Below, one piece after another: positions 1 through 64,000 of a DNA stretch of 64,000 nucleotides. The notes beneath the pieces are model-generated. The model had not been told where the DNA came from. It saw only the letters and a list, made by a program, of their open reading frames with translations, and ran no database searches. A program made the translations under genes and the position numbers. Source of the DNA: Patescibacteria group bacterium (GTDB lineage: Bacteria > Patescibacteriota > Patescibacteriia > 2-12-FULL-57-11); assembly GCA_004297205.1 (NCBI GenBank), contig SCUL01000002.1, positions 594,893 through 658,892 of the forward strand. Reading direction: 5' to 3'. Position 1 is the stretch's first letter. Each line of letters starts with the position of its first letter.

Positions 1-158
1 AGAGAATGCGCCTGCGCGAAGCCGGACGGCTCGATCCAACGATAGGCAGTGTCCGGCCGAAGCTCGAGGCGGTTCAACGCAAAGACCGCAAAGACGTTTA
101 CGATCACGAGCCAGACGCCGACAATGACAAGCGCACGCTTGTCGAACCGGTTGTTCAT
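1..158 (-). CDS. N-terminal fragment of a membrane protein (runs off the window start); translation MNNRFDKRALVIVGVWLVIVNVFAVFALNRLELRPDTAYRWIEPSGF...
   Basis: ATG at 156-158 (minus) followed by a hydrophobic TM segment. Sits 35 bp downstream of the NUDIX gene on the same strand. Too short for the ORF track. The plus-strand ORF 6..218 has a less protein-like composition. Confidence 0.3.
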   Translation of the reverse strand, partial: MNNRFDKRALVIVGVWLVIVNVFAVFALNRLELRPDTAYRWIEPSGFAQAHS

Positions 159-192
159 ATTACTGACAGGATACCGCAGCGGGCCGAGCAAC

Positions 193-630
193 TCACGCCT
201 TTTGCGGCTCGTCGATGAGCGTCTGACCGGAGACAAAAGCGGCGAGCAGCGGTCGGTGTGACGGAAAGACGTTGTCGGGGAGCGACGTCAGCGCGATGAA
301 CCGCCATTCCGAGCAGCGGTCGGGCTCACAGAGCCTCGGTTCCCCGGCCAGCCGTTCTGCCAGAAAAGCGGTTTGCAGATAATGGTCTCCACCGCTCAGG
401 CCGGTGTTTGAGACACCCATGAAACGGTAGGCGTCGGCGTGCAGCCCTGTTTCCTCTTTCAGTTCCCGAGCCGCGGCACCGACAAGCGACTCACCCAACT
501 CCAGGTGGCCACCTGGCAGTCCCCAGGTTCCCGCGCCAAAACAATTCCTCCGCAGGCCGAGCAGAACCGACCCATCGCGGATGACGATGACGTTCACGCC
601 AATCTGAAATCGCATCGATGAGTCGGGCAT
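193..630 (-). CDS. NUDIX hydrolase
   Basis: Nudix box GGHLELGESLVGAAARELKEETG (GX5EX7REUXEEXGU) in the 145-aa ORF. Confidence 0.8.
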   Translation of the reverse strand: MPDSSMRFQIGVNVIVIRDGSVLLGLRRNCFGAGTWGLPGGHLELGESLVGAAARELKEETGLHADAYRFMGVSNTGLSGGDHYLQTAFLAERLAGEPRLCEPDRCSEWRFIALTSLPDNVFPSHRPLLAAFVSGQTLIDEPQKA

Positions 631-690
631 GAGGCTGTAACGATTCTCATTCTATCGGTCAGCCAGTATTCCTAGTAGGGAAACTTTCAA

Positions 691-723
691 TACAAAACGC
701 CGCTCCGGATGGGAGCGGCGTTT
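691..723 (-). terminator. Intrinsic terminator downstream of tRNA-Ala(CGC)
   Basis: Minus-strand hairpin CGCCGCTCC-GGATG-GGAGCGGCG followed by TTTT, immediately 3' of the tRNA CCA end. Confidence 0.6.
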
Positions 724-797
724 TGGTGGACCTAAGCAGAATCGGACTGCTGTCTCCGCAATGCGAATGCGGCGTACTACCACTGTACGATAGGCCC
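724..797 (-). tRNA. tRNA-Ala (anticodon CGC)
   Basis: Hand-folded cloverleaf: acceptor GGGCCTA/TAGGTCC with G3:U70, D arm GTAC-AGTGGTA-GTAC, anticodon loop TTCGCAT, T arm AGCAG-TCCGATT-CTGCT, encoded CCA. T-loop position 55 is C (atypical). Confidence 0.65.
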
Positions 798-978
798 GCG
801 TGGTAATGCGCGCACAGTGTACGTCTGTCCCCAAGCTCAGTCAACTCTCCTCCTTGACATACCGTGCATTTTACGACACAAATATTATCAACAGATAATA
901 CAACTTCTTCAATATCCATCGCGTGAATAGCAAATTCTGCTTCTCGATTGTCCACACGATAAGCACACTGAGGACAAC

Positions 979-994
979 TGTTTCACGTGAAACA
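979..994. promoter_or_regulatory. parS: parS centromere-like site (TGTTTCACGTGAAACA, perfect consensus)
   Basis: 16-bp perfect palindrome identical to the canonical ParB-binding parS consensus TGTTNCACGTGAAACA. Confidence 0.75.
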
Positions 995-1019
995 TTCTGC
1001 TCTCAGCGCCTCTCCCGTT

Positions 1020-1035
1020 TGTTTCACGTGAAACA
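1020..1035. promoter_or_regulatory. parS: parS site (TGTTTCACGTGAAACA)
   Basis: Second perfect copy 41 bp from the first. Confidence 0.75.
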
Positions 1036-1064
1036 AAACACCCACCGGATCGGTGAGTGTTTTG

Positions 1065-1140
1065 TGGTGGACCGTAAGGGATTCGAACCCTTCACCTCTT
1101 CCATGCCATGGAAGCGCTCTACCAAATGAGCTAACGGCCC
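1065..1140 (-). tRNA. tRNA-Ala (anticodon GGC)
   Basis: Minus-strand cloverleaf: 5' GGGCCGT with G3:U70, anticodon loop ATGGCAT, T arm GGTTCGAATCC, 3' ACGGTCC-A-CCA. Confidence 0.8.
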
Positions 1141-1196
1141 GTGGATAAGTTGTGACTGTCGTTATTTGTCTACACAAGCGTAGACATTTGTTCTTC

Positions 1197-1271
1197 TGGT
1201 GCCCCCGGCACGAATCGAACGTACATCCACCCCTTAGGACGGGGTTGTTCTATCCGTTGAACTACAGGGGC
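1197..1271 (-). tRNA. tRNA-Arg (anticodon CCT)
   Basis: Minus-strand cloverleaf GCCCCTGTAGTTCAACGGATAGAAC...GTCCTAA...GTTCGATTCGTGCCGGGGGCACCA; anticodon loop GTCCTAA. Confidence 0.75.
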
Positions 1272-1379
1272 TAGGGAATGAGGCGCGAGAGCTTGCTCTC
1301 AGCGCCGAGCGAGTGCAGGCTCCGTATCGGTCGCTGCGCCCGATACGGGGTACATCGGCTCGATGAGACTTTCACAAAT

Positions 1380-1395
1380 TGTTTCACACGAAACA
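1380..1395. promoter_or_regulatory. degenerate parS-like site (TGTTTCACACGAAACA)
   Basis: Two central mismatches to the parS consensus; 7 bp from the next perfect copy. Confidence 0.4.
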
Positions 1396-1402
1396 ATTTG
1401 GA

Positions 1403-1418
1403 TGTTTCACGTGAAACA
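1403..1418. promoter_or_regulatory. parS: parS site (TGTTTCACGTGAAACA)
   Basis: Third perfect consensus copy (embedded in ATGTTTCACGTGAAACAT). Confidence 0.75.
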
Positions 1419-1577
1419 TTTTCTGGTCTCTCAACCAGAAAACCACTGCGCTCAAGAAAATTCGCTCTACTCTAGAAAGAGTATGCGTCGCAAAACGATA
1501 GACTGTGAAAAGACCGCAACACCACAGGCCGAAAAACGTGTGCTAATATTACGGCACCATCTGAACCGGGTCAATCT

Positions 1578-2531
1578 ATGGACGTGGGGATTTCCGTACT
1601 TATCGCCGCCCTTCTCCTCGGAGGCCTCATTGTTGCCGTATTTTTACTGATCCGCCGTCAGCTCACCGACATGTCGTCAGCCCGCTCAAACGACCAAACC
1701 GTGACCATGCTGAACCAGAATATGGTGGGCATGCAGCAACGGCTCGACGCCACGAACCAGGCCATCAACCAGCGGCTTGATAAGGCCGCGCACGTCATGT
1801 CGGGACTCATGAAGGAAGCCGGCACCATGAACGAGATCGGCCGCTCCATCAAGGAGTTCCAGGAGTTCTTGAACTCCCCAAAACTCCGTGGTAACATCGG
1901 CGAACAAATCCTGGCGGATGCTCTGGGACAGGTCTTTGCAAATGAGCAATACGAGCTGCAATTCAAGTTTCGGGAGGGGCAGACGGTCGACGCGCTGATC
2001 AAGTCGGCACAAGGCTACATCCCCATCGACTCTAAATTTCCGCTCGAAGATTACCGTCGCGCCGTTGGACTCGAGGATCCCGCTGCACGGAAAGCAGCGC
2101 TTCACGACTTCGAACGCGCCGTGCGCAAGCACGTCGACGACATCGCCAAAAAGTACATCCTGCCGCACGAAGGCACCGTCGACTTCGCGGTCATGTACGT
2201 GCCGTCGGAGAGCATCTACTACGAGATCATCCTGAACAGCGAGGAGCTGATGACGCACGCCCGCTCCCGACGCGTCATCCTGGTTTCACCGAACACCTTC
2301 TTCCACTTCCTGCGCGTCATCATGATGGGATTGGAACGAACGCAGCTTGCTGAGGAATCGAAACGGATCTGGGAACTGTTGCGCGGCATCCAGCAGGACA
2401 CCACGAAGTTCAGCGAATCGCTGGGGCTCGTGGCGCGCCACCTCACCAACGCCAAGAACGCCATGGACAACGCGTCCACCGAATACGGACGCCTCTCAAA
2501 TCGCATCGATCAGGTCAAACTGCTCAAATAA
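1578..2531 (+). CDS. rmuC: DNA recombination protein RmuC
   Basis: N-terminal TM, long coiled-coil region and the conserved RmuC C-terminal block (ILVSPNTFFHFLRVI). Confidence 0.8.
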   Translation: MDVGISVLIAALLLGGLIVAVFLLIRRQLTDMSSARSNDQTVTMLNQNMVGMQQRLDATNQAINQRLDKAAHVMSGLMKEAGTMNEIGRSIKEFQEFLNSPKLRGNIGEQILADALGQVFANEQYELQFKFREGQTVDALIKSAQGYIPIDSKFPLEDYRRAVGLEDPAARKAALHDFERAVRKHVDDIAKKYILPHEGTVDFAVMYVPSESIYYEIILNSEELMTHARSRRVILVSPNTFFHFLRVIMMGLERTQLAEESKRIWELLRGIQQDTTKFSESLGLVARHLTNAKNAMDNASTEYGRLSNRIDQVKLLK

Positions 2532-2543
2532 CCATCATCAGTC

Positions 2544-2816
2544 ATGCCGATTACGCACGCCGCTGCCAAAGCGCAGCGCAAGGGCGCCAAACAGCGCGCC
2601 CGCAACGTCGCCGAGAAGCAGGGGATCGCCAAGATCCTGAAGCAGGCCCGCAAGGCGCTCGACGCCAAGAAGAACGACGAGGCCGCCAAGCAGGGTCGCG
2701 CCGCCATCAAGGCCATCGACAAGGCCGTGGCCCACGGGATCATCAAAAAGAACACCGCCGGCCGGCTCAAGAGCCGCCTGGCCAAGCGGATCAACGCCGC
2801 CGCCAAGGCCAAATAA
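2544..2816 (+). CDS. rpsT: 30S ribosomal protein S20
   Basis: 90-aa basic protein; KRAxQxxKR..N N-terminus and GIIHKN.A.R.KSRLAK motif typical of S20. Confidence 0.9.
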   Translation: MPITHAAAKAQRKGAKQRARNVAEKQGIAKILKQARKALDAKKNDEAAKQGRAAIKAIDKAVAHGIIKKNTAGRLKSRLAKRINAAAKAK

Positions 2817-2820
2817 CAAA

Positions 2821-2850
2821 AACACCCCGCCAACGCGGGGTGTTTTTGAT
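2821..2850. terminator. Bidirectional intrinsic terminator between convergent rpsT and holA
   Basis: Hairpin CACCCCGC-CAAC-GCGGGGTG flanked by an A-run and a T-run. Confidence 0.7.
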
Positions 2851-3822
2851 TTAGACGCACTGCGCGAGGATTTGTCGTAAGGCGTCTTCGGCGGCGAAGC
2901 GGCCGCGCTTGATGCCGGCATCGGCATTCAGAAGCGCGTCATGAAAACGGCGGACGCGGACGGCGGAAAGCGCTCGCGCCTGGGCGAATGTCTTCTTGGC
3001 CACAAACGGGTGGACGCCGAAGGACGAGGCCAGCGCCTCCGGCCCGCCGCTGCCGGCGTCGATCAGCGAACGGGCGGCGGCGAGCAGCCGCGCCTGGCGG
3101 ATGAGCATGGCGAGCAGGGCGAAGGCGTCATTGCCGGCCGCGAGTTCGCGCTCGAGCAACGTCGCACCAGCCCGGGTGTCGCCGGCGCCCACGGCATCGG
3201 TGAAGGCAAAGGCGTTCTCCTCCAGATGGCGTTCCACGAGCAACGCAACATCTTCACGCATGATCGGAACGTCGCTGCGCCAGGCGGCAAGTTTGGCCAC
3301 TTCGCCGGACATGCGCCACAAATCCGGACCCACGGACACGGCCAAGAGCTCGGCGGCGTCGCTCATGATCTGGCGGCCGGCGCGCGCCGCTTCCTCGGCA
3401 ATCCAGGCGCGCAGCGGCCCGGGGGCGAGTGGGGGGAAGCCGTACTCGACGATGGCGCTTTTCGGCAGCGCCTTCTGAAGCGCTTTCCGGAGCGGATGCT
3501 TAGCGACCGCTTCTTCGGAGATGACGTCGGATAAGACAACAATCAGCTGCTCGGCGTCGTGAGCGGCAAGCGCCGCGGCGTAGGGCTCCATGGCTTTCTC
3601 GCCCTTCCGGGAAAACAGCCCTTTCACAACGACCAAGCGTCGGCTGGCGAGGAACGGTTGGGTCCGCACCGCCGATGACAGCTCTTCCGGCGAAAGCGCG
3701 CTGCCGTCGCGCAGGTCTACGTTCATGCCGGACTGGTCGAACTTGGCGCGGAAGGCGGTTACCAATTCATCGCGCTTCTGGGCGACGCGATAGCCGTCTT
3801 CGCCATGCACCAAGATGACCAT
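2851..3822 (-). CDS. holA: DNA polymerase III delta subunit
   Basis: 323 aa; delta-subunit-like N-terminal RFC-box region and C-terminal helical domain; adjacent to rpsT, a commonly conserved neighbourhood. Confidence 0.75.
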   Translation of the reverse strand: MVILVHGEDGYRVAQKRDELVTAFRAKFDQSGMNVDLRDGSALSPEELSSAVRTQPFLASRRLVVVKGLFSRKGEKAMEPYAAALAAHDAEQLIVVLSDVISEEAVAKHPLRKALQKALPKSAIVEYGFPPLAPGPLRAWIAEEAARAGRQIMSDAAELLAVSVGPDLWRMSGEVAKLAAWRSDVPIMREDVALLVERHLEENAFAFTDAVGAGDTRAGATLLERELAAGNDAFALLAMLIRQARLLAAARSLIDAGSGGPEALASSFGVHPFVAKKTFAQARALSAVRVRRFHDALLNADAGIKRGRFAAEDALRQILAQCV

Positions 3823-3833
3823 AGGCGCCCATC

Positions 3834-4442
3834 CTACCCCGGCCTCTGCATGACAATCCAGGCCATGCCGACCTCCGGCGGTTCGCGTCCGTCGATGCGC
3901 CGCGAAAAGAAGCGGTCCGGCTGGCAGGCAGTGCAGGGCGGCTCCGCGCTGACCAGTGCGGCGGCGAGTCCGGCATCAAGAAGCGCCCGGACGGCGGCAC
4001 GCCGCAGATCCAGCACCTGATCACAGACCACCGCTGCACCGAAGCGTTCAGAAAACTGGGCCCGGCGGTCCGCGTCAACTGCGTAGTGGCAGGGACCGAC
4101 GGACGGGCCGACCTCGACATGCAGGTCCTCTGGTCGGGATCCGAGGGCGGTGAGCGCGTCGACCGTCGCAGCCAGGACGCCGCGGGGCGCAGCCACGAGT
4201 CCGCGCCAGCCGGCGTGCGCCAGGCCGATCGCGCCCAAAACCGGATCAAAGAAATACACGGGAAGGCAATCCGCGGCCGTGATGGTCAGCACGATGCCGG
4301 GAGTCGTGGTCACGAGCGCGTCGCTCTGCGGGAACAGGGCGTGTCCCTCCTGCAGCGTTTCTTGCCCGGTGACGGTGCCGACGGCCGCACCATGCACGGG
4401 CAAGGGAGCGGCAATCGTGGTGCCGGGAACGCGCGCGGCCAA
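3834..4442 (-). CDS. pgeF: Purine nucleoside phosphorylase / laccase-domain protein PgeF (YfiH); the N-terminus may be frameshifted
   Basis: Motifs QVHG-like (PVHGAAV), TADCLPV and GLAHAGWRG. A further ~35 N-terminal residues appear in another frame (ORF 4246..4569, MPHLIWTDEP...). Confidence 0.7.
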   Translation of the reverse strand: MAARVPGTTIAAPLPVHGAAVGTVTGQETLQEGHALFPQSDALVTTTPGIVLTITAADCLPVYFFDPVLGAIGLAHAGWRGLVAAPRGVLAATVDALTALGSRPEDLHVEVGPSVGPCHYAVDADRRAQFSERFGAAVVCDQVLDLRRAAVRALLDAGLAAALVSAEPPCTACQPDRFFSRRIDGREPPEVGMAWIVMQRPG

Positions 4443-4641
4443 GTATGCGCGGCTTGCGCAGCATGTCGTCCTGGACCACGCCGTCGGCGCGCAGGCGCAT
4501 GTCGCCGTCTTCGCGCAGCGTCATGCCGGCCGAGAGGCGCGGTTCGTCCGTCCAGATGAGGTGGGGCATGGCAGGAATCTACCACATTCCCGCGGCCGAC
4601 TGGAAAGTGTATGCTGCGTGTGTACACATCACCCCGTCGTT

Positions 4642-5409
4642 ATGAATCCCCAATGGCACAAACACTTACGCTCCCTCGGTTTCACGGACAGCGAAGCCAA
4701 GACCTACCTTACCTCCGTTGAAACCGGGCCATCCTCGGTGCAGGACCTGGCCCGCAAGGCGCGCATTTCCCGTGTCACGGCCTATGCCGCGATCGAGGAG
4801 CTGATGCGCAGCGGGCTGATGAGTACGGTGCAGCGCGGCAAGAAGCAGCTCTACCAGGCCGAGTCGCCGGAGCGGCTGCGCGCCGTGGCCCAGGAACGCG
4901 CCCGCTCCATGCAGGCGCTTGCTGCCGAAATCGACGACGCGGTGGCCGATCTCAAGCTCGTCCAGCGTGGCGAAAAACCGGTCGTGAAGTTGTTCGAAGG
5001 CAAAGAAGCGCTCAAGGCCATCCAGGGTGACTTGCTGACGAGCGGCATCAAATCGCTCGATGAGATCTACAACGGAGACGATCTTTTCTCGCTGTACCGC
5101 GACGAAGAAGAGCTCATTCCCACCAAGGTCGAACTCGGCAAACGGAAAACGTACGCCCGGACCATCATGCAATCCAAGCAGCGGCGCCTCGGCGTCCATG
5201 CCTTGAATCCCGTGTTGACGTTGCCTGCGGACGCTCCGGAATTCCATGGCGACATCCTGGTCTACGGCGACAAGGTGGCGCTGACCAGTCTGCGCGGCAA
5301 GCAAATTTCAGTGCTGATCGAGAGCGCCGACATCGCCCAGACCATGCGTGCCATGTATGAGCTCCTGTGGCGTGCGTTGGAAAAAAACCAGTCGCCCACC
5401 ACGCTATAA
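4642..5409 (+). CDS. TrmB-family transcriptional regulator
   Basis: N-terminal HTH LRSLGFTDSEAKTYLTSVETGPSSVQDLARKARISRVTAYAAIEELMRSGL typical of TrmB. The track ORF starts at 4150, but that region overlaps pgeF on the other strand, so the ATG at 4642 is chosen. Confidence 0.7.
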   Translation: MNPQWHKHLRSLGFTDSEAKTYLTSVETGPSSVQDLARKARISRVTAYAAIEELMRSGLMSTVQRGKKQLYQAESPERLRAVAQERARSMQALAAEIDDAVADLKLVQRGEKPVVKLFEGKEALKAIQGDLLTSGIKSLDEIYNGDDLFSLYRDEEELIPTKVELGKRKTYARTIMQSKQRRLGVHALNPVLTLPADAPEFHGDILVYGDKVALTSLRGKQISVLIESADIAQTMRAMYELLWRALEKNQSPTTL

Positions 5410-5435
5410 AGATTTGTTCACTCGAACTAAACAGA

Positions 5436-5464
5436 AAAACCGCCGATATTCGGGGGTTTTTTCT
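5436..5464. terminator. Intrinsic terminator after the trmB-like gene
   Basis: Hairpin CCGCCGATATTCGGGGG flanked by A6 and T8. Confidence 0.6.
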
Positions 5465-5778
5465 TTCTTGTACGGCACCCCCTGACAGCGTCGTCTCCGG
5501 GTGCTAGGGTCCGTCGTTCGGTTGCCGGCTGTTTTTGTCGGCCCCGAACGTGCAGATGCGGACCCACCGGGCCATGGGGGTTCGCGCTCTGCCTAAGCCC
5601 GTCAGATGGGAGAGATGATGGGTTTGGGCAGAGGAGCGCATCCTGGGACTCGTACCAGCCACACGGACTACCCCGCGCGAACGGCCGGCTCATGCCGGCG
5701 CATCGCGCAGAATGGCGGACCGACCCTTATGGGACGATCCGACAACCGCCTTCCCCCCGGCGGCAATAGGGGGTTCTT

Positions 5779-8493
5779 TTATTCCAGCTCCCGCATCTCG
5801 CCCCAGTTGGCGCCGACCTCGACGTTGACGACGATCGGCACGGCGAAGCGGTGAACCTTTTCCATTTCTGCGGAAACGAGCGACGCCAATTCCTTGACGT
5901 CGCTCTTTTTGACTTCAAAAACCAATTCATCGTGCACCTGAAGCAGCATCGCCGCATCGAGCTTCTCTTTCTTGAGGCGACGATCCACCGCGATCATGGC
6001 CAGCTTCATCAAATCGGCTTCGGCGCCCTGCACCGGGTGGTTGATGGCCATGCGCTCGGCACCGGCGCGTACGAACGGGATGCCGCTCGTGATTTCCGGG
6101 AGGTAGCGGCGGCGGCCGAAGACCGTTTCGACGTACCCTTGCTTCCTGGCCAGCGCCTTCTGCAGATCCATGAATTCACGGATCGCCGTATGCACTTGGA
6201 AGTACTTGGCGAGCGCGGCCTTGGCCTCGGCAAAACTCATGTCACCGGACTGGGCCAGCCCCTGGCTGCCCATGCCGAAGATGATGCCGAAGTTGATGGC
6301 CTTGGCCTTGCGCCGCATGTCCCGGTCGACCTTGTCCGGCGTGACCTCCCAGATTTCGCAGGCCGTGCGCGTGTGGATGTCCTCTCCGGCATTGAAGGCT
6401 TCGATGAAGCTCTTGTCGCCGGCGAGCGAAGCCACGATGCGCAGTTCGATCTGCGAGTAGTCGGCGGAGAGCAGGAGCGTGCCGGGCGTAGCCACGAAGG
6501 CCTCGCGGATGCGCGGGCCGTAGGAGCCGCGCATGGGGATGTTCTGGAGGCCGGGGTCGGTCGAGGACAGGCGGCCCGTCGCGGCCACGGTCTGATTGAA
6601 GGTGGTGTGCAGCCGCCCGTTTTTATCGACGAGCGTCGGCAGTGCGTCGACGTACGTCCCCGTCAGCTTGGTCAGTTCGCGGTAGTCGGAAATGAGGTCG
6701 ATGATGGGGTGGAGCCCGCGCAGTTTTTCGAGTTCGGAAGCGGCCGTGGACAGGCCGGCGCCGGATTCGGTTTTGCGGATGCGGTCGGTCGGGATGCGCA
6801 GCTTCTCGAACAGCACCTCCTTGAGCTGGGCAGGGGAGTTGATATTGAAGTCGCCGCCCGCGATCTCGTGGATCTTCTCGGTCAGGGCATCGATCTTTTT
6901 GTGCATCTCCGCCGACAGCTTTTTGAGGTACGCCGTGTCGAGCGTGATGCCGACGTGTTCCATCTCGGCCAGGATCGGAACCAGCGGCATCTCGATGCGG
7001 CTGAGAAGATCCTCTTGGTGGCGCTCGGCGATGTCTTTACGCAGCACCGGCACCAGCGTGGCCACGGCTTCGGCACGCGCCGCGGCGGCCGGCACGATCT
7101 CCGCCATGTTCGGCACAAGCAAGCGCCCCTCCGCGGTCGGCACGGACGGCAGTTCCTTGCCCATGCGCTCCAACCATTCGGCGTCGAGACCGTGGCTGCG
7201 GGTGCCCGGATTCAGGAGATACGACAGGATGCCGACGTCGGCCGAGACGGGGACGAGCGCCTGGCCGGAGGCGAGCAAGAAGCGCAGGAACGGCTTAGCG
7301 TCGGCGAACCAGTTCTCCCCGGAGCCGAGCGCCTCGATCAGCGGCGCCGCGTGTTGTCCGGAAACGACGATCGTGGTTTTTCCATCGGAGACGGCCAGCG
7401 CCTCGGGCGTTGCCGGAAAAATCGCGCGCGCCTTCATGGCGGCGACGGTGTGGGCGGCATCTTTGGCGGCCGCCGCAGTTTCCACGATCTGCCGCTCGCC
7501 CTGCGCAACGCGGCCTTTCTTTCCTGCTACGCGACGCGCCTCCGGAGCTGCGGGCTGCTCACTTTCCTGATGGCCATCAACAAGTTGCGGGGGGATGCGC
7601 CCGATGAGCGTCCGGAAGCCGAGCGCGCCGAGCGCCGCCACGGCATGCTCGCGCGGCGCCGGTTTGAGCCTGGCATCCTCCCAGGAAAAACCGGTGTCGA
7701 GGTCGCGCACCAGGGTCACGAGCTTCTTGCTTTCCGCGGCGGCTTCGACGCCGGAGGCGAGCTTCTCCAGGATGCCCGGCTTGGCCGCGACCTTGTTCTT
7801 CTTGAGCGCGGCGAACATCTTCTCGATCGTGCCGTGTGCGGTCAGGAGTTCGGCGGCCGTCTTCTCGCCGATGCCTTTGACGCCGGGAATGTTGTCGGAC
7901 GGGTCGCCGCGTAGCGCCTTGTAGTCGACCATCTGCTCCGGATCGAGGCCGTAGCGGGCGCGGACCTCGGCCGGGCCGTACTCCACGGTGTCGCTGATGC
8001 CTTTTTTCGGGGTCAACACGTGTACGCGGTCCGTCACGAGCTGCATGGTGTCCATGTCGCCCGTAAGGATGGTGACGCGCGTGTTCTTGCGGCGCGCCGC
8101 GAGCTCGGCGATCGAGGCTATGACGTCGTCGGCCTCGAAACCGGGGGCTTCGTAGACGGGGAGGCCGAGCGTTTTCAGGACCTCTTTCAGAATCGGAATC
8201 TGCGCGTACAGTTCGTCGGGCTGCTTCACGCGCGTCGCCTTGTATTGCTCGTACGCTTCGTGGCGGAAGGTCTTGCCGGCCTTGTCGAAGGTCACGGCGA
8301 GCGCCGCTGGGGTGCGCGATTTGAGGACGTTGAACAGGAGCGAGAGAAAGCCGTAAACGGCGTTCACGATGGTGCCGTCTTTGGTGGAGAGCGGCGGCAA
8401 GGCATGCCAGGCGCGGTGCAAGAGCGCGTTGCCGTCGATGATCAGCAATTCCTCCCTGTTGGCGGCGGATTTCTTGGCCATATCGCCTGGCAT
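5779..8493 (-). CDS. polA: DNA polymerase I
   Basis: 904 aa; 5'-3' exonuclease N-terminus (LLIIDGNALLHRAWHA), Klenow/polymerase motifs (RRKAKAINFGIIFGM, QVHDELVFE). Confidence 0.95.
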   Translation of the reverse strand: MPGDMAKKSAANREELLIIDGNALLHRAWHALPPLSTKDGTIVNAVYGFLSLLFNVLKSRTPAALAVTFDKAGKTFRHEAYEQYKATRVKQPDELYAQIPILKEVLKTLGLPVYEAPGFEADDVIASIAELAARRKNTRVTILTGDMDTMQLVTDRVHVLTPKKGISDTVEYGPAEVRARYGLDPEQMVDYKALRGDPSDNIPGVKGIGEKTAAELLTAHGTIEKMFAALKKNKVAAKPGILEKLASGVEAAAESKKLVTLVRDLDTGFSWEDARLKPAPREHAVAALGALGFRTLIGRIPPQLVDGHQESEQPAAPEARRVAGKKGRVAQGERQIVETAAAAKDAAHTVAAMKARAIFPATPEALAVSDGKTTIVVSGQHAAPLIEALGSGENWFADAKPFLRFLLASGQALVPVSADVGILSYLLNPGTRSHGLDAEWLERMGKELPSVPTAEGRLLVPNMAEIVPAAAARAEAVATLVPVLRKDIAERHQEDLLSRIEMPLVPILAEMEHVGITLDTAYLKKLSAEMHKKIDALTEKIHEIAGGDFNINSPAQLKEVLFEKLRIPTDRIRKTESGAGLSTAASELEKLRGLHPIIDLISDYRELTKLTGTYVDALPTLVDKNGRLHTTFNQTVAATGRLSSTDPGLQNIPMRGSYGPRIREAFVATPGTLLLSADYSQIELRIVASLAGDKSFIEAFNAGEDIHTRTACEIWEVTPDKVDRDMRRKAKAINFGIIFGMGSQGLAQSGDMSFAEAKAALAKYFQVHTAIREFMDLQKALARKQGYVETVFGRRRYLPEITSGIPFVRAGAERMAINHPVQGAEADLMKLAMIAVDRRLKKEKLDAAMLLQVHDELVFEVKKSDVKELASLVSAEMEKVHRFAVPIVVNVEVGANWGEMRELE

Positions 8494-8513
8494 CGTACCT
8501 GTCTGCGGGTAAT

Positions 8514-8545
8514 AAAAAAAGCGTCCCGCCGTGGCGGGACGTCCG
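8514..8545 (-). terminator. Intrinsic terminator 3' of the CYTH-NTPase gene
   Basis: Minus-strand hairpin GTCCCGCC-ACGG-CGGGAC followed by T7. Confidence 0.7.
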
Positions 8546-8565
8546 GGACCGAGGGGACCAGGCGC

Positions 8566-9648
8566 TCAGCCCAGGAGATCGGCGACGTGCCGACGGACCC
8601 GGGCGACCTTGTCTTCCCAGCTGGTGTCCTCGACGCAGACGAGGCGCGGATGATCGGCCCAGGCCTCGCGCACGCGCGTGCCGCGCACCACGGCCTCCGC
8701 GTAGGACTCGGCGCGCGCCGGGTTGTTGGTCCGGTCACGCGCGTAGATCTCCGGCGGCGGCGGACAGAGCCAGACGACGGCGTCGTACTGGCCGAACTCG
8801 TGGCCGGTCTGCGACTGCAGGACCTCCATGAGCTCGGACACGCCGCCCTGCAGGTAGGCCGCGTTGTCCATGAGGCCGCGATCCAGGAGCAGCGCCCGCT
8901 TGCCGTCGCGCAGCGCCTGGTCGGCGCTGGCCTCCTCGAAGCTGCGCTGGACACGCGCCACGACGCGCTGGAAGCGCCGCGCGGCGAGCGCCTCCGTCGA
9001 CGGCCGGATCCCGACCTGGGCGATCAGGGTCGTCGCCACCTCCGGCACGCAGTGGACGGCCGCGCCGAACTCCTTCTTGAGCAGCGCCATGAGCGCGCTC
9101 TTGCCGGAGCACGGCCCGCCCGTCAGCACGATCCGCTTCATGGCCGTGGGCAGCAGCTCGCGCACCGGACGCTCGGGAAGGTCCTGCGCCAGATCCCGCA
9201 CCAGGTACGCCAGGTGCAGGTTGGTGAGCGAGTCGGTGACGTCGCGCGCCTTGCCGATCCAGGGCGGCAGGCTGGTCCAGGCCTGCTCGCTGGCCAGCTC
9301 CTTCTCGGCGATGATGAGGCCGGGCAGCGGTGCATCGAAGACGTCCACCGTCCAGCCGTCCTTGGCGTAGCGGGTCTTGTGCAGGACGGCGAAGCAGCTG
9401 CGGAGAAGCGTCTCCGCCGCCTCGACGGACACCGCATGCTCGCATTCTTCGCGCACCAGACCCCTGCCGGCCTTCCGGGTGATGACGGCGTTGCGCGTGC
9501 CCTGCAGGTCGGTGCTGATCCGCACCCGCAGGCTCGTGCCCGGCGGGCTCTCCAGGTAGCCCTGCTCGATCGCCACGCGCGGCGACCGCCGGAAATCCGG
9601 ATCGATCTGCGTGACCACGAAGCGGAACTCGATTTCCACGTTGTCCAT
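8566..9648 (-). CDS. CYTH (CyaB/thiamine-triphosphatase-like) domain fused to a P-loop NTPase/kinase domain (NadR/AAA_28-like)
   Basis: N-terminus EIEFRFVV...YLE (CYTH signature). C-terminus has Walker A LTGGPCSGKSAL and Walker-B-like LLLDRG. Start placed at the second Met (MDNVEIE), which has a GGGGAGGA RBS. Confidence 0.7.
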   Translation of the reverse strand: MDNVEIEFRFVVTQIDPDFRRSPRVAIEQGYLESPPGTSLRVRISTDLQGTRNAVITRKAGRGLVREECEHAVSVEAAETLLRSCFAVLHKTRYAKDGWTVDVFDAPLPGLIIAEKELASEQAWTSLPPWIGKARDVTDSLTNLHLAYLVRDLAQDLPERPVRELLPTAMKRIVLTGGPCSGKSALMALLKKEFGAAVHCVPEVATTLIAQVGIRPSTEALAARRFQRVVARVQRSFEEASADQALRDGKRALLLDRGLMDNAAYLQGGVSELMEVLQSQTGHEFGQYDAVVWLCPPPPEIYARDRTNNPARAESYAEAVVRGTRVREAWADHPRLVCVEDTSWEDKVARVRRHVADLLG

Positions 9649-9651
9649 GAA

Positions 9652-9700
9652 CGGTCCTCCCCGTCGACCGTACCGCGTCCGCCGGAATAAAAAAAGCGCG
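9652..9700 (-). terminator. Putative terminator after the 305-aa gene
   Basis: GC hairpin followed by T7 on the minus strand (plus-strand AAAAAAAGCGCGCTCGGAGAG...). Confidence 0.4.
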
Positions 9701-9868
9701 CTCGGAGAGTGCCTCACGCATCGGCGAACCGATGTGTGGGAACCCCCCGAGCGCGTGGGGATGCCTGCGGTGATCGCCGTCCGGCGATCGGTGCAGGCAT
9801 GTCCTGCCGTACTGCGTGGCAGGACCCGCCGCTTCCCCCGGCGACGGCCGACGCGACCTGCCGTGCGA

Positions 9869-10786
9869 TCAGGCGGAGAAGGCGGCCTGCGCGCCCGCGG
9901 GCAGGGGGTTGCCCTGGCGCGGGTAGGTGCGGATCTCCTTCGTGCCGTTGCTGGCGCGACCGATCGACGAGACGAACTGCTTGTTGGTCGTGTGGCCGAT
10001 GTAGTACTCGCCGTCGCCCTGCTTGGCGGGCCCGACGAGGATGTCGCCCTTCGGGTTGCGCGTGAGCAGCCCGGTGAGGTCGACCTTCTGGTAGCGGAAG
10101 TCCTCGCGCGTCACGACGACCGTGCCGCTCTCGAGGTCCGTCTTCGAGAGGAACGCGAGGTTCGCCCCGAAGTCGGCCTTCTCGGTCCAGCGGTTCTCCG
10201 GCAGGATGCGGCCCTTCTCGTCCACCGGCGTGAAGACCATGCGGTTGCCGAGCGTCCCGATCGCGCCGACCGAGCCGAGGAGCCGGATGTTCCGGATGTC
10301 CCACTCGCGGCCGGCGCTGATCTTGTGCATGCCCTCCGTCGTGCCGATGAAGCTCTCGACCGGCTTGTGGCCGTGCCGGAGCGCCAGCGCCGTGCAGCCG
10401 TACTTGCCGGCCGTGCGGTGCGCGTCCGCGACCATGAAGAGCATCGACTGCACGCACCCGAGGAGCTTGGTCAGCGGGTGTCCCTTCCCGAGCGCGCTGC
10501 CCGCGAGGATGTGCTCGAGACCGCTCTCGACGGCGAGGTGGAGCTTGCCCCCGTCGGTCTCCATCCACGCCACCTCGAGGAAGTTGCCGATCTCCTCGTC
10601 CGCGACCGGATCGTGGGAGGCCTCGTCCGCGACCTCGCCCCACCGCAGGAAGACCTGCTCGCCGTCCGGCGCGATCGCCAGCTGGCGGAGGTTCCCCGCG
10701 GTCACCTGCTTCTGCATGATGAGCGCGATCGCCTCGGAGATGGCCACGGTGCGGGCCTGGGTGTTCGACTTCTGGTAATGATGCAT
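9869..10786 (-). CDS. Hypothetical 305-aa cytoplasmic protein, no recognisable family
   Basis: Only frame in this region with a normal amino-acid composition (the other frames are Arg/Gly/Pro-rich artefacts). GGAGG RBS 9 nt upstream of the ATG. Preceded by a ~460-nt non-coding leader. Confidence 0.65.
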   Translation of the reverse strand: MHHYQKSNTQARTVAISEAIALIMQKQVTAGNLRQLAIAPDGEQVFLRWGEVADEASHDPVADEEIGNFLEVAWMETDGGKLHLAVESGLEHILAGSALGKGHPLTKLLGCVQSMLFMVADAHRTAGKYGCTALALRHGHKPVESFIGTTEGMHKISAGREWDIRNIRLLGSVGAIGTLGNRMVFTPVDEKGRILPENRWTEKADFGANLAFLSKTDLESGTVVVTREDFRYQKVDLTGLLTRNPKGDILVGPAKQGDGEYYIGHTTNKQFVSSIGRASNGTKEIRTYPRQGNPLPAGAQAAFSA

Positions 10787-11308
10787 CGTTCTTCGCCTCC
10801 GAACTCCCCGTGGGGAGGGTCATTGTCCCGTCGTCCGCAGACGGCGCCCCCCATGGGCAACCGGTGCTTTGGTACGGGTTCCCCCGAGCGCTGACCGGGC
10901 GCCGGAGTCGGGTATTGGTGCGGCAGCTCCGTGGGGAGATGCCGAGGCAGACGACCCAGGGCGCCCACCTTTTCAGGCCGGAAGTAGCCCCTTGGTTCCC
11001 CCGCCTTGGCGGGGGATGGTTGGACGAATGCCGTCGTCCCCGGTACAGCACCGAGCCCGTTTTCGACCCGGCAGCGGCGGCCTTCCCTGGAAAGCGGCTC
11101 CTGCCGGGCCGCAGTGGCCCGGAGTTCCTGCCGGAATCCAGCAAGAACGGTGACGATGTGGAAAGAGCGAAATCAAAAGGCCCCTTGCAGGGCGGACAAG
11201 AGCATATCGTCTGATGCCGGGAGCGTCAAGCGTCGAATGGGGATAATCCGAGGGGCTTGACAGAACGACGAAAAAAGGACAAAGGTGGTGCAGCCGCGGA
11301 GGTGCGGT

Positions 11309-11740
11309 ATGGAAAAAAGTTCGGACCAGGATGGTCCGCCGACACGCAGAGAGCGGCCGGAGCGTCCGTCGACCAAGCTCCTCTTCCCCAGGGTGTTGGT
11401 GGTGGGGACGGAATCGCATCTGCGCAGCAAGATCCTGGGACTGCTGCAGGCGCGCGGCTTCAAGGCCGAGGCGCTCGACAGCGGCATCGGCGCGATGGAG
11501 GCGATCTCACGGGAATCGTACAACACGGTGGTCGTCCTCGATCTGATCGACGCCATGAGTCAGGAAGCGGTCATTCGCCTGCTGCGCGGCAACGCGCGCA
11601 CCAAGGATCTCGGCATCATCGCCTTCGTGGATCCGCGGGCAGAACCGCCGGAGGGCGTCGACACGACCTTCGGCAAGGGGACGCTTTCCAACCTCACGGA
11701 CGTCATCGCGGACGTCTGCGAGGCGCGCGCGGGGCGCTGA
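11309..11740 (+). CDS. Stand-alone receiver-like (CheY-fold) protein with a degenerate acidic pocket (pseudo-receiver)
   Basis: LVVGTE replaces the canonical LVVDDE; a putative phospho-Asp is retained in VVVLDLID. GGAGG RBS 6 nt upstream of the ATG at 11309. Confidence 0.6.
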   Translation: MEKSSDQDGPPTRRERPERPSTKLLFPRVLVVGTESHLRSKILGLLQARGFKAEALDSGIGAMEAISRESYNTVVVLDLIDAMSQEAVIRLLRGNARTKDLGIIAFVDPRAEPPEGVDTTFGKGTLSNLTDVIADVCEARAGR

Positions 11741-11760
11741 TCTGCCCCACAAACGCGAAC

Positions 11761-11800
11761 GCGCCGCCCCCCCCGGGGACGGCGCATCTTTTTTTCTTTT
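11761..11800 (+). terminator. Intrinsic terminator after the receiver gene
   Basis: Hairpin GCGCCGCCCCC-CCG-GGGACGGCGC followed by a T-run. Confidence 0.6.
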
Positions 11801-11801
11801 T

Positions 11802-11876
11802 TGGAGGCCACGGCCGGAATCGAACCGGCGAATGAGGGTTTTGCAGACCCTCGCCTTCCCACTTGGCTACGTGGCC
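11802..11876 (-). tRNA. tRNA-Cys (anticodon GCA)
   Basis: Minus-strand cloverleaf GGCCACGTAGCCAAGTGGGAAGGC...CTGCAAA...GGTTCGATTCCGGCCGTGGCCTCCA. Confidence 0.8.
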
Positions 11877-11955
11877 GGGCTCGCGCAAGATGCGCGCACT
11901 GTAGCAGCCGTCCTGCTATAATTCAAGCCTCTTTCCTCCGTATTTCCCCAGGAAC

Positions 11956-14874
11956 ATGCCCATTCCCTACCTAAAAACCCCAAAGAACCTGCACACCCTG
12001 GCACCCAAGGCCGGCCGCATCGCCGGAAAGGGCTTGGCGCGCCTGCGTGCCGGCCTTTCCAGCGTCTTCGCCCGGGTCCGCACCTTTTTGCGCAACAGCA
12101 AGAACCGCGGGCGCATGGCGAGCTGGGGCGCGAACCTGCTGTTGGGCGGCGTGCTCATCACGGTCGTGGCTGGTGTCTCCGGTGCCATTCTCGTGGCCTG
12201 GCTGGCCGCGACCTTGGGCGATCCGGCCAAGATCCTGGAAAGCCATCAAGTGCAGTCCACGAAGATCTACGACCGCACCGGCCAGACGGTCCTCTACGAG
12301 GTGGCGGCGGATGAGCGCCGCACGGTGGTGGCGCTGGCCGACATCCCGCAGCACGTCCGCGAGGCGACGATCGCCATCGAGGACCGCAAATTCTACGAAC
12401 ACAAGGGGCTGCGCATCACCTCGCTCGTCCGCGCGGTGCTGACCGACATCTTCTCACGCAAGCTGGCGCAAGGCGGCTCGACCATCACGCAGCAACTCGT
12501 CAAAAACGCCATTCTCACCAACGAAAAACGCATCACCCGCAAGATCAAGGAAATCGTCCTGTCCTGGCAGATCGAACGCAAACTCACCAAGGACCAGATC
12601 CTCGAGTTGTACTTCAACGAGATTCCCTACGGCGGCGTGACCTACGGCATCGAGGCGGCCAGCCGGCAGTTCTTCGGCAAGTCGGTGCGCGACCTGGACC
12701 TGGCCGAGGCGGCCATGCTCGCCGCCATTCCGCAGTCGCCGACGCGGTACTCCCCCTACGGCAACCACACCGACGAGTTGGAAAACCGCCGCAAACTGGT
12801 GCTCCAAAAGATGGTGGACGAAGGGTACGTCACGCAAGACCAGGCCGAGGCGGCCAAGGCCACGGACGTATTGGCCCGCATCAAGCCGCGGCGCGATGCC
12901 ATCACCGCGCCGCACTTCGTGATCTGGGTGCGGGAACTGCTCAGCGAAAAATACGGCGACACGCTGCTCACCAAGGGCGGCCTCAAGGTCATCACCACGC
13001 TCGACCTCGACAAGCAGCGCCTGGCCGAAGAGGCCGTGACGGACGGCATCGCCGGCGTGGAGAGGTCCGGTGGCTCCAACGCCGGGCTCGTGTCCATCGA
13101 CCCGCGCTCGGGCGAAGTGCTGACCATGGTCGGTTCGCGCGATTACTTCGACGAGGAACATGACGGCGCCGTGAACATCACGCTGCGTCCGCTGCAGCCG
13201 GGTTCGTCGTTCAAGCCGGTCGTCTACACCGCCGGCTTCTTGAAGGGCTACACGCCGGACACGGTGCTCTACGACGTGAACACCACCTTCCGCACCGACA
13301 CGCGCAACTACGAGCCAAAAAACTACGATCTCAAGGAACACGGCCCGGTCACGGTGCGCACGGCGCTCCAGGGTTCCCTGAACATCCCGGCCGTGAAGAT
13401 GCTCTACCTCACGGGCATCGACCGCGTGCTCGACCTGGCCGAAGCGCTCGGCTACACCACGCTCGGCGACCGCAGCCGCTTCGGCCTGGCGCTCGTCTTG
13501 GGCGGCGCGGAAGTGAAACCGATCGAGCACGCCGCGGCCTTCGGCGTGTTCACCAATGATGGCGTCCGCATGCCGATGACCGCCATCCTCAAAGTCGAAG
13601 ACGCCTCCGGCCGCGTGCTCGAAGAATGGAAAAAGGGGGAAGGGACGCGCGTCTTGGACGAGCAGTTCGCCCGCCAAATCACCAACATCACCTCCGACAA
13701 CGAGGCCCGCGCCTACGTCTTCGGCGCCCGCAACTACCTGACCTTGCCGGGCCGCCCGGCGGCCACCAAAACCGGCACGACCAACGACTTCCGGGATGCC
13801 TGGACCGTCGGCGGCACGCCGTCGCTCGTGACCGCCGTCTGGACCGGCAACAACGACCACAGCGAAATGCATCGCGGCGCCGACGGCTCCAAGATCGCCG
13901 CGCCGATCTGGCAGCAATACATGAGCGAGGCGCTCAAAGGGACGCCGGTCGAAAACTTCCAGGCGCCTGCGCCGGTCAAAACCGGCAAGCCGATTCTGGA
14001 CGGCGAGCTGATGCCGAAGACGACCGTCATGATCGACCGGGCCTCGGGGCTGCTCGCGACGTCCTCGACGCCGGACAGCATGATCGAGATCCGCGAGTAC
14101 ACCACGGTCCACGATACGCTCTTCTGGGTGGATCGCGACGATCCCCGCGGTCCGCCGCCGTCGAACCCGGCCAACGACCCGCAGTACACGTCCTGGGAGG
14201 CCTCCGTGCAGGCCTGGGCCACGAAGCAGGAGGGGCTTGTCCTCGAGGCGCCGCCCACCGAATACACTACGGTGCGCGACCCCTCGACCTTCCCGCGCGT
14301 CCAGCTGCTCTCGCCGGCGGAGAACGCGACGCTTGCGACCCGCGACTTCACGGTGTCACTCGACATCAGTGCGCCGCGCGGTCCGGTGCGGGCTGTGGCG
14401 CTCCTGGACGGCCAGGTCATCGGCTCGTCGTCCGTCTATCCGTTCGCCGGTCCGTACACGATCCCGAATCGTTTCGGCAAAGGCTTCCACACGCTCGAGA
14501 TCCAAATCTTCGATGATGTCGACAACATGGGCTCCGACCAGTCGACGATCAATCTGACGGCCGACCCGGCACCGCTCGGCGCCAGCTGGATCGTGCCGAC
14601 CCAGAGCGCACGCATTCCGCTCTCCGAGTTCCCGGTCAGCCTGCGCGCGGCGCTGAATGATGATTCCGGCGTGCGCTCCCTCGAATTCCTGGCCACGGAC
14701 ATCGAGGGGGGCGAGACGCGCTCCCTCGGCTCGGTCTCGAATCCCGGCACGCGCCCGGTCGTGGCCCGCTGGGACAGACCCGCCCCCGGCAGCTACCGTC
14801 TCTGGCTCAGGGTGATGCTCGAAGACGGCCAGCAGGAAACCATCCGCGACGAACGCCAAGTCGTCGTGGAATAA
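11956..14874 (+). CDS. Class A penicillin-binding protein 1A (transglycosylase + transpeptidase) with a long C-terminal extension
   Basis: GT51 motifs EDRKFYEHKG and GGSTITQQ. Transpeptidase motifs SSFKP and KTGTTND. An alternative start exists at 12115 (MASWGANLL). Confidence 0.9.
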   Translation: MPIPYLKTPKNLHTLAPKAGRIAGKGLARLRAGLSSVFARVRTFLRNSKNRGRMASWGANLLLGGVLITVVAGVSGAILVAWLAATLGDPAKILESHQVQSTKIYDRTGQTVLYEVAADERRTVVALADIPQHVREATIAIEDRKFYEHKGLRITSLVRAVLTDIFSRKLAQGGSTITQQLVKNAILTNEKRITRKIKEIVLSWQIERKLTKDQILELYFNEIPYGGVTYGIEAASRQFFGKSVRDLDLAEAAMLAAIPQSPTRYSPYGNHTDELENRRKLVLQKMVDEGYVTQDQAEAAKATDVLARIKPRRDAITAPHFVIWVRELLSEKYGDTLLTKGGLKVITTLDLDKQRLAEEAVTDGIAGVERSGGSNAGLVSIDPRSGEVLTMVGSRDYFDEEHDGAVNITLRPLQPGSSFKPVVYTAGFLKGYTPDTVLYDVNTTFRTDTRNYEPKNYDLKEHGPVTVRTALQGSLNIPAVKMLYLTGIDRVLDLAEALGYTTLGDRSRFGLALVLGGAEVKPIEHAAAFGVFTNDGVRMPMTAILKVEDASGRVLEEWKKGEGTRVLDEQFARQITNITSDNEARAYVFGARNYLTLPGRPAATKTGTTNDFRDAWTVGGTPSLVTAVWTGNNDHSEMHRGADGSKIAAPIWQQYMSEALKGTPVENFQAPAPVKTGKPILDGELMPKTTVMIDRASGLLATSSTPDSMIEIREYTTVHDTLFWVDRDDPRGPPPSNPANDPQYTSWEASVQAWATKQEGLVLEAPPTEYTTVRDPSTFPRVQLLSPAENATLATRDFTVSLDISAPRGPVRAVALLDGQVIGSSSVYPFAGPYTIPNRFGKGFHTLEIQIFDDVDNMGSDQSTINLTADPAPLGASWIVPTQSARIPLSEFPVSLRAALNDDSGVRSLEFLATDIEGGETRSLGSVSNPGTRPVVARWDRPAPGSYRLWLRVMLEDGQQETIRDERQVVVE

Positions 14875-14900
14875 AAAAGAGAGCCGACCCGCGAACGGTC

Positions 14901-15101
14901 TCAGAGACCGTGCTGATCGGCGATCTGCTTGATCGTCTGCAGGGAGACCTTCCGCTCCTGCGAGACGGCATCGAGCGCCTGCTCGCGCGTCTTCCCCTGC
15001 GCCATGAACGCCTTGATGCGTTCCACGATGGCGGCCTCCGCGATGTCGCCGGTGCGAACACCGCGGGTGCCCTTGAACCGGCTGTCCTTTTTCACGGTCA
15101 T
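14901..15101 (-). CDS. Small hypothetical protein (66 aa)
   Basis: ORF with a GGAGGAACC RBS upstream of MTVKKDSRFKG. Confidence 0.45.
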   Translation of the reverse strand: MTVKKDSRFKGTRGVRTGDIAEAAIVERIKAFMAQGKTREQALDAVSQERKVSLQTIKQIADQHGL

Positions 15102-15177
15102 GGTTCCTCCGCCGTTGTTGTGCAGCATTTTTCCCAAATAGTCAAGACCCGCCTCATGGGCGGGTCTTTTCTGTTCG

Positions 15178-16323
15178 CTACACCTTGATGGGCATCACCA
15201 GGTACAGGTAGTCGGCGGTAGCGGCCTGCGGCGTAATCAGGCAGGGCGCGTTGGCGTCGATCACCTGGAGCTTCACTTCAGACAGGTCCATGGCGTTCAA
15301 CCCATCGAGCAGATAGCGGTAGTTGAGGGTGATGGTGTTCTGGTCGCCCTTGATCTCCGTGGGCGTCAGGACTGCCTCCTGCTCGCCGACCTGGCTGTCG
15401 GTAGCGGAGAGCTTGAGCGTGCCTTCGGAGGGTTCATAGGTGAAATGGACGTCGTACAGGCCGGTCCGGGAGAAGAGCGCCGCCGCCTTCACGGCTTTGA
15501 TGAGCTGGTCGCGGCTGAGCACGGCAAAGGTCCGCGCCTTGTCCGGGATGACCGCCCGGTATTCCGGATAGTTCCCCTCGATGGTGCGCGAGACCACCTC
15601 GACCGCGTCGTAGACGAACAGAATCTGCGAGTCGGACAGCGCGATCTCGAGGGTGGCCGGGCTGTCCGGACCGTCCTTGAGCGAGGACAAGATGCGCTGG
15701 ACTTCGGCCAAGGTCCGGGCCGGAACGATGACCGAGCGCTCGCCGGCCGGTTTCCCGCCTTCGTGGAGCGCCACGCGGGCCTCGGACAGGCGGTAGGAGT
15801 CGGTCGCGGCAAAGATCAGCGTCCCGTTCGGACCGTCCGGCGAGAAGCGGAGCAAAACGCCGGAAATCTCAGGGCGCGACTCGTTCGGGGAGACGGCGAA
15901 GATGACGCGCGAGACCGCCCGGCGAAAATCGGAGACCAGCACCCGGAACGAGGAATCGCGGGACACCTTGGGGATGAGCGGAAATTCAGAGGAGGGCAGC
16001 CCTTTGATCTTGGTGCGGCTGGATCCCGACGAGACGGTGGCGGTTTCGCCGTCGGCGGTCAGGTCGACCCGGTCGCCGGTAAGCAATCCCACGTAGTCGG
16101 CCAAGAGGCGCGAGGGCAGCGTGCATTCGCCGGGCTCGTCGACCTTGCCGCGCACCTGGACGGTCACGGCGATCTCCAAGTTGGTCGTCGCCAGCTGGAT
16201 CGATTTGTCCTCGACCTTGATCAAGACGTTATTCAAGATCGGTAGGTTCACGTTCTTCGTGGCGATGTGGCTGACGGCCGCCAGGCCCTGGATCAAATTT
16301 TCCTGTGTGCACGAGAATTTCAT
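15178..16323 (-). CDS. dnaN: DNA polymerase III beta sliding clamp
   Basis: 381 aa with the beta-clamp three-domain pattern; immediately downstream of dnaA. Confidence 0.95.
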   Translation of the reverse strand: MKFSCTQENLIQGLAAVSHIATKNVNLPILNNVLIKVEDKSIQLATTNLEIAVTVQVRGKVDEPGECTLPSRLLADYVGLLTGDRVDLTADGETATVSSGSSRTKIKGLPSSEFPLIPKVSRDSSFRVLVSDFRRAVSRVIFAVSPNESRPEISGVLLRFSPDGPNGTLIFAATDSYRLSEARVALHEGGKPAGERSVIVPARTLAEVQRILSSLKDGPDSPATLEIALSDSQILFVYDAVEVVSRTIEGNYPEYRAVIPDKARTFAVLSRDQLIKAVKAAALFSRTGLYDVHFTYEPSEGTLKLSATDSQVGEQEAVLTPTEIKGDQNTITLNYRYLLDGLNAMDLSEVKLQVIDANAPCLITPQAATADYLYLVMPIKV

Positions 16324-16555
16324 GTGGATCGGTATATATATCCAATAGACGTAATCGGCGTGGGGATACCGGGGATAACCCCGAAATTTGCCGACATGTC
16401 CTCACGATTCATGAACAAGCCCTTGGGGACGACGACCTGCACGGACTGTCGACGGACAGGGGACCGCCGTTTCCGAGCTGCCGCGCCTGGGGATGACGGT
16501 CCTCCTTATCCCCATCGCCATCCTCGGGTGCGCAGCTCTTTTCCCCAACCTGTCC
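16324..16555. promoter_or_regulatory. oriC: oriC-like dnaA-dnaN spacer: AT-rich DUE candidate plus DnaA-box-like repeats
   Basis: GTATATATATCC AT tract. Four 9-mers of the form TGGGGAT(A/G)(A/C): TGGGGATAC, GGGGATAAC, TGGGGATGA, and TTATCCCCA in reverse complement. TGTGGATCG overlaps the dnaN start. Confidence 0.55.
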
Positions 16556-17959
16556 TCACGCCGCGTGGTAGACGCGCTCCTTGAGGAGGGACAAATCTTG
16601 TCGCAGCTTCTCATCCTTCTCGACCATCAGGCCGATCTTCGTACAGGCGTGGATGGCGGTGGTGTGGTCGCGGCCGCCGATCTCGGAACCGATGGCCGGG
16701 AATGAGGCTTTCATCTCTTCGCGCATCAGGAACATCAGGACCTGGCGGGGGAAGGCCAGCTTCTTTTCGCGGCTCTTGCCGAGCAGGTCATCGATCTTCA
16801 GGTCGTAGTAGGCGGCGACGGTGGCGATCAGCTGGCGCGCCGTGATCGTTTTTTTGGCTGGGTTGACGGAATAGCTGGAGATGATGTTTTTCACTGTCTC
16901 GACCGTCGGCGGAATGTTCTTGAACTGGTGGTAGGCGTGGATCTTGTTGAGGGCGCCTTCGAGCTCGCGGACGTTCGAGGTCACCCCGGCGGCGATCGTC
17001 GTCAGGATGTCGTCCGAGAGGTGCACGCCCTTCTCCTGGCACTTGGAGCGCAGAATGGCGATGCGGGTTTCGAGGTCCGGCGGGCTGACGTCGATGACCA
17101 TGCCCATCTCGAGCCGGCTCACCAGCCGCTCTTGAATGGTGGGGATGCTCTTGGGCGGACGGTCCGAGGACAGCACCACCTGGCGGTTCTCCTGGTGGAG
17201 GGCGTTGAAGGTGTGGAAGAACTCCTCCTGAGTGGATTCTTTGTTGGCCAGGAATTGGATGTCATCGACGATCAGGAGATCCACGGTCCGGTAGCGGTCC
17301 TTGAACTCCTTGGCCAAACCGGCGCGGACCGCGGCGATGTAGTCATTCGTAAACTGCTCGCTGGAGACGTAGAGCACCCGTGCGCCGGGGTTCTTTTCCA
17401 GCATTTTGTTGCCGATGGCCTGCAGCAGGTGGGTTTTGCCGAGTCCGACGCCGCCGTGCAGGTAGAGCGGGTTGTATTTTCGCCCCGGCGCGTCGGCCAC
17501 GGCCTGGGCCGCGGCGTGCGCCAGCTCGTTTCCTTTGCCGACGACGAAGCTCTCAAAGGTGTAGTGGCGGCGGAAGCCGCGCTCACCGGCCGGCTCCGTC
17601 TCCATGGCCTGCGGCATCTCGGGCATGGCCGGGACGTCGGTCACGGCGACGGCCTGCGAGACCGTTATCGCGGCCTGGGTGCGCATCGGCTCGCCCGCGC
17701 TGCGCGTCTCGACGCGGTACTGCACGTCGCGGATCGGGGCATTCAAAATGTTCTGGAGCGCTTTCAGGATTGCTGAGTGGTACTTCTTTTCAAGCCAGGC
17801 CTTCGTGAAGGCGTTGGGGACCGAGATCGTGATCCGCGCTTCCTCCATCTCCGAGATGAAGGTGCTCTTGAACCAGGTTGTGAAATTGGCCTTGGACAGG
17901 GCGAGTTCCAACTCCCCGAGCGCCGCCTGCCAGAGTTGTTGCGGGGTCATGGACGTCAT
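16556..17959 (-). CDS. dnaA: Chromosomal replication initiator DnaA
   Basis: AAA+ Walker A GGVGLGKTHLL, sensor motifs, and the C-terminal DNA-binding domain (LIATVAAYYDLKIDDLLGKSREK). Confidence 0.97.
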   Translation of the reverse strand: MTSMTPQQLWQAALGELELALSKANFTTWFKSTFISEMEEARITISVPNAFTKAWLEKKYHSAILKALQNILNAPIRDVQYRVETRSAGEPMRTQAAITVSQAVAVTDVPAMPEMPQAMETEPAGERGFRRHYTFESFVVGKGNELAHAAAQAVADAPGRKYNPLYLHGGVGLGKTHLLQAIGNKMLEKNPGARVLYVSSEQFTNDYIAAVRAGLAKEFKDRYRTVDLLIVDDIQFLANKESTQEEFFHTFNALHQENRQVVLSSDRPPKSIPTIQERLVSRLEMGMVIDVSPPDLETRIAILRSKCQEKGVHLSDDILTTIAAGVTSNVRELEGALNKIHAYHQFKNIPPTVETVKNIISSYSVNPAKKTITARQLIATVAAYYDLKIDDLLGKSREKKLAFPRQVLMFLMREEMKASFPAIGSEIGGRDHTTAIHACTKIGLMVEKDEKLRQDLSLLKERVYHAA

Positions 17960-18165
17960 CGTGCGGGGGCCACGGGGGGATGAATGACGGGACTGGGGAA
18001 AACTCGGAAAAGACTTGATTTTCAGCGGTAAAATGGCACGTGGAAGTGTAACACGGGGCGCGACTCGGTCAACTATGCACAGGAGCGCTCAAAGTGTTGA
18101 AAAGATGTGGATGGTATGTGTATGATGGTGCCACTCGTTCGCTGATCGAGGCAAGAACCCTACAT

Positions 18166-18306
18166 ATGCCGAAGCGCACATATCAGCCGAAGAAGCGGAA
18201 GCGCGCACGTACCCACGGATTCCGGGTCCGTATGCGGACCAAGAACGGCCGAAAAGTGCTGAAGAGCCGCCGCGCCAAGGGCCGTAAGCGCGTGAGCGTT
18301 CAGTAG
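18166..18306 (+). CDS. rpmH: 50S ribosomal protein L34
   Basis: [42 protein letters not shown] matches L34 almost residue for residue. The track ORF is extended upstream. Confidence 0.95.
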
Positions 18307-18344
18307 AGACGGGGGCGGGGGGTTTCCCGCCCTTCGTCGTTTCT

Positions 18345-18692
18345 ATGTTGTCCGCCGACTTCCGCCTCCGTAAGAAGACCGACATCGACCGGGTCTGGAA
18401 AAAGGGCCGGAGCTTTGCCACACCTCTTTTTTCGCTGAAGATAGCCAAAAACGACCTTCCGGTGAGCCGCTTTGCCGTGGTCATCGGCACCAAGGTCAAC
18501 AAGCGGGCGGTGGTTCGAAATCTGGCCAAGCGTCGGTTGCGTGAGGCCATCCGGCTCCTCGGACCGCGGATCGTGGCCGGGCAGGACGTCATCGTCATGG
18601 GACGCGGCAAGATCGCGGACACCACCTACGACGAGATCAGTCGCACCATCCGTTTCGCCTTCGAAAAGAGCGGTCTCCTGAAGAACGTATGA
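18345..18692 (+). CDS. rnpA: RNase P protein component
   Basis: 115-aa basic protein following rpmH; conserved RNR-like block and overall RnpA pattern. Confidence 0.85.
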
Positions 18693-18931
18693 TCCGCGCC
18701 GGCGTGCTGCTCGGCATCCGTCTCTACCAGCGGACGCTGTCCATCGACCACGGCCTGCTCCGGTTCGTCTATCCGGGCGGCGCCTGCAAGTTCTATCCGA
18801 GCTGCTCTGAGTACGGTTACCGCTCCATTGAGCGCTTCGGCCTCGTGCGCGGTTCCTGGTTGGCAGTGAGACGTGTTCTGCGCTGTCACCCCTGGAGTCC
18901 GGGCGGGGTCGACGAGATTCCGGAACACTAA
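18689..18931 (+). CDS. yidD: Membrane protein insertion efficiency factor YidD
   Basis: [16 protein letters not shown] motif. Overlaps the rnpA stop. No yidC follows. Confidence 0.85.
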
Positions 18932-18957
18932 ACGTCCCGCCTAGGCGGGACGTTTTT
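18930..18957. terminator. Bidirectional terminator between yidD and the yggU-like gene
   Basis: Hairpin GTCCCGCC-TAG-GCGGGAC with a flanking A-run and T-run. Confidence 0.7.
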
Positions 18958-19267
18958 CGTCTGTCTTCTGCGGTTTTTCCGGCTTCTCCCGGGCGGCCTG
19001 GGGAACGTATCGGGCGAAGCGTTCCTCGAGGTGCTCCGGCTCCAGATTCCATATCTGGAGCGTCTTCAGCCGGTCACCTTCGCCGTACTGAATCTTGATG
19101 GTCGAGGCTGGCAGGTGGAGTTTTTCGGCGAGGAGACCGATCAGCGCTTCGTTTGCCCTGCCGTCTTCAGGCGCGGCCGTGACCGAGACCTTGAGCCGGT
19201 CGCCCTCCCAACCCCAAATCTTGTTGGCGTGCGAATGCGGACTGAGTTTGATTTTGAGCGTGGTCAT
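18941..19267 (-). CDS. DUF167/YggU-family protein
   Basis: 108 aa; the MTTLKIKLSPHSH...GEGDRLKTLQIW pattern resembles the UPF0235 family. Confidence 0.55.
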   Translation of the reverse strand: MTTLKIKLSPHSHANKIWGWEGDRLKVSVTAAPEDGRANEALIGLLAEKLHLPASTIKIQYGEGDRLKTLQIWNLEPEHLEERFARYVPQAAREKPEKPQKTDEKRPA

Positions 19268-20037
19268 ATTGTGCGGCGGACAAGAGCGAGCAACTTGTTG
19301 TGGAGATGGCCGTTGGAGACGATCAGGGTGCGGACGATGCGCCCCGGCATCCAGGCGCGGCCCGCCTCATCCGTTACGATGCCTCCGGCCTCCTCCACGA
19401 GCAAGACCCCCGGAGCGATGTCCCAGGGCTTGGCACCGCTGTAGATGAAGCCTTCAACGGTCCCGGCCGCGACCATGCCCAATTCAAAGGCCGCCGAGCC
19501 AAACATGCGGCAATAGCGGATTTTTGGGTGGAGGACGGCGTAGAGCTTGGCACCGCGGCGCATCTCCGCCGGGCTATAACCGTGGCAGAAAATCAGGGTC
19601 GACTCGGAGAGCCTCTTCCTGTTGGAAACATGGATGCGCTTGCCGTTACGCCAGGCGCCCTTGCCGCGCACGGTCGAGAACAGGTCGCCTGACATCGGGA
19701 GTGCGCTGACCCCGACCGTCGTCTCGCCGGCCTCGATGCGCGCGATGTTCACGCCCCAGATCGGCGTGCCGTGCGTGAAGTTGGTGGTGCCATCGAGCGG
19801 ATCGACGATGAAACCGGTATCGAAGCGTCCGTCGGGCAGGCGTTGCTCTTCGGACATGATTGTCGCCCCCTTCACGTGCGCCCGCAGCCGACGCGTGATC
19901 AGCTTGTCGGCGGCAAGATCAGCCACGTTCACGATCTCCTTGTGCGCCTTGAAACGAATATGATTGCCCGGCCGCAGGAAATACGACGTGAGCAGTTTTC
20001 CAGCCTCTTTGGCTGTTTTTTTAAGGAATCCTTGCAT
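19264..20037 (-). CDS. Inositol monophosphatase family protein (SuhB-like)
   Basis: IMPase motifs ...EE..., VDPLDGTTNF and WDIAPG. Confidence 0.8.
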   Translation of the reverse strand: MQGFLKKTAKEAGKLLTSYFLRPGNHIRFKAHKEIVNVADLAADKLITRRLRAHVKGATIMSEEQRLPDGRFDTGFIVDPLDGTTNFTHGTPIWGVNIARIEAGETTVGVSALPMSGDLFSTVRGKGAWRNGKRIHVSNRKRLSESTLIFCHGYSPAEMRRGAKLYAVLHPKIRYCRMFGSAAFELGMVAAGTVEGFIYSGAKPWDIAPGVLLVEEAGGIVTDEAGRAWMPGRIVRTLIVSNGHLHNKLLALVRRTI

Positions 20038-20039
20038 AT

Positions 20040-20873
20040 CTAGCCGTCACGGAATTTTTTGAGCAGCGCCAAATCCTTCTTCAAGGCGTCGTCCCAGGGG
20101 GTTTCAAGCTGAAACAACCAGTGCTTGAGTTTGGGGTGCTGGACGAGCGCCTTGAAGCCGTCGAGGCCGATGTGGCCCTCGCCCAGATGTTCGTGTCGGT
20201 CCTTCTTGCCGTTCAGCTCGACCTTGGAATCGTTGCAGTGCGTCATGGGCACGCGCTCGAGGCCGATCGTGGCGTCGAGTTTCTTTACGGTCGCGTCGAC
20301 CGCGGCTTTGGTGCGCAGGTCGTAGCCAGAGGCGAAGGCGTGTTGTGTATCGAAACACACGCCGAGCTTTTTTACTTTGATCTTGTCGAGGAACATGGCG
20401 ATCTCCTCGAAATTATCGCCCATGACCATGCCGGAGCCGGCGGAGATTTCGATCAAGAGCTGCGTCGAACCTTTGTAACCCTTCAAAACTTCCTTGATGC
20501 CCTCGATGGTGGCTTTGTGGGCCTCTTTTTCCCCCATGTCCTTGGCCGAACCCGGGTGGAACATGACAGAGGCGGCGCCAAGCAGCGAGCCGCGTTCCAG
20601 CTCGTCGCGCACCACGGCGACCGAGCCGTGGCGGATGCGGGGCGTGGCCGAGGCGAAATTGATGAAGTAGGGCGCGTGGATCACGAACTCCTTGAAGCCG
20701 CACTCCTCATGCGTCTTCCGGAATTGCTGGATCAGCTCCTTGGTGAGTTTTGGGGCGGGGCCGCCCTGCGGCGGACGGGAAAAGATCTGGTACGTCTCGC
20801 AGCCCAGCTCTTTGGCATTCAGCGGAGCGTTCCAGAGCCCGCCCGCAGCCGACACATGCGCGCCGAATTTCAT
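20040..20873 (-). CDS. nfo: Endonuclease IV (AP endonuclease, TIM barrel)
   Basis: 277 aa; MKFGAHVS...HAPY.INF...CFDTQHAF pattern of the Nfo family. Confidence 0.85.
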   Translation of the reverse strand: MKFGAHVSAAGGLWNAPLNAKELGCETYQIFSRPPQGGPAPKLTKELIQQFRKTHEECGFKEFVIHAPYFINFASATPRIRHGSVAVVRDELERGSLLGAASVMFHPGSAKDMGEKEAHKATIEGIKEVLKGYKGSTQLLIEISAGSGMVMGDNFEEIAMFLDKIKVKKLGVCFDTQHAFASGYDLRTKAAVDATVKKLDATIGLERVPMTHCNDSKVELNGKKDRHEHLGEGHIGLDGFKALVQHPKLKHWLFQLETPWDDALKKDLALLKKFRDG

Positions 20874-20918
20874 ATGTGGCCATGATAGCAGAAACCCCGC
20901 CGGGTGGCGGGGTTCCGC

Positions 20919-22202
20919 TTACTGCACGATCAGGTCGCGCAGGAACTCGATGGTCTTCCTATTGCGCATCCGGATCTTCAAGGACTCCGCATAGTCCGGC
21001 GAGGAGACGTACTTCTGCGCCTCGGGGTCGTGCTTGTAGTGGTTCACGGCTTCCTCGACCTGCTTGATGACCTCGGCATCGTCAGCCTCGATCTTTTCGG
21101 CCCGGCCGATGTCGCGGATGACGATGGCCGTCTTGATGCGCTTCACGGCCTGCGGCGCAAAGTCGAGCTGGATGTCCTGGCGCGACTTCTTCAGGCTGCG
21201 CAGGTATTCGCCGAACTCCATGCCGCGCTCCTTGAGCGAGGCTTCAAGTTCTTCAACCATGCGCGTCGTCTCCTGGGTCACGAGCTGGTCCGGAATGTCG
21301 TCGAAGGTCGTGCCGTCCACGATCTTCTCAAGCATCTCGAGTTCGACGCGCTGTTCCTCCTTTTCTTTCGCCTCCGACTCCAGATTATTCTTGAGGAGGC
21401 TCTTCAGTTCCGTCACCGTTTTTTGGCCCAGGGTGGCGGCAAAGGCATCGTCGAGCGCCGGCGGCGTCAGTTCGACGACCGAGCCGACCTTCACTTTGAA
21501 CTCCACGTTCTTGCCGGCGATGTTTTTCTGGAAGTGGTCGGCCGGGAAGGGGAGCGTGAAGGTCTTCTCGTCGCCTTTCTTGAGCCCCACGAGCTGGTCG
21601 GTCAGTCCGGGGACATAGGCCTCTTCGGACAGTACGACGCCGTGGTTCTGGGTCTGCCCGCCGTCGAGCGGGACGTTGTCGAGGAACATATGCATGTCCA
21701 CGACAATTTTGTCCGTGCCCGCGGCCGGACGGTCGACTTCCTGTTCCTTCGTTTGCATGCGGCGCAGCTCGTCGAGCGTGCGGTCCATGTCGGCGTCCGT
21801 GACTTCCGTCGGTTTGCGTTTCACCGTGAGGGAGCGGTAGTCGGCGAGCTTCGAGATGCCGGGCAGGGTCGGTGCGACCGCCTTGTAGACGAGCGGGTTG
21901 CCTGGCGCGAAGGTCACCAATTCGATCTTCGGCTGGCCGACCGTGGCCAGGTTCTCCTGCATGATGGCTTTGACGAAGCTGTGGCGGACGATGTCTTCGG
22001 CCGCCTCCTGCCAGATGGCCATCTCGCCGGTCTTGGCTTTGACGACGTCGTAGGGCGCTTTGCCCGGCCGGAAGCCATCGAGTTTCATCTGCTCGGAGAT
22101 GCGCGCCGCGGCGTTTGCGAGCTCCGACTGGATCTCGGCCGCCTCGAGCGTGATCGTCAGTTCGACTTCGGATTTGGGGAGTTTTTTGATGGAAACCTGC
22201 AT
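20919..22202 (-). CDS. tig: Trigger factor
   Basis: MQVSIKKLPKSEVELTITL N-terminus and GFRPGKAPYDVV motif. Start moved to the internal ATG at 22202; the longer track ORF is Ala/Pro/Arg-rich noise. Confidence 0.9.
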   Translation of the reverse strand: MQVSIKKLPKSEVELTITLEAAEIQSELANAAARISEQMKLDGFRPGKAPYDVVKAKTGEMAIWQEAAEDIVRHSFVKAIMQENLATVGQPKIELVTFAPGNPLVYKAVAPTLPGISKLADYRSLTVKRKPTEVTDADMDRTLDELRRMQTKEQEVDRPAAGTDKIVVDMHMFLDNVPLDGGQTQNHGVVLSEEAYVPGLTDQLVGLKKGDEKTFTLPFPADHFQKNIAGKNVEFKVKVGSVVELTPPALDDAFAATLGQKTVTELKSLLKNNLESEAKEKEEQRVELEMLEKIVDGTTFDDIPDQLVTQETTRMVEELEASLKERGMEFGEYLRSLKKSRQDIQLDFAPQAVKRIKTAIVIRDIGRAEKIEADDAEVIKQVEEAVNHYKHDPEAQKYVSSPDYAESLKIRMRNRKTIEFLRDLIVQ

Positions 22203-22236
22203 AGCGTTCGGAGTGTATGCGCGCGGAAGCGCCGCG

Positions 22237-22872
22237 TCAACCCACCAGCTCCAGACCGATCTGGTACTTGCTGCGTTCCACTGGCATGAGGCTGAAATGC
22301 CGGCCGATGATCTTTGCCACCGCTTCGACGGTCTCGGCGGTCGCGCCCTCTTCGGCCTCGACCTCGAGGTCATAGCGCTCGGCCGTGCCACGCGGACCGA
22401 TGAAGGTGGAACTGCCGAAGGTGGCGTTCCAGACGCCGCCGTCGCGGATGCCATGAAGCGCCCAGAAGACCTTGGAGACGCGGATTTGTTCGGTCATCGG
22501 CACTTCGCCGACCGCCTCGCGCACCAGGTCCATCGGCTTCGCCAGTTTTTTCCAACGCACCGCATCCATGGCTTCGGCCGGCGGCATCACTTCTTCGATT
22601 TCCGTCCGCGTCCGACGGTCGTCCGTGTTCTTTTTCACGGTCAGTTTGGCGCGCTCCGAGGAGGCGATGCCGACCCGCAGCAACATGCCGGCGGCGAGCA
22701 GCTTGCGGTCCGGCGTGTCGAAGTAAAAGTCGTAGCGCACGAGCGGTCCCACGAACGTCGAAATTTCGAGGCCGGGAATGGCCCGCGCCTCGGCCGCGGC
22801 AAGAATCGTATCGAACCCGGCGCGGTCCGGGATGGCGAGCTTCACTTCGATCTCCAGGTTGTTGTAGGCCAT
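22237..22872 (-). CDS. Stand-alone CYTH-domain protein (class IV adenylyl cyclase / triphosphatase-like)
   Basis: MAYNNLEIEVKL...YDLEVE (ExExK and ExE CYTH signatures). The 381-aa track ORF upstream extension is a high-GC artefact. Confidence 0.65.
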   Translation of the reverse strand: MAYNNLEIEVKLAIPDRAGFDTILAAAEARAIPGLEISTFVGPLVRYDFYFDTPDRKLLAAGMLLRVGIASSERAKLTVKKNTDDRRTRTEIEEVMPPAEAMDAVRWKKLAKPMDLVREAVGEVPMTEQIRVSKVFWALHGIRDGGVWNATFGSSTFIGPRGTAERYDLEVEAEEGATAETVEAVAKIIGRHFSLMPVERSKYQIGLELVG

Positions 22873-22950
22873 ACCGCGGCAGTGTATCGGCGACGGAGTA
22901 AAAAAAGAAGACCGCGACACGCTGTCGTGTGCGGCCCGAGTGTTCATACG

Positions 22951-22980
22951 AAAACGCCCGACCGTGAGGCCGGGCGTTTG
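22951..22980 (-). terminator. Intrinsic terminator 3' of hppA
   Basis: Minus-strand hairpin CGCCCGGCC-TCAC-GGTCGGGCG followed by TTTT. Confidence 0.65.
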
Positions 22981-23012
22981 CCCGCTTCTCCCTCTGCGGA
23001 GGGGGAGGAGTT

Positions 23013-25007
<1,995 letters not shown>

Positions 25008-25117
25008 AGCCGAAACCGAACGTGTACAATGACGTGAGTAAGAAAAGGCCCGGAAACATGGGCACGACGCCCTTCATGATAGGAACCGCACCCCGGACTG
25101 TCAACGCGACCCGCCGC

Positions 25118-25726
25118 ATGAGCGCCCCGACCTTCGCCGTGGAAAAAGCCTGGTACGCCCGCGGCGCGCGGCTGATTGTGGGCGTCGACGAGGCCGGCGC
25201 CGGGGCCTGGGCCGGGCCGATTGTGGCCGCTGCCGCGTCTGTTCCCCTGGATTCCCGGCTGGGCGGCATCCGTGACTCGAAGCTCCTGACCGCCGCCTCC
25301 CGGGAAGAGCTTTTGGCGGGTTTCGCGGCCCGTGGCATCCGCGTTGCCACGGCCGAGGCGAGCGTCGAGGAGATCACGCGGCTGGGCCTGCGACCCGCCA
25401 ACCTGTTGGCGCTCAAGCGCGCCGTCGAAGCCTTTGGCGAAATGCCGGATGCCGTGCTCGTGGATTGGTACCGCATTCCTGGGCTGGCCGCGCCGCAGGA
25501 AGCGTACGTTCGCGGCGACCGGCGCGTGAAATCCATCGCCGCCGCATCCATCGCCGCCAAGGTGACGCGCGATCGGCTGATGGCCGAGGCCGACCTGCAG
25601 TACCCTGGATATGGTTTCGGTGTACATAAGGGATATGGGACGGCCGCGCACCGGGCCGCACTGGCCGTCCGCGGCGCCTGCTTGCTCCACCGGATGACCT
25701 TTGCCCCATTGACGCCCTACCGTTGA
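25118..25726 (+). CDS. rnhB: Ribonuclease HII
   Basis: VGVDEAGAGAWAGPIVAAA (DEAG catalytic motif) and SIAAASIAAKVTRD. Start set at 25118 so that the divergent hppA promoter has room. Confidence 0.85.
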   Translation: MSAPTFAVEKAWYARGARLIVGVDEAGAGAWAGPIVAAAASVPLDSRLGGIRDSKLLTAASREELLAGFAARGIRVATAEASVEEITRLGLRPANLLALKRAVEAFGEMPDAVLVDWYRIPGLAAPQEAYVRGDRRVKSIAAASIAAKVTRDRLMAEADLQYPGYGFGVHKGYGTAAHRAALAVRGACLLHRMTFAPLTPYR

Positions 25727-25783
25727 CCGCCCCCCGTTTTCCTGCTATGGTATGACCGCTGAAGCGAAAAAGGCCCGGGTAAA

Positions 25784-27157
25784 TTGGCTCAACAGAGCGA
25801 TTTCATGGCCCACCGCGTCAAAACTCTACTGATTTCTGCTGCCGCCCGCACCCTCGGGTGGCTTTCTGCTTCCGAAGGGGGTCTTCGAAAAATCGCTGAG
25901 TTGGGTGCAAAACCGATCTTTGCCCTGGGCCGCCTCGGATTCCGCTTCGTATTCGTGCCGCTGTATGCCGTGGGGTATGCGCTGAAGCGCGCGCTGCGGC
26001 GCGTCGCCAATCCGGCCAAGAATCGGGTCATGTTCGTGATGGCCAACCGCTACGTGGTGCATGTCCTGATCATCGCGATCGCCACGGCCACCTCCGCGGT
26101 CTCCCTGTATGCCCGCGAAGTCCGCGCCGAGAACCTGGGCGAGCAGAGCATCCTCTACAAGCTGGTGCGCGGCGAGGAGGCCGAGCTGACCGAGGAGACG
26201 GCTGAATCCACGCCGACCCACATCGTTTCCTATTTCGATCCGCCGGCCGTCGAAGCCCAACTCGACGTCGACGACATCACGGCGGAGGACTCCGCGGGCT
26301 TGGCCACGATCGGCGACGCCGCGATGGTGCAGCCGAACATCACGGAGACCGACGTGACGCCGACGGGCACCCGCACCAAACCGGAGACGTACGTGGTTCA
26401 GGACGGCGACACCCTCTCCGGCATCGCCAAGAAGTTCGGCGTGTCCATCAACACCATCCTTTGGGAGAACAAGCTGACCCCGCGGGATTTCTTGAAGCCC
26501 GGCCAGTCGCTGGTCATTCTGCAGACGACGGGGCTCACCCACACCGTGGCCAAGGGCGACACGCTCGGCCGCATCGCCGCGCGCTACGGCGTGACTGCCG
26601 ATGACGTCATTGCTGCGAACTCGCTGGCCTCGGCCGACGACCTGCGCGTCGGCGAGAAGCTGGTCGTGCCCGGCGGCCAGCCGCCGACCCCAGTCGTGGC
26701 GGTTGCGCCGCGTCCGACGCTCGCCGCGGTCCGGAAGATTCTGACCGTCGACCGCGGCGGCACGCCTCCGCCCAACGCGCCGGCGAGCTCCGGCCGCATG
26801 GTCTGGCCGACGTCGTGGCGCGTCATCACGCAGTACTACGGCTGGAAGCACACCGGCGTCGACATCGACGGCGATTACAACTCGCCGATCTACGCTTCCG
26901 AAGCGGGCGTCGTGACGCACGCCGGCTGGGGCCGCACCAAGGGCGGCTACGGCTACTACATCGACATGGACCACGGCGGCGGCATCAAAACCCGCTACGG
27001 CCACGCCTCGAAGATCTTCGTGAATGTCGGCGACCAGGTGGCGAAGGGCCAGACCATCGCCATGGTCGGCACGACCGGCCGTTCCACCGGCACCCACCTG
27101 CACTTCGAAGTGATGGTCAACGGCAAATTCACCAACCCCCTGCAGTGGGTCCGGTGA
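25784..27157 (+). CDS. Membrane-anchored LysM-LysM-M23 peptidoglycan endopeptidase
   Basis: Two LysM repeats (GDTLSGIAKKFGVSINTI, GDTLGRIAARYGVTADDV) and the M23 core HTGVDI...GGYGYYIDMDHGGGIKTRYGH...GTHLHFEV. Confidence 0.9.
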   Translation: MAQQSDFMAHRVKTLLISAAARTLGWLSASEGGLRKIAELGAKPIFALGRLGFRFVFVPLYAVGYALKRALRRVANPAKNRVMFVMANRYVVHVLIIAIATATSAVSLYAREVRAENLGEQSILYKLVRGEEAELTEETAESTPTHIVSYFDPPAVEAQLDVDDITAEDSAGLATIGDAAMVQPNITETDVTPTGTRTKPETYVVQDGDTLSGIAKKFGVSINTILWENKLTPRDFLKPGQSLVILQTTGLTHTVAKGDTLGRIAARYGVTADDVIAANSLASADDLRVGEKLVVPGGQPPTPVVAVAPRPTLAAVRKILTVDRGGTPPPNAPASSGRMVWPTSWRVITQYYGWKHTGVDIDGDYNSPIYASEAGVVTHAGWGRTKGGYGYYIDMDHGGGIKTRYGHASKIFVNVGDQVAKGQTIAMVGTTGRSTGTHLHFEVMVNGKFTNPLQWVR

Positions 27158-27206
27158 TGTAAGGTATACTTACGGCAGGCGTAGGATCCTTAGTAACCTT
27201 CTCCGT

Positions 27207-27506
27207 ATGAACAAACGCATCATAGTCGGCATCGCGATCGTTCTGTTGCTCGTGCTCGGCCTGGGCTACGTTGCTTACCAGACGATGAATGACGGCGCGA
27301 ACACCAACATCAACGCGGCTGCCACTAGCACCCCGGCGGCCAACGCCAATACGTCCGGCGGCGCGGCACTGAACGTGAACGCCGGCGTTAAAGTGAACAC
27401 CGGTGCCAAGACCAACGGTTCGATCAAGAACACCGGCGCGACCGGCCAATTGCCGACGACGACCGGCAGCGACATCAACGGCAACATCGGTCAGCCGATG
27501 TACTAA
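27207..27506 (+). CDS. Small membrane-anchored low-complexity (Asn/Thr/Ala/Gly-rich) protein
   Basis: 99-aa ORF with an N-terminal TM helix then a repetitive NxN/TG-rich tail; followed by a terminator. Confidence 0.5.
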   Translation: MNKRIIVGIAIVLLLVLGLGYVAYQTMNDGANTNINAAATSTPAANANTSGGAALNVNAGVKVNTGAKTNGSIKNTGATGQLPTTTGSDINGNIGQPMY

Positions 27507-27512
27507 AAAAGA

Positions 27513-27562
27513 AGAGACCGCGCGATGCGGTCGTGGCCGACCCTCCGGGGTCGGCTTTCGTT
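27513..27562 (+). terminator. Intrinsic terminator (tandem hairpins)
   Basis: Hairpins GACCGCGCGATGCGGTC and GCCGACCC-TCCG-GGGTCGGC followed by TTTCGTTT. Confidence 0.55.
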
Positions 27563-27682
27563 TACGCGCGCTCTACGAAGGGGAGCAGAAGCGTCGCAGG
27601 CAGGGCGCGGGCGCGGCGCGCCTGCTTGGGCTCCGGTCTTGATTTTTTCGTTGCAGCGCGTATGATCGCGGCCGGAGGAGAC

Positions 27683-28246
27683 ATGCAGATTGACCGGTTC
27701 CTGGTGCCGCTCGTTGCGCGGCTGCCTGGCTGGGTGACGCCGAACAGGATCACCGTCCTGCGCGGGCTGATGCTCGTGCCGATCGTGCTCGTGTATCCCA
27801 CGCATCCCCTCGTGGCCGGCTGGTGTTTCTACGTTCCGGCCATGTTGTTCGACGTGGTCGACGGGGCGCTGGCGCGCCACCGAGGCATCTCAAGCGAGAA
27901 CGGCGCCTTGCTCGACGCCACGGTCGACAAGGTGCTGCTCCACGGCCTCGTGTGGCTCTCCCTGTTGCCGCACGTCGGTATCCTGCTGGCGGTGCTGCTC
28001 GCGGGGCTCGATCTGGCGCTCACGGGGATCCGCCCCCTGAAGCGCTGGCGCGGACGGAGTCTGGAGGCCAACGTCTTTGGCAAGGCAAAAACGATCGTCA
28101 TGGCCTTTGGCGTCGGTTGGATCGTCTCCGATGTCCCGATCTGGATGAGCGGCGGCATCGTGCTGCTTTGGGTCACTGTGGGACTCGCCGTGCTCTCGCT
28201 GGTGGCCCATATCGGCGATTTCTTCGGGAAGCGGGACGCTTCCTGA
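27683..28246 (+). CDS. CDP-alcohol phosphatidyltransferase family protein (PgsA-like)
   Basis: DVVDGALARHRG...G...DATVDK matches the D-G-x-A-R...G...D-x3-D motif; multiple TM helices. GGAGGAG RBS before the ATG at 27683. Confidence 0.75.
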   Translation: MQIDRFLVPLVARLPGWVTPNRITVLRGLMLVPIVLVYPTHPLVAGWCFYVPAMLFDVVDGALARHRGISSENGALLDATVDKVLLHGLVWLSLLPHVGILLAVLLAGLDLALTGIRPLKRWRGRSLEANVFGKAKTIVMAFGVGWIVSDVPIWMSGGIVLLWVTVGLAVLSLVAHIGDFFGKRDAS

Positions 28247-28263
28247 GGTGGTCGCCGTCTTTT

Positions 28264-28671
28264 TTATCTCGCGAAGTAGGGGCTGAGCAGTTCGTCGCGC
28301 ATCATCAGCGCGACGTTGGCTTTGTAGCGTTTCCAAAAATGCGGATGATGGACCATCCAGACGACCCGGAACCATTGGCGGACCCGGCGCGGCGGCTCCT
28401 GATGATGCGCGAACTCGTGGGCGATGACGCGCAAAATTGCGTCCGTCTTGCGCGGCTTCATGGTCCGCGGCGTATAGAGGTCCACGGTCATGCTTTTCTC
28501 GCCGGGTTTGGTGTAGCCCAGGCGTAGGTAGTGGAACTTGCCTTTGCCGCGCGAGCGGCGGCGCAACGGCTTCAACTCGAAACCGGAAAAGCCAAAGAGT
28601 CCTTCCGCGCGGCGGAAGAGATGTTCGATCAGCGCTTCGTGGCGCGGGTCGAGGAGGTCGGACATGGCCAC
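28264..28671 (-). CDS. YgjP/DUF45-like zinc metallohydrolase (HExxH)
   Basis: VIAHEFAHHQEP...FW motif in a 135-aa protein. Confidence 0.55.
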   Translation of the reverse strand: MAMSDLLDPRHEALIEHLFRRAEGLFGFSGFELKPLRRRSRGKGKFHYLRLGYTKPGEKSMTVDLYTPRTMKPRKTDAILRVIAHEFAHHQEPPRRVRQWFRVVWMVHHPHFWKRYKANVALMMRDELLSPYFAR

Positions 28672-28680
28672 AGTGTACCG

Positions 28681-30240
28681 TCATTCCACGCGCATGCGGT
28701 ACTGGAGCGCTTCGGCGACATGCGCGGAGGCCACGCCGCCACTTCCCGAGAGATCGGCGATGGTACGGGCCACTTTGAGCACCCGGCTCCAGGCGCGCGC
28801 CGAGAGTTTGAGCCGTTCCACCGCCGCGGCGATCAGCCTCTTGCCGTCGGCGTCGAGCGCGCAGTGCAGCTTGGCCTGGCGCGAGGTCATTTCGCTGTTG
28901 GTGACGATGGGGGTGCCGACAAAGCGCGCGGTTTGGACGGCACGTGCCGCCTCGACCCGGGCACGGACCGCGGAGGACGGTTCGGCGTCCGTCTCAGCCG
29001 CGAGTTTTTCAATCGGCATGCGCGGCACCTCGACGTGCAGGTCGATGCGGTCGAGGAGCGGGCCGCTGACTTTGCGGCGGTAGCGGTCGACCATGGTAGC
29101 CGGACAATCGCAGCGACCCGAAGGGTCGCCGTGCCAGCCGCACGGACAGGGGTTTTGTGCGGCAACGAGCAGGAAGCGCGCCGGAAAACGCAACGTGCCG
29201 GCGGCCCGCGAAACGGTCACTGAACCGTCTTCGAGCGGTTGGCGCAGCGCTTCGAGCGCCGTGCGGTTGAATTCGGGGAATTCGTCGAGGAAGAGCACGC
29301 CGCGATGGGCGAGCGAGACTTCTCCGGGCCGGGGCGTGCTGCCGCCGCCCACGAGTGCCGCGCCGCTCGCGGTGTGGTGCGGCGAGCGGAACGGGCGACG
29401 GGAGAGCAATGCGGCGTCCGGCGGCAGGGTGCCTGCAACGCCGTGGATCTGCGTCGCCTCGAGCGCCTCCGGCAGAGTGAAGGCCGGTAGGATGCCGGGG
29501 ATGGCGCGGGCCAACAGCGTTTTGCCTGAGCCGGGCGGGCCGGACAACAGGACGTTGTGGCCGCCGGCCGCGGCGATTTCGAGGGCGCGCTTGGCATGTT
29601 CCTGGCCGCGGATGTGCGCGAAGTCGTCTTCACCCGCATGATCAGGCGCATGCGGCACGGCTGCAGAGACCGTTGCCGGGGGGATGGGCGTCTTCCCGGT
29701 CAGATGCGCGGCCAGGCTGCGCAAATCACGTACCGGAATCACGGCGGGTCCGGCCACCAACGCCGCCTGGCCGGCATTCGCTTCAGGAACGAAAAGGGTT
29801 TTGATGCCGGCCGTGGCGGCGAGCCGCGCGATCGCCAATGCGCCGGGCACCGGCCGGACCATGCCGTCGAGCGCAAGCTCGCCGACGAACAGGGCCGGTT
29901 CGCGGGCGGCCGGCAGCACGCCGGCGGATTCCAGGAGCGCCACGGCGATCGGCACGTCGAACCCCGGCCCCTCCTTTTTGAGGTCGGCCGGGGCGAGATT
30001 CACGGTCAGCCGGGTGCGCGGAAAGCCCAAGTCGGCATTCCTGAGCGCCGCCCGGACGCGTTCCCGGGATTCCTGAACCGAGGCGTCCGGAAGTCCGACC
30101 ACCGTGAAGTTCGGCAGTCCTTGCGCAATATCGGCTTCGACTTCGACGAGCGCTGCGTCCACGCCAACCAGCGCGGCGGAGAGAATGCGGGAGGACATGC
30201 AGGAAGCGTACCGCAGACCGCGCGTCGTCGGTTTTGTCAA
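28681..30240 (-). CDS. YifB/ComM family Mg-chelatase-like AAA+ ATPase
   Basis: N-terminal Lon-protease-like domain (AALVGVDAALVEVEADI). AAA+ Walker A LLSGPPGSGKT and Walker B VLFLDEFPEF. C-terminal ChlI domain. Confidence 0.9.
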   Translation of the reverse strand: MTKPTTRGLRYASCMSSRILSAALVGVDAALVEVEADIAQGLPNFTVVGLPDASVQESRERVRAALRNADLGFPRTRLTVNLAPADLKKEGPGFDVPIAVALLESAGVLPAAREPALFVGELALDGMVRPVPGALAIARLAATAGIKTLFVPEANAGQAALVAGPAVIPVRDLRSLAAHLTGKTPIPPATVSAAVPHAPDHAGEDDFAHIRGQEHAKRALEIAAAGGHNVLLSGPPGSGKTLLARAIPGILPAFTLPEALEATQIHGVAGTLPPDAALLSRRPFRSPHHTASGAALVGGGSTPRPGEVSLAHRGVLFLDEFPEFNRTALEALRQPLEDGSVTVSRAAGTLRFPARFLLVAAQNPCPCGWHGDPSGRCDCPATMVDRYRRKVSGPLLDRIDLHVEVPRMPIEKLAAETDAEPSSAVRARVEAARAVQTARFVGTPIVTNSEMTSRQAKLHCALDADGKRLIAAAVERLKLSARAWSRVLKVARTIADLSGSGGVASAHVAEALQYRMRVE

Positions 30241-30294
30241 GACCCGCAGCCTCCGCCGGCCTCATGTATACTGTAAACGAGTCATTCATCTCTT

Positions 30295-30411
30295 ATGGCC
30301 ACCATGCGCAATGAATTCTCGAACGGCGTCATGGCTGCGATCCTGATCGTGGTGTCGGTCATTGCCGTTCTCGAGGCGATCGCCATCGGCATCCTGGTCG
30401 GCGCCGGCTAG
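30295..30411 (+). CDS. Possible 38-aa hydrophobic peptide (MATMRNEFSNGVMAAILIVVSVIAVLEAIAIGILVGAG)
   Basis: Short ORF not in the track, with a single predicted TM helix. A TATACT -10-like hexamer lies 20 bp upstream. No SD. Confidence 0.25.
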   Translation: MATMRNEFSNGVMAAILIVVSVIAVLEAIAIGILVGAG

Positions 30412-30472
30412 AAGGCCGCAGCAGCGGGTTTGCTTATCTGCTACACTGATCCCGTCATTCCCCCTTTCACCT

Positions 30473-31228
30473 ATGCGCGCTTCACCGCTTATCGCCACGT
30501 TGCTCGGTCTCACGCTTTTGGGCGCCGGATGTGCCGCTCCGGCCGCACCGGGGGCCTCCGGTGGAGCCTCCGGGTCTGGCTCCGTCGCCACCCGCGGCGG
30601 CGGTGCCTGCGACAACGCGTACTTTCCCTCCGCACAGGGGACGAAGCTGGAATATGCCACGGCGGTCTCCGGGAGCAGCGGCAGCTACAGCATCGAGGTG
30701 CAGGAACGTTCTGCAACGAACCTGAAGCTGCTCTACACCTTTTCGACCACGGCTTCCGGCGGCGGTTCGCTGTCCTTCACGCAGGACGTCCGCTGTGACG
30801 ACGGCGCGCTCTCCGCATTGAGCTATGCCGACATCGGCAGCGCGGTCACGGGCGGTCGGGTGAGCGCCAGGACCACGCGCTCCAGCGGTCTGCTCATGCC
30901 GCGCGACATCAGCGTGGGCACGACGTGGACCTCGAGTTTCGACATCGAAGCCACGATCACCCTGCCGGGAACGTTGGGGTCGCGGACGGTCAGCAGCACC
31001 ATCAACAATGAAAGCCGCGTGGTTGGCCAGGAAAGCGTGACCGTGCCCGCGGGCACCTACCAGGCGTTCAAAGTCGAGTCGACGCTGACCACGCAGAGCG
31101 GGCCGATCAGCGGCATCGCCATTCCGCCGCAGACCGTGGTATCGACGAGCTGGTTCGTGGAAGGACTCGGCATGGTGAAATCGGTGGCCGGAGGGATGAG
31201 CACGCAACTCGTGCGCGTGACGCAATAA
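30473..31228 (+). CDS. Secreted lipoprotein, hypothetical
   Basis: Signal peptide MRASPLIATLLGLTLLGAGC with lipobox LGAGC. Ser/Thr/Gly-rich mature region. Confidence 0.6.
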   Translation: MRASPLIATLLGLTLLGAGCAAPAAPGASGGASGSGSVATRGGGACDNAYFPSAQGTKLEYATAVSGSSGSYSIEVQERSATNLKLLYTFSTTASGGGSLSFTQDVRCDDGALSALSYADIGSAVTGGRVSARTTRSSGLLMPRDISVGTTWTSSFDIEATITLPGTLGSRTVSSTINNESRVVGQESVTVPAGTYQAFKVESTLTTQSGPISGIAIPPQTVVSTSWFVEGLGMVKSVAGGMSTQLVRVTQ

Positions 31229-31239
31229 GCGTCCATGTG

Positions 31240-31272
31240 AAACACCCCCGCCGAGGCGGGGGTGTTTTTGTT
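31240..31272. terminator. Bidirectional terminator between the lipoprotein gene and the nuclease gene
   Basis: Hairpin CACCCCCGCC-GAG-GCGGGGGTG flanked by AAA and TTTTTGTTT. Confidence 0.7.
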
Positions 31273-31860
31273 TCAGGTCCGGCCGGCGCAGGTGTCGGGG
31301 TTCCAGAGCCCTTTTTCTGACAGGCGGGCGGCGCGTTCGGCATCGCGGAGGATTTCCTGGTATCTGCCGGCGCGTTCGTAGGTGTATTCATGGGCGTAGC
31401 CCTCGGCGACGAGCCTTAAGTTCACATGCGTACCGTCCTCGAGGAACACATGGCGCAGGAGGCGGCCGTAGCGGTCGCGGTCATCCTGGGTCGGGTCGGC
31501 TTCGAGTCGCACCGTTTTGCCGAGCAGCAGCCCCTTGGCAAAGGCCGAGGCCTCTTTGCCGAAACATTCCACGGGCCGGCGCGGATCAACGGACTCCGGC
31601 GTGTTGATGCCGAGCAGACGGATGCGGACTTCTTCGCCTGAGGCAATGACGTCGATGGTGTCGCCGTCAACGACCTTGGAGACGGTCCAAGGAGTGCCGG
31701 TTGCGGCGTCAGCACCGGAGATCGCCACCGGAGCGGCCTCCCTGGGCGCGCGCAGGGCGTCCGGCAGCGTCAGGCTGAGGATAAGGACCGCGATGATGAC
31801 GGCCGCACCCTGGAGTGTCCGAAGGCGGCGCAGCAGGGAGTGGTGGGCGTCGTGAGGCAT
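31273..31860 (-). CDS. Thermonuclease (SNase-like) family secreted nuclease
   Basis: VVDGDTIDV...RIRLLGINTPE...GKTVRLE...D.YGR.L..V pattern of staphylococcal-nuclease homologues; N-terminal TM/signal. Confidence 0.8.
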   Translation of the reverse strand: MPHDAHHSLLRRLRTLQGAAVIIAVLILSLTLPDALRAPREAAPVAISGADAATGTPWTVSKVVDGDTIDVIASGEEVRIRLLGINTPESVDPRRPVECFGKEASAFAKGLLLGKTVRLEADPTQDDRDRYGRLLRHVFLEDGTHVNLRLVAEGYAHEYTYERAGRYQEILRDAERAARLSEKGLWNPDTCAGRT

Positions 31861-31866
31861 AGCGTC

Positions 31867-32295
31867 TCAGGCGGACGGCGCAGCCGGTTCCGATGTGGGG
31901 CGAAGCAGAAAAAGAAGCAGTCCTGCCACGATCATGCCGTCCGCCAGGTTCACGAGCGACCACGGGCCGATGCGGATGTAGTCGAACGTGACGCCGAAGA
32001 AGACGCGGTCGATGGCATTCGAGAGTCCGCCGGCGGCCACCAGCAAGGCGCCCAGGTTGCCGCGGCGCACACCGAGCGCGCCAAAACCCAGTGCCAACGC
32101 CAGCGATCCCAAGGTCAGCACCAGACCGGGCACGGGGATGCCAAAGGCGATGCCGGGATTTTGGAACGGCTCGAACCCCAGCAGGCCGGGAACCAAGAAC
32201 ACCCCCTGGCTGGGCAGGAGGTGCTGGGAGTACCACTTGAGCGCCTGATCGACGCCGATCAGGACGATCGGGAGGATGTACGCGCTGCGGCGCAT
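31867..32295 (-). CDS. lspA: Lipoprotein signal peptidase II
   Basis: 142 aa, four TM helices; conserved NPGIAFG and VNLADG...D blocks. Confidence 0.85.
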   Translation of the reverse strand: MRRSAYILPIVLIGVDQALKWYSQHLLPSQGVFLVPGLLGFEPFQNPGIAFGIPVPGLVLTLGSLALALGFGALGVRRGNLGALLVAAGGLSNAIDRVFFGVTFDYIRIGPWSLVNLADGMIVAGLLLFLLRPTSEPAAPSA

Positions 32296-32667
32296 TTATG
32301 CTTCTTGCGTGAGCCGTTTCTTGCACTCAATGCAGGCGGAGGAGGTCGGACGGGCCAGGAGCCGCTTGGCGTCGATTTCCTTACCGCAGTATTTGCAGAC
32401 GCCGTAGGTTCCCTTGGTGATGCGCTCCAGGGTCTTTTTGACGTCGCGCAGCGCCGCTTCGAGGGTCCGCTCCAGGGTCAGATTGGTGGAGTAGGTTTCG
32501 ACTTCCGCGGCATTCTCATCTTCTTTGTCGCCAATCTGCGGGAACTCAGCGTTGAAATCGTCCTTGTTCTTTGGATTACGGTGCGTGAAGGCAGCGAGCT
32601 GGCCTTCCAGCTGCACCTTTTCCGCTTCCAGCTTGGTTTCGATCTCTTTTAGGGTCTTTTTGTCCAT
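32296..32667 (-). CDS. DksA/TraR-family C4 zinc-finger protein
   Basis: C-terminal CKYCGKEI...CIEC four-Cys finger and an N-terminal coiled coil. Start at MDKKTLKEI. Confidence 0.75.
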   Translation of the reverse strand: MDKKTLKEIETKLEAEKVQLEGQLAAFTHRNPKNKDDFNAEFPQIGDKEDENAAEVETYSTNLTLERTLEAALRDVKKTLERITKGTYGVCKYCGKEIDAKRLLARPTSSACIECKKRLTQEA

Positions 32668-32721
32668 AAGGGGTGGCACAAAGCCGGAAACACCCGGATT
32701 CCCCAAAGAATACCGTGTTAT

Positions 32722-32787
32722 CGGAAAAAAAAGAAGAGGCGCAGATAGTTGGCCATACATAGAAATGGATGTGCCTCACTGCGCCTC
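32722..32787 (-). terminator. Extended hairpin plus U8 tract on the minus strand, 55-120 nt upstream of the dksA-like start codon
   Basis: Stem GAGGCGCAG...CTGCGCCTC (9 bp, long loop) followed on the minus strand by TTCTTTTTTTTCC. Confidence 0.45.
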
Positions 32788-33108
32788 GCGGCGCTGCGCC
32801 GGGGATGACTCCCCGGGGCCAGGGATCCATGTATTGGATCTCTCGCCTAGGGGAGTAATACCACAAGCATTGCAGTGCCAGGTCCATCTCCTCAACCGCC
32901 CTGAGGGCTGTTCGACCCCTCGACCCACGCGTAACCGTGAAGTCATAGTGAGGGGAAGCCACTCAACAGTTTCCTTTTCTTTTTGTTTCAAAGGGAACGG
33001 GAGAGCAGTAGAGGAGAGAGAAATACGCCCCTCCGGACGAGGAACATCTCTCTACAGGACCGCTATCGCTTTCAAGGAACGATGGTACCTTTCTGAGGGT
33101 ACGAACAC

Positions 33109-33137
33109 ATAGTATCAAAAAAGTGTTCGATTGTCAA
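33109..33137 (-). promoter_or_regulatory. Near-consensus sigma70-type promoter on the minus strand (TTGACA-17-TACTAT)
   Basis: -35 TTGACA at 33132-33137 and -10 TACTAT at 33109-33114 with a 17-bp spacer; directs transcription toward the terminator at 32722-32787 and the dksA-lspA operon. Confidence 0.55.
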
Positions 33138-33210
33138 CTCTGCTGGGTTGAGACAAAAAGGTGCCAAATGAGGCACGAACATCACGTTTCAACACCAGTT
33201 CTCAATACAA

Positions 33211-33275
33211 TGTGGATAAGTCTGTGGATGAAGTGGCAAAATTGGGGATAAGACCGTGGAAAAAATGTGGTTACC
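33211..33275. promoter_or_regulatory. Cluster of DnaA-box-like 9-mers in an AT-rich island
   Basis: TGTGGATAA (perfect DnaA box) at 33211, TGTGGATGA at 33224, GGGGATAAG at 33244, TGTGGTTAC at 33267. Confidence 0.45.
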
Positions 33276-34143
33276 CAAGGATTCCGCAGAAATTTCGATA
33301 TGTATCGGTGATTCCATCGATGGGGATGGAGGATCGGGGTCGCGGAGCGACGAGTGGCAGGACAAACCCTGGCATGGGAGCGCGGAAGGTCTTCCAGCGG
33401 CTTTCAAGGCGGACTGGAACCGCCGCCGGAACCCCGTTCAGGCAGAAGCTGCGCCCGGCAGGGAAGCGTGCCGAGATCTGGACCAGCCACTCCACCGGAA
33501 AGGTGGTGATTTCGAGATTTTCATTGTCTTCCCGGAGGGCGAGGGGGAGCGACGAGGTGGCACTCCCGAACAAGAGCCAATCCGTGCCGGGAACGCGGCT
33601 GAGCTGGGCTTCGGCTGCCTCCGGGTCGGCAACAAGCTCGTAGGCGCGCCGACCATCCGGGAGCTCGTAGGCGACCTCCTGAGGAAAAGCCCGCCCCAAA
33701 GAAGGCAGAAGGGCCTTCCGGCTCTGGCCGCTGAGCGTCAGGACGAACTGGGCGGTGCCGCTCACGTGCGGTCCGTACATCGTCAACCTGCCGCCGTGCT
33801 CAGCCTTCAGGGCGGCGGCCAGTTCAGGGTGATGGCTGGCGAAGACCCGGACGGAGCCGGCCTCCGCCGGAAACAACGGCTCCAGGATGTCTGCGGCGTT
33901 CAGGAGCGTCGCCCCAGGCGGAAGCGTGACGGCGACGCGGGCGCCGCCCGTGAATTCATCCGTGGGAGAGGCGGGAACGGGCAAAAAGGCGAGTCCGACA
34001 CCGATCGCTGCCAGGCCGATTCCTGCTGCCACGGACAGCGTCAGCATGAAGCGCCGGGATTCGTCCGTGAAGGGGAATTGGGCCAAAAACGCCTGCATAT
34101 GGCCCGTAGTGTACGTTCCGGCCGGGTCCCGGGCAATCATCAC
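33271..34143 (-). CDS. Hypothetical membrane-anchored protein (290 aa)
   Basis: N-terminal TM (LTLSVAAGIGLAAIGVGLAFL) then a probable extracytoplasmic domain. The opposite-strand 333-aa ORF is Arg/Gly-rich noise. Confidence 0.5.
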   Translation of the reverse strand: MMIARDPAGTYTTGHMQAFLAQFPFTDESRRFMLTLSVAAGIGLAAIGVGLAFLPVPASPTDEFTGGARVAVTLPPGATLLNAADILEPLFPAEAGSVRVFASHHPELAAALKAEHGGRLTMYGPHVSGTAQFVLTLSGQSRKALLPSLGRAFPQEVAYELPDGRRAYELVADPEAAEAQLSRVPGTDWLLFGSATSSLPLALREDNENLEITTFPVEWLVQISARFPAGRSFCLNGVPAAVPVRLESRWKTFRAPMPGFVLPLVAPRPRSSIPIDGITDTYRNFCGILG

Positions 34144-34178
34144 AAAAAGAAGACCGGGGACGTTTCCGTCACCCGGCG

Positions 34179-34652
34179 TCAGCGCTCGTCGTCCGCCCAG
34201 AACTTCCAGCGATACACGTTGGTGTCCCGCAGCTCGCCCTTGAGCTTGTCGCGATAGACGTGATTGGCTCGCGCGCGGTTCGCGCCACGTCCGCTGGTTA
34301 GCTCCACGAAGGAGAGACCCAGGTTACGCCCCTGCTCGATCAGCCGCTCGACGAGTGTCGTGCCGACGCCGTGTCCCTCATGGCTCGGCAACACCGCGAC
34401 GCCGTCGATAGAGCCGTAACTCTCATAGGGCGTGGTCACCAGGTTCATGGTCGCCATGCCGATGATCGGCGAGCAGCTCTCCTGGCTGATATCCCTGGCC
34501 ACGATCAGCTGGGCGCGGTACATCACCGTGATCAACCTGTCCCGGCTCGTTCGGACATTGCGCTTCGTCAGCGCGGCGATGAGGGCGTTGATGCAGGGCA
34601 GGTCGCCTTCCTGGAGGTCCTGCTGGCCGCGCATCAATTGGTATTCGATCAC
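34179..34652 (-). CDS. GNAT family N-acetyltransferase
   Basis: Motif A VLPSHEGHGVGTTLVERLIEQ (Q/RxxGxG/A). Confidence 0.8.
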   Translation of the reverse strand: MIEYQLMRGQQDLQEGDLPCINALIAALTKRNVRTSRDRLITVMYRAQLIVARDISQESCSPIIGMATMNLVTTPYESYGSIDGVAVLPSHEGHGVGTTLVERLIEQGRNLGLSFVELTSGRGANRARANHVYRDKLKGELRDTNVYRWKFWADDER

Positions 34653-34746
34653 AACTCCTCCCGTGGCAGGTTTCTACGGCATCCTGCACTCCGTGTCAAC
34701 CGTCGACCGGCGCATCTTTTCGTGGTCTTATGGCGCTGGAGGAGTC

Positions 34747-34944
34747 ATGTCCAAGACGTCGTCGATCGGTAGGAGTTGGGGATCGATCCTGAACTCCGCA
34801 ATGAACAGGGTGGCGCTCGTCCTGCTTCTGAGTTTCATGCTCGTGTTCGCGCTGCTGTTCACCGCAGCCCTGGCCATCGGTTCCGCCTGGGAGCTGACGG
34901 GAGGAAATCTCCTCCGCCGCTTCCGCCCCGCCCGCGCGCAGTAA
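34747..34944 (+). CDS. Small membrane protein (65 aa)
   Basis: GGAGGAG RBS 4 nt before the ATG; one TM helix. Followed by a terminator that is repeated after the next gene. Confidence 0.5.
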   Translation: MSKTSSIGRSWGSILNSAMNRVALVLLLSFMLVFALLFTAALAIGSAWELTGGNLLRRFRPARAQ

Positions 34945-34975
34945 CGCTGCTCGCGGCTCTTTTTTATCTTTCGTA
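34935..34975 (+). terminator. Intrinsic terminator, copy 1 of a duplicated ~40-nt module
   Basis: CCGCGCGCAG-TAACG-CTGCTCGCGG hairpin followed by CTCTTTTTTATCT. Confidence 0.6.
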
Positions 34976-35004
34976 GGTATGTTTAGATGCTTGTGGAGGT
35001 GAGC

Positions 35005-35418
35005 ATGGTCTACGTTTTCTGGTTCCTCTACTTCCTCGTTGTCGGCGCATCTTTCGGCTACTGCACCGCCCAGACCTATCGCTATGAGAGGATCAACGGC
35101 TGGTGGCTCTTCGCTTCAGTCATCGTTCCCTCCGCGATAACCCTACAATGTCCCCTCGACTTGTCAGGCCTGAAGGTCGATGCCGCGGTGCTGACCAGTC
35201 AATCGGCCCTGTTCATCGGTGTCCTGGCGGCCATCATTGGTGTGAGGGGAGAATGGTTGCTCCTGAACCATCCGCAGGTGCTGACGTCGATCGTGGTTGC
35301 AGAGAGTTACCGAACGACGAGCAGAAGTTACCCGACGCAGTCGCTGGCGGCGCATCTCCGTCGCGCCGCCTACGAGCGTTTCCCCGTCCTGTTCAAGGAC
35401 GCAGCCCGCGTGCAGTAA
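35005..35418 (+). CDS. Hypothetical polytopic membrane protein (137 aa)
   Basis: GGAGGTG RBS before the ATG at 35005; three or four TM helices. Ends inside the second copy of the repeated terminator. Confidence 0.5.
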   Translation: MVYVFWFLYFLVVGASFGYCTAQTYRYERINGWWLFASVIVPSAITLQCPLDLSGLKVDAAVLTSQSALFIGVLAAIIGVRGEWLLLNHPQVLTSIVVAESYRTTSRSYPTQSLAAHLRRAAYERFPVLFKDAARVQ

Positions 35419-35447
35419 CGCTGCTCGCGGCTCTTTTTTATCTCCGA
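35407..35447 (+). terminator. Intrinsic terminator, copy 2 of the duplicated module
   Basis: Near-identical GCCCGCGTGCAGTAACGCTGCTCGCGGCTCTTTTTTATCT. Confidence 0.6.
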
Positions 35448-35506
35448 GGGTCTTGACAAGCGCTCCCGCCTGTGACGGAGCCGTGCCGGTGATACACTTA
35501 CTGCGT

Positions 35507-35749
35507 ATGAAATCCGACTCGCAAAAACTGGATCAACTCATCCTGACCGTGGTTGAGATGCGGGAATACATGCACACGGAGCTGGCCACCAAACAAGAAG
35601 TCTGTGAACTTCGACAAGAAATGCTCACGAATTTCGACCAGCAAGGCGTCATGTTGCAGCGGCTCGATCACGAGTTCGTGGCTTTGAGAGGAAACTCGGA
35701 TCGACGGCTGACCCGCGTCGAAAAACATCTCGGTTTTTCCGACATCTAA
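35507..35749 (+). CDS. Small coiled-coil protein (80 aa), hypothetical
   Basis: MKSDSQKLDQLILTVVEMREYMHTELATKQEV...; followed by a strong terminator. Confidence 0.45.
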   Translation: MKSDSQKLDQLILTVVEMREYMHTELATKQEVCELRQEMLTNFDQQGVMLQRLDHEFVALRGNSDRRLTRVEKHLGFSDI

Positions 35750-35781
35750 AACACCCCCGCCGGGGCGGGGGTGTTTCTTGA
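35750..35781. terminator. Bidirectional intrinsic terminator
   Basis: CACCCCCGCC-GGG-GCGGGGGTG hairpin with an A-run before and a T-run after. Confidence 0.7.
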
Positions 35782-35787
35782 CGTGGC

Positions 35788-35985
35788 TTATCGCCACAAA
35801 GAAAACAGAAGCCAAAGGAGGATCATGACGCCCATCAAGACGGCGAATCGGACAGAGGTCCGACTGCCACGTCGGGCAACCTCGATTCCTTCAGCCTGTT
35901 TCTCCCGTGCGAGCGCATACTGCTCGCCCAGTTTTTTTATCTCATCACGAATCTCCTGCAGCAACGTGATGGCGCGCTCATCCAT
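35788..35985 (-). CDS. Small C-tail-anchored membrane protein (65 aa) in an operon with pnp
   Basis: ATG 9 nt after the pnp stop. Amphipathic N-terminus plus C-terminal TM (FAVLMGVMILLWLLFSLW). Confidence 0.45.
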   Translation of the reverse strand: MDERAITLLQEIRDEIKKLGEQYALAREKQAEGIEVARRGSRTSVRFAVLMGVMILLWLLFSLWR

Positions 35986-35994
35986 ATGTTTCTG

Positions 35995-38211
35995 TCAGCG
36001 TCCGCCGCGGAACGGGGGATGTCCGCCGCCGGCGCGCGGGGCCGGGCGCTTGGGCACCTCCACCGGTGCGTCCGGATTTTTGGCCTGGCGGATGGAGAGG
36101 TTGATGCGGCCCATGGAGTCGATCTCCACGACCTTCACCTCGACCTCCTGGCCGGGTTTGACGGCGTCCTCAACGCGTTCCACGCGGCCGTCGGTGAGCT
36201 CGCTGATGTGCACGAGTCCTTCCTGCTTGGGCAGGATCTCGACGAAGGCGCCGAAGGTCATGGTGCGGGTCACCGTTCCCTTGTAGATTTCGCCGACCTT
36301 CACCTCGCGCGTCAGCTGTTTCACCCAGTCCACGGCGCGCTGCATGTTGTCGGCGTTCTTCGAGGTGATCATGACGAGACCGGAATCCTCGATGTCGATC
36401 TGCACGCCGGTGGCGTCGATGATCTCGTTGATCTGCTTGCCGCCCGGGCCGATGACGTTGCGGATCAGCTCCGGGTTGATCATGAAGGAGACGATGCGCG
36501 GCGCGTACGGAGAGAAGTCCGGCCGCGGCTGACTGATCACCTTGTCCATGGCGTCCAAGACTTCCATGCGGCAGTCGCGGGCCTGGGACAGCGTCTTTTC
36601 GATCAGGTCGGAGGAAAGGCCGATCGTCTTCGTATCCAGCTGGATGGCGGTGATGCCGGCGCGGGTTCCGGAAATCTTGAAGTCCATGCCGCCTTTGCCA
36701 TCCTCGAGGTCCTGGAGGTCGGTCAGGACCTTCCACTTGGACATGTCGGGGATGGAAGCGAGGCCCATGGCCACGCCCGCAACCTGGGCCGGGATCGGCA
36801 CGCCGGCGTCCATGAGCGCGAGCGACGAGCCGCAGATCGAGGCTTGCGAGGACGAACCGTTCGAGCCGAGCACTTCGGACACGACGCGGATGGTGTAGGG
36901 GAACTTCTCCTTGTCCTGCGGGACGACCGGCATGAGGGCGCGTTCCGCGAGCGCTCCGTGGCCGATTTCGCGGCGGCCCGGACCGCGGTTGGGGCCGGTT
37001 TCACCGACGCTGTAGGCCGGGAAGTCGTAGTGGTGCATGTAGCGCTTCTTGCCGACGTCTTCCATGCCGTCCATGGTCTGCTCGTCGCCGGGGGAGCCGA
37101 GGGTCAGCACGGACAGCACCTGCGTCTCCCCGCGGGAGAACAGCGCCGAACCGTGGGCGCGCGGCAGCACGCCGACTTCAACGGACAGCGGGCGGACTTC
37201 CGTGATCTTGCGGCCGTCGACGCGCTTGTCTTCCTCCAGAATGGCGCGCGTCACTTCGGCCTCGACCCAGGAGTCGACCTTGCTGACGATCCCCTCGATG
37301 CGGTCCTTGTCCGCGCCCTGTTCGGCGAGGTGCGCCTTGAGCACGTCATGGAGTTTGTCGAGCGCATCAAGCCGCTCACCCTTGGTGATGAGCGGGCCGG
37401 TGAAGAGCGCTTCACGGATTTTGGGCAGGAGCCAGGCGCGGGCTTCGTCGCGTGCCGAAGCGAGCTCGTCCTCGGCCTTCATTTTTTCCTCACCGAGCAA
37501 GGAAACGAGCGTGGCCTTGGGGCGGCCGGCCTTGGCGCGGACGTCGTCCAAAAACTTCGTGACCTCGCGCAGGTGCTTTTGGCCGAAGGCGATGGCCTCG
37601 AGCATGTCCTTTTCCGGGACCTGCTGGGCGTTGGCTTCGATCATCAAGACGCGTTCGCTGGTGCCGGCCACGATCAGATCCATGTCGCTCTTCAGCTTGG
37701 CCTCGAAGGTCGGGTTGATGACCCACTGGCCGTCGATGCGGCCGACCCGGATGCCGCCGATCGGGCCGGTCCAGGGGATGTCGGAAATGGTCAGCGCGGC
37801 CGAAGCGGCGATGAGACCGACGATGTCGGAGTCGTTCTCGAGGTCGGCGGACAGCACCGTCGTCCAGACCTGGATGTCGTTCCTAATGCGGTCCTCAAAG
37901 AGCGGCCGGATCGAGCGGTCGATCATGCGGCCGGTGACGACGGCTTCGTCCGTCGGGCGGCCTTCGCGCTTGATGAAGCGCGAGCTCTTGATTTTGCCGG
38001 CGGCGTAGAGCTTCTCTTCGAAGTCGACCATCAGCGGGAAGAAGCTGATGCCCGAGCGCTGGCCGCCCATGGTGGCGCAGCCCAAGACCACGGTGTCGCC
38101 GTAGCGCACCAGGCAGGAGCCGTTGGCCTGCTTGGCGACTTTGCCGGTCGTGATCGAAAGGGTCCGGCCGCCCCACTGCATTTCGAACGTCTGCGGTGCT
38201 GAATATGGCAT
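35995..38211 (-). CDS. pnp: Polyribonucleotide nucleotidyltransferase (PNPase)
   Basis: Two RNase PH domains, KH and S1 domains (GEIYKGTVTRTMTFGAFVEIL). Start set at MPYSAPQTFEMQW rather than the 27-aa upstream extension. Confidence 0.95.
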   Translation of the reverse strand: MPYSAPQTFEMQWGGRTLSITTGKVAKQANGSCLVRYGDTVVLGCATMGGQRSGISFFPLMVDFEEKLYAAGKIKSSRFIKREGRPTDEAVVTGRMIDRSIRPLFEDRIRNDIQVWTTVLSADLENDSDIVGLIAASAALTISDIPWTGPIGGIRVGRIDGQWVINPTFEAKLKSDMDLIVAGTSERVLMIEANAQQVPEKDMLEAIAFGQKHLREVTKFLDDVRAKAGRPKATLVSLLGEEKMKAEDELASARDEARAWLLPKIREALFTGPLITKGERLDALDKLHDVLKAHLAEQGADKDRIEGIVSKVDSWVEAEVTRAILEEDKRVDGRKITEVRPLSVEVGVLPRAHGSALFSRGETQVLSVLTLGSPGDEQTMDGMEDVGKKRYMHHYDFPAYSVGETGPNRGPGRREIGHGALAERALMPVVPQDKEKFPYTIRVVSEVLGSNGSSSQASICGSSLALMDAGVPIPAQVAGVAMGLASIPDMSKWKVLTDLQDLEDGKGGMDFKISGTRAGITAIQLDTKTIGLSSDLIEKTLSQARDCRMEVLDAMDKVISQPRPDFSPYAPRIVSFMINPELIRNVIGPGGKQINEIIDATGVQIDIEDSGLVMITSKNADNMQRAVDWVKQLTREVKVGEIYKGTVTRTMTFGAFVEILPKQEGLVHISELTDGRVERVEDAVKPGQEVEVKVVEIDSMGRINLSIRQAKNPDAPVEVPKRPAPRAGGGHPPFRGGR

Positions 38212-38319
38212 ATCGCGCGATGCGGTCGCGCGCAGACGTGAGATCTCAGGATCTCCGTGTCTGCGTACGACCCGGGGTTTTCTGCGGGGCACGTCGTGCG
38301 CGCCCCGCGGTAAGTGAGT

Positions 38320-38931
38320 TTAAACGGGAATTTTCTTGCCGCCGCGGATGATCGCCCCATGGCTGCCGTCCGTGCCGGCGTCGTCCGGCGGTTCCTCGCT
38401 CTTCGCCGGCGGGCGCCGGCCCCGTCCGCTGCCGTCGCGGATGAGATAGGCGTCCTGATCGGCCGAGAGGTCGGTGTAGACGTCGGCGCTCTCCACGAGC
38501 TTGGTCGAGCTCGATTCGCGGAACGAGACGACCTCCACCTGGCGGCCCTGGTTGCGCAGGTACTCGACGAGCGGGACGAAGTCGCCGTCGCCCGAGGCGA
38601 TGATCACGACGTCCAAGTTGGCGCTGATGCGGATGGCGTCAACGACGATGCCGACGTCCCAGTCGGCCTTCTTGGCACCGCCGATGAATTCCTGAATTTC
38701 CTTTTCCTTATACTCGATGCCCTGGTGGTAGAGCGCTTCAAAGAACGGTTTTTCCTCGCCGGTCTTGGTGCGTACCACGTAGGCGATGGCGCGGATGAGC
38801 TGGCGGCCTTCGACCGCCTTCTTCACCACTTCGCCGAAGTTCACTTTGGCACCGTACAAGTTACGGGCCGAGTAGTACATGTTTTGGACGTCGATGAAGA
38901 CGCCCACGCGTTGATTCGGATGCTTGATCAT
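38320..38931 (-). CDS. NYN-domain (LabA/DUF88-like PIN-fold) protein
   Basis: VGVFIDVQNMYYS...DVVIIASGDGDFVPLV pattern typical of NYN/LabA proteins. Located between rpsO and pnp. Confidence 0.7.
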   Translation of the reverse strand: MIKHPNQRVGVFIDVQNMYYSARNLYGAKVNFGEVVKKAVEGRQLIRAIAYVVRTKTGEEKPFFEALYHQGIEYKEKEIQEFIGGAKKADWDVGIVVDAIRISANLDVVIIASGDGDFVPLVEYLRNQGRQVEVVSFRESSSTKLVESADVYTDLSADQDAYLIRDGSGRGRRPPAKSEEPPDDAGTDGSHGAIIRGGKKIPV

Positions 38932-38947
38932 AAAAAACGGAAAACGG

Positions 38948-38983
38948 TTGAAAAATCGCACGACCCCGCCATGGCGGGGTCGC
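38948..38983 (-). terminator. Intrinsic terminator 3' of rpsO
   Basis: Minus-strand hairpin CGACCCCGCC-ATGG-CGGGGTCG followed by TGCGATTTTT. Confidence 0.65.
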
Positions 38984-38988
38984 CCTTT

Positions 38989-39252
38989 TTACCTCAGTTT
39001 GAGCTTCTCGGCCAAGTCGGCATAGCCCTTGGCGTCTTCGCGCTCCAGGTAGCGGAGCAGCCGATGACGTTCGCCGACCTTCTTGAGCAGACCGCGGCGG
39101 GAGCTGTGGTCCTTCTTGTGGTCCTTCAGGTGGCCGGAGAGTTCCTCGATCTCCGCCGAAAGGATGGCGATTTGGACCTGCGGCGAGCCAGTGTCCTTGG
39201 CGTGCGTCTTGTACTTCTCGATGATCTTCTCTTTCTTGGCTTTGTCCAACAT
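38989..39252 (-). CDS. rpsO: 30S ribosomal protein S15
   Basis: The [29 protein letters not shown]...[29 protein letters not shown] pattern of S15. Confidence 0.9.
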
Positions 39253-39389
39253 GGGGATGATCCGGGGACGCCCAGCAATCGCCAAGCGGCCCTAAAGAAT
39301 GAACGGCCGCAGCATAGCAGGGGAGGCGCCCATCGTCAACCCTCGCTGCAGGGCGGTATCTGTCGTACAATATCCATTGTCCCGACTCT

Positions 39390-40367
39390 ATGGCAGTACC
39401 GAACATCCGCACCTTGCTCGAGCAGTTCCTCGACCACCTGGAGATCGAGAAGAACCGTTCCTTGCGCACCCGCACCAACTACCAGTTTTACCTGGCGCGT
39501 TTCTTTGATTGGGCCAAGAGTCAGAACGCCAACAAAGACGTGACACCCGCCGGCATCTCCGACGAGTTGGTGCGCGAATTCCGTCTCTGGCTGAACCGCG
39601 TCAAGAACGGCCGCGGTGAAGAGCTCAAAAAGAACACCCAAAATTACCACCTCATCGCCCTGCGCGCTTTCCTGAAGTACCTCGCGAAGCGCGACGTAAA
39701 ATCCTTGCCTGCCGAAAAGATCGAGCTCGGCAAAATGCCGGAGCGCATGGTGGCCTTTCTCGAAGCCACCGACCTGGAGCGTCTCTTGGCGGCGCCGCTC
39801 AAAGACGGCTCGGAGGGGAAGGCCGATGTCATCCGTCTGCGCGACAAGGCCATTCTTGAATTGCTGTTCTCGACCGGGCTGCGCGTCTCGGAATTGGCCG
39901 GCCTCCAGAAAGAGGAGCTCCACCTCGACCGCGACGAGTTCTCGGTGCGCGGCAAAGGCCGCAAAGTCCGCATCGTCTTCCTGTCCGAGCAGGCCAAGTA
40001 TTGGATCAAGCAGTACCTGGAGAAGCGCCGCGACGTTTCGCCGTTCCTGTTCGTAGCCCACGACCGCGCCCAGAAGGGGCGGGACGACGTGGACGCCTCG
40101 GGACTCACGCCGCGCTCCGTGGAGCGGCTCGTGGAGCGCTACAGCCGTGCCGCCGGCATCCCGAAGCACATCACGCCGCATTCGCTCCGCCACACCTTCG
40201 CTACCGACCTGCTCATGAACGGCGCCGACATCCGTTCCGTGCAGACGCTCTTGGGCCACGCTTCGATCACCACGACCCAGATCTACACCCACATCACCAA
40301 CCAGCAGCTCAAGGAAGTGCATCAGGCCTTTCATGCCGCCAGACGCGGGAAGAAGGGGAAGGGTTGA
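39390..40367 (+). CDS. Tyrosine recombinase, XerC/XerD family
   Basis: N-terminal core-binding domain, catalytic R...HxxR...Y (RHTFATDLL...LGHASITTTQIYTHI). Confidence 0.85.
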   Translation: MAVPNIRTLLEQFLDHLEIEKNRSLRTRTNYQFYLARFFDWAKSQNANKDVTPAGISDELVREFRLWLNRVKNGRGEELKKNTQNYHLIALRAFLKYLAKRDVKSLPAEKIELGKMPERMVAFLEATDLERLLAAPLKDGSEGKADVIRLRDKAILELLFSTGLRVSELAGLQKEELHLDRDEFSVRGKGRKVRIVFLSEQAKYWIKQYLEKRRDVSPFLFVAHDRAQKGRDDVDASGLTPRSVERLVERYSRAAGIPKHITPHSLRHTFATDLLMNGADIRSVQTLLGHASITTTQIYTHITNQQLKEVHQAFHAARRGKKGKG

Positions 40368-40409
40368 CGCGGCGGCCGTTTTCCTGTATAAGGCAGTCGG
40401 AGGCTGTGA

Positions 40410-40787
40410 ATGAAGATCCAGTGGTTGGTTCTCGCCGTTGTCTGGATGGCGTGTGGTGCAGGATGCGACTGGTCGCCACGTGCTCCGACCCCGTCGCCGA
40501 CGGCTGTGACGGCCCCCGAGCCGCCCGACGCCGATCGGATGTACCAAATCGTCCAACCGATTCCGTCGGAGGAGGGCGACGGAGTCCAGGCCGTCGTTTC
40601 CGTGACGGTCGGGCACCACAGTGTGCAATACGGGGACAGGGACCTGACTCGGATGTTCGTCTATCGGGACGAGGAACGTCGTACTACCTGCTACGTCGCT
40701 GTCGAGAGTACGCACAGCCACACCGGCGTCTCGTGCGTTCCCGACGCGACGCGCCTTGCGGCGGAGACCGATTCGAGCGGACGCTGA
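40410..40787 (+). CDS. Small lipoprotein, hypothetical
   Basis: Signal peptide with lipobox (VWMACGAGC). GGAGG RBS. Confidence 0.55.
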   Translation: MKIQWLVLAVVWMACGAGCDWSPRAPTPSPTAVTAPEPPDADRMYQIVQPIPSEEGDGVQAVVSVTVGHHSVQYGDRDLTRMFVYRDEERRTTCYVAVESTHSHTGVSCVPDATRLAAETDSSGR

Positions 40788-40838
40788 TTGCAGCGTCGCT
40801 CTCTTTTTTTTCGCTCCTTTGTTATATTGCGCTCGCGT

Positions 40839-40915
40839 GCCCCGGTAGCTCAACCGGATAGAGCAACTCGTTTCTACCGAGAAGGTTGGGGGTTCGACTC
40901 CCTCCCGGGGCACCA
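40839..40915 (+). tRNA. tRNA-Arg (anticodon TCT)
   Basis: Cloverleaf GCCCCGGTAGCTCAACCGGATAGAGC...TTTCTAC...GGTTCGACTCCCTCCCGGGGCACCA. Confidence 0.75.
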
Positions 40916-40943
40916 CATCGTTTGCTACTTGTCTTTCGATCGC

Positions 40944-41828
40944 ATGGCGCTCCTCTTCGTTGGGCTCATGCTTGGCGGCACGTTTGCCCTCGGGGCGAGC
41001 GATGTCCTCAAGAAGAAATACCTAAAAGACGGTCTCGATGATCAGGCCTTGCTTACGATCACGTTGTTCTTGACAGGCGTTCTGCCGGTGCCGGTGCTGC
41101 TGATCGTCGGGATTCCAGAAATCAAAGAGGGATTTTGGCTTGCGGCCGCCACGACGATCCTGTTGAACGTCATTTCGCAGAATTTGTTCATCCGCGCTTT
41201 CAAATTGAGCGATGCGTCGCTCGTCGCACCCCTGCGTCTCATCATCCCCCCGCTGGTCATCGTCACGGGTTTCGTGTTTTTGCGCGAGACGCCTTCCCTC
41301 ATCGGGACGGTCGGCATTTTCGTGACGATGGTCGGCCTGTGGTTCCTTCTGGGCGGCAGGAAAAAAGACGGACAGCCTGTCCACCAGGTCTGGTTGAAGG
41401 ATCGCGGTGTCGCGTACGGTCTGGCCGGTTCCCTCCTGTTCGCGATCTCTTTTCCGTTCGACAAGATCACCGTGGTGACGTCTTCGGCGATCTTTGCGAC
41501 TTGTTCGGTGTTTAGCGTGCTCGGTCTTTGCACGTTCGCGATCAACGTCGTCCGGGACCGGACGTTTGCGCGGAAAGTGTTCCTGTCCTGCACGCAGCAC
41601 CTTACGGCGAATGTCATGGTCTCGGTTTTCAGCGCGGTCGGCATCGTGATGACGAACCAGGCCTTGAACTATTCTCTGGTGGCATATGCGTCGAGCCTGA
41701 AGCGGCTTCAGGCGCTCTGGACGGTGATCATCGCCGGGAAGTTCCTCCAGGAAAAAGAAATGAAACGGCGGGTGATCGCGACGGTCATCATGTTCCTCGG
41801 CATTCTTCTTTCCGTTTTTTGGAAATGA
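40944..41828 (+). CDS. EamA/DMT-family transporter
   Basis: Ten predicted TM helices with two EamA-like repeats. Start set after the tRNA (the track ORF reads through the tRNA). Confidence 0.7.
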   Translation: MALLFVGLMLGGTFALGASDVLKKKYLKDGLDDQALLTITLFLTGVLPVPVLLIVGIPEIKEGFWLAAATTILLNVISQNLFIRAFKLSDASLVAPLRLIIPPLVIVTGFVFLRETPSLIGTVGIFVTMVGLWFLLGGRKKDGQPVHQVWLKDRGVAYGLAGSLLFAISFPFDKITVVTSSAIFATCSVFSVLGLCTFAINVVRDRTFARKVFLSCTQHLTANVMVSVFSAVGIVMTNQALNYSLVAYASSLKRLQALWTVIIAGKFLQEKEMKRRVIATVIMFLGILLSVFWK

Positions 41829-41832
41829 AATG

Positions 41833-41866
41833 AAAACGCCCCCGCCTTGGCGGGGGCGTTTTTGTT
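41833..41866. terminator. Bidirectional terminator
   Basis: GCCCCCGCC-TTG-GCGGGGGC hairpin with flanking A-runs and T-runs. Confidence 0.7.
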
Positions 41867-41875
41867 CTGCGAAAG

Positions 41876-42589
41876 TTATTCCGTGACGCGGAACGTGGCG
41901 ATGATCGTGTCGAGCTGCGCCTGATATTCATCCAGAATGAACAGGGAGCGGCCGCTCGCGAAGCTCAGCACCAGTTCCTTCTTGGCAAAGGCGTCGGCGC
42001 AGACCGGATCGGTGTCCATGCACGTAGCAGGGTTGTGCGTAACTTTTCGGAAGATGATGGCCACGGTGCGGCTGCCAATATTCGTGGTGTAGATGTCCAC
42101 GTGGCCGAACCCGTCAGCAAAGGGGTTTCCCAGGCTGGCGTGGCAGAACTCGCGACCGCCGACCGAGACATACTCCTCGGTGTCCCCTTGCCGTCCGGGC
42201 ATCGACGCAAAAATGATCGAGTAGCAACCGCCCTGGAGGTACTCCTGTCGGAGGAGCGTAGCGGTGTCGATGAGTTTCACTTCCCACTCCGGCGCGTATT
42301 TCCCCTTGGTCGGTGTCTGGAAGGAGAAGCCGAGCGCTTTGTTCGTGTAGGTCTTCCAGGTGCCGTCGATGCCGCTTGCGGCGGGCAGAGTACGGACGCC
42401 GGATGCCGGTGTCGGCACGTTCACGTTCACGTTCGCGGTAGTTGGCGCGTTGGTGTTAGTCGTTGCGGCTGGAATATTGGCCGCCGGACGGTTGGCGGTC
42501 GCTGTGTTTGCGGCGGGTGCTGCAGCGCGGTTGCAACCGGCACCGACGAGGAGCAGGCCGGCGAGAGCAAATGAAAGAGGGGTGCGCAT
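41876..42589 (-). CDS. Secreted lipoprotein, hypothetical (237 aa)
   Basis: Signal peptide MRTPLSFALAGLLLVGAGC (lipobox). Ala/Asn/Thr-rich linker then a globular domain. The upstream track extension has no signal-peptide logic. Confidence 0.55.
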   Translation of the reverse strand: MRTPLSFALAGLLLVGAGCNRAAAPAANTATANRPAANIPAATTNTNAPTTANVNVNVPTPASGVRTLPAASGIDGTWKTYTNKALGFSFQTPTKGKYAPEWEVKLIDTATLLRQEYLQGGCYSIIFASMPGRQGDTEEYVSVGGREFCHASLGNPFADGFGHVDIYTTNIGSRTVAIIFRKVTHNPATCMDTDPVCADAFAKKELVLSFASGRSLFILDEYQAQLDTIIATFRVTE

Positions 42590-42718
42590 ATGCCCCCAGA
42601 ATATCGCATCGCGGCGGTTTGGCAACCGTTCCCGTTCTATCCCCTTGACGGTCTGCGCCGGCTGCGATATACCGTGAGCCATCGGCCCAAAAGAAAAGCC
42701 GCAAACGACTTGTGACCT

Positions 42719-43147
42719 ATGCGCGAAGAAGCAGAAGCATCCTTGGATGAAATCTTCTCCGATGCGGGCGTCGCCGAAGACGACGAGCTCCGCGATCGGG
42801 CCCAGCGGGTGGTTGATATGCTCCCCGAGTATATTGACCAGGAGGACATCGATGGGTTCGTCTCCTTCATCCGCGAAGAGACCTCGGCCTACGGCAACGA
42901 GCGCGCGCTGATTGCCGGCGTGCTCGACCTGCTGCTCGCTCAAGGCGACGTCACGCCGGAGTTCGTGAAGAGCATCAACGCCTTCTTCGAACAGGAGCTG
43001 GCCGTCGCCGCCAAAGAGGCAAGCGATGAAGACGAGGAAGAGTTGGAAGACGAAGACGATGAGGACGACGATGAAGAGGACGAGGAAGAGGAAAAGGCGA
43101 TCGCGGGAGAAGTGCCCGCGCTCGACCTCGGCGCCGAAGCGGCGTAA
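42719..43147 (+). CDS. Highly acidic protein (Asp/Glu-rich tail), hypothetical
   Basis: 142-aa ORF; the C-terminus is poly-acidic (EDEEELEDEDDEDDDEEDEEEE). Confidence 0.45.
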   Translation: MREEAEASLDEIFSDAGVAEDDELRDRAQRVVDMLPEYIDQEDIDGFVSFIREETSAYGNERALIAGVLDLLLAQGDVTPEFVKSINAFFEQELAVAAKEASDEDEEELEDEDDEDDDEEDEEEEKAIAGEVPALDLGAEAA

Positions 43148-43182
43148 CGGACAATCAGAGCCCCGCCACGGCGGGGCTTTAC

Positions 43183-43258
43183 GGTGGCCATGGTGTAACG
43201 GTTAGCACAGAAGCTTGTGGAGCTTTTAGCGAGGGTTCGATTCCCTCTGGCCACCCCA
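43183..43258 (+). tRNA. tRNA-His (anticodon GTG) with encoded G-1 and CCA
   Basis: G-1 pairs with C73. Acceptor GTGGCCA/TGGCCAC, anticodon loop TTGTGGA, T arm GAGGG-TTCGATT-CCCTC. Confidence 0.8.
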
Positions 43259-43261
43259 GAG

Positions 43262-43293
43262 AAAAGCACTCCTCATCGAGGGGTGTTTTTCTC
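43262..43293 (+). terminator. Intrinsic terminator after tRNA-His
   Basis: CACTCCTC-ATC-GAGGGGTG hairpin followed by TTTTTCTC. Confidence 0.6.
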
Positions 43294-43388
43294 TTTGATG
43301 GGCGGGAATCGAACAGAGGGGGGTCGGGGGAGAACGTCTCCCCCGTGGAGGAAGCCTTGAAACCGAAAGGTTTCAAAAGCGAACGAAG

Positions 43389-43408
43389 TGAGCGCGTGAG
43401 ATTCCCTC
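43389..43408 (+). repeat. 20-bp exact direct repeat of the tRNA-His 3' end (GATTCCCTCTGGCCACCCCA)
   Basis: Identical to 43239..43258; the copy is embedded in a degenerate duplicate of the T arm, followed by its own terminator hairpin at 43410-43439. Confidence 0.7.
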
Positions 43409-43484
43409 TGGCCACCCCACAAAAACACGACCCATACGGGTCGTGTTTTTGTGTCGCTGGACGGGCAGGGCATGCGTCTCTACC

Positions 43485-44156
43485 ATGGTTCTCGTTATGC
43501 ATGCACAACCAGACCGGCACGCCGCTTTTGAATCTCAAAGGCAACGGCTTGAGGAGCGAAAAGCCGGATCGCCTCGGTATGAATCCGTGTGCGGTACGGA
43601 GTTCCTCGTCCTTCCCGGCGTATACGACACCAGCGTCGACACTGAGCTCATGGCAGAGAGTGTCGTCATCAGCGCGACCGATCGGTTCTTGGAGATCGGG
43701 TGCGGGTGCGGCGCCGTCAGTCTGCTGTTGGCGCCGCGCTGCGCGGGCGGGGTTGCCACGGACATCAACCCTTTGGCCGTGCGCAATGCGGAAGCGAATG
43801 CCGAGCGGCTTGGCGTCCGGAGCGTGGGGTTCGTTCGTGGAGATGGGTATGCGGGAGTCATGGAAAAGTTTGATGTGCTCCTTTGCAACCCGCCGTACAG
43901 CGACAATCCTGTGCGCGACGAGATCGAACGGATGTTCTGGGATCCGTCCGACCATCTCAAACGGATGTTCTTCGAAGGTGCGCGAGCACATCTCCTCCCA
44001 GGAGGTCGCGTGTATTTCGGATGGGCGGATTTCGCGGATATCGATGCGGACCTGCCGCTACGGCTTGCCGAGCAGAACGGTTTTTCGCTGCGCAGGACAC
44101 ATGAGCGACGTTCACGCAGCGGAAGGCATCAGTTCCTCGTACTGGAGTTCGCATAA
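43485..44156 (+). CDS. Class I SAM-dependent methyltransferase (methyltransferase small domain, NPPY motif)
   Basis: GxGxG-like EIGCGCGAVS, LLCNPPY motif typical of RsmC/RsmD/PrmC-type N-methyltransferases. Confidence 0.7.
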   Translation: MVLVMHAQPDRHAAFESQRQRLEERKAGSPRYESVCGTEFLVLPGVYDTSVDTELMAESVVISATDRFLEIGCGCGAVSLLLAPRCAGGVATDINPLAVRNAEANAERLGVRSVGFVRGDGYAGVMEKFDVLLCNPPYSDNPVRDEIERMFWDPSDHLKRMFFEGARAHLLPGGRVYFGWADFADIDADLPLRLAEQNGFSLRRTHERRSRSGRHQFLVLEFA

Positions 44157-44269
44157 TCGGCTGCCTCAGCAAGAACCGACCTTTGCATGGGTCGGTTTTT
44201 GGTTGTCCACGTGGCTCCTCCCGGTTGACTTTGCGGTTCGTTTCTGTTAGATCAGGAAGAGGAGGAGCG

Positions 44270-44794
44270 ATGACGTGGTTCGTGCTTCTGTCGGGTGCGG
44301 TGGTGTTGGCGCTGGGTTCGCTGCTCAGGGCGGTATACAACCGCCCGGACCGCAAGCTGCGGCGCGAGATTCGACGGGCCGCCTGGGACATCCGTGAAAA
44401 AGTCGAGGCGATCGAAGGCGAGGAAGAGGAGTTGCGGTATCTGTTGAGCGACGCGTTCCTCGATAAGGTTCGCAGCGGCAGTATCGCGGACCAGTTCGAG
44501 AGAGTTTCACGTCCGGAGAATGACGATGAGGCTGCCCGCGAGCGGCAAAAGTTCGTGGACGGAGCACGAGCGCAGCTGAAGCTGTACCGTTTCCAACTGA
44601 AGGGAATGGTGGGTACCTCGAAGCGTCTCCTTACGCGGTATCATGCCCAATGCCGCGTCTCCTCGGTCGTCGACGGCTACCGCGGTGCACCCGCATTCCC
44701 GAGGGTTCGCGTCGAGCCGGCCGTTGAGGAGGTTGAGGAGATGGAGGGGCTGCTCGACCGTATCGAGCGCAAGGAGTTGGCCGCCGATTCCTGA
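44270..44794 (+). CDS. Hypothetical membrane-anchored coiled-coil protein (174 aa)
   Basis: GAGGAGGAG RBS before the ATG at 44270. N-terminal TM helix then a charged helical region. Confidence 0.5.
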   Translation: MTWFVLLSGAVVLALGSLLRAVYNRPDRKLRREIRRAAWDIREKVEAIEGEEEELRYLLSDAFLDKVRSGSIADQFERVSRPENDDEAARERQKFVDGARAQLKLYRFQLKGMVGTSKRLLTRYHAQCRVSSVVDGYRGAPAFPRVRVEPAVEEVEEMEGLLDRIERKELAADS

Positions 44795-44877
44795 ACGCCG
44801 CGCAGCCTACGCTGCGGAGCCGCCGGCGGGGGGAGTCGGCGTTTTTCTTTTGCCGGCATGTTACGATACCTTCGCCT

Positions 44878-45993
44878 ATGAAACGTCTTCTCAAAGGATC
44901 CATCGTCGCGCTCGCGCTCTCCGTCGCCCTGCCGGCGTTTGCCGCCGACAATACCAAACCCGTCGTCGGCGCGCCGTCTCCGGATACCGCCGTCGTCGGC
45001 GCCGCCGTGAGCATCGCGGCCAGCGTCAACGACGCGGACTCGGGCATTGCCAACTGCAGCTTGTACATCGAATTTTTGAACGTCGGCGCCATGAACGTCT
45101 CCGGCGGCATCGCCAGCAAGACGTACGTCTTTGCCGAGCCGGGCGTGTACACCGTGTTCGTCTTCTGCAGGGACGTCGCCGGCAACTTTGCTTCCGGACC
45201 GAACACCTCGGTCCTCGTCAGCTTCGCGTCGGGAGGAGGAGGCGCCGTCCCGCTGTCCGTCGGAGCGATCGCTCCGACGTCCGCGACCGCCGGCATCTCC
45301 CTGACGTTGAGCGCGTCGGTGAGCAGTGCTCTGTTCAGCTGCACCCTCGTCGTCGAGGGGACGCAGCGGGGGGCGATGACGGTCTCCGCTGGTACGGCCA
45401 GCGTTTCGTATACCTTCGAGAACCCCGGCAGCTACGCCGTCCGCGCGCAGTGCGCCACGGTCGGCGGCACCATTGCCGACGGTCAGAGCACCGTCGTCTT
45501 GGTGGCGGCTCAGGTGGCGCCGTCCTTCGGTTCGCGCCTGATCAAGCTGGCCTGCCCGCCGAACGCCGCCGCTTTCGATTCTTGCCGCTCGGTCTATTAC
45601 CAGGGCGTCGACGGCAAACGCCACGCGTTTCCGAGCGACAAGGTGTACTTCAGCTGGTACGAGAATTTTGAGGGCATCCAGACCGTCGACGGCACCGCGC
45701 TGGCCGGGATTCCGCTGGGCACGAACGTCACCTACCGTCCGGGAGTGAAACTCGTGAAATTCGAAAGCGTCAGCAAGGTCTATGCCGTTTCCCGCGGTGG
45801 CGTCTTGCGGTGGATCACCAGCGAATCAGCCGCTCGCGAAGTGTACGGCAGCGATTGGGGCACGAAGGTCAACGACATCTCCGATGCATTCTTTGGGAAT
45901 TATTCCTTCGGTGCGGACATCACCGGGGCCAACGATTACTCGCCCGCGGCCGAGACGTCGGCCACGGCGACGATCGACGCCAACATCCGGTAA
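44878..45993 (+). CDS. Secreted protein: signal peptide + two Ig-like repeats + C-terminal ~135-aa conserved domain (paralogue A)
   Basis: Signal peptide MKRLLKGSIVALALSVALPAFAAD. C-terminal block RLIKLACP...YYQGVDGKRHAFPSDKVYFSWY...NVTYRPGVKLVKFESVSKVYAV...NYSFGADI is shared with 47987..49282 and 52346..53221. Confidence 0.7.
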   Translation: MKRLLKGSIVALALSVALPAFAADNTKPVVGAPSPDTAVVGAAVSIAASVNDADSGIANCSLYIEFLNVGAMNVSGGIASKTYVFAEPGVYTVFVFCRDVAGNFASGPNTSVLVSFASGGGGAVPLSVGAIAPTSATAGISLTLSASVSSALFSCTLVVEGTQRGAMTVSAGTASVSYTFENPGSYAVRAQCATVGGTIADGQSTVVLVAAQVAPSFGSRLIKLACPPNAAAFDSCRSVYYQGVDGKRHAFPSDKVYFSWYENFEGIQTVDGTALAGIPLGTNVTYRPGVKLVKFESVSKVYAVSRGGVLRWITSESAAREVYGSDWGTKVNDISDAFFGNYSFGADITGANDYSPAAETSATATIDANIR

Positions 45994-46021
45994 CGGGTCG
46001 GAAAAAAAGAGCCTCATCCCA

Positions 46022-46588
46022 TCATCGCAGGGCGATGAGCAGGATGAGGATCGCGGCGAGCGCGCCGGGCAGCGCGGCCACGGTGTCGTCGATCATGACG
46101 CCGAAGGCCGTGCCTTTGAAGCGCGTTTCGACCTGGCGGACCGGCCAGATCTTCGTGGTGTCGAAGATGCGGAAGACCACGAAGGCGATGAGCAGCGCGG
46201 TCACGCGGTGACCCGGCGGCGCGTCGACGAGCCAGACCGGGAGTCCGGCCAGGAACTGGCCGTGGAATTCGTCGATGTTGGTCTCGTTGAAGTCCGACGT
46301 CACCGTCTCGCCGGTGTGCCGCTTGCGGGGACCCCAGCGCGCGACCATGAAGCGTTCGGCCGGACCGACGGCCAGAACGCCGACGAGGAAGCTGCCGACC
46401 GTGATCGCCGCGGGGATGGCCCACGAGGCATCGAGCAGGGCGCACTGCAGGCCGAGCGCCACGAGCGCGCCGGCGGTGCCACCGGCCTTGCCGGGCCGGT
46501 GGGCGATCTTGCCCGGCAGGAAGCCGGAGAACAGCGTGCTGGAGACGCAGAGTGCGAGCCAGCGGAGCGTGATGTGGAGCCGATGCAT
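46022..46588 (-). CDS. pgpA: Phosphatidylglycerophosphatase A
   Basis: PgpA family pattern (GTAGALVALGL...RWGPRKRHTGE...DE.HG) with TM helices. Confidence 0.75.
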   Translation of the reverse strand: MHRLHITLRWLALCVSSTLFSGFLPGKIAHRPGKAGGTAGALVALGLQCALLDASWAIPAAITVGSFLVGVLAVGPAERFMVARWGPRKRHTGETVTSDFNETNIDEFHGQFLAGLPVWLVDAPPGHRVTALLIAFVVFRIFDTTKIWPVRQVETRFKGTAFGVMIDDTVAALPGALAAILILLIALR

Positions 46589-46662
46589 GGTTCCTCCGTG
46601 GCGCCGAATCTACTGCGTCTTCAGAGGATGGTCAATGGTTTCGGAAAAAAAGACCGCGGTCG

Positions 46663-47445
46663 TTACCGCGGAGCCGCATCGAGCAGCGCGTCCATGCGCC
46701 GCCATTCGTTCGTCAGCCACTGCGGATCGGCGGCGACCGTCGCGGCGTCGATCTGCTCCACCTCCACGAGTACCTGGTCGCGGAAGTAGTCCGCGCTCTG
46801 GAACATCGTCTTGCCGGACGATCCCTTGCGGCGGATGAGGAGCCGGAGCACCGGGTAGTCGGGAAGCGCCGTCCGCAGGGCCTCGAATCCGCCGCGCTTT
46901 GGCGGGCCGAGGTTCCGGAATCCGCCCGTGCCGAGAGGCTGCCGCGTGCCTTCCACGAAGATGAAGGGCGAGGCGCCGTCCGCTGCCGCGCGTGCCGCCC
47001 CGGCACGGATGTCGTCGAGGTCGCGCGGATCGCGGTTGCGGCGGACGTAGATGCCGCCGGAGACGGTGCACATCCAGCCGATGAGCGGGTACCCCGCGAC
47101 CGCCTGCTTCGCCACCCAGCGCAGGTTGCGGATGCCGTGGCGGCGCAGGGCGTAGAGCGCAAAGAAGACGTCGAGCGTGGAGCGGTGGTTGGCAATGACG
47201 ATCGAGGGCCGCGCGTCTCCGGCCGGCGGCGCCACGTCCACGCGCATCTCGAGCCAGCGGCAGACGAAGAGGAGGAGCGTCTCCGCCCAGGCGTTGGTCG
47301 CCTCGGCCACCGCGGTGCGCCGTGCGGCGTCGTCGGCCCGCAACCGACGGAGCCGGAGAAGTATGTCGAGGAACGCAACGCCGATCAGGAGCATGCTGCC
47401 CGTGAAGGCGACGGAGAAGCCCAGGAACTTTCGGACGTTCGCCAT
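46663..47445 (-). CDS. plsC: 1-acyl-sn-glycerol-3-phosphate acyltransferase
   Basis: HX4D motif (NHRSTLD) and FVEGTR block; N-terminal TM. Confidence 0.8.
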   Translation of the reverse strand: MANVRKFLGFSVAFTGSMLLIGVAFLDILLRLRRLRADDAARRTAVAEATNAWAETLLLFVCRWLEMRVDVAPPAGDARPSIVIANHRSTLDVFFALYALRRHGIRNLRWVAKQAVAGYPLIGWMCTVSGGIYVRRNRDPRDLDDIRAGAARAAADGASPFIFVEGTRQPLGTGGFRNLGPPKRGGFEALRTALPDYPVLRLLIRRKGSSGKTMFQSADYFRDQVLVEVEQIDAATVAADPQWLTNEWRRMDALLDAAPR

Positions 47446-47516
47446 GTCTGTCTCCCGCCCCTGAATACCAAAAGCCGCCGCTGCACGTCAATGCACGGCG
47501 GCCCCGGAGGTCGACG

Positions 47517-47687
47517 CTAGCGCTTCATCCAGCCGAACGCGATGAGCGCCGCCGCGACCAGGTTCAGGACGGCGTGTCCCGTCATCTGGTCCGCCGGCAG
47601 GCCGGCGACGAGCATGTAGACGTGCGTGGCGAGGACGATGGCCAGGCCGATGTAGTACGACCAGAGGGCGAGATTCTTGGCGTTCAT
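47517..47687 (-). CDS. Possible 56-aa small membrane protein (MNAKNLALWSYYIGLAIVLATHVYMLVAGLPADQMTGHAVLNLVAAALIAFGWMKR)
   Basis: ATG 9 nt after the glsB-like stop, two hydrophobic helices; below the track length cutoff. Confidence 0.35.
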   Translation of the reverse strand: MNAKNLALWSYYIGLAIVLATHVYMLVAGLPADQMTGHAVLNLVAAALIAFGWMKR

Positions 47688-47696
47688 GGGAAACGA

Positions 47697-47939
47697 TTAT
47701 GCCCGCTTGAAGAGCGAGACGACGAACAGCAGGAGCAGCGCGCCGATGACCGACATGACGATGTCGCCGAGCAGGCCGTAGGACGCGATACCGACGACCT
47801 GGAAGACGAAGCCGCCGACCACGGCGCCGACGATGCCAACCACGATGTTGCCGAGGACGCCGAAACCCCGGCCTTTGGCGATCATGCCGGCAATCCAGCC
47901 GGCGAGCGCGCCGATGATGAGAAACCACAGAAGGCTCAT
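47697..47939 (-). CDS. GlsB/YeaQ/YmgE-family transglycosylase-associated small membrane protein
   Basis: 80 aa; the GALAGWIAG...GxxGNIVVGIVGAVVGGF glycine-zipper pattern of the family. The 302-aa track ORF upstream is a high-GC artefact. Confidence 0.7.
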   Translation of the reverse strand: MSLLWFLIIGALAGWIAGMIAKGRGFGVLGNIVVGIVGAVVGGFVFQVVGIASYGLLGDIVMSVIGALLLLFVVSLFKRA

Positions 47940-47986
47940 ATGGTGTGGATTATGGAGTGATCTCTCCGAGTATACCCCATCTTCGC

Positions 47987-49282
47987 CTATTTTTTCTTGA
48001 AGAGAATGGCGTTCGGGACGTGCCGCCCCGGGCCGGCCTTGTATCCGTTGTCGTACCACAGTGCGGCGCTGCCGCCGCCGTCCAGGTTGAGCGCATTCGT
48101 TGCGCCGAGCTCCTGCATGACGGAGGCCAGGTCCGTGACGGTGGCCTGGTGCGCCACGACGAGGAAGAAGGAGCGGTCGTTCATGCCGATGGCGGCACGC
48201 ACGCCGCTGACCGTCGGGTTGGTTTCGCTCAACCGCTCTTCGCTCTCCACGACGATCACGCCGTCTTCGACGAGCGAGGGATAGTTGGCGAGCGCCGCCG
48301 CGAGTCGCGCCCCGTGCGCGGCCTCGAAGGCCGAGACCGAGCTGCCGAAATCGGCGGTGCGGTGGAAGAAGAAGGTGCGGCCGTCCTCCGCGGCGGCGAG
48401 CATCGGGCCTTTGTGGACGACGAGGCTCGAAGCGTTGCGCATCACCCGGGCGGCGCTGTTGAAGACCGGCGAGAGGAAGGTGTTGCTCTTGCCGGCGCAG
48501 TCCGGATATTCGGCCGGGCAGAAATAGGTGCCGTTGATGCCGACGGTTGCGCCGTTGTCCGTTGCATAGTCGGCAAGCAGGCGTACGGCGCAGCCGTTGT
48601 TGCATTCCGACGTGTCGGCCGTGTCGGTGATCATGGCGAAGCGGCTTTTTTGCAGCGTGACCACCTCAACGTCGAAGCTGCCGCGCGCCGTTGCCACCGT
48701 CCGTGAGGCGAAGGTGCTCTCCAGGGTGGCCTCGATGGTCGGCGCGGCCGCGAGTTCGGCGGCCCGGTCGTAGTCCGCCGCGGCCGTGATGTCGGCCCCG
48801 AAGCGGTAGTTCGAGAAAAGAACGTCGGCGATGTCTTTGACTTGGCTGCTCCAGCCGGATCCGAACGAGGCCGCCGCCAATGCTTCGCTCGTCATCCAGC
48901 GCAGTTCGCCGCCGCCCGCGACCGCATAGACCTTGCTGACGCTTTCGAATTTCACGAGCGTCGTGCCCGGGCGGTAGGTGACGTTGTCGCCGAGCGGGAT
49001 CGCCGCGAGCGCGGCCGCGGTCACGATTTGGATGTTCAAGAAATCCGGATACCAGCTGAAGTAGACCGTGTCGCTCGGGAAGGCATGGCGTCGTCCGTCG
49101 CCGCCGACGTAGTAGACGGATTTGCAGACATGCGTCGGACCGGCGCCGGTCGGACAGGCAAGTTTGACGCGCTGTCCCGTTGCGACGGCCGCATCCGCTC
49201 CCGTGGGAAAAAGGACGAGCGCGATCGCGACGCCGACGAGCCACAGAGGGAGGTGAACTCGGTCCATGGGCCTATGGTACAC
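47987..49282 (-). CDS. Secreted phosphodiester glycosidase-family protein with an N-terminal copy of the shared ~135-aa domain (paralogue B)
   Basis: Signal/TM, then the RVKLACP...YYVGGDGRRHAFPSDTVYFSWY...NVTYRPGTTLVKFESVSKVYAV...NYRFGADI block. C-terminal NAGPA/DUF2233-like core (GINGTYF...LNLDGGGSAALWYDNGYKAG). Confidence 0.75.
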   Translation of the reverse strand: MYHRPMDRVHLPLWLVGVAIALVLFPTGADAAVATGQRVKLACPTGAGPTHVCKSVYYVGGDGRRHAFPSDTVYFSWYPDFLNIQIVTAAALAAIPLGDNVTYRPGTTLVKFESVSKVYAVAGGGELRWMTSEALAAASFGSGWSSQVKDIADVLFSNYRFGADITAAADYDRAAELAAAPTIEATLESTFASRTVATARGSFDVEVVTLQKSRFAMITDTADTSECNNGCAVRLLADYATDNGATVGINGTYFCPAEYPDCAGKSNTFLSPVFNSAARVMRNASSLVVHKGPMLAAAEDGRTFFFHRTADFGSSVSAFEAAHGARLAAALANYPSLVEDGVIVVESEERLSETNPTVSGVRAAIGMNDRSFFLVVAHQATVTDLASVMQELGATNALNLDGGGSAALWYDNGYKAGPGRHVPNAILFKKK

Positions 49283-49319
49283 TGTTCATGATCCCCTTTC
49301 ACGCTTTCCGCGGACATCT

Positions 49320-50330
49320 ATGCGCACGCCGTTCATCAGGGAACGCGACGGATTCCAGATGCTTGTCATCGTCCTGTTTCTCGCATTTTTGGCGGCCGTG
49401 GGCGGCGGCGTTTTTCTCTCGTTGCGCACGCCGCCGGGACAAGCACCCGCCCGTTGCACGCAGGAAGCCAAGCTTTGTCCGGACGGCAGCGCCGTTGGGC
49501 GGACGGGTCCGAACTGCGCATTCGCGCCGTGTCCGCCGACGGCCACCACCACGCCGCCGGGACCGGAACCCGTGTACTGCACGCTCGAAGCGAAACAGTG
49601 CCCGGACGGGAGCTACGTCGGCCGCGTGCCTCCGAGCTGCGAGTTTGCGCCGTGTCCGCTCACGGTCAACGGCAACGTGCCCCCGGCGGCCTGCAAAAAC
49701 CAGTGCGGCAACGGGCAGTGCGAGGAGATCGTCTGCCTGGCGGTCGGCTGTCCGTGCGCCGAGACGCCCGCATCCTGTCCGCAGGACTGCGCGCAACCGC
49801 AACCGCGGGAGTGCCGCTCCTATGCGAGTTGTCAGGACGGCCAGGCTTGTCCGGCAGGGACCGAATGCAGCGGACTGCCCGCCTATGGGTGCTATCCGCC
49901 CGGCTGCCCGACGCCGATCTGCTTGGCGGCCGCGACGAACATCGCCACGCCCTCCGGTCAGGTGAACGTCCAGAAGCTGATGGTCGGCACGAAGGTCTGG
50001 TCGCTCGATGCGCAGGGGAAGAAAATCGTGAGCACCATCGTTCGTGTCGGACGGACGCCGGCGCCAAAAAACCACCGCGTCGTCCGCCTGATGCTGTCTG
50101 ACGGGCGTGAGGTCCGGGTGTCGCCCGACCACCCCACCGCGAACGGACAGCCCGTCTCGAAGCTGCAGGTCGGCGCATTCTATGACGGCGCCCGCGTGAC
50201 CTCGGCCGATCTCGTTCCCTACGGCGAAGCGGCGACCTACGATCTGCTGCCCGACAGCGCCTCAGGAGCCTACTGGGCCGACGGCATTCTTCTGGGCAGT
50301 ACGCTTTCCGCGTCCTCCATTGGCCAATAA
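49320..50330 (+). CDS. Membrane-anchored Cys-rich repeat protein with a C-terminal Hint (Hedgehog/intein-like, BIL-type) domain
   Basis: N-terminal TM. Two C..EAK.CPDGS.VGR..P.C.FAPCP repeats plus further Cys-rich segments. The C-terminus ICLAAATNIATPSG...VSPDHPT...YDLL...YWADGILLGS matches Hint blocks A and B (Cys nucleophile, TxxH). Confidence 0.65.
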   Translation: MRTPFIRERDGFQMLVIVLFLAFLAAVGGGVFLSLRTPPGQAPARCTQEAKLCPDGSAVGRTGPNCAFAPCPPTATTTPPGPEPVYCTLEAKQCPDGSYVGRVPPSCEFAPCPLTVNGNVPPAACKNQCGNGQCEEIVCLAVGCPCAETPASCPQDCAQPQPRECRSYASCQDGQACPAGTECSGLPAYGCYPPGCPTPICLAAATNIATPSGQVNVQKLMVGTKVWSLDAQGKKIVSTIVRVGRTPAPKNHRVVRLMLSDGREVRVSPDHPTANGQPVSKLQVGAFYDGARVTSADLVPYGEAATYDLLPDSASGAYWADGILLGSTLSASSIGQ

Positions 50331-50349
50331 TCACTGACCCGCTCATCTT

Positions 50350-50787
50350 ATGGACACCGCTCCGTCCGGTACGCCGGAGAGGCCGCAAACGCCGCCCATG
50401 CCGCAAGTCAGCGGCTCGCTCAAGCAGGAACAGCTGCAGACGAACCGCATCAAGCCGTTGTACCGGGGAACGCAGATCATCTGGTACGTCGTCGCCGTCA
50501 TCGAGATCCTGCTGGCATTCCGGTTCGTGCTCAAGCTGTTCGCCGCCAATCCGGAGGCTGGCTTCACGCGCTTCATCGACGGCGCCACCTGGCTGTTCGC
50601 CGGACCCTTCATGATTCTGTTCCGGGTCACGCCCGTCGTCGCCGGCAGCGTCTTTGAATGGTCGACGCTCTTTGCGATGTTCGTCTACCTCGTCGCCGGC
50701 TGGCTGATCGTTAAAGCGCTGGTCATGATGAAGCCGGTTTCGACCAAGGAGGCCGACACGAAGCTGCCGGAGCAGGAGAAGCTCTGA
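50350..50787 (+). CDS. YggT-like integral membrane protein
   Basis: IIWYVVAVIEILLAFRFVLKLF...GFTRFI pattern resembling the YggT/Ycf19 family; several TM helices. Confidence 0.45.
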   Translation: MDTAPSGTPERPQTPPMPQVSGSLKQEQLQTNRIKPLYRGTQIIWYVVAVIEILLAFRFVLKLFAANPEAGFTRFIDGATWLFAGPFMILFRVTPVVAGSVFEWSTLFAMFVYLVAGWLIVKALVMMKPVSTKEADTKLPEQEKL

Positions 50788-50792
50788 CGGCC

Positions 50793-51338
50793 ATGGCAAA
50801 GGATACGGCGACTGCGGTCTTCGGCGGCGGGTGCTTCTGGTGCACGGAAGCGATCTTCAACGAACTGCGCGGCGTCACGTCCGTCATCTCCGGTTATGCC
50901 GGAGGAAAGAAAGATGATCCCACCTACGATCAGGTGAGCATGGGGAACACCGGACACGCCGAGGTGGTGCAGGTGGCGTTTGATCCGGCTGTGATTTCCT
51001 ACGACACGCTGCTCGAGGTGTTCTTTGCGACGCACGACCCGACGACCATGAACCGCCAAGGCGGGGATGTCGGCACGCAGTACCGTTCCGTGATTTTTAC
51101 GACGAACGACGCGCAGGCCGCCGCGGCGCGTGCCTATATCGCGAAGCTCGAAGCGGGGGAGCATGCCGGGAAGAACATCGTGACTGAGATTTTACCGCTC
51201 GTTCGTTTCTCCACGGCCGAGGAATATCACCAGAAATATTTCGAGAAGAACGCCGACAGCAACCCGTACTGCTCGGTGGTCATCGTGCCGAAGCTCAAGA
51301 AGCTGCGGGAGAAGTTTGCGCCGTTGCTGAAGGGCTGA
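50793..51338 (+). CDS. msrA: Peptide methionine sulfoxide reductase MsrA
   Basis: GGGCFWCTEA active-site motif and GYAGG. Confidence 0.9.
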   Translation: MAKDTATAVFGGGCFWCTEAIFNELRGVTSVISGYAGGKKDDPTYDQVSMGNTGHAEVVQVAFDPAVISYDTLLEVFFATHDPTTMNRQGGDVGTQYRSVIFTTNDAQAAAARAYIAKLEAGEHAGKNIVTEILPLVRFSTAEEYHQKYFEKNADSNPYCSVVIVPKLKKLREKFAPLLKG

Positions 51339-51435
51339 GCGAACACCCGGGCGCCCCCCACGGGCGCCATTGACGTTCCGCGGTTTTTCGACTACGGTCT
51401 GCGCGCCACACCAACTAAGAGAAAGGGGTGGTGAC

Positions 51436-52011
51436 ATGCGGACGTTCCTTGCAATCGTCGGAGCAGCCGTCGTGATCGGAGCGATCGCGCTTCCGGCGTC
51501 GGCCCAGCCCGCGTGCTACGCGGTCCTGGACGCATCGCCCGCCAGTCTGGCGGTCGTGCCGGGCTGCGATCTTACACGCAATGGCGCATTCCGGCCGGGC
51601 GTGATCGGCGGAGTCAGCCATCCGTACAACGTCAGGCGGGGATTCGACCTCGACCTGTACGGATCCTTGTCCTGGTACGGGCCGGCGGACTGGCTCGTGA
51701 TCGCCTCCGCCGGTGCGGGCTACGCCCAGCGCGCCAGCGACTGGGCGCCCTCCGTGCGGGCCAGCCTGGCTTTCACCCGCGCGACGCCCGTGGCGCCGTT
51801 CGTGACGGCCTTCGTCATGTACACGCCGGCCTGGCACACGCAGCAGGACGACACCTTCGTCAACATCAAGGGGGGCGTCGCCGTGTTGCTGTCGAACCAC
51901 CTGCGTCTGATCGGCTATCTCGCGACCGCGTTCTCGGCGCGCGCCGGGTGGCTGACGTTCGGGACGGGGGATCACATCGCTCCGGGCGTGTCCCTCATCT
52001 GGTTCTTCTGA
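51436..52011 (+). CDS. Secreted protein with an OMP-like C-terminus (…SLIWFF), hypothetical
   Basis: Signal peptide MRTFLAIVGAAVVIGAIALPASAQ. Alternating hydrophobic pattern and terminal aromatic Phe resemble a small beta-barrel OMP. SD GGGGTGGTG. Confidence 0.45.
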   Translation: MRTFLAIVGAAVVIGAIALPASAQPACYAVLDASPASLAVVPGCDLTRNGAFRPGVIGGVSHPYNVRRGFDLDLYGSLSWYGPADWLVIASAGAGYAQRASDWAPSVRASLAFTRATPVAPFVTAFVMYTPAWHTQQDDTFVNIKGGVAVLLSNHLRLIGYLATAFSARAGWLTFGTGDHIAPGVSLIWFF

Positions 52012-52063
52012 CGAAGACCGGACGACGGCCGATCGGGTTGTCTCGCGACAGCCCGATCTTTTT

Positions 52064-52324
52064 TTGTGTAGTATGGACGGCATGTCCCGCGTCCGCTTCA
52101 TGCCCGACTGGCGCGCCGTGGCCGCCTACCTGCGCGACCCGTCTTCGGATTGGAAACCGAAAGTGTTTGCCGTCTTGGCCATCGCGTACCTGATCTGGCC
52201 GGCGGATCTTGTGCCGGACATCGTCCCGCTGTTGGGCTGGTTCGACGACATCGGTCTCGCCGGCGTGGCGACGTGGTATCTTATGCATGCGGCGGGGCGT
52301 AAGCGTCCGCCCGCGGCGCCGTAA
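52064..52324 (+). CDS. YkvA/DUF1232 family membrane protein
   Basis: DLVPDIVPLLGWFDDIGLAG motif characteristic of DUF1232. Confidence 0.7.
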   Translation: MCSMDGMSRVRFMPDWRAVAAYLRDPSSDWKPKVFAVLAIAYLIWPADLVPDIVPLLGWFDDIGLAGVATWYLMHAAGRKRPPAAP

Positions 52325-52345
52325 GAATTACCGTAACCTTTTCCT

Positions 52346-53221
52346 ATGCGCACTTCCTTTCTCGCCCGTGCGGCCGCCGCCGCTTGGGTGGTCGGTCTGC
52401 TCTTGTCCGCGCCGCCTCCGGCTCTTGCCGGCGATTGTTTTTCGGATCCGGTCTACGAGCGCAACGAGGGCGCCACGGTCACGACCGGTGCGCGCGTCCG
52501 CGACGTGGCCTGCATGGAAGGCTCGGTCGTGAAGACGACGCTCGCGGTCGGCACGCGCGTCACGATCATCGCCGAGACCGACGGCTGGTACAAGGTGCGG
52601 ACGACCGCGGGGCTGGAAGGCTGGGTCGGCCAGTGGCTGCTCTCGGTGGGCGGCGAACCGCCCGCCCTGACGGTTCCTCCGACCTCGCTTGAGGGTTCGG
52701 CAGGGCCCGCCGCCTCCCCGACGGCGACCGCACCGCCGGTCACGAATGTCCAGCCGCTGCCGACGGCCGGGCTGATCCGCGGCGTCTCGACGCGCGCCGT
52801 GTACCTCCTGCACAACGGCAAGCGTTACGCCTTCCCGACGGAACGCGTGTACCTCAGCTGGTACGCCAATTTCAACGCCGTCGTCGTGGTCTCGGACGCG
52901 GATCTGGCCACCGTGCCTTTGGCCGGCAACGTCACCTACCGCCCCGGTATCCGTCTCGTGAAGCTCCAGACCGACAACCGCGTCTTCGCCGTCGGCCGTT
53001 ACGGCGTGCTGCGCCACATCGCCAGCGAAGTGGCGGCGCGTGAACTGTACGGCGATGTTTGGGCGACGTTCGTCGACGACATCCTCGACATCAGCTTCGG
53101 CAATTACCTCGAGGGCGCAGACATCAGCTCTTCGTCAGATTTCGACCGCACCACGGAAAGTGAGATCAATGAACCGGCGGAAAACATCCGACCGGAGGGC
53201 TTCGACGACACCTCGATGTAA
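52346..53221 (+). CDS. Secreted SH3b-domain protein with a C-terminal copy of the shared ~135-aa domain (paralogue C)
   Basis: Signal peptide. SH3_3-like GATVTTGARVRDVACMEGSVVKTTLAVGTRVTIIAETDGWYKVRTTAGLEGWVGQWLL. C-terminal AVYLLHNGKRYAFPTERVYLSWY...NVTYRPGIRLVKL...FGNYLEGADI. Confidence 0.7.
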   Translation: MRTSFLARAAAAAWVVGLLLSAPPPALAGDCFSDPVYERNEGATVTTGARVRDVACMEGSVVKTTLAVGTRVTIIAETDGWYKVRTTAGLEGWVGQWLLSVGGEPPALTVPPTSLEGSAGPAASPTATAPPVTNVQPLPTAGLIRGVSTRAVYLLHNGKRYAFPTERVYLSWYANFNAVVVVSDADLATVPLAGNVTYRPGIRLVKLQTDNRVFAVGRYGVLRHIASEVAARELYGDVWATFVDDILDISFGNYLEGADISSSSDFDRTTESEINEPAENIRPEGFDDTSM

Positions 53222-53308
53222 CGAGGTTGCGGGAACGAACACAGCCGCCGACGCTTGACGCGCCGGCGGCTTTTTGTTAATCCCTACGATTACGAGAGGG
53301 GTCAACAG

Positions 53309-54211
53309 GTGACAACGTACATCGAACGGTATCGGGAAGTCCGCGCCTTGTTCGTGGGAGGCGACGTCGCATCCGTGGTCGGTCGCGCTCGCGTCGACAT
53401 GGAGGAGGCCTACGCGCATCTGGCGCAGAAGCTGCCGGACAGTCACGTCTGGAAGCAGGGCAAGATGGTGCACGCCCGCACCGCGGCGGGCGAGGTCATT
53501 GCGCTCGCCTCGCGCTTCGGCTTCAACGATGTGGAACGGCAGGCGGTCGCGTTCCTGCTCTACAGCCACGACGTCGGCCGAATGGTGGAGGCGCTCCGCC
53601 AGGTCCAGGGGCAGCCGCGCGCGCTGTGGCATCACGGCCGCGACAGCGTCGAGGTCATCCGCGCCGCGACCGCGGTGCTCCCCGGCACGCGCCCCTGGTT
53701 CGACACGCTGCTCGTCGCGGTCGAACATCATGCCGACCGCACCACGCCGAGCACCAAGGAGTTGGGCGGCGACCGCGCCGCCTGGGCGCTCATGACGCTG
53801 CTGCGCGACCTCGACAAGCGCGTCGGGTTTCAGTCCGCGGAACGCTACACCGCGGACGAGGCGTACAAGGTTGCGCAAGCCAAGGCCAACTGGCCGGAGC
53901 GGCGCGCCGTGGATCCGCTCTGGGGGACGGAGATGGGCCGCATCGACCCGCCGGAGATGGTCGCGGCCTTCCTGCGCGGGGAAGCGCTCGAGCGGTCCCG
54001 CTGCCGGAGTTACGAGGCCTACATGCTCCAGTACCTGGCCTGGCTCTTCGACGTGGTACACCAGGAGGTTCTCGACCTGATCCTGGCCGAAAACGGACCG
54101 ATGATCGTCCGCGACTACCTGACGCGCCAGCTCACGGCGGCCTGTCCCGAGGAGGCGCAACAGATCGCCAACACGGTCTACAGCTTCATCCAAGGCCGGA
54201 TGTCGAAGTGA
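53309..54211 (+). CDS. HD-domain phosphohydrolase-like protein
   Basis: H...HD (LLYSHDVGR) and downstream His/Asp positions. GTG start after a GAGAGGGG RBS; the first 18 codons of the track ORF cover a terminator hairpin. Confidence 0.5.
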   Translation: MTTYIERYREVRALFVGGDVASVVGRARVDMEEAYAHLAQKLPDSHVWKQGKMVHARTAAGEVIALASRFGFNDVERQAVAFLLYSHDVGRMVEALRQVQGQPRALWHHGRDSVEVIRAATAVLPGTRPWFDTLLVAVEHHADRTTPSTKELGGDRAAWALMTLLRDLDKRVGFQSAERYTADEAYKVAQAKANWPERRAVDPLWGTEMGRIDPPEMVAAFLRGEALERSRCRSYEAYMLQYLAWLFDVVHQEVLDLILAENGPMIVRDYLTRQLTAACPEEAQQIANTVYSFIQGRMSK

Positions 54212-54222
54212 GATCGGCGAAC

Positions 54223-54258
54223 GCCGTGCACGCCCCGCGTGCACGGCGTCTTTTTTAT
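54223..54258 (+). terminator. Intrinsic terminator
   Basis: GCCGTGCACG-CCCC-GCGTGCACGGC hairpin followed by GTCTTTTTTATT. Confidence 0.65.
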
Positions 54259-54306
54259 TCCGCTCGCCTGGCAGATGCGCGGTCTGCGCGTCCTGCGGTA
54301 TGATGG

Positions 54307-54903
54307 TTGCCTATGACATCGACGTATCACCACATTGCCCAGGCGCGCATCACGCTGCTGACCCTTGGTGAGGCGCCGCATGCCACGCTGCTGACCTCGC
54401 AGGCCACGGCGCTCGATGAATTGCGCGCCGCGGCGCAGGAAACGGAGAAGTTGGCGCGCATCCATCCGGCCACGATGCTCAAGGAGGCGGCGATCGGCGG
54501 CTTCTCCGCATTGTCGCTCTTGTCCGTATTCGTTCTTGGACGGAGTCTGGCCCTGATGTATGCGCAGATCCGCGCCCAGATTTCAGGCATCCAGATTCCC
54601 TTCGTGGATGTCTCCGCGCAGACCAGCCGCATCCTTCCTCCGATGCCGCTGCTTGATCAGATTGCCAAGCTTCCCGAGATGACCTGGGCTCAGGCTATTG
54701 CCGCGTCCGTCGCCGTGGCCGTTGTCATCTTGCTGTACCATATCGTGAAATCGTTTCTGCTGTTGAGGCGGGAGCGGTTGCTCGCGCACAGCGCCAAGGC
54801 GCTCGCCGCCGCCTCCCACGTCATACGTCAGGCGGCCGCCGTCGGCAGTCGGGAAGATGCGCTTGCCCTGCTTGCCAAAGCCATGGAGGACGTCGCGCCC
54901 TGA
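54307..54903 (+). CDS. Hypothetical membrane protein (2-3 TM helices)
   Basis: ORF with hydrophobic segments; terminator follows. Confidence 0.45.
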   Translation: MPMTSTYHHIAQARITLLTLGEAPHATLLTSQATALDELRAAAQETEKLARIHPATMLKEAAIGGFSALSLLSVFVLGRSLALMYAQIRAQISGIQIPFVDVSAQTSRILPPMPLLDQIAKLPEMTWAQAIAASVAVAVVILLYHIVKSFLLLRRERLLAHSAKALAAASHVIRQAAAVGSREDALALLAKAMEDVAP

Positions 54904-54907
54904 AAAC

Positions 54908-54940
54908 AAAAACGCCCCCGCCGAGGCGGGGGCGTTTTGT
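54908..54940. terminator. Bidirectional terminator
   Basis: GCCCCCGCC-GAG-GCGGGGGC hairpin with flanking A-runs and T-runs. Confidence 0.7.
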
Positions 54941-54945
54941 ATCGC

Positions 54946-55578
54946 TTACTTCTTGACCGTGAACAGGACGTGGACGTAGACCCGGCCGTCGTCGACCTGG
55001 ATGGTCAGTTGTCCGCCTTCCTGGTCGTCGCCCTCGCCGCGGCCGAAGGCCATGATCGATCCCTGGTCGGTCGTGCCGCCGATGCTGCTGCTGATCGTCC
55101 AGCCCTTGGCCGGCAGCTCACGCTTGTACCAGGCATCCAACTCGGCCACCGCGGCCGTGCTTGTCCAGGTCGCGGTGTGCAGCTCGCCCTTGGGTGCGTC
55201 CACCACCGACCCGCTCACCACGGTCGTGCTGCCATGGATCGGAAAGTCGCGGGAAAAATTGGACGGCAGCCTGCCTTCCTCGGTCTTCAGCGTCGCGGTG
55301 TTCCCTTCGTTGTCCGTGAAGGTGAAGGTGCCGTCTTCGCCGATCTTCATCGTTTCGCCATCCTTGCCGGAGAAGCTCACGGCGCCGCCGCGTTCGTCGA
55401 TCTTCACGCCGCCGGCTTCGAAGGCCTTCTTGAGGCCGAAGCCCACGGCTTTGGCGGCGATCCAGCCGCCGATCAGGGACAGCAGGCCAAGGCCCAGGAC
55501 CACCGCGAGGATGATCATCAGGATCTTTTTGTTGGAACCGGACGAGCTGCTCGGCGGCGTGGCGGACGGCGTGTCCAT
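54946..55578 (-). CDS. Membrane-anchored extracytoplasmic protein, hypothetical
   Basis: N-terminal TM (ILMIILAVVLGLGLLSLIGGWIAA) then a beta-rich domain. Start uncertain: 55578 or 55614. Confidence 0.45.
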   Translation of the reverse strand: MDTPSATPPSSSSGSNKKILMIILAVVLGLGLLSLIGGWIAAKAVGFGLKKAFEAGGVKIDERGGAVSFSGKDGETMKIGEDGTFTFTDNEGNTATLKTEEGRLPSNFSRDFPIHGSTTVVSGSVVDAPKGELHTATWTSTAAVAELDAWYKRELPAKGWTISSSIGGTTDQGSIMAFGRGEGDDQEGGQLTIQVDDGRVYVHVLFTVKK

Positions 55579-55635
55579 ACGGAGGAGGTGTGAGGAGTTT
55601 GTGGGAGCGTACACCGGACGTTCGGTGCGGCCAAG

Positions 55636-56643
55636 TCAGATGCGGGAGATGGTTTTGCGGATTTCACGGCCCGGGTCGGCGCCCGCGAACAGGACACGGT
55701 CGACGAGGAACAGGAGCGGCGCGACGATCTTCTTGCGCTTGGCGAACGGGGCCAGCGCGCGGACGGCGCGCACGCCTTCGATGGTCTGGGCGGGGTCGTT
55801 CATTCTGATGCGGCAGGACGCGTCCAGGCACAGCTCTTCGCCGAAGCGGCGGTTGCGGCTGTGCGTCGAGGTGCCGGTCACGAACAGGTCGCCGAGACCC
55901 GCAAAGCCGTGGACGGCGTCGCTGCTCGTCGCGCCCAGGGCGCGCATCAGCCGGTTCATCTCCTCGACCGCCAAGGTCAGGAGCGCGGCTTTGGTGTTGG
56001 CGCCGAGCTTGGCGCCGTCGCACATGCCGAGCGCCAGCGCATAGACGTTTTTCAGGGTTCCGCCGAAGGCCGTTCCCGCCACGTCGGCCGTCGGCCGGAT
56101 GCGGAACGTCGGCGTCTCCAAGAGGCGCGCCACGCGCCGGGCCACGCGGACGTCGTGCGCCGCCACGTTCACGACCGTCGGCTGTCCGGCGGCGAACTCG
56201 GTGGCGATCGACGGGCCGGAGAGCGTGGCCAGCAGTTTCTTGTTGGGTCGCGGCAATTCGTCTTCGACCACGTCGATCATCGGCGCGAGCGACGCTTCGT
56301 CCACGCCCTTGGCGACGTTCAGGACGAGCGTGGTCGGGGAAAGATGGCGCGCCATCTGGCGGCTGACGGTCTGAACGACGTGCGATGGCACGGCCACGAT
56401 CACGAGTCCGGCGCCCTCGACCGCGTTCTCGATGCGCGCCACGGCGCGGACCGTGCGCGGCAGGCGGACGCCGGCAAGGTACTTCGTATTCTCCCGCCGT
56501 TTGGCGATCTGTTCGATGACGTCGGACTCGACCGACCACAAGACGACCGGGGCATGACGCGCCGCGCAGACGGCGAGCGCCGTGCCCATGTTGCCTGCAC
56601 CGAGGATGGCGATGTGCTTCGGCATATGCGCGGATTGTAGCAT
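55636..56643 (-). CDS. gpsA: NAD(P)H-dependent glycerol-3-phosphate dehydrogenase
   Basis: Rossmann HIAILGAGNMGTALA plus GpsA C-terminal domain blocks. Alternative start at 56625. Confidence 0.9.
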   Translation of the reverse strand: MLQSAHMPKHIAILGAGNMGTALAVCAARHAPVVLWSVESDVIEQIAKRRENTKYLAGVRLPRTVRAVARIENAVEGAGLVIVAVPSHVVQTVSRQMARHLSPTTLVLNVAKGVDEASLAPMIDVVEDELPRPNKKLLATLSGPSIATEFAAGQPTVVNVAAHDVRVARRVARLLETPTFRIRPTADVAGTAFGGTLKNVYALALGMCDGAKLGANTKAALLTLAVEEMNRLMRALGATSSDAVHGFAGLGDLFVTGTSTHSRNRRFGEELCLDASCRIRMNDPAQTIEGVRAVRALAPFAKRKKIVAPLLFLVDRVLFAGADPGREIRKTISRI

Positions 56644-56667
56644 GGGGAAAAAAAGTCGGCGTCCTTG

Positions 56668-57204
56668 TCAGGGAAGCCGAACGTCGATGATGCGCCAGTC
56701 GGCGCGGTCCGGAAGCGGCGCCTCACCCAGGTGGTGGAGCAGCGTGTTGTGGCTGCGGCCGTGGCCGACCAGGATCACCGCGCCCTCCGACGGTTCGGCG
56801 AGTGCGTCCGCGAGCGCGGCGAGGGTGCGTGCGAGTACGCCGTCGCGGTGCTCACCGCCCCAGGCGCGGAAGTCGTAGGGCGCGGCTGCGGGCGGCATCA
56901 CCCCGCCGATGATCTCCGCGACGTCGTCGAGCGTCTTGCCTTCGAGCGTGCCGAAGCCGCATTCCATGAGCCGCTTGTCGTGGTCCACGGTGCGGTGAAG
57001 CTTCGCACCAATGATCGTCGCCGTCTCCGACGCGCGGGAGAGTGACGAGCTGATGATGCGTGTCACGTTTTGCTCGCCCAAGGCACTGGCGATGATCTCT
57101 GCCTGCTCCCGCCCCACCCGGTTGAGCGGGATGTCGGTATGCCCTTGGATGCGCTTCTGTGCGTTCCAGTCCGTCAGGCAGTGGCGGACGAAAATTACCC
57201 GCAT
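56668..57204 (-). CDS. Histidine phosphatase family protein (phosphoglycerate mutase-like)
   Basis: RHG motif (VRHCLTDWN) with catalytic His, GHG. Confidence 0.8.
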   Translation of the reverse strand: MRVIFVRHCLTDWNAQKRIQGHTDIPLNRVGREQAEIIASALGEQNVTRIISSSLSRASETATIIGAKLHRTVDHDKRLMECGFGTLEGKTLDDVAEIIGGVMPPAAAPYDFRAWGGEHRDGVLARTLAALADALAEPSEGAVILVGHGRSHNTLLHHLGEAPLPDRADWRIIDVRLP

Positions 57205-57222
57205 GTTTCCTCCGCGTTGATC

Positions 57223-58662
57223 CTACGGACGGGCGGGTGCCGCGTCAACCGCAGGCAGCGGAAGCGGCTCGGGCGGCGGCACCGGTTTGCCGAGCGGGAC
57301 CGGAACCGGCTGCGGATCTTCGCTCTGGAAGGCGTTCGGGTCGAGCGCCGGGACGATCACGGCGTGCGGATAGGAGTTGCCGAATTGGTCGGTGACGGTG
57401 CCGCGGAAGGCGACGACCGGCAGGAAGTAGGAGGCCGGACCCGTGCCGTCATCCGACCACTTCTGCAGATACCCGAGCCGCGCTTCGGTGAGCACGATGC
57501 GCACCACCGGGCGCTTGGCTTCCTCGGCCGGCGTGTAGACGCCTTCGCCCCACCCGCCCCAGGGGTTGATGCCGCCCAGGAGCGCCTTGGCGCGGATGGC
57601 GTCTGCGGACTGCGTCGGATAGAGCGAGCGTTCCAGACCGCGCAGGAGCGTCGCCGAACCGTTCTCGACGGCGCGCGTCGCGGCGGAAACCTGCACGGTG
57701 ATGACGCCGGAATCGGCGCCGTCCCAGTCGAGCGTCGGCAGATTGTCGAGCTTGGCGCCGTAGCGGACGGTCACGGTCTGCGGCCAGTAGCCGGGCCAGA
57801 TCGTCGGCATCATGTCCTTTACGGGCGCGACGGCGGACGTCGGCGGCGGACTCGTCACGGTGGCGTCGGCGGCCCGGCCTTCCATGATGCAGGCGCGGCC
57901 GTCGCCGCAGGGATCCGCATTGCGGATCACGGTCGGCCCGCCGTAGCTCGAAAGGTCCAAACCGAGCTTCGCCAGGAAGCCGTTGGCGATGCTGATCGCG
58001 TCACCGTCGCTGATCGTCGCTTCCGCATTCCCCGTGTCCGTCGCCCAGGCGCGGTCGCGGTACCAGGAGAGCATGCCGCTTGTGGCGTCGTAGGTGTAGG
58101 TCAGGCCGTCCTCGCCGCGCATGGAGAACGAGGCGATGCTCCCCCCCGGGAGATTCAAGCCGGCCGCGTCGGCAAAGGAGCGCGCCGCGCCGCCCAAGCC
58201 CGGCGGCCGGCTGCGGAAGACGGCCATCTCGCCCGGAACGGCGGGAAGCGCCGGTCCTTCCCAGGTCGTCACGATGCGCGGCGCCAAGTATTCCTCCGGC
58301 GGGATGCCGGGGCGCGTGATGCCGATCGATCCCGACGTGCCGCCGCCGCTTCCGGCAACCGCGGTTCCCGAGACGGCGATGTCGCGGGCAACCATCGGTT
58401 CCGCGCCGACGGACGGTGCCACGGCATCCTCCGTCACCGCACCCGTGACGCCCGCGGCAGCCGGACGGGGCGCCATGGCGAGGGCCGAGCGTTCCGCCGC
58501 GGAGACGCCGGCATCCGCGGTCGAGAGCCCCGGCAGTTTGCCGAAGCCCTGGCGGTCGGCAACCGGCGCGGATGACGGCGCGCGCGGCGCAATGGCCACG
58601 AGTCCGGCGATCAGCGCGACGCCGGCGAGCACGAGTCCTGCGGGGATGAGGAAGCGGGGCAT
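57223..58662 (-). CDS. Large membrane-anchored extracytoplasmic protein, hypothetical (479 aa)
   Basis: N-terminal TM (LIPAGLVLAGVALIAGLVAIA), Ala/Pro/Gly-rich linker, then a globular region; the opposite-strand 501-aa ORF is noise. Confidence 0.5.
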   Translation of the reverse strand: MPRFLIPAGLVLAGVALIAGLVAIAPRAPSSAPVADRQGFGKLPGLSTADAGVSAAERSALAMAPRPAAAGVTGAVTEDAVAPSVGAEPMVARDIAVSGTAVAGSGGGTSGSIGITRPGIPPEEYLAPRIVTTWEGPALPAVPGEMAVFRSRPPGLGGAARSFADAAGLNLPGGSIASFSMRGEDGLTYTYDATSGMLSWYRDRAWATDTGNAEATISDGDAISIANGFLAKLGLDLSSYGGPTVIRNADPCGDGRACIMEGRAADATVTSPPPTSAVAPVKDMMPTIWPGYWPQTVTVRYGAKLDNLPTLDWDGADSGVITVQVSAATRAVENGSATLLRGLERSLYPTQSADAIRAKALLGGINPWGGWGEGVYTPAEEAKRPVVRIVLTEARLGYLQKWSDDGTGPASYFLPVVAFRGTVTDQFGNSYPHAVIVPALDPNAFQSEDPQPVPVPLGKPVPPPEPLPLPAVDAAPARP

Positions 58663-58763
58663 AGGAAAGAGATGTTCATGTGAACATACGGTGCGCGGAC
58701 CGCCGGTTTACAGGTTGACATGGGCGCCGCTGTCTGTTATTTCTGGCTCGAAGGAGGTGCATT

Positions 58764-59426
58764 TTGGGAAAGTCGTATCGGGGAGACTATGACATCAGTC
58801 TGCACGCAGTGCAGCGGTATGTCGAACGGGTGAAAGGAGAGCGCACGCCGAGTTACATGCCGCAGGAGCAGATCGACGCGGTGCGCCGCGAGATGCGCCG
58901 GGACCTGGCGATCGCCCGGGAGCTGCCGTCGGCAGCCGGACTCGCGCTTGCGGTCCGCGGTCTGCTCGCGCCCCTTCACTCCGCGCTCGTCTCGGAGACG
59001 CGAATCTACGTGTTGAAAGGCAGGAAGGTGGTGACCGTGCTCGTGGTCGAGCCGGAGATGCTCGCGCTTGCCGACGACCTCATCGAGCAGTCGGAAAAAG
59101 GGAGCGGCATTTTCAGTACGGACGGGCAGCGCTCCTCGGACACGTTCACGTGTGCGTTGCAGGACGACGCGGTCCCGGGGCTGAAGTCGCTCTCGATTCC
59201 GAATGGTTGTCTGGAGGTGTTCGAGGCGGCGTGGAAATGCGACCGTTACCACCACGACTTCGCGCCGCAGCTGGCTCGTCTGCGACGACGGTCGTATACG
59301 ATAGATCGGACGGTGTTTCTCAGACACACGAGTCTCAGTCCGGAGACCGCCTCGGTCTGCTACGCGCACGGCAATTTTCGTTTCGCGGTCCTCGACGGCA
59401 GGATGGTCGCCTGCGTCGTGGTGTGA
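58764..59426 (+). CDS. Hypothetical protein with an N-terminal DUF4258-like (toxin-fold) motif
   Basis: ISLHAVQRYVERV resembles the hxHAxxRMxER signature of DUF4258/RelE-fold proteins; long C-terminal extension. Confidence 0.4.
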   Translation: MGKSYRGDYDISLHAVQRYVERVKGERTPSYMPQEQIDAVRREMRRDLAIARELPSAAGLALAVRGLLAPLHSALVSETRIYVLKGRKVVTVLVVEPEMLALADDLIEQSEKGSGIFSTDGQRSSDTFTCALQDDAVPGLKSLSIPNGCLEVFEAAWKCDRYHHDFAPQLARLRRRSYTIDRTVFLRHTSLSPETASVCYAHGNFRFAVLDGRMVACVVV

Positions 59427-59490
59427 CGCGGTCCTGACCAGGGCCGCCTTTTCTTTTCCCGGCGCTGATCAGCTGCTAGGATGCCGGCGT

Positions 59491-60204
59491 ATGGCCAAGC
59501 ATTCGAAATGGGCGAAAGTGAAGAACTACAAGGGCGCGGCCGATGCCAAGCGCGCCGGCGTCTTCACGAAGCACGCCCGTGCCGTCGCCGTGGCCGCCCG
59601 TCATGGCGCCGATCCGTCCGCCAACTTCCAGCTGCGCATGGCCATGGACGCGGCGCGCGCCGACAACGTGCCGAACGACAACATCGAGCGGGCCATCGCC
59701 CGCGGCAGCGGCGCGGACGCCGGCGAGCAGATGAAGGAAGTGCTCTATGAGGGATTCGGTCCGGGCGGCTCGGCCCTGCTCATCGAAGCCGTGACCGACA
59801 ATCCCAACCGCACCGTCCAGAACCTCCGCCACATCATGTCGAAACTCGGCGGCAACCTTTCCGGCAGCGTGCAGTGGCAGTTTGAAAGGCGCGGCGTGCT
59901 GCGCCTGCCTGCAAGCGCCGGCAGCGGCGACGAATTCCAGCTGGCCTTGATCGATCTGGGCGCGGCCGACGTCGAGGCGGACGATGAGGGAACGACCGTC
60001 TTCACCGCGCCGGGCGACCTGGAGCGCGTGCGCGCCGCGCTCGTTGCCAAAGGGTGGACGCCGGAAGCGGCGGAGACCGCCTGGATCCCCAAAGAGCAGA
60101 TTGCGCTTTCCGGAACCGATGCCGAGAGCTTCGTGAAGCTCTGGGATGAATTGAACGGCGACGACGATGTGCAAAAGGTCGCGACCAATGCGACCTGGGA
60201 GTGA
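59491..60204 (+). CDS. yebC: YebC/PmpR (TACO1) family DNA-binding regulatory protein
   Basis: MAKHSKWAKVKNYKGAADAKRAGVFTKHARAVAVAARHGADP... matches the family N-terminus. Confidence 0.9.
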   Translation: MAKHSKWAKVKNYKGAADAKRAGVFTKHARAVAVAARHGADPSANFQLRMAMDAARADNVPNDNIERAIARGSGADAGEQMKEVLYEGFGPGGSALLIEAVTDNPNRTVQNLRHIMSKLGGNLSGSVQWQFERRGVLRLPASAGSGDEFQLALIDLGAADVEADDEGTTVFTAPGDLERVRAALVAKGWTPEAAETAWIPKEQIALSGTDAESFVKLWDELNGDDDVQKVATNATWE

Positions 60205-60719
60205 CTATGATCGTGCTGGGAATTGATCCGGGACTTGAGCGGCTCGGCTGGGCCGTGACGACGGAGGAGCGGGGAACACCGCGCGCCATGGCGTTCGGTT
60301 GTTTCCTGACGCAGCGCACGGCAGCGGTGGAGGAGCGCCTGGCGTTGCTCCAGGAGCACGTCCGCTCCGTGATCGCCCTGCACCGTCCGGAGGTCATGGC
60401 CGTAGAAAAACTGCTGTTCCAGAAAAACGTGAAGACCGCGATCGTCGTTGCCCAGGCGCGCGGCGTGGTGCTCGCCGCCGCGGCAGAGGCCGGACTCGGT
60501 CTCGTCGAGCAGACGCCCAACGCCATCAAGCTGGCGGTCACCGGCTACGGCGCTGCCGACAAAAAACAGGTTCAGCGCATGGTGCAGGTGTTGTACCGCC
60601 TGGCCGAACCGCCGCGGTCGGATGACGCCGCGGACGCCCTGGCCATCGCGTTTGCGGGGCACGCCGCCGCAACCATGCTCCGCAGGACCGGCGGAGGCCG
60701 TGGTACACTACGCGCATGA
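60201..60719 (+). CDS. ruvC: Holliday junction resolvase RuvC
   Basis: VLGIDPGL..LGWAV N-terminus, catalytic acidic residues; overlaps the yebC stop (ATGA); the yebC-ruvC pairing is a classic one. Confidence 0.9.
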   Translation: MTMIVLGIDPGLERLGWAVTTEERGTPRAMAFGCFLTQRTAAVEERLALLQEHVRSVIALHRPEVMAVEKLLFQKNVKTAIVVAQARGVVLAAAAEAGLGLVEQTPNAIKLAVTGYGAADKKQVQRMVQVLYRLAEPPRSDDAADALAIAFAGHAAATMLRRTGGGRGTLRA

Positions 60720-61636
60720 AACGCGACGCCGACACTCCGCGCATCGTCGTTGATCCGCTGTCCGGCCGGACGGCGGTCTTCGCGCCCAAGCGCGGCAAGC
60801 GCCCGCACGGCCACAGCGCCAAAGGCCGCAAAGATTTTCTCGCTTCGATCGAGGAGCGGGAAACGGTATTTGCACAGCGCGGCAAAGATCCGAACTGGCG
60901 CATCCGCGTCGTCGGCAACCTCTATCCGTCCTTCACGCCGGCCTACCGCGAGGCGTACGGCCACCAGGACCTGATCGTCGAAGGGCGCAGGTCGACCGCC
61001 ACGCTTGGCACCCTGCCGCCGTCCCTGGTGCGCGAAATCGTCGACGTCTGGGCGGAACGCACCGCGCACTACATGCGCGACCCCAAGGTGGGTTACATCG
61101 TCGTCTTCCACAGTTGGGGAGAGCGGTCCGGCGCCTCCATCGGACATCCGCACAGCCAGATCTACGCCTCGGCCTTCGTGCCGCCCTGGCTCGTTGCGGA
61201 GATGCGCCGCGCCAACCGGTTGCGCGTGCGCGGCGTCCACCCGGTGCTCGCCGAAGCGCGCCGCCTGCGCCGCTCGTCGCTTGCGGTCTGGTCGCGCGGC
61301 GGACTGCTGGCGTACTGCCCGCCGGCCAGCCGTTTTCCCTATGAGACCTGGATCACGCCGTTGCGCCCGGTCGACAACATTGCGGAGCTTACGGCCGGGG
61401 AGCGTCGAGTGCTCGCCGACATGCTCCGCGCCCTGGCGCGGACGTTGGAGCGGCATGACACAGCCTTCAACATCAGCTGCCACCAGCTGGTACGGCAGTC
61501 CGGCGAGCAGCTCGTCATCCGCGTCACGCCGCGCAGGACCATCCCGGCGGGGGTTGAACTCGACGCCGAGATGTATCTGAATCCGGTTTTTCCGGAGCAA
61601 GCCGCTCAACGCCTGCGCCGCGGTCTGGTACAGTGA
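60716..61636 (+). CDS. galT: Galactose-1-phosphate uridylyltransferase-like HIT-family nucleotidyltransferase
   Basis: HPHSQ (HxHxQ) active-site motif and GalT-like half-barrel duplication. Confidence 0.65.
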   Translation: MKRDADTPRIVVDPLSGRTAVFAPKRGKRPHGHSAKGRKDFLASIEERETVFAQRGKDPNWRIRVVGNLYPSFTPAYREAYGHQDLIVEGRRSTATLGTLPPSLVREIVDVWAERTAHYMRDPKVGYIVVFHSWGERSGASIGHPHSQIYASAFVPPWLVAEMRRANRLRVRGVHPVLAEARRLRRSSLAVWSRGGLLAYCPPASRFPYETWITPLRPVDNIAELTAGERRVLADMLRALARTLERHDTAFNISCHQLVRQSGEQLVIRVTPRRTIPAGVELDAEMYLNPVFPEQAAQRLRRGLVQ

Positions 61637-61973
61637 GGGCGATGTCACACGAACGGTATGCCCAACAGGAGGACCAAAACCAAGTCGCGCATCCAGGCAA
61701 CGACGCGGACGGCGACGGCCGTCGCACTTGGCACCGTGGGGATCGCGGCGATCGCTTCTGCTGCGCTGGCGTTCAACTTTCAGGAAACCAGCAACATGAT
61801 CCCGGGTACGGGGTTCAGGACGACCGATGCGGCGCCGAACGCGCCGACGACCTGGCCGGCACCGTGACACGCGTCGCCCTCATCCGGATGCTCAACCATG
61901 CCGACACGCCCGTCGCGCCCCGCGCCGGGCGTCTTGTTTTTTCGGAAAAAAACGGGAATGATAGGTGCGGTCT

Positions 61974-62048
61974 CGGTCCGTAGCTCAACGGTAGAGCGGT
62001 CGTCTTATACACGACTGGTTGCTGGTTCGAATCCAGCCGGACCGACCA
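61974..62048 (+). tRNA. tRNA-Ile2-like with anticodon TAT (UAU)
   Basis: Cloverleaf CGGTCCG-TA-GCTCAACGGTAGAGC-G-GTCGT-CTTATAC-ACGAC-TGGTT-GCTGGTTCGAATCCAGC-CGGACCG-A-CCA; T arm nearly identical to E. coli ileX. Confidence 0.7.
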
Positions 62049-62054
62049 CATGAT

Positions 62055-62561
62055 ATGCCCCTCGTCCTCTTCCGCACCCCGTCCTTCCTGCGCAACTTCA
62101 TTTTCGGCGTCGAAGACTCGCTCGTTTCCACGGTCGGTTTGCTTTCGGGTGTCGCCATCGGCGGCGCCTCACGACGGACGATCTTGCTTGCCGGGATCGT
62201 GTTGATTTTCGTGGAAGCGTTCTCGATGGGCGTGGGCAGCTATCTCTCGGAGCAGAAGGCCCAGGAGTTTTCCAAACAGCGGATGATGCCGCCGCGCCGG
62301 GCGATCATCGGCAGCCTGGTGATGTTCGTCTCGTATTTCGTTTCCGGGTTCGTGCCGCTCGCACCGTACGTTTTTTTGGATCGCGATACGGCATTCGGCG
62401 TATCCATCCTGTGTTCGCTCATCGCACTCTTCCTGCTCGGCTTCGTCGGCGGGCGGCTGTTCCGGATGTCGGCCGTGCGTAACGGACTGGAGATGCTGGT
62501 CATCGGCGGGGCGGCGATCCTCATCGGCGTCGTCGTCGGCCGGTTCGTTCCCGCAGCGTAA
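62055..62561 (+). CDS. VIT1/CCC1 family (iron/manganese transporter-like) membrane protein
   Basis: FGVEDSLVSTVGLLSGVA and second-half repeat pattern of the VIT family. Start placed after the tRNA. Confidence 0.7.
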   Translation: MPLVLFRTPSFLRNFIFGVEDSLVSTVGLLSGVAIGGASRRTILLAGIVLIFVEAFSMGVGSYLSEQKAQEFSKQRMMPPRRAIIGSLVMFVSYFVSGFVPLAPYVFLDRDTAFGVSILCSLIALFLLGFVGGRLFRMSAVRNGLEMLVIGGAAILIGVVVGRFVPAA

Positions 62562-62580
62562 AAGCGGCCCCGGAAACGAA

Positions 62581-62611
62581 AAGACGGCCACCCTGAGGTG
62601 ACCGTCTTTTC
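62581..62611 (+). terminator. Intrinsic terminator after the VIT-family gene
   Basis: GACGGCCACC-CTGA-GGTGACCGTC hairpin followed by TTTTC. Confidence 0.6.
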
Positions 62612-62686
62612 TGGTGCCGGGGGCCAGAATTGAACTGGCGACGCCAGCCTCTTCAGGGCTGCGCTCTACCACTGAGCTACCCCGGC
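62612..62686 (-). tRNA. tRNA-Phe (anticodon GAA)
   Basis: GCCGGGGTAGCTCAGTGGTAGAGC...CTGAAGA...GGTTCAATTCTGGCCCCCGGCACCA. Confidence 0.85.
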
Positions 62687-62688
62687 TC

Positions 62689-62765
62689 TGGTGGGCGGCA
62701 GAGGAGTCGAACCTCTGACCTTCACAATGTCAATGTGACGCTCTAACCAACTGAGCTAGCCGCCC
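62689..62765 (-). tRNA. tRNA-Val (anticodon GAC)
   Basis: GGGCGGCTAGCTCAGTTGGTTAGAGC...TTGACAT...GGTTCGACTCCTCTGCCGCCCACCA. Confidence 0.85.
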
Positions 62766-62805
62766 AAACGCGGGAGCAGAATACCCAAGGAGCGCCGGTC
62801 TGTAA

Positions 62806-62838
62806 AGAAGAGCGCCCCTCTTTCGAGGGGCGCTCTTC
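62806..62838 (-). terminator. Hairpin 3' of the tRNA-Pro/tRNA-Gly pair
   Basis: AGAGCGCCCCTC-TTTCG-GAGGGGCGCTCT perfect 12-bp stem. Confidence 0.5.
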
Positions 62839-62913
62839 TGGAGCGGGCGAGGGGAATCGAACCCCTATCAGCAGGTTGGAAACCTGCGGTAATAGCCATT
62901 ATACGACGCCCGC
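62839..62913 (-). tRNA. tRNA-Gly (anticodon TCC)
   Basis: GCGGGCGTCGTATAATGGCTATTAC...TTTCCAA...GGTTCGATTCCCCTCGCCCGCTCCA. Confidence 0.85.
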
Positions 62914-62920
62914 ATCTTCC

Positions 62921-62996
62921 TGGTCGGGCCGGTGGGACTCGAACCCACGACTTCCTGCTCCCAAAGCAGGCGCGCTACCAACTGCGCTACGGCCCG
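62921..62996 (-). tRNA. tRNA-Pro (anticodon TGG)
   Basis: CGGGCCGTAGCGCAGTTGGTAGCGC...TTTGGGA...GGTTCGAGTCCCACCGGCCCGACCA. Confidence 0.85.
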
Positions 62997-63080
62997 AAAT
63001 CGATGTGAAGATACGCGAAAACCGCCGGACGGTCAACGATGACAGGAGCAGAAGTGCATGGTATCTTCTGCCCATCTTCT

Positions 63081-63746
63081 ATGGAATACCTCCAAACGGC
63101 CGTTGACCTGTTCGTGCACGTCGACGAGCACTTGAACACGCTCATCGTCCTGTTCGGGCCGTGGACCTACATCATCCTCTTCTCGATCATCTTCGCTGAA
63201 ACCGGACTCGTGGTGGCGCCGTTCCTGCCGGGCGACTCCATGATCTTCGCGGTTGGCAGCATTGCCGCGTTGGGTACGTTGAACATTTGGATCATCTACG
63301 TCCTGTTGCTGGTGGCCGCGATTTCCGGCGACAGCTTTAACTACTGGATCGGCGCCCGTTTCGGACGGCGCATCCTGGAGCGGACCAACGGCCGTCTGGT
63401 GAAGAAAGAGCACTTGGAAAAAACCGAAGTCTTCTTCGCCAAGCATGGAGCAAAGACGATCGTGCTCGCCCGTTTTATGCCGATCGTGCGCACCATCGCG
63501 CCGTTCGTGGCCGGGATCGGCCGCATGCCGTACGCCACGTTCGCCCTGTACAACGTGGTCGGCGGGTTCGTCTGGGTGACCATGTTCACCTGGGGCGGCT
63601 ACTGGTTCGGCAACATCCCCTGGGTGCGGCACAACTTCGAATATGTCATCCTCGGTATCGTCGCCACCTCGTTTCTTCCGCCGCTCTGGGAATTCGTCCG
63701 GGCGCGTCTGCGTCCCGCCAAAGATTCTGGTAGCATAGCTTCATGA
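63081..63746 (+). CDS. dedA: DedA/SNARE-associated (TVP38/TMEM64) family membrane protein
   Basis: Conserved PFLPGDS...FVAGIGRMPY blocks. Confidence 0.8.
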   Translation: MEYLQTAVDLFVHVDEHLNTLIVLFGPWTYIILFSIIFAETGLVVAPFLPGDSMIFAVGSIAALGTLNIWIIYVLLLVAAISGDSFNYWIGARFGRRILERTNGRLVKKEHLEKTEVFFAKHGAKTIVLARFMPIVRTIAPFVAGIGRMPYATFALYNVVGGFVWVTMFTWGGYWFGNIPWVRHNFEYVILGIVATSFLPPLWEFVRARLRPAKDSGSIAS

Positions 63747-64000
63747 AGCCGACCGCCAGACTCTTCGCCGCGTGGATCTCGCCCGCGCTGGAGCGCGCCC
63801 TGATCCGTCCGTTCTTTGAGCGCTTCCCGGACGGGGAGCTCTTTGTTGTGGGCGGCGCCGTGCGCGACGCCCTGCTCGGCCGCACCGCGAAGCGCGATCT
63901 GGATCTCGTGGCCCGCGGCGTGCCCGGCTCGACGCTGGAGCGGTTCCTCAAGGAGCATGGACGCGTCCACTACGTCGGCCGCACCTTTGGCGTCTGGAAG
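63743..64000 (+). CDS. tRNA nucleotidyltransferase / poly(A) polymerase family, N-terminal fragment (runs off the window)
   Basis: VVGGAVRDALLGR...DLDLV head-domain motif. Start overlaps the dedA stop (ATGA). Confidence 0.7.
   Translation, partial: MKPTARLFAAWISPALERALIRPFFERFPDGELFVVGGAVRDALLGRTAKRDLDLVARGVPGSTLERFLKEHGRVHYVGRTFGVWK

Follow-up and report, generated by a model that had tools for sequence, protein, structure and literature searches.

Known Hint systems

Hint domains have so far been known from inteins, from Hedgehog proteins and from a few bacterial intein-like groups. In the Hedgehog/Hog proteins (1at0), an export signal, a variable extracytoplasmic cargo and the Hint domain follow one another in this order, the domain works in an oxidising compartment with Cys1 and a T/SxxH block, and the chemistry is confined to the N-terminal junction because there is no C-terminal Asn. 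Class 1 mini-inteins (gp41-1, DnaB, DnaE, Cat 6dsl) are inserted in a host protein, continue into a C-extein and carry a His-Asn pair.

The bacterial intein-like (BIL) domains (types A and B; Amitai et al. 2003, in the summary of PMC4031507) are Hint domains of proteins which are secreted or displayed at the surface and which vary in composition; their cleavage does not depend on splicing. The type A domain has His-Asn at its end and, like the PT-HINT modules, a variable or toxin domain downstream. According to PMC4031507, type B bears no resemblance to intein block G, BILs have no nucleophile at +1, and the cyclisation of Asn is the sole known route to C-terminal cleavage. In the BUBL protein of Tetrahymena, the thioester formed by the Hint domain BIL2 is resolved by a lysine amine, which ligates the N-terminal domain (PMC8616854); this Hint domain is eukaryotic, cytosolic, flanked by ubiquitin-like domains, and it has a C-terminal Asn.

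Here we describe a gene which represents a very large family. Its members appear to apply a Hedgehog-like layout to surface proteins, in Patescibacteria as well as in bacteria that have been assigned to Chloroflexota and Dormiibacterota. Patescibacteria are believed to live fixed to other cells, and a device that ends many different surface domains in a reactive thioester would be a plausible tool for the maturation or covalent attachment of these domains. Literature searches on Hint domains in Patescibacteria/CPR found no paper on this family, and most of the relatives listed are without source annotation. We regard the family as a separate subfamily of terminal Hint domains, predicted to cleave at the N-terminal side only.

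The gene and its product

The window, that is, the whole stretch of 64,000 nucleotides that was analysed, contains a gene whose product is identical to an NCBI protein (P0001 in our set, hypothetical protein EPO33_04570, Patescibacteria group bacterium). The features of the gene and of its surroundings are collected in Table 1. The open reading frame extends from 49266 to 50330 on the forward strand, and its first ATG (49266) would give an alternative form of 354 residues; the ATG at 49320 is the start in both the NCBI and the Logan gene models, and residues are numbered throughout according to the resulting 336-residue form. A convincing Shine-Dalgarno sequence is absent at both candidate starts (49266 and 49320). 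The local GC content, 0.64–0.67, is the same as that of the surroundings.

Table 1. Position of the features of the Hint gene, and of the shared domain encoded around it, in the window.
Feature	Position	Strand	Basis
Whole gene, 336 aa + stop	49320..50330	+	NCBI model EPO33_04570 and Logan contig gene call
N-terminal TM helix, signal anchor, residues ~13-33	49356..49418	+	Hydropathy and AF2
CPDGS four-Cys module, copy 1, CTQEAKLCPDGSAVGRTGPNCAFAPCP, residues 46-72	49455..49535	+	Module HMM, E = 2.6e-18
CPDGS four-Cys module, copy 2, CTLEAKQCPDGSYVGRVPPSCEFAPCP, residues 87-113	49578..49658	+	Module HMM, E = 3.1e-17
Eight-Cys block CKNQCGNGQCEEIVCLAVGCPCAETPASCPQDC, residues 125-157	49692..49790	+	Sequence
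Six-Cys pre-Hint block CRSYASC...GLPAYGCYPPGCPTPI, residues 165-200	49812..49919	+	Sequence
Hint domain, residues 201-327, 127 aa	49920..50300	+	Profiles, AF2, Foldseek
Cys201, Hint Cys1, predicted nucleophile for the N-S acyl shift	49920..49922	+	Conservation, alignment to intein Cys1
Block B S268-P-D-H271, SxxH form of TxxH	50121..50132	+	Conservation, alignment
Asp308, block F Asp in T-Y-D-L-L-P	50241..50243	+	Conservation, Cat intein alignment
S327-T328-L329 ending	50298..50306	+	Conservation, register versus inteins
Seven-residue tail SASSIGQ and stop codon, without C-extein	50307..50330	+	Sequence
133-aa shared domain, copy	45556-45954	+	Paralogous secreted protein
133-aa shared domain, copy	48755-49153	-	Paralogous secreted protein
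133-aa shared domain, copy	52760-53158	+	Paralogous secreted protein

The original prediction, made by reading the sequence, had placed a transmembrane helix at the N-terminus, ahead of duplicated modules of the pattern CxxEAKxCPDGSxVGRxxPxCxFAPCP, and both are found. The Kyte-Doolittle hydropathy has its maximum at residues 11–34 (up to 2.5 over 19 residues), the AF2 model has a helix at residues 11–33, and R2, R7 and R9 precede the transmembrane segment. The module is present in two copies of 27 residues each, with Pro/Thr-rich linkers; in the AF2 model the first copy is a beta-hairpin (pLDDT ~90) and the second is modelled with a pLDDT of ~92. A six-frame HMM scan of the window found neither a third CPDGS module nor a second Hint domain. 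The eight-Cys block that comes next is common to two relatives (P0003 and P0004) and is poorly modelled by AF2 (pLDDT <50). The six-Cys block, which is one among several alternative pre-Hint blocks of the family, has the predicted scissile residue, Ile200, as its last residue. The protein has 23 cysteines rather than the 30 or so first estimated: 22 upstream (4 + 4 + 8 + 6) and the Cys1 of the Hint domain.

In the explanation that we favour, and which we hold as a whole to be probable, this product would be an extracytoplasmic pro-protein, anchored in the membrane with type II topology (N-in, C-out), whose disulfide-rich ectodomain leads directly into the Hint domain.

Identity of the C-terminal domain

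The proposal that the protein ends in a Hint domain is upheld by sequence profiles and by a structural model. The Pfam model Hint_2 is matched with 30.4 bits, marginally above its gathering cut-off of 28.4, and over positions 1–87 of its 147 positions only; the NCBIfam model TIGR01445 (intein_Nterm, the N-terminal splicing region) is likewise a marginal match (24.8 versus a cut-off of 24.5) and covers the N-terminal half only. Two outcomes had been named at the outset as refuting the proposal, a failure of profile searches to recover Hint homology and the absence of the nucleophile from a proper alignment; neither was observed. The PT-HINT model PF07591 has no match at E <= 1 and the Hint/hedgehog model PF01079 stays below threshold (12.3 bits versus a cut-off of 29.7, E = 0.13). 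Pfam Intein_splicing also remains below its cut-off (13.4 versus 35.8 bits), and a phmmer search of the single sequence against the PDB gave sub-threshold matches only. We rejected membership of the Hedgehog family itself, on the grounds of the PF01079 score and of the absence of an SRR.

In the AF2 model, which was calculated from a 120-sequence alignment, residues 201–330 have a pLDDT of 95–98, and the C-terminal 127 residues are predicted to form a complete Hint fold. A Foldseek search against the PDB returned 63 matches at E <= 1e-3, and the best 50 of the 63 are inteins, BIL domains or hedgehog. Class 1 mini-inteins are the best fold matches (E ~2e-8). For the gp41-1 and MchDnaB inteins and for a C. 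thermocellum BIL domain, the probability is 1.0 and the target-normalised TM score 0.75–0.78; the TM score for hedgehog 1at0 is 0.68. The BIL2 domain of Tetrahymena BUBL (6tmm, 6y75) has the same fold at a sequence identity of only 10–11%.

Class 1 mini-inteins also provide the best sequence-profile match, and blocks A, B and F are conserved: the family profile aligns with the Cat consensus intein (6dsl_B, E = 6.3e-7) from block B to blocks F/G. In this alignment SpgH lies over SDNH in block B and YDLLP...YWANGIL lies over YDLLNVGEDNLYYTNGIV in blocks F and G, so that the strand pattern YDLL...YWADGILLGS, which had been taken as a hallmark of the domain, does correspond to these two blocks. 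The segment of Asp308 is matched with YDLL of the Cat intein, and the SPDH of block B is also matched with TPAH of hedgehog. The identity of the domain is not new in itself, since NCBI names some members of the family "Hint domain-containing protein"; self-cleavage is a prediction.

Catalytic residues and the C-terminal end

The conservation of the predicted catalytic residues was examined in an alignment of 120 sequences, 39–62% identical to the query. The residues C191, P199, C201, L202, I208, H252, R263, S268, H271, T306 and Y318 are invariant, while I200 and D308 are each present in 119 of the 120. The cysteine proposed as the nucleophile at the domain boundary, C201 in ICLAAATNIATPSG, is thus found in all sequences (120/120), and Cys1 is equally constant in a wider set of the family (264/264). 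The TxxH block is present in so far as block B has the invariant S268 and H271, but the motif is SxxH (S-P-D-H) and not TxxH. Since Cys1, the S-x-x-H of block B and the Asp of block F are kept, all that is needed for the first step of intein and Hedgehog reactions is retained.

The end of the domain is different. In the register given by the Cat intein, G326 occupies the position of the penultimate His, S327 that of the C-terminal Asn and T328 the +1 position; Cys201 is aligned with the Cys1 of inteins, and the same register was also obtained in an alignment with presumed sequences of the Ssp DnaB intein and of hedgehog. The 120 sequences have G, Q, D or K where the penultimate His would be, whereas S327 (117/120), T328 (119/120) and L329 (119/120) are nearly invariant. 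Asn cyclisation being the only route to C-terminal cleavage in the literature (PMC4031507), this cleavage is not available to a domain whose C-terminal Asn is replaced, and with Gly-Ser in place of His-Asn, no C-extein and no insertion into a host protein, splicing is impossible. From its sequences, the family appears to keep the chemistry of the N-terminal junction and to lack the residues required for the C-terminal cut.

We therefore rejected, on the basis of this anatomy, the idea that the domain is a true intein which splices, or a PT-HINT module which frees a C-terminal toxin. It has in its favour that the sequence resembles inteins in blocks A, B, F and G and has Thr at +1, but Ser327 is followed by only nine residues and by neither a C-extein nor a toxin domain, the domain has no His-Asn and does not interrupt a conserved host protein, PF07591 is not matched and the score of Intein_splicing is far from its cut-off. 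We regard this reading as extremely improbable.

The reading that we prefer, and consider probable, is a Hedgehog-style autoprocessing of the N-terminal side alone, through a thioester formed between Ile200 and Cys201. The protein would be exported by means of its N-terminal signal anchor, and the cargo would then undergo oxidative folding. The free Cys201 would attack the carbonyl of Ile200 and give a thioester by N–S acyl shift, with the assistance of Ser268 and His271 of block B and of Asp308 of block F, and the thioester would be resolved by water or by another nucleophile. The Hint domain, of ~14 kDa, would thereby part from its cargo, which would stay anchored at the surface with a new or modified C-terminus. 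It counts against this model that it gives no account of the near-invariance of S327, T328 and L329 and no role to the invariant residues H252, R263, T306 and Y318. The marginal and partial match to Hint_2 also counts against it, as does the cysteine near the junction of most members, which could instead gate Cys1 through a disulfide (see below).

Comparison with the described Hint systems

By analogy, the present family would work most like the Hedgehog/Hog autoprocessing domain, with which it shares the order of export signal, cargo and Hint domain, the Cys1 and T/SxxH residues, the oxidising compartment and, for want of a C-terminal Asn, the restriction to the N-terminal junction. It differs in having no sterol/adduct-recognition region after the Hint domain, in its junction (P-I-C-L, versus G-C-F in hedgehog), in keeping an N-terminal anchor, and in its C-terminal strands, which are nearer to intein blocks F/G than to those of hedgehog.

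What the family has in common with BIL domains is a bacterial Hint domain, carried by secreted or surface proteins whose composition varies, and a predicted cleavage that is independent of splicing; Hint_2 is the best Pfam model, and 2lwy is among the best structural matches (target-normalised TM 0.78). Unlike type A, the present family ends in Gly-Ser and has no downstream domain. Unlike type B as it is described, it keeps the block F/G-like YDLLP...YWANGILLGS, and in contrast to BILs in general as they are described, it has a +1 Thr (119/120); its Hint domain is the last part of the protein, which leaves no C-flank for cleavage. Measured against the published description only, the family would fit the type B BIL/Hint_2 group only partly.

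A large family of anchored proteins with a terminal Hint domain

The relatives returned by a word-indexed search number more than 2,573. An exhaustive HMMER search restricted to the Hint region gave 1,477 clusters (50% identity) at E <= 1e-3, and at least 1,165 such clusters at E <= 1e-10. Almost all of the best 150 relatives, which are proteins of 146–993 residues, have the Hint domain at their very C-terminal end. In the set of 264 members the commonest junction is P-I-C-L, an xSTL ending is present in ~250 of 264, and 0–5 residues follow STL in 226 of 261. A few longer tails after STL resemble read-through.

The layout of the family consists of an N-terminal anchor, a variable extracytoplasmic cargo and the terminal Hint domain. 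The anchor is found in 227 of 251 full-length relatives, as a transmembrane segment or signal peptide in 185 and as a lipobox in 42. The cargo is varied, with one to five CPDGS modules, Gmad2 Ig-like, dockerin and FGE-sulfatase domains, and other Cys-rich blocks; Gmad2, dockerin and FGE-sulfatase are domains of extracellular types. The members come from Patescibacteria, Chloroflexota and Dormiibacterota. In MAGs labelled as Limnocylindria/Chloroflexota and as Dormiibacterota the cargo is a lipobox and a helical "YCDPD" domain, and a MAG labelled as Acidobacteriota has a different, Cys-containing cargo. The CPDGS module is also found by itself, in ~900 small proteins with an anchor, including some from Myxococcota, and the existence of these stand-alone proteins suggests that this cargo works alone.

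The cysteines upstream of Cys1

Of the 227 anchored members, 211 have an even number of ectodomain cysteines ahead of Cys1, with counts that range from 2 to 28 and across unrelated cargo architectures. Therefore all of them can pair together, which would leave Cys1 as the one unpaired thiol, as would be required of a catalytic nucleophile in an oxidising compartment. The binomial p value of this parity is 1e-44; it is nominal, since it counts related sequences as independent, and is thereby overstated.

This parity bears on another reading, in which a cysteine close to the junction forms a disulfide with Cys1 and blocks the acyl shift until reducing conditions are met, much like the engineered CPGC "redox trap" of the DnaE intein; the corresponding motif is CPIC in most members and CPTPIC in the query. 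A cysteine is present at position -3 in 216 of 264 members (-5 in the query) and within positions -1 to -6 in 239 of 264. It is kept even in the versions from Limnocylindria and Dormiibacterota, which have few cysteines. The structural neighbours include the precursor of a redox-trap intein (3nzm), and the protein is located in an oxidising compartment. On the other hand, when the number of upstream cysteines is even, the junction cysteine can pair with a cysteine of the cargo, and 25 of 264 members have no cysteine within six residues of Cys1 although all their catalytic residues are kept. Redox gating thus seems improbable: we down-weighted a trap between Cys-3 and Cys1 as the main model, and the even number of cysteines disfavours it as a general rule.

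The parity also has to be set against the view that the Hint domain is catalytically inert, and has a structural, folding or binding role at the end of the surface proteins. The loss of the C-terminal His-Asn pair and Pfam scores that are at or below threshold for many members would agree with such a role, but the thioester residues are strictly conserved (Cys1 in 264/264, SxxH in 120/120 and Asp in 119/120) among sequences with an identity of only 45–60%, and a disulfide partner for Cys1 is systematically missing, so that an inert domain appears quite improbable.

The fate of the cargo and of the thioester

In the original prediction, the domain was expected to release or to ligate the upstream Cys-rich module. 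A release is unlikely, since a transmembrane or lipid anchor is kept in 227 of 251 relatives: because the cargo retains its N-terminal anchor, cleavage would shed the Hint domain or activate the C-terminus of the cargo, rather than secrete the cargo. If the autoprocessing that we propose amounts to the shedding of a pro-domain only, the family adds only modestly to the Hint families on record; its interest is higher if the thioester serves covalent attachment. A natural, compact, extracytoplasmic Hint domain that is predicted to cleave at its N-terminal side only would also be of interest for protein engineering, for example for the preparation of C-terminal thioesters.

Covalent attachment would make the Hint domain a self-contained ligase, whose thioester is captured by a specific amine or hydroxyl so that the C-terminus of the cargo becomes covalently attached. 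The acceptor could be a peptidoglycan stem peptide, an S-layer or pilus protein, a lipid, or a molecule of the surface of a host cell. We liken this chemistry to the acyl-enzyme of sortase (the analogy is ours), to the cholesteroylation of Hedgehog and to the isopeptide formation of BIL2. An argument for it is that the cargo is already anchored by its N-terminus, so that plain cleavage frees nothing but the Hint domain, which looks costly for a domain present in more than 1,000 clusters. There is also a precedent, the transfer of the N-extein to lysines by the BIL2 of Tetrahymena (PMC8616854), and both BIL2 (6tmm, 6y75) and Hedgehog (1at0) are among the structural neighbours. Against it, no adduct-recognition region lies past the Hint domain, which is followed by a tail of 0–5 residues.

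The distribution of the family has been counted in favour of a ligase as well, its members being found in Patescibacteria, Chloroflexota and Dormiibacterota. These three are single-membrane lineages. All in all, we take a ligase to be unlikely. A more specific version, which we also judge unlikely, is that the terminal Hint domain acts as a single-use, built-in "sortase", whose thioester is captured by an amine or hydroxyl of the cell's own wall or S-layer, or of the surface of the host cell on which these epibiotic bacteria live. If this were true, a membrane-anchored protein would become a covalent tether from membrane to wall or from cell to host, and a new type of covalent attachment of surface proteins would exist across Patescibacteria, Chloroflexota and Dormiibacterota.

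Genomic neighbourhood

As had been noticed from the sequence, the Hint gene lies between two of the three genes whose products have the shared 133-residue domain (Table 1). The other domains of these paralogues are NAGPA, SH3b and weak Ig-like/PKD matches below the Pfam cut-offs. It had been suggested from this location that the locus is a functionally linked one, devoted to the cell surface. The recurrence of the NAGPA paralogue and of a YggT-like protein beside Hint homologues in the loci L004 and L019 is in keeping with this suggestion, but these are the only such cases, both from close relatives, and six other homologue loci have unrelated neighbours. The YggT-like protein of the window is 66–69% identical to its counterparts in L004 and L019, and the NAGPA protein is 58% identical to that of L019, with a gene order that differs between these loci.

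No neighbouring gene is kept across the family in the nine homologue loci (L001-L007, L019-L022), among which Peptidase_C39_2 and MsrA occur twice each and a sortase once. The absence of a conserved partner gene speaks against a ligase. The genes of the cell envelope that lie near some homologues speak for it: the sortase is encoded directly upstream of the homologue in L020, NAGPA is present in the window and in L019, and an M23 peptidase, a polysaccharide deacetylase and PG_binding_1 are found near other homologues. To us the neighbourhood looks like a gene order shared locally by relatives; the cell-envelope theme is loose at most, we see no dedicated system, and a functionally linked cell-surface locus is weakly supported.

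On the downstream side, a YggT-like membrane protein of 145 residues is encoded 20 nt after the Hint gene, and msrA follows after a further gap of 6 nt. A consensus-match scan detected no promoter-like site or terminator between these three genes, which is compatible with a single operon; this putative operon would end near 51378, where the first terminator-like site downstream is found (~51378, as a consensus match only).

Genes adjoining the Hint gene

The Hint gene (EPO33_04570) is followed on the same strand by genes for a YggT-like membrane protein (145 aa) and MsrA, with gaps of 20 and 6 nt, and no terminator-like site occurs between these three genes in the window. YggT-like orthologues (66–69% identity) also adjoin Hint homologues at loci L004 and L019.

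On the other side, at the junction with the divergent NAGPA gene, a CCATGG palindrome provides an ATG on each strand. For each of the two genes, the annotated start and the one in the palindrome are both candidates for the true 5' end.

The NAGPA phosphodiester glycosidase is fused to a domain of about 133 aa that is found in three secreted proteins of the window (43–64% identity among the copies) and matches no Pfam model. Of the other two proteins, one combines this domain with weak Ig-like/PKD matches and the other with a bacterial SH3 domain.

Features of the window and of loci with Hint homologues
Feature	Location	Position	Strand
Ig-like/PKD fusion ORF	window	44878-45993	
Shared domain	window	45556-45954	+
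NAGPA fusion	window	47987-49282	-
Shared domain	window	48755-49153	-
CCATGG palindrome	window	49262-49268	
Alternative ATG, Hint ORF	window	49266	+
Alternative ATG, NAGPA	window	49267	-
Annotated GTG, NAGPA	window	49282	-
Annotated start, Hint	window	49320	+
CPDGS module	window	49455-49535	
CPDGS module	window	49578-49658	
YggT-like	window	50350-50787	+
msrA	window	50793-51338	+
SH3 fusion	window	52346-53221	
Shared domain	window	52760-53158	+
Peptidase_C39_2	L004	5206-5946	-
Peptidase_C39_2	L006	8889-9638	+
Sortase	L020	4226-4963	+
Hint homologue P0053	L020	5001-5795	+

Distribution of the modules and of the Hint subfamily

The four-cysteine CPDGS module (C-x6-CPDGS-x-VGR-x-GP-x-C-x-F-x-x-CP) occurs without other domains, in one or two copies, in about 900 small lipoproteins or TM-anchored proteins (75–126 aa; P0266-P0385 among them), some of which come from Myxococcota (Nannocystis, Labilithrix). 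Some CPDGS-module proteins carry the precomputed Pfam tag PF27023.1, which is absent from the results of our own Pfam scans.

The Hint subfamily (CPICL...GSTL) is present in high-GC MAGs (contigs L008-L016, GTDB genomes) labelled Limnocylindria/Chloroflexota, Dormiibacterota and Acidobacteriota, the taxonomy being as labelled and the binning taken as given. In most of these proteins the Hint domain is joined not to Cys-rich modules but to a lipobox plus a helical domain that bears a YCDPD motif.

Peptidase_C39_2 proteins are encoded less than 3 kb from Hint homologues at 2 of 9 loci. A sortase gene lies directly upstream of a family member in one case only, 38 bp before P0053 and on the same strand.
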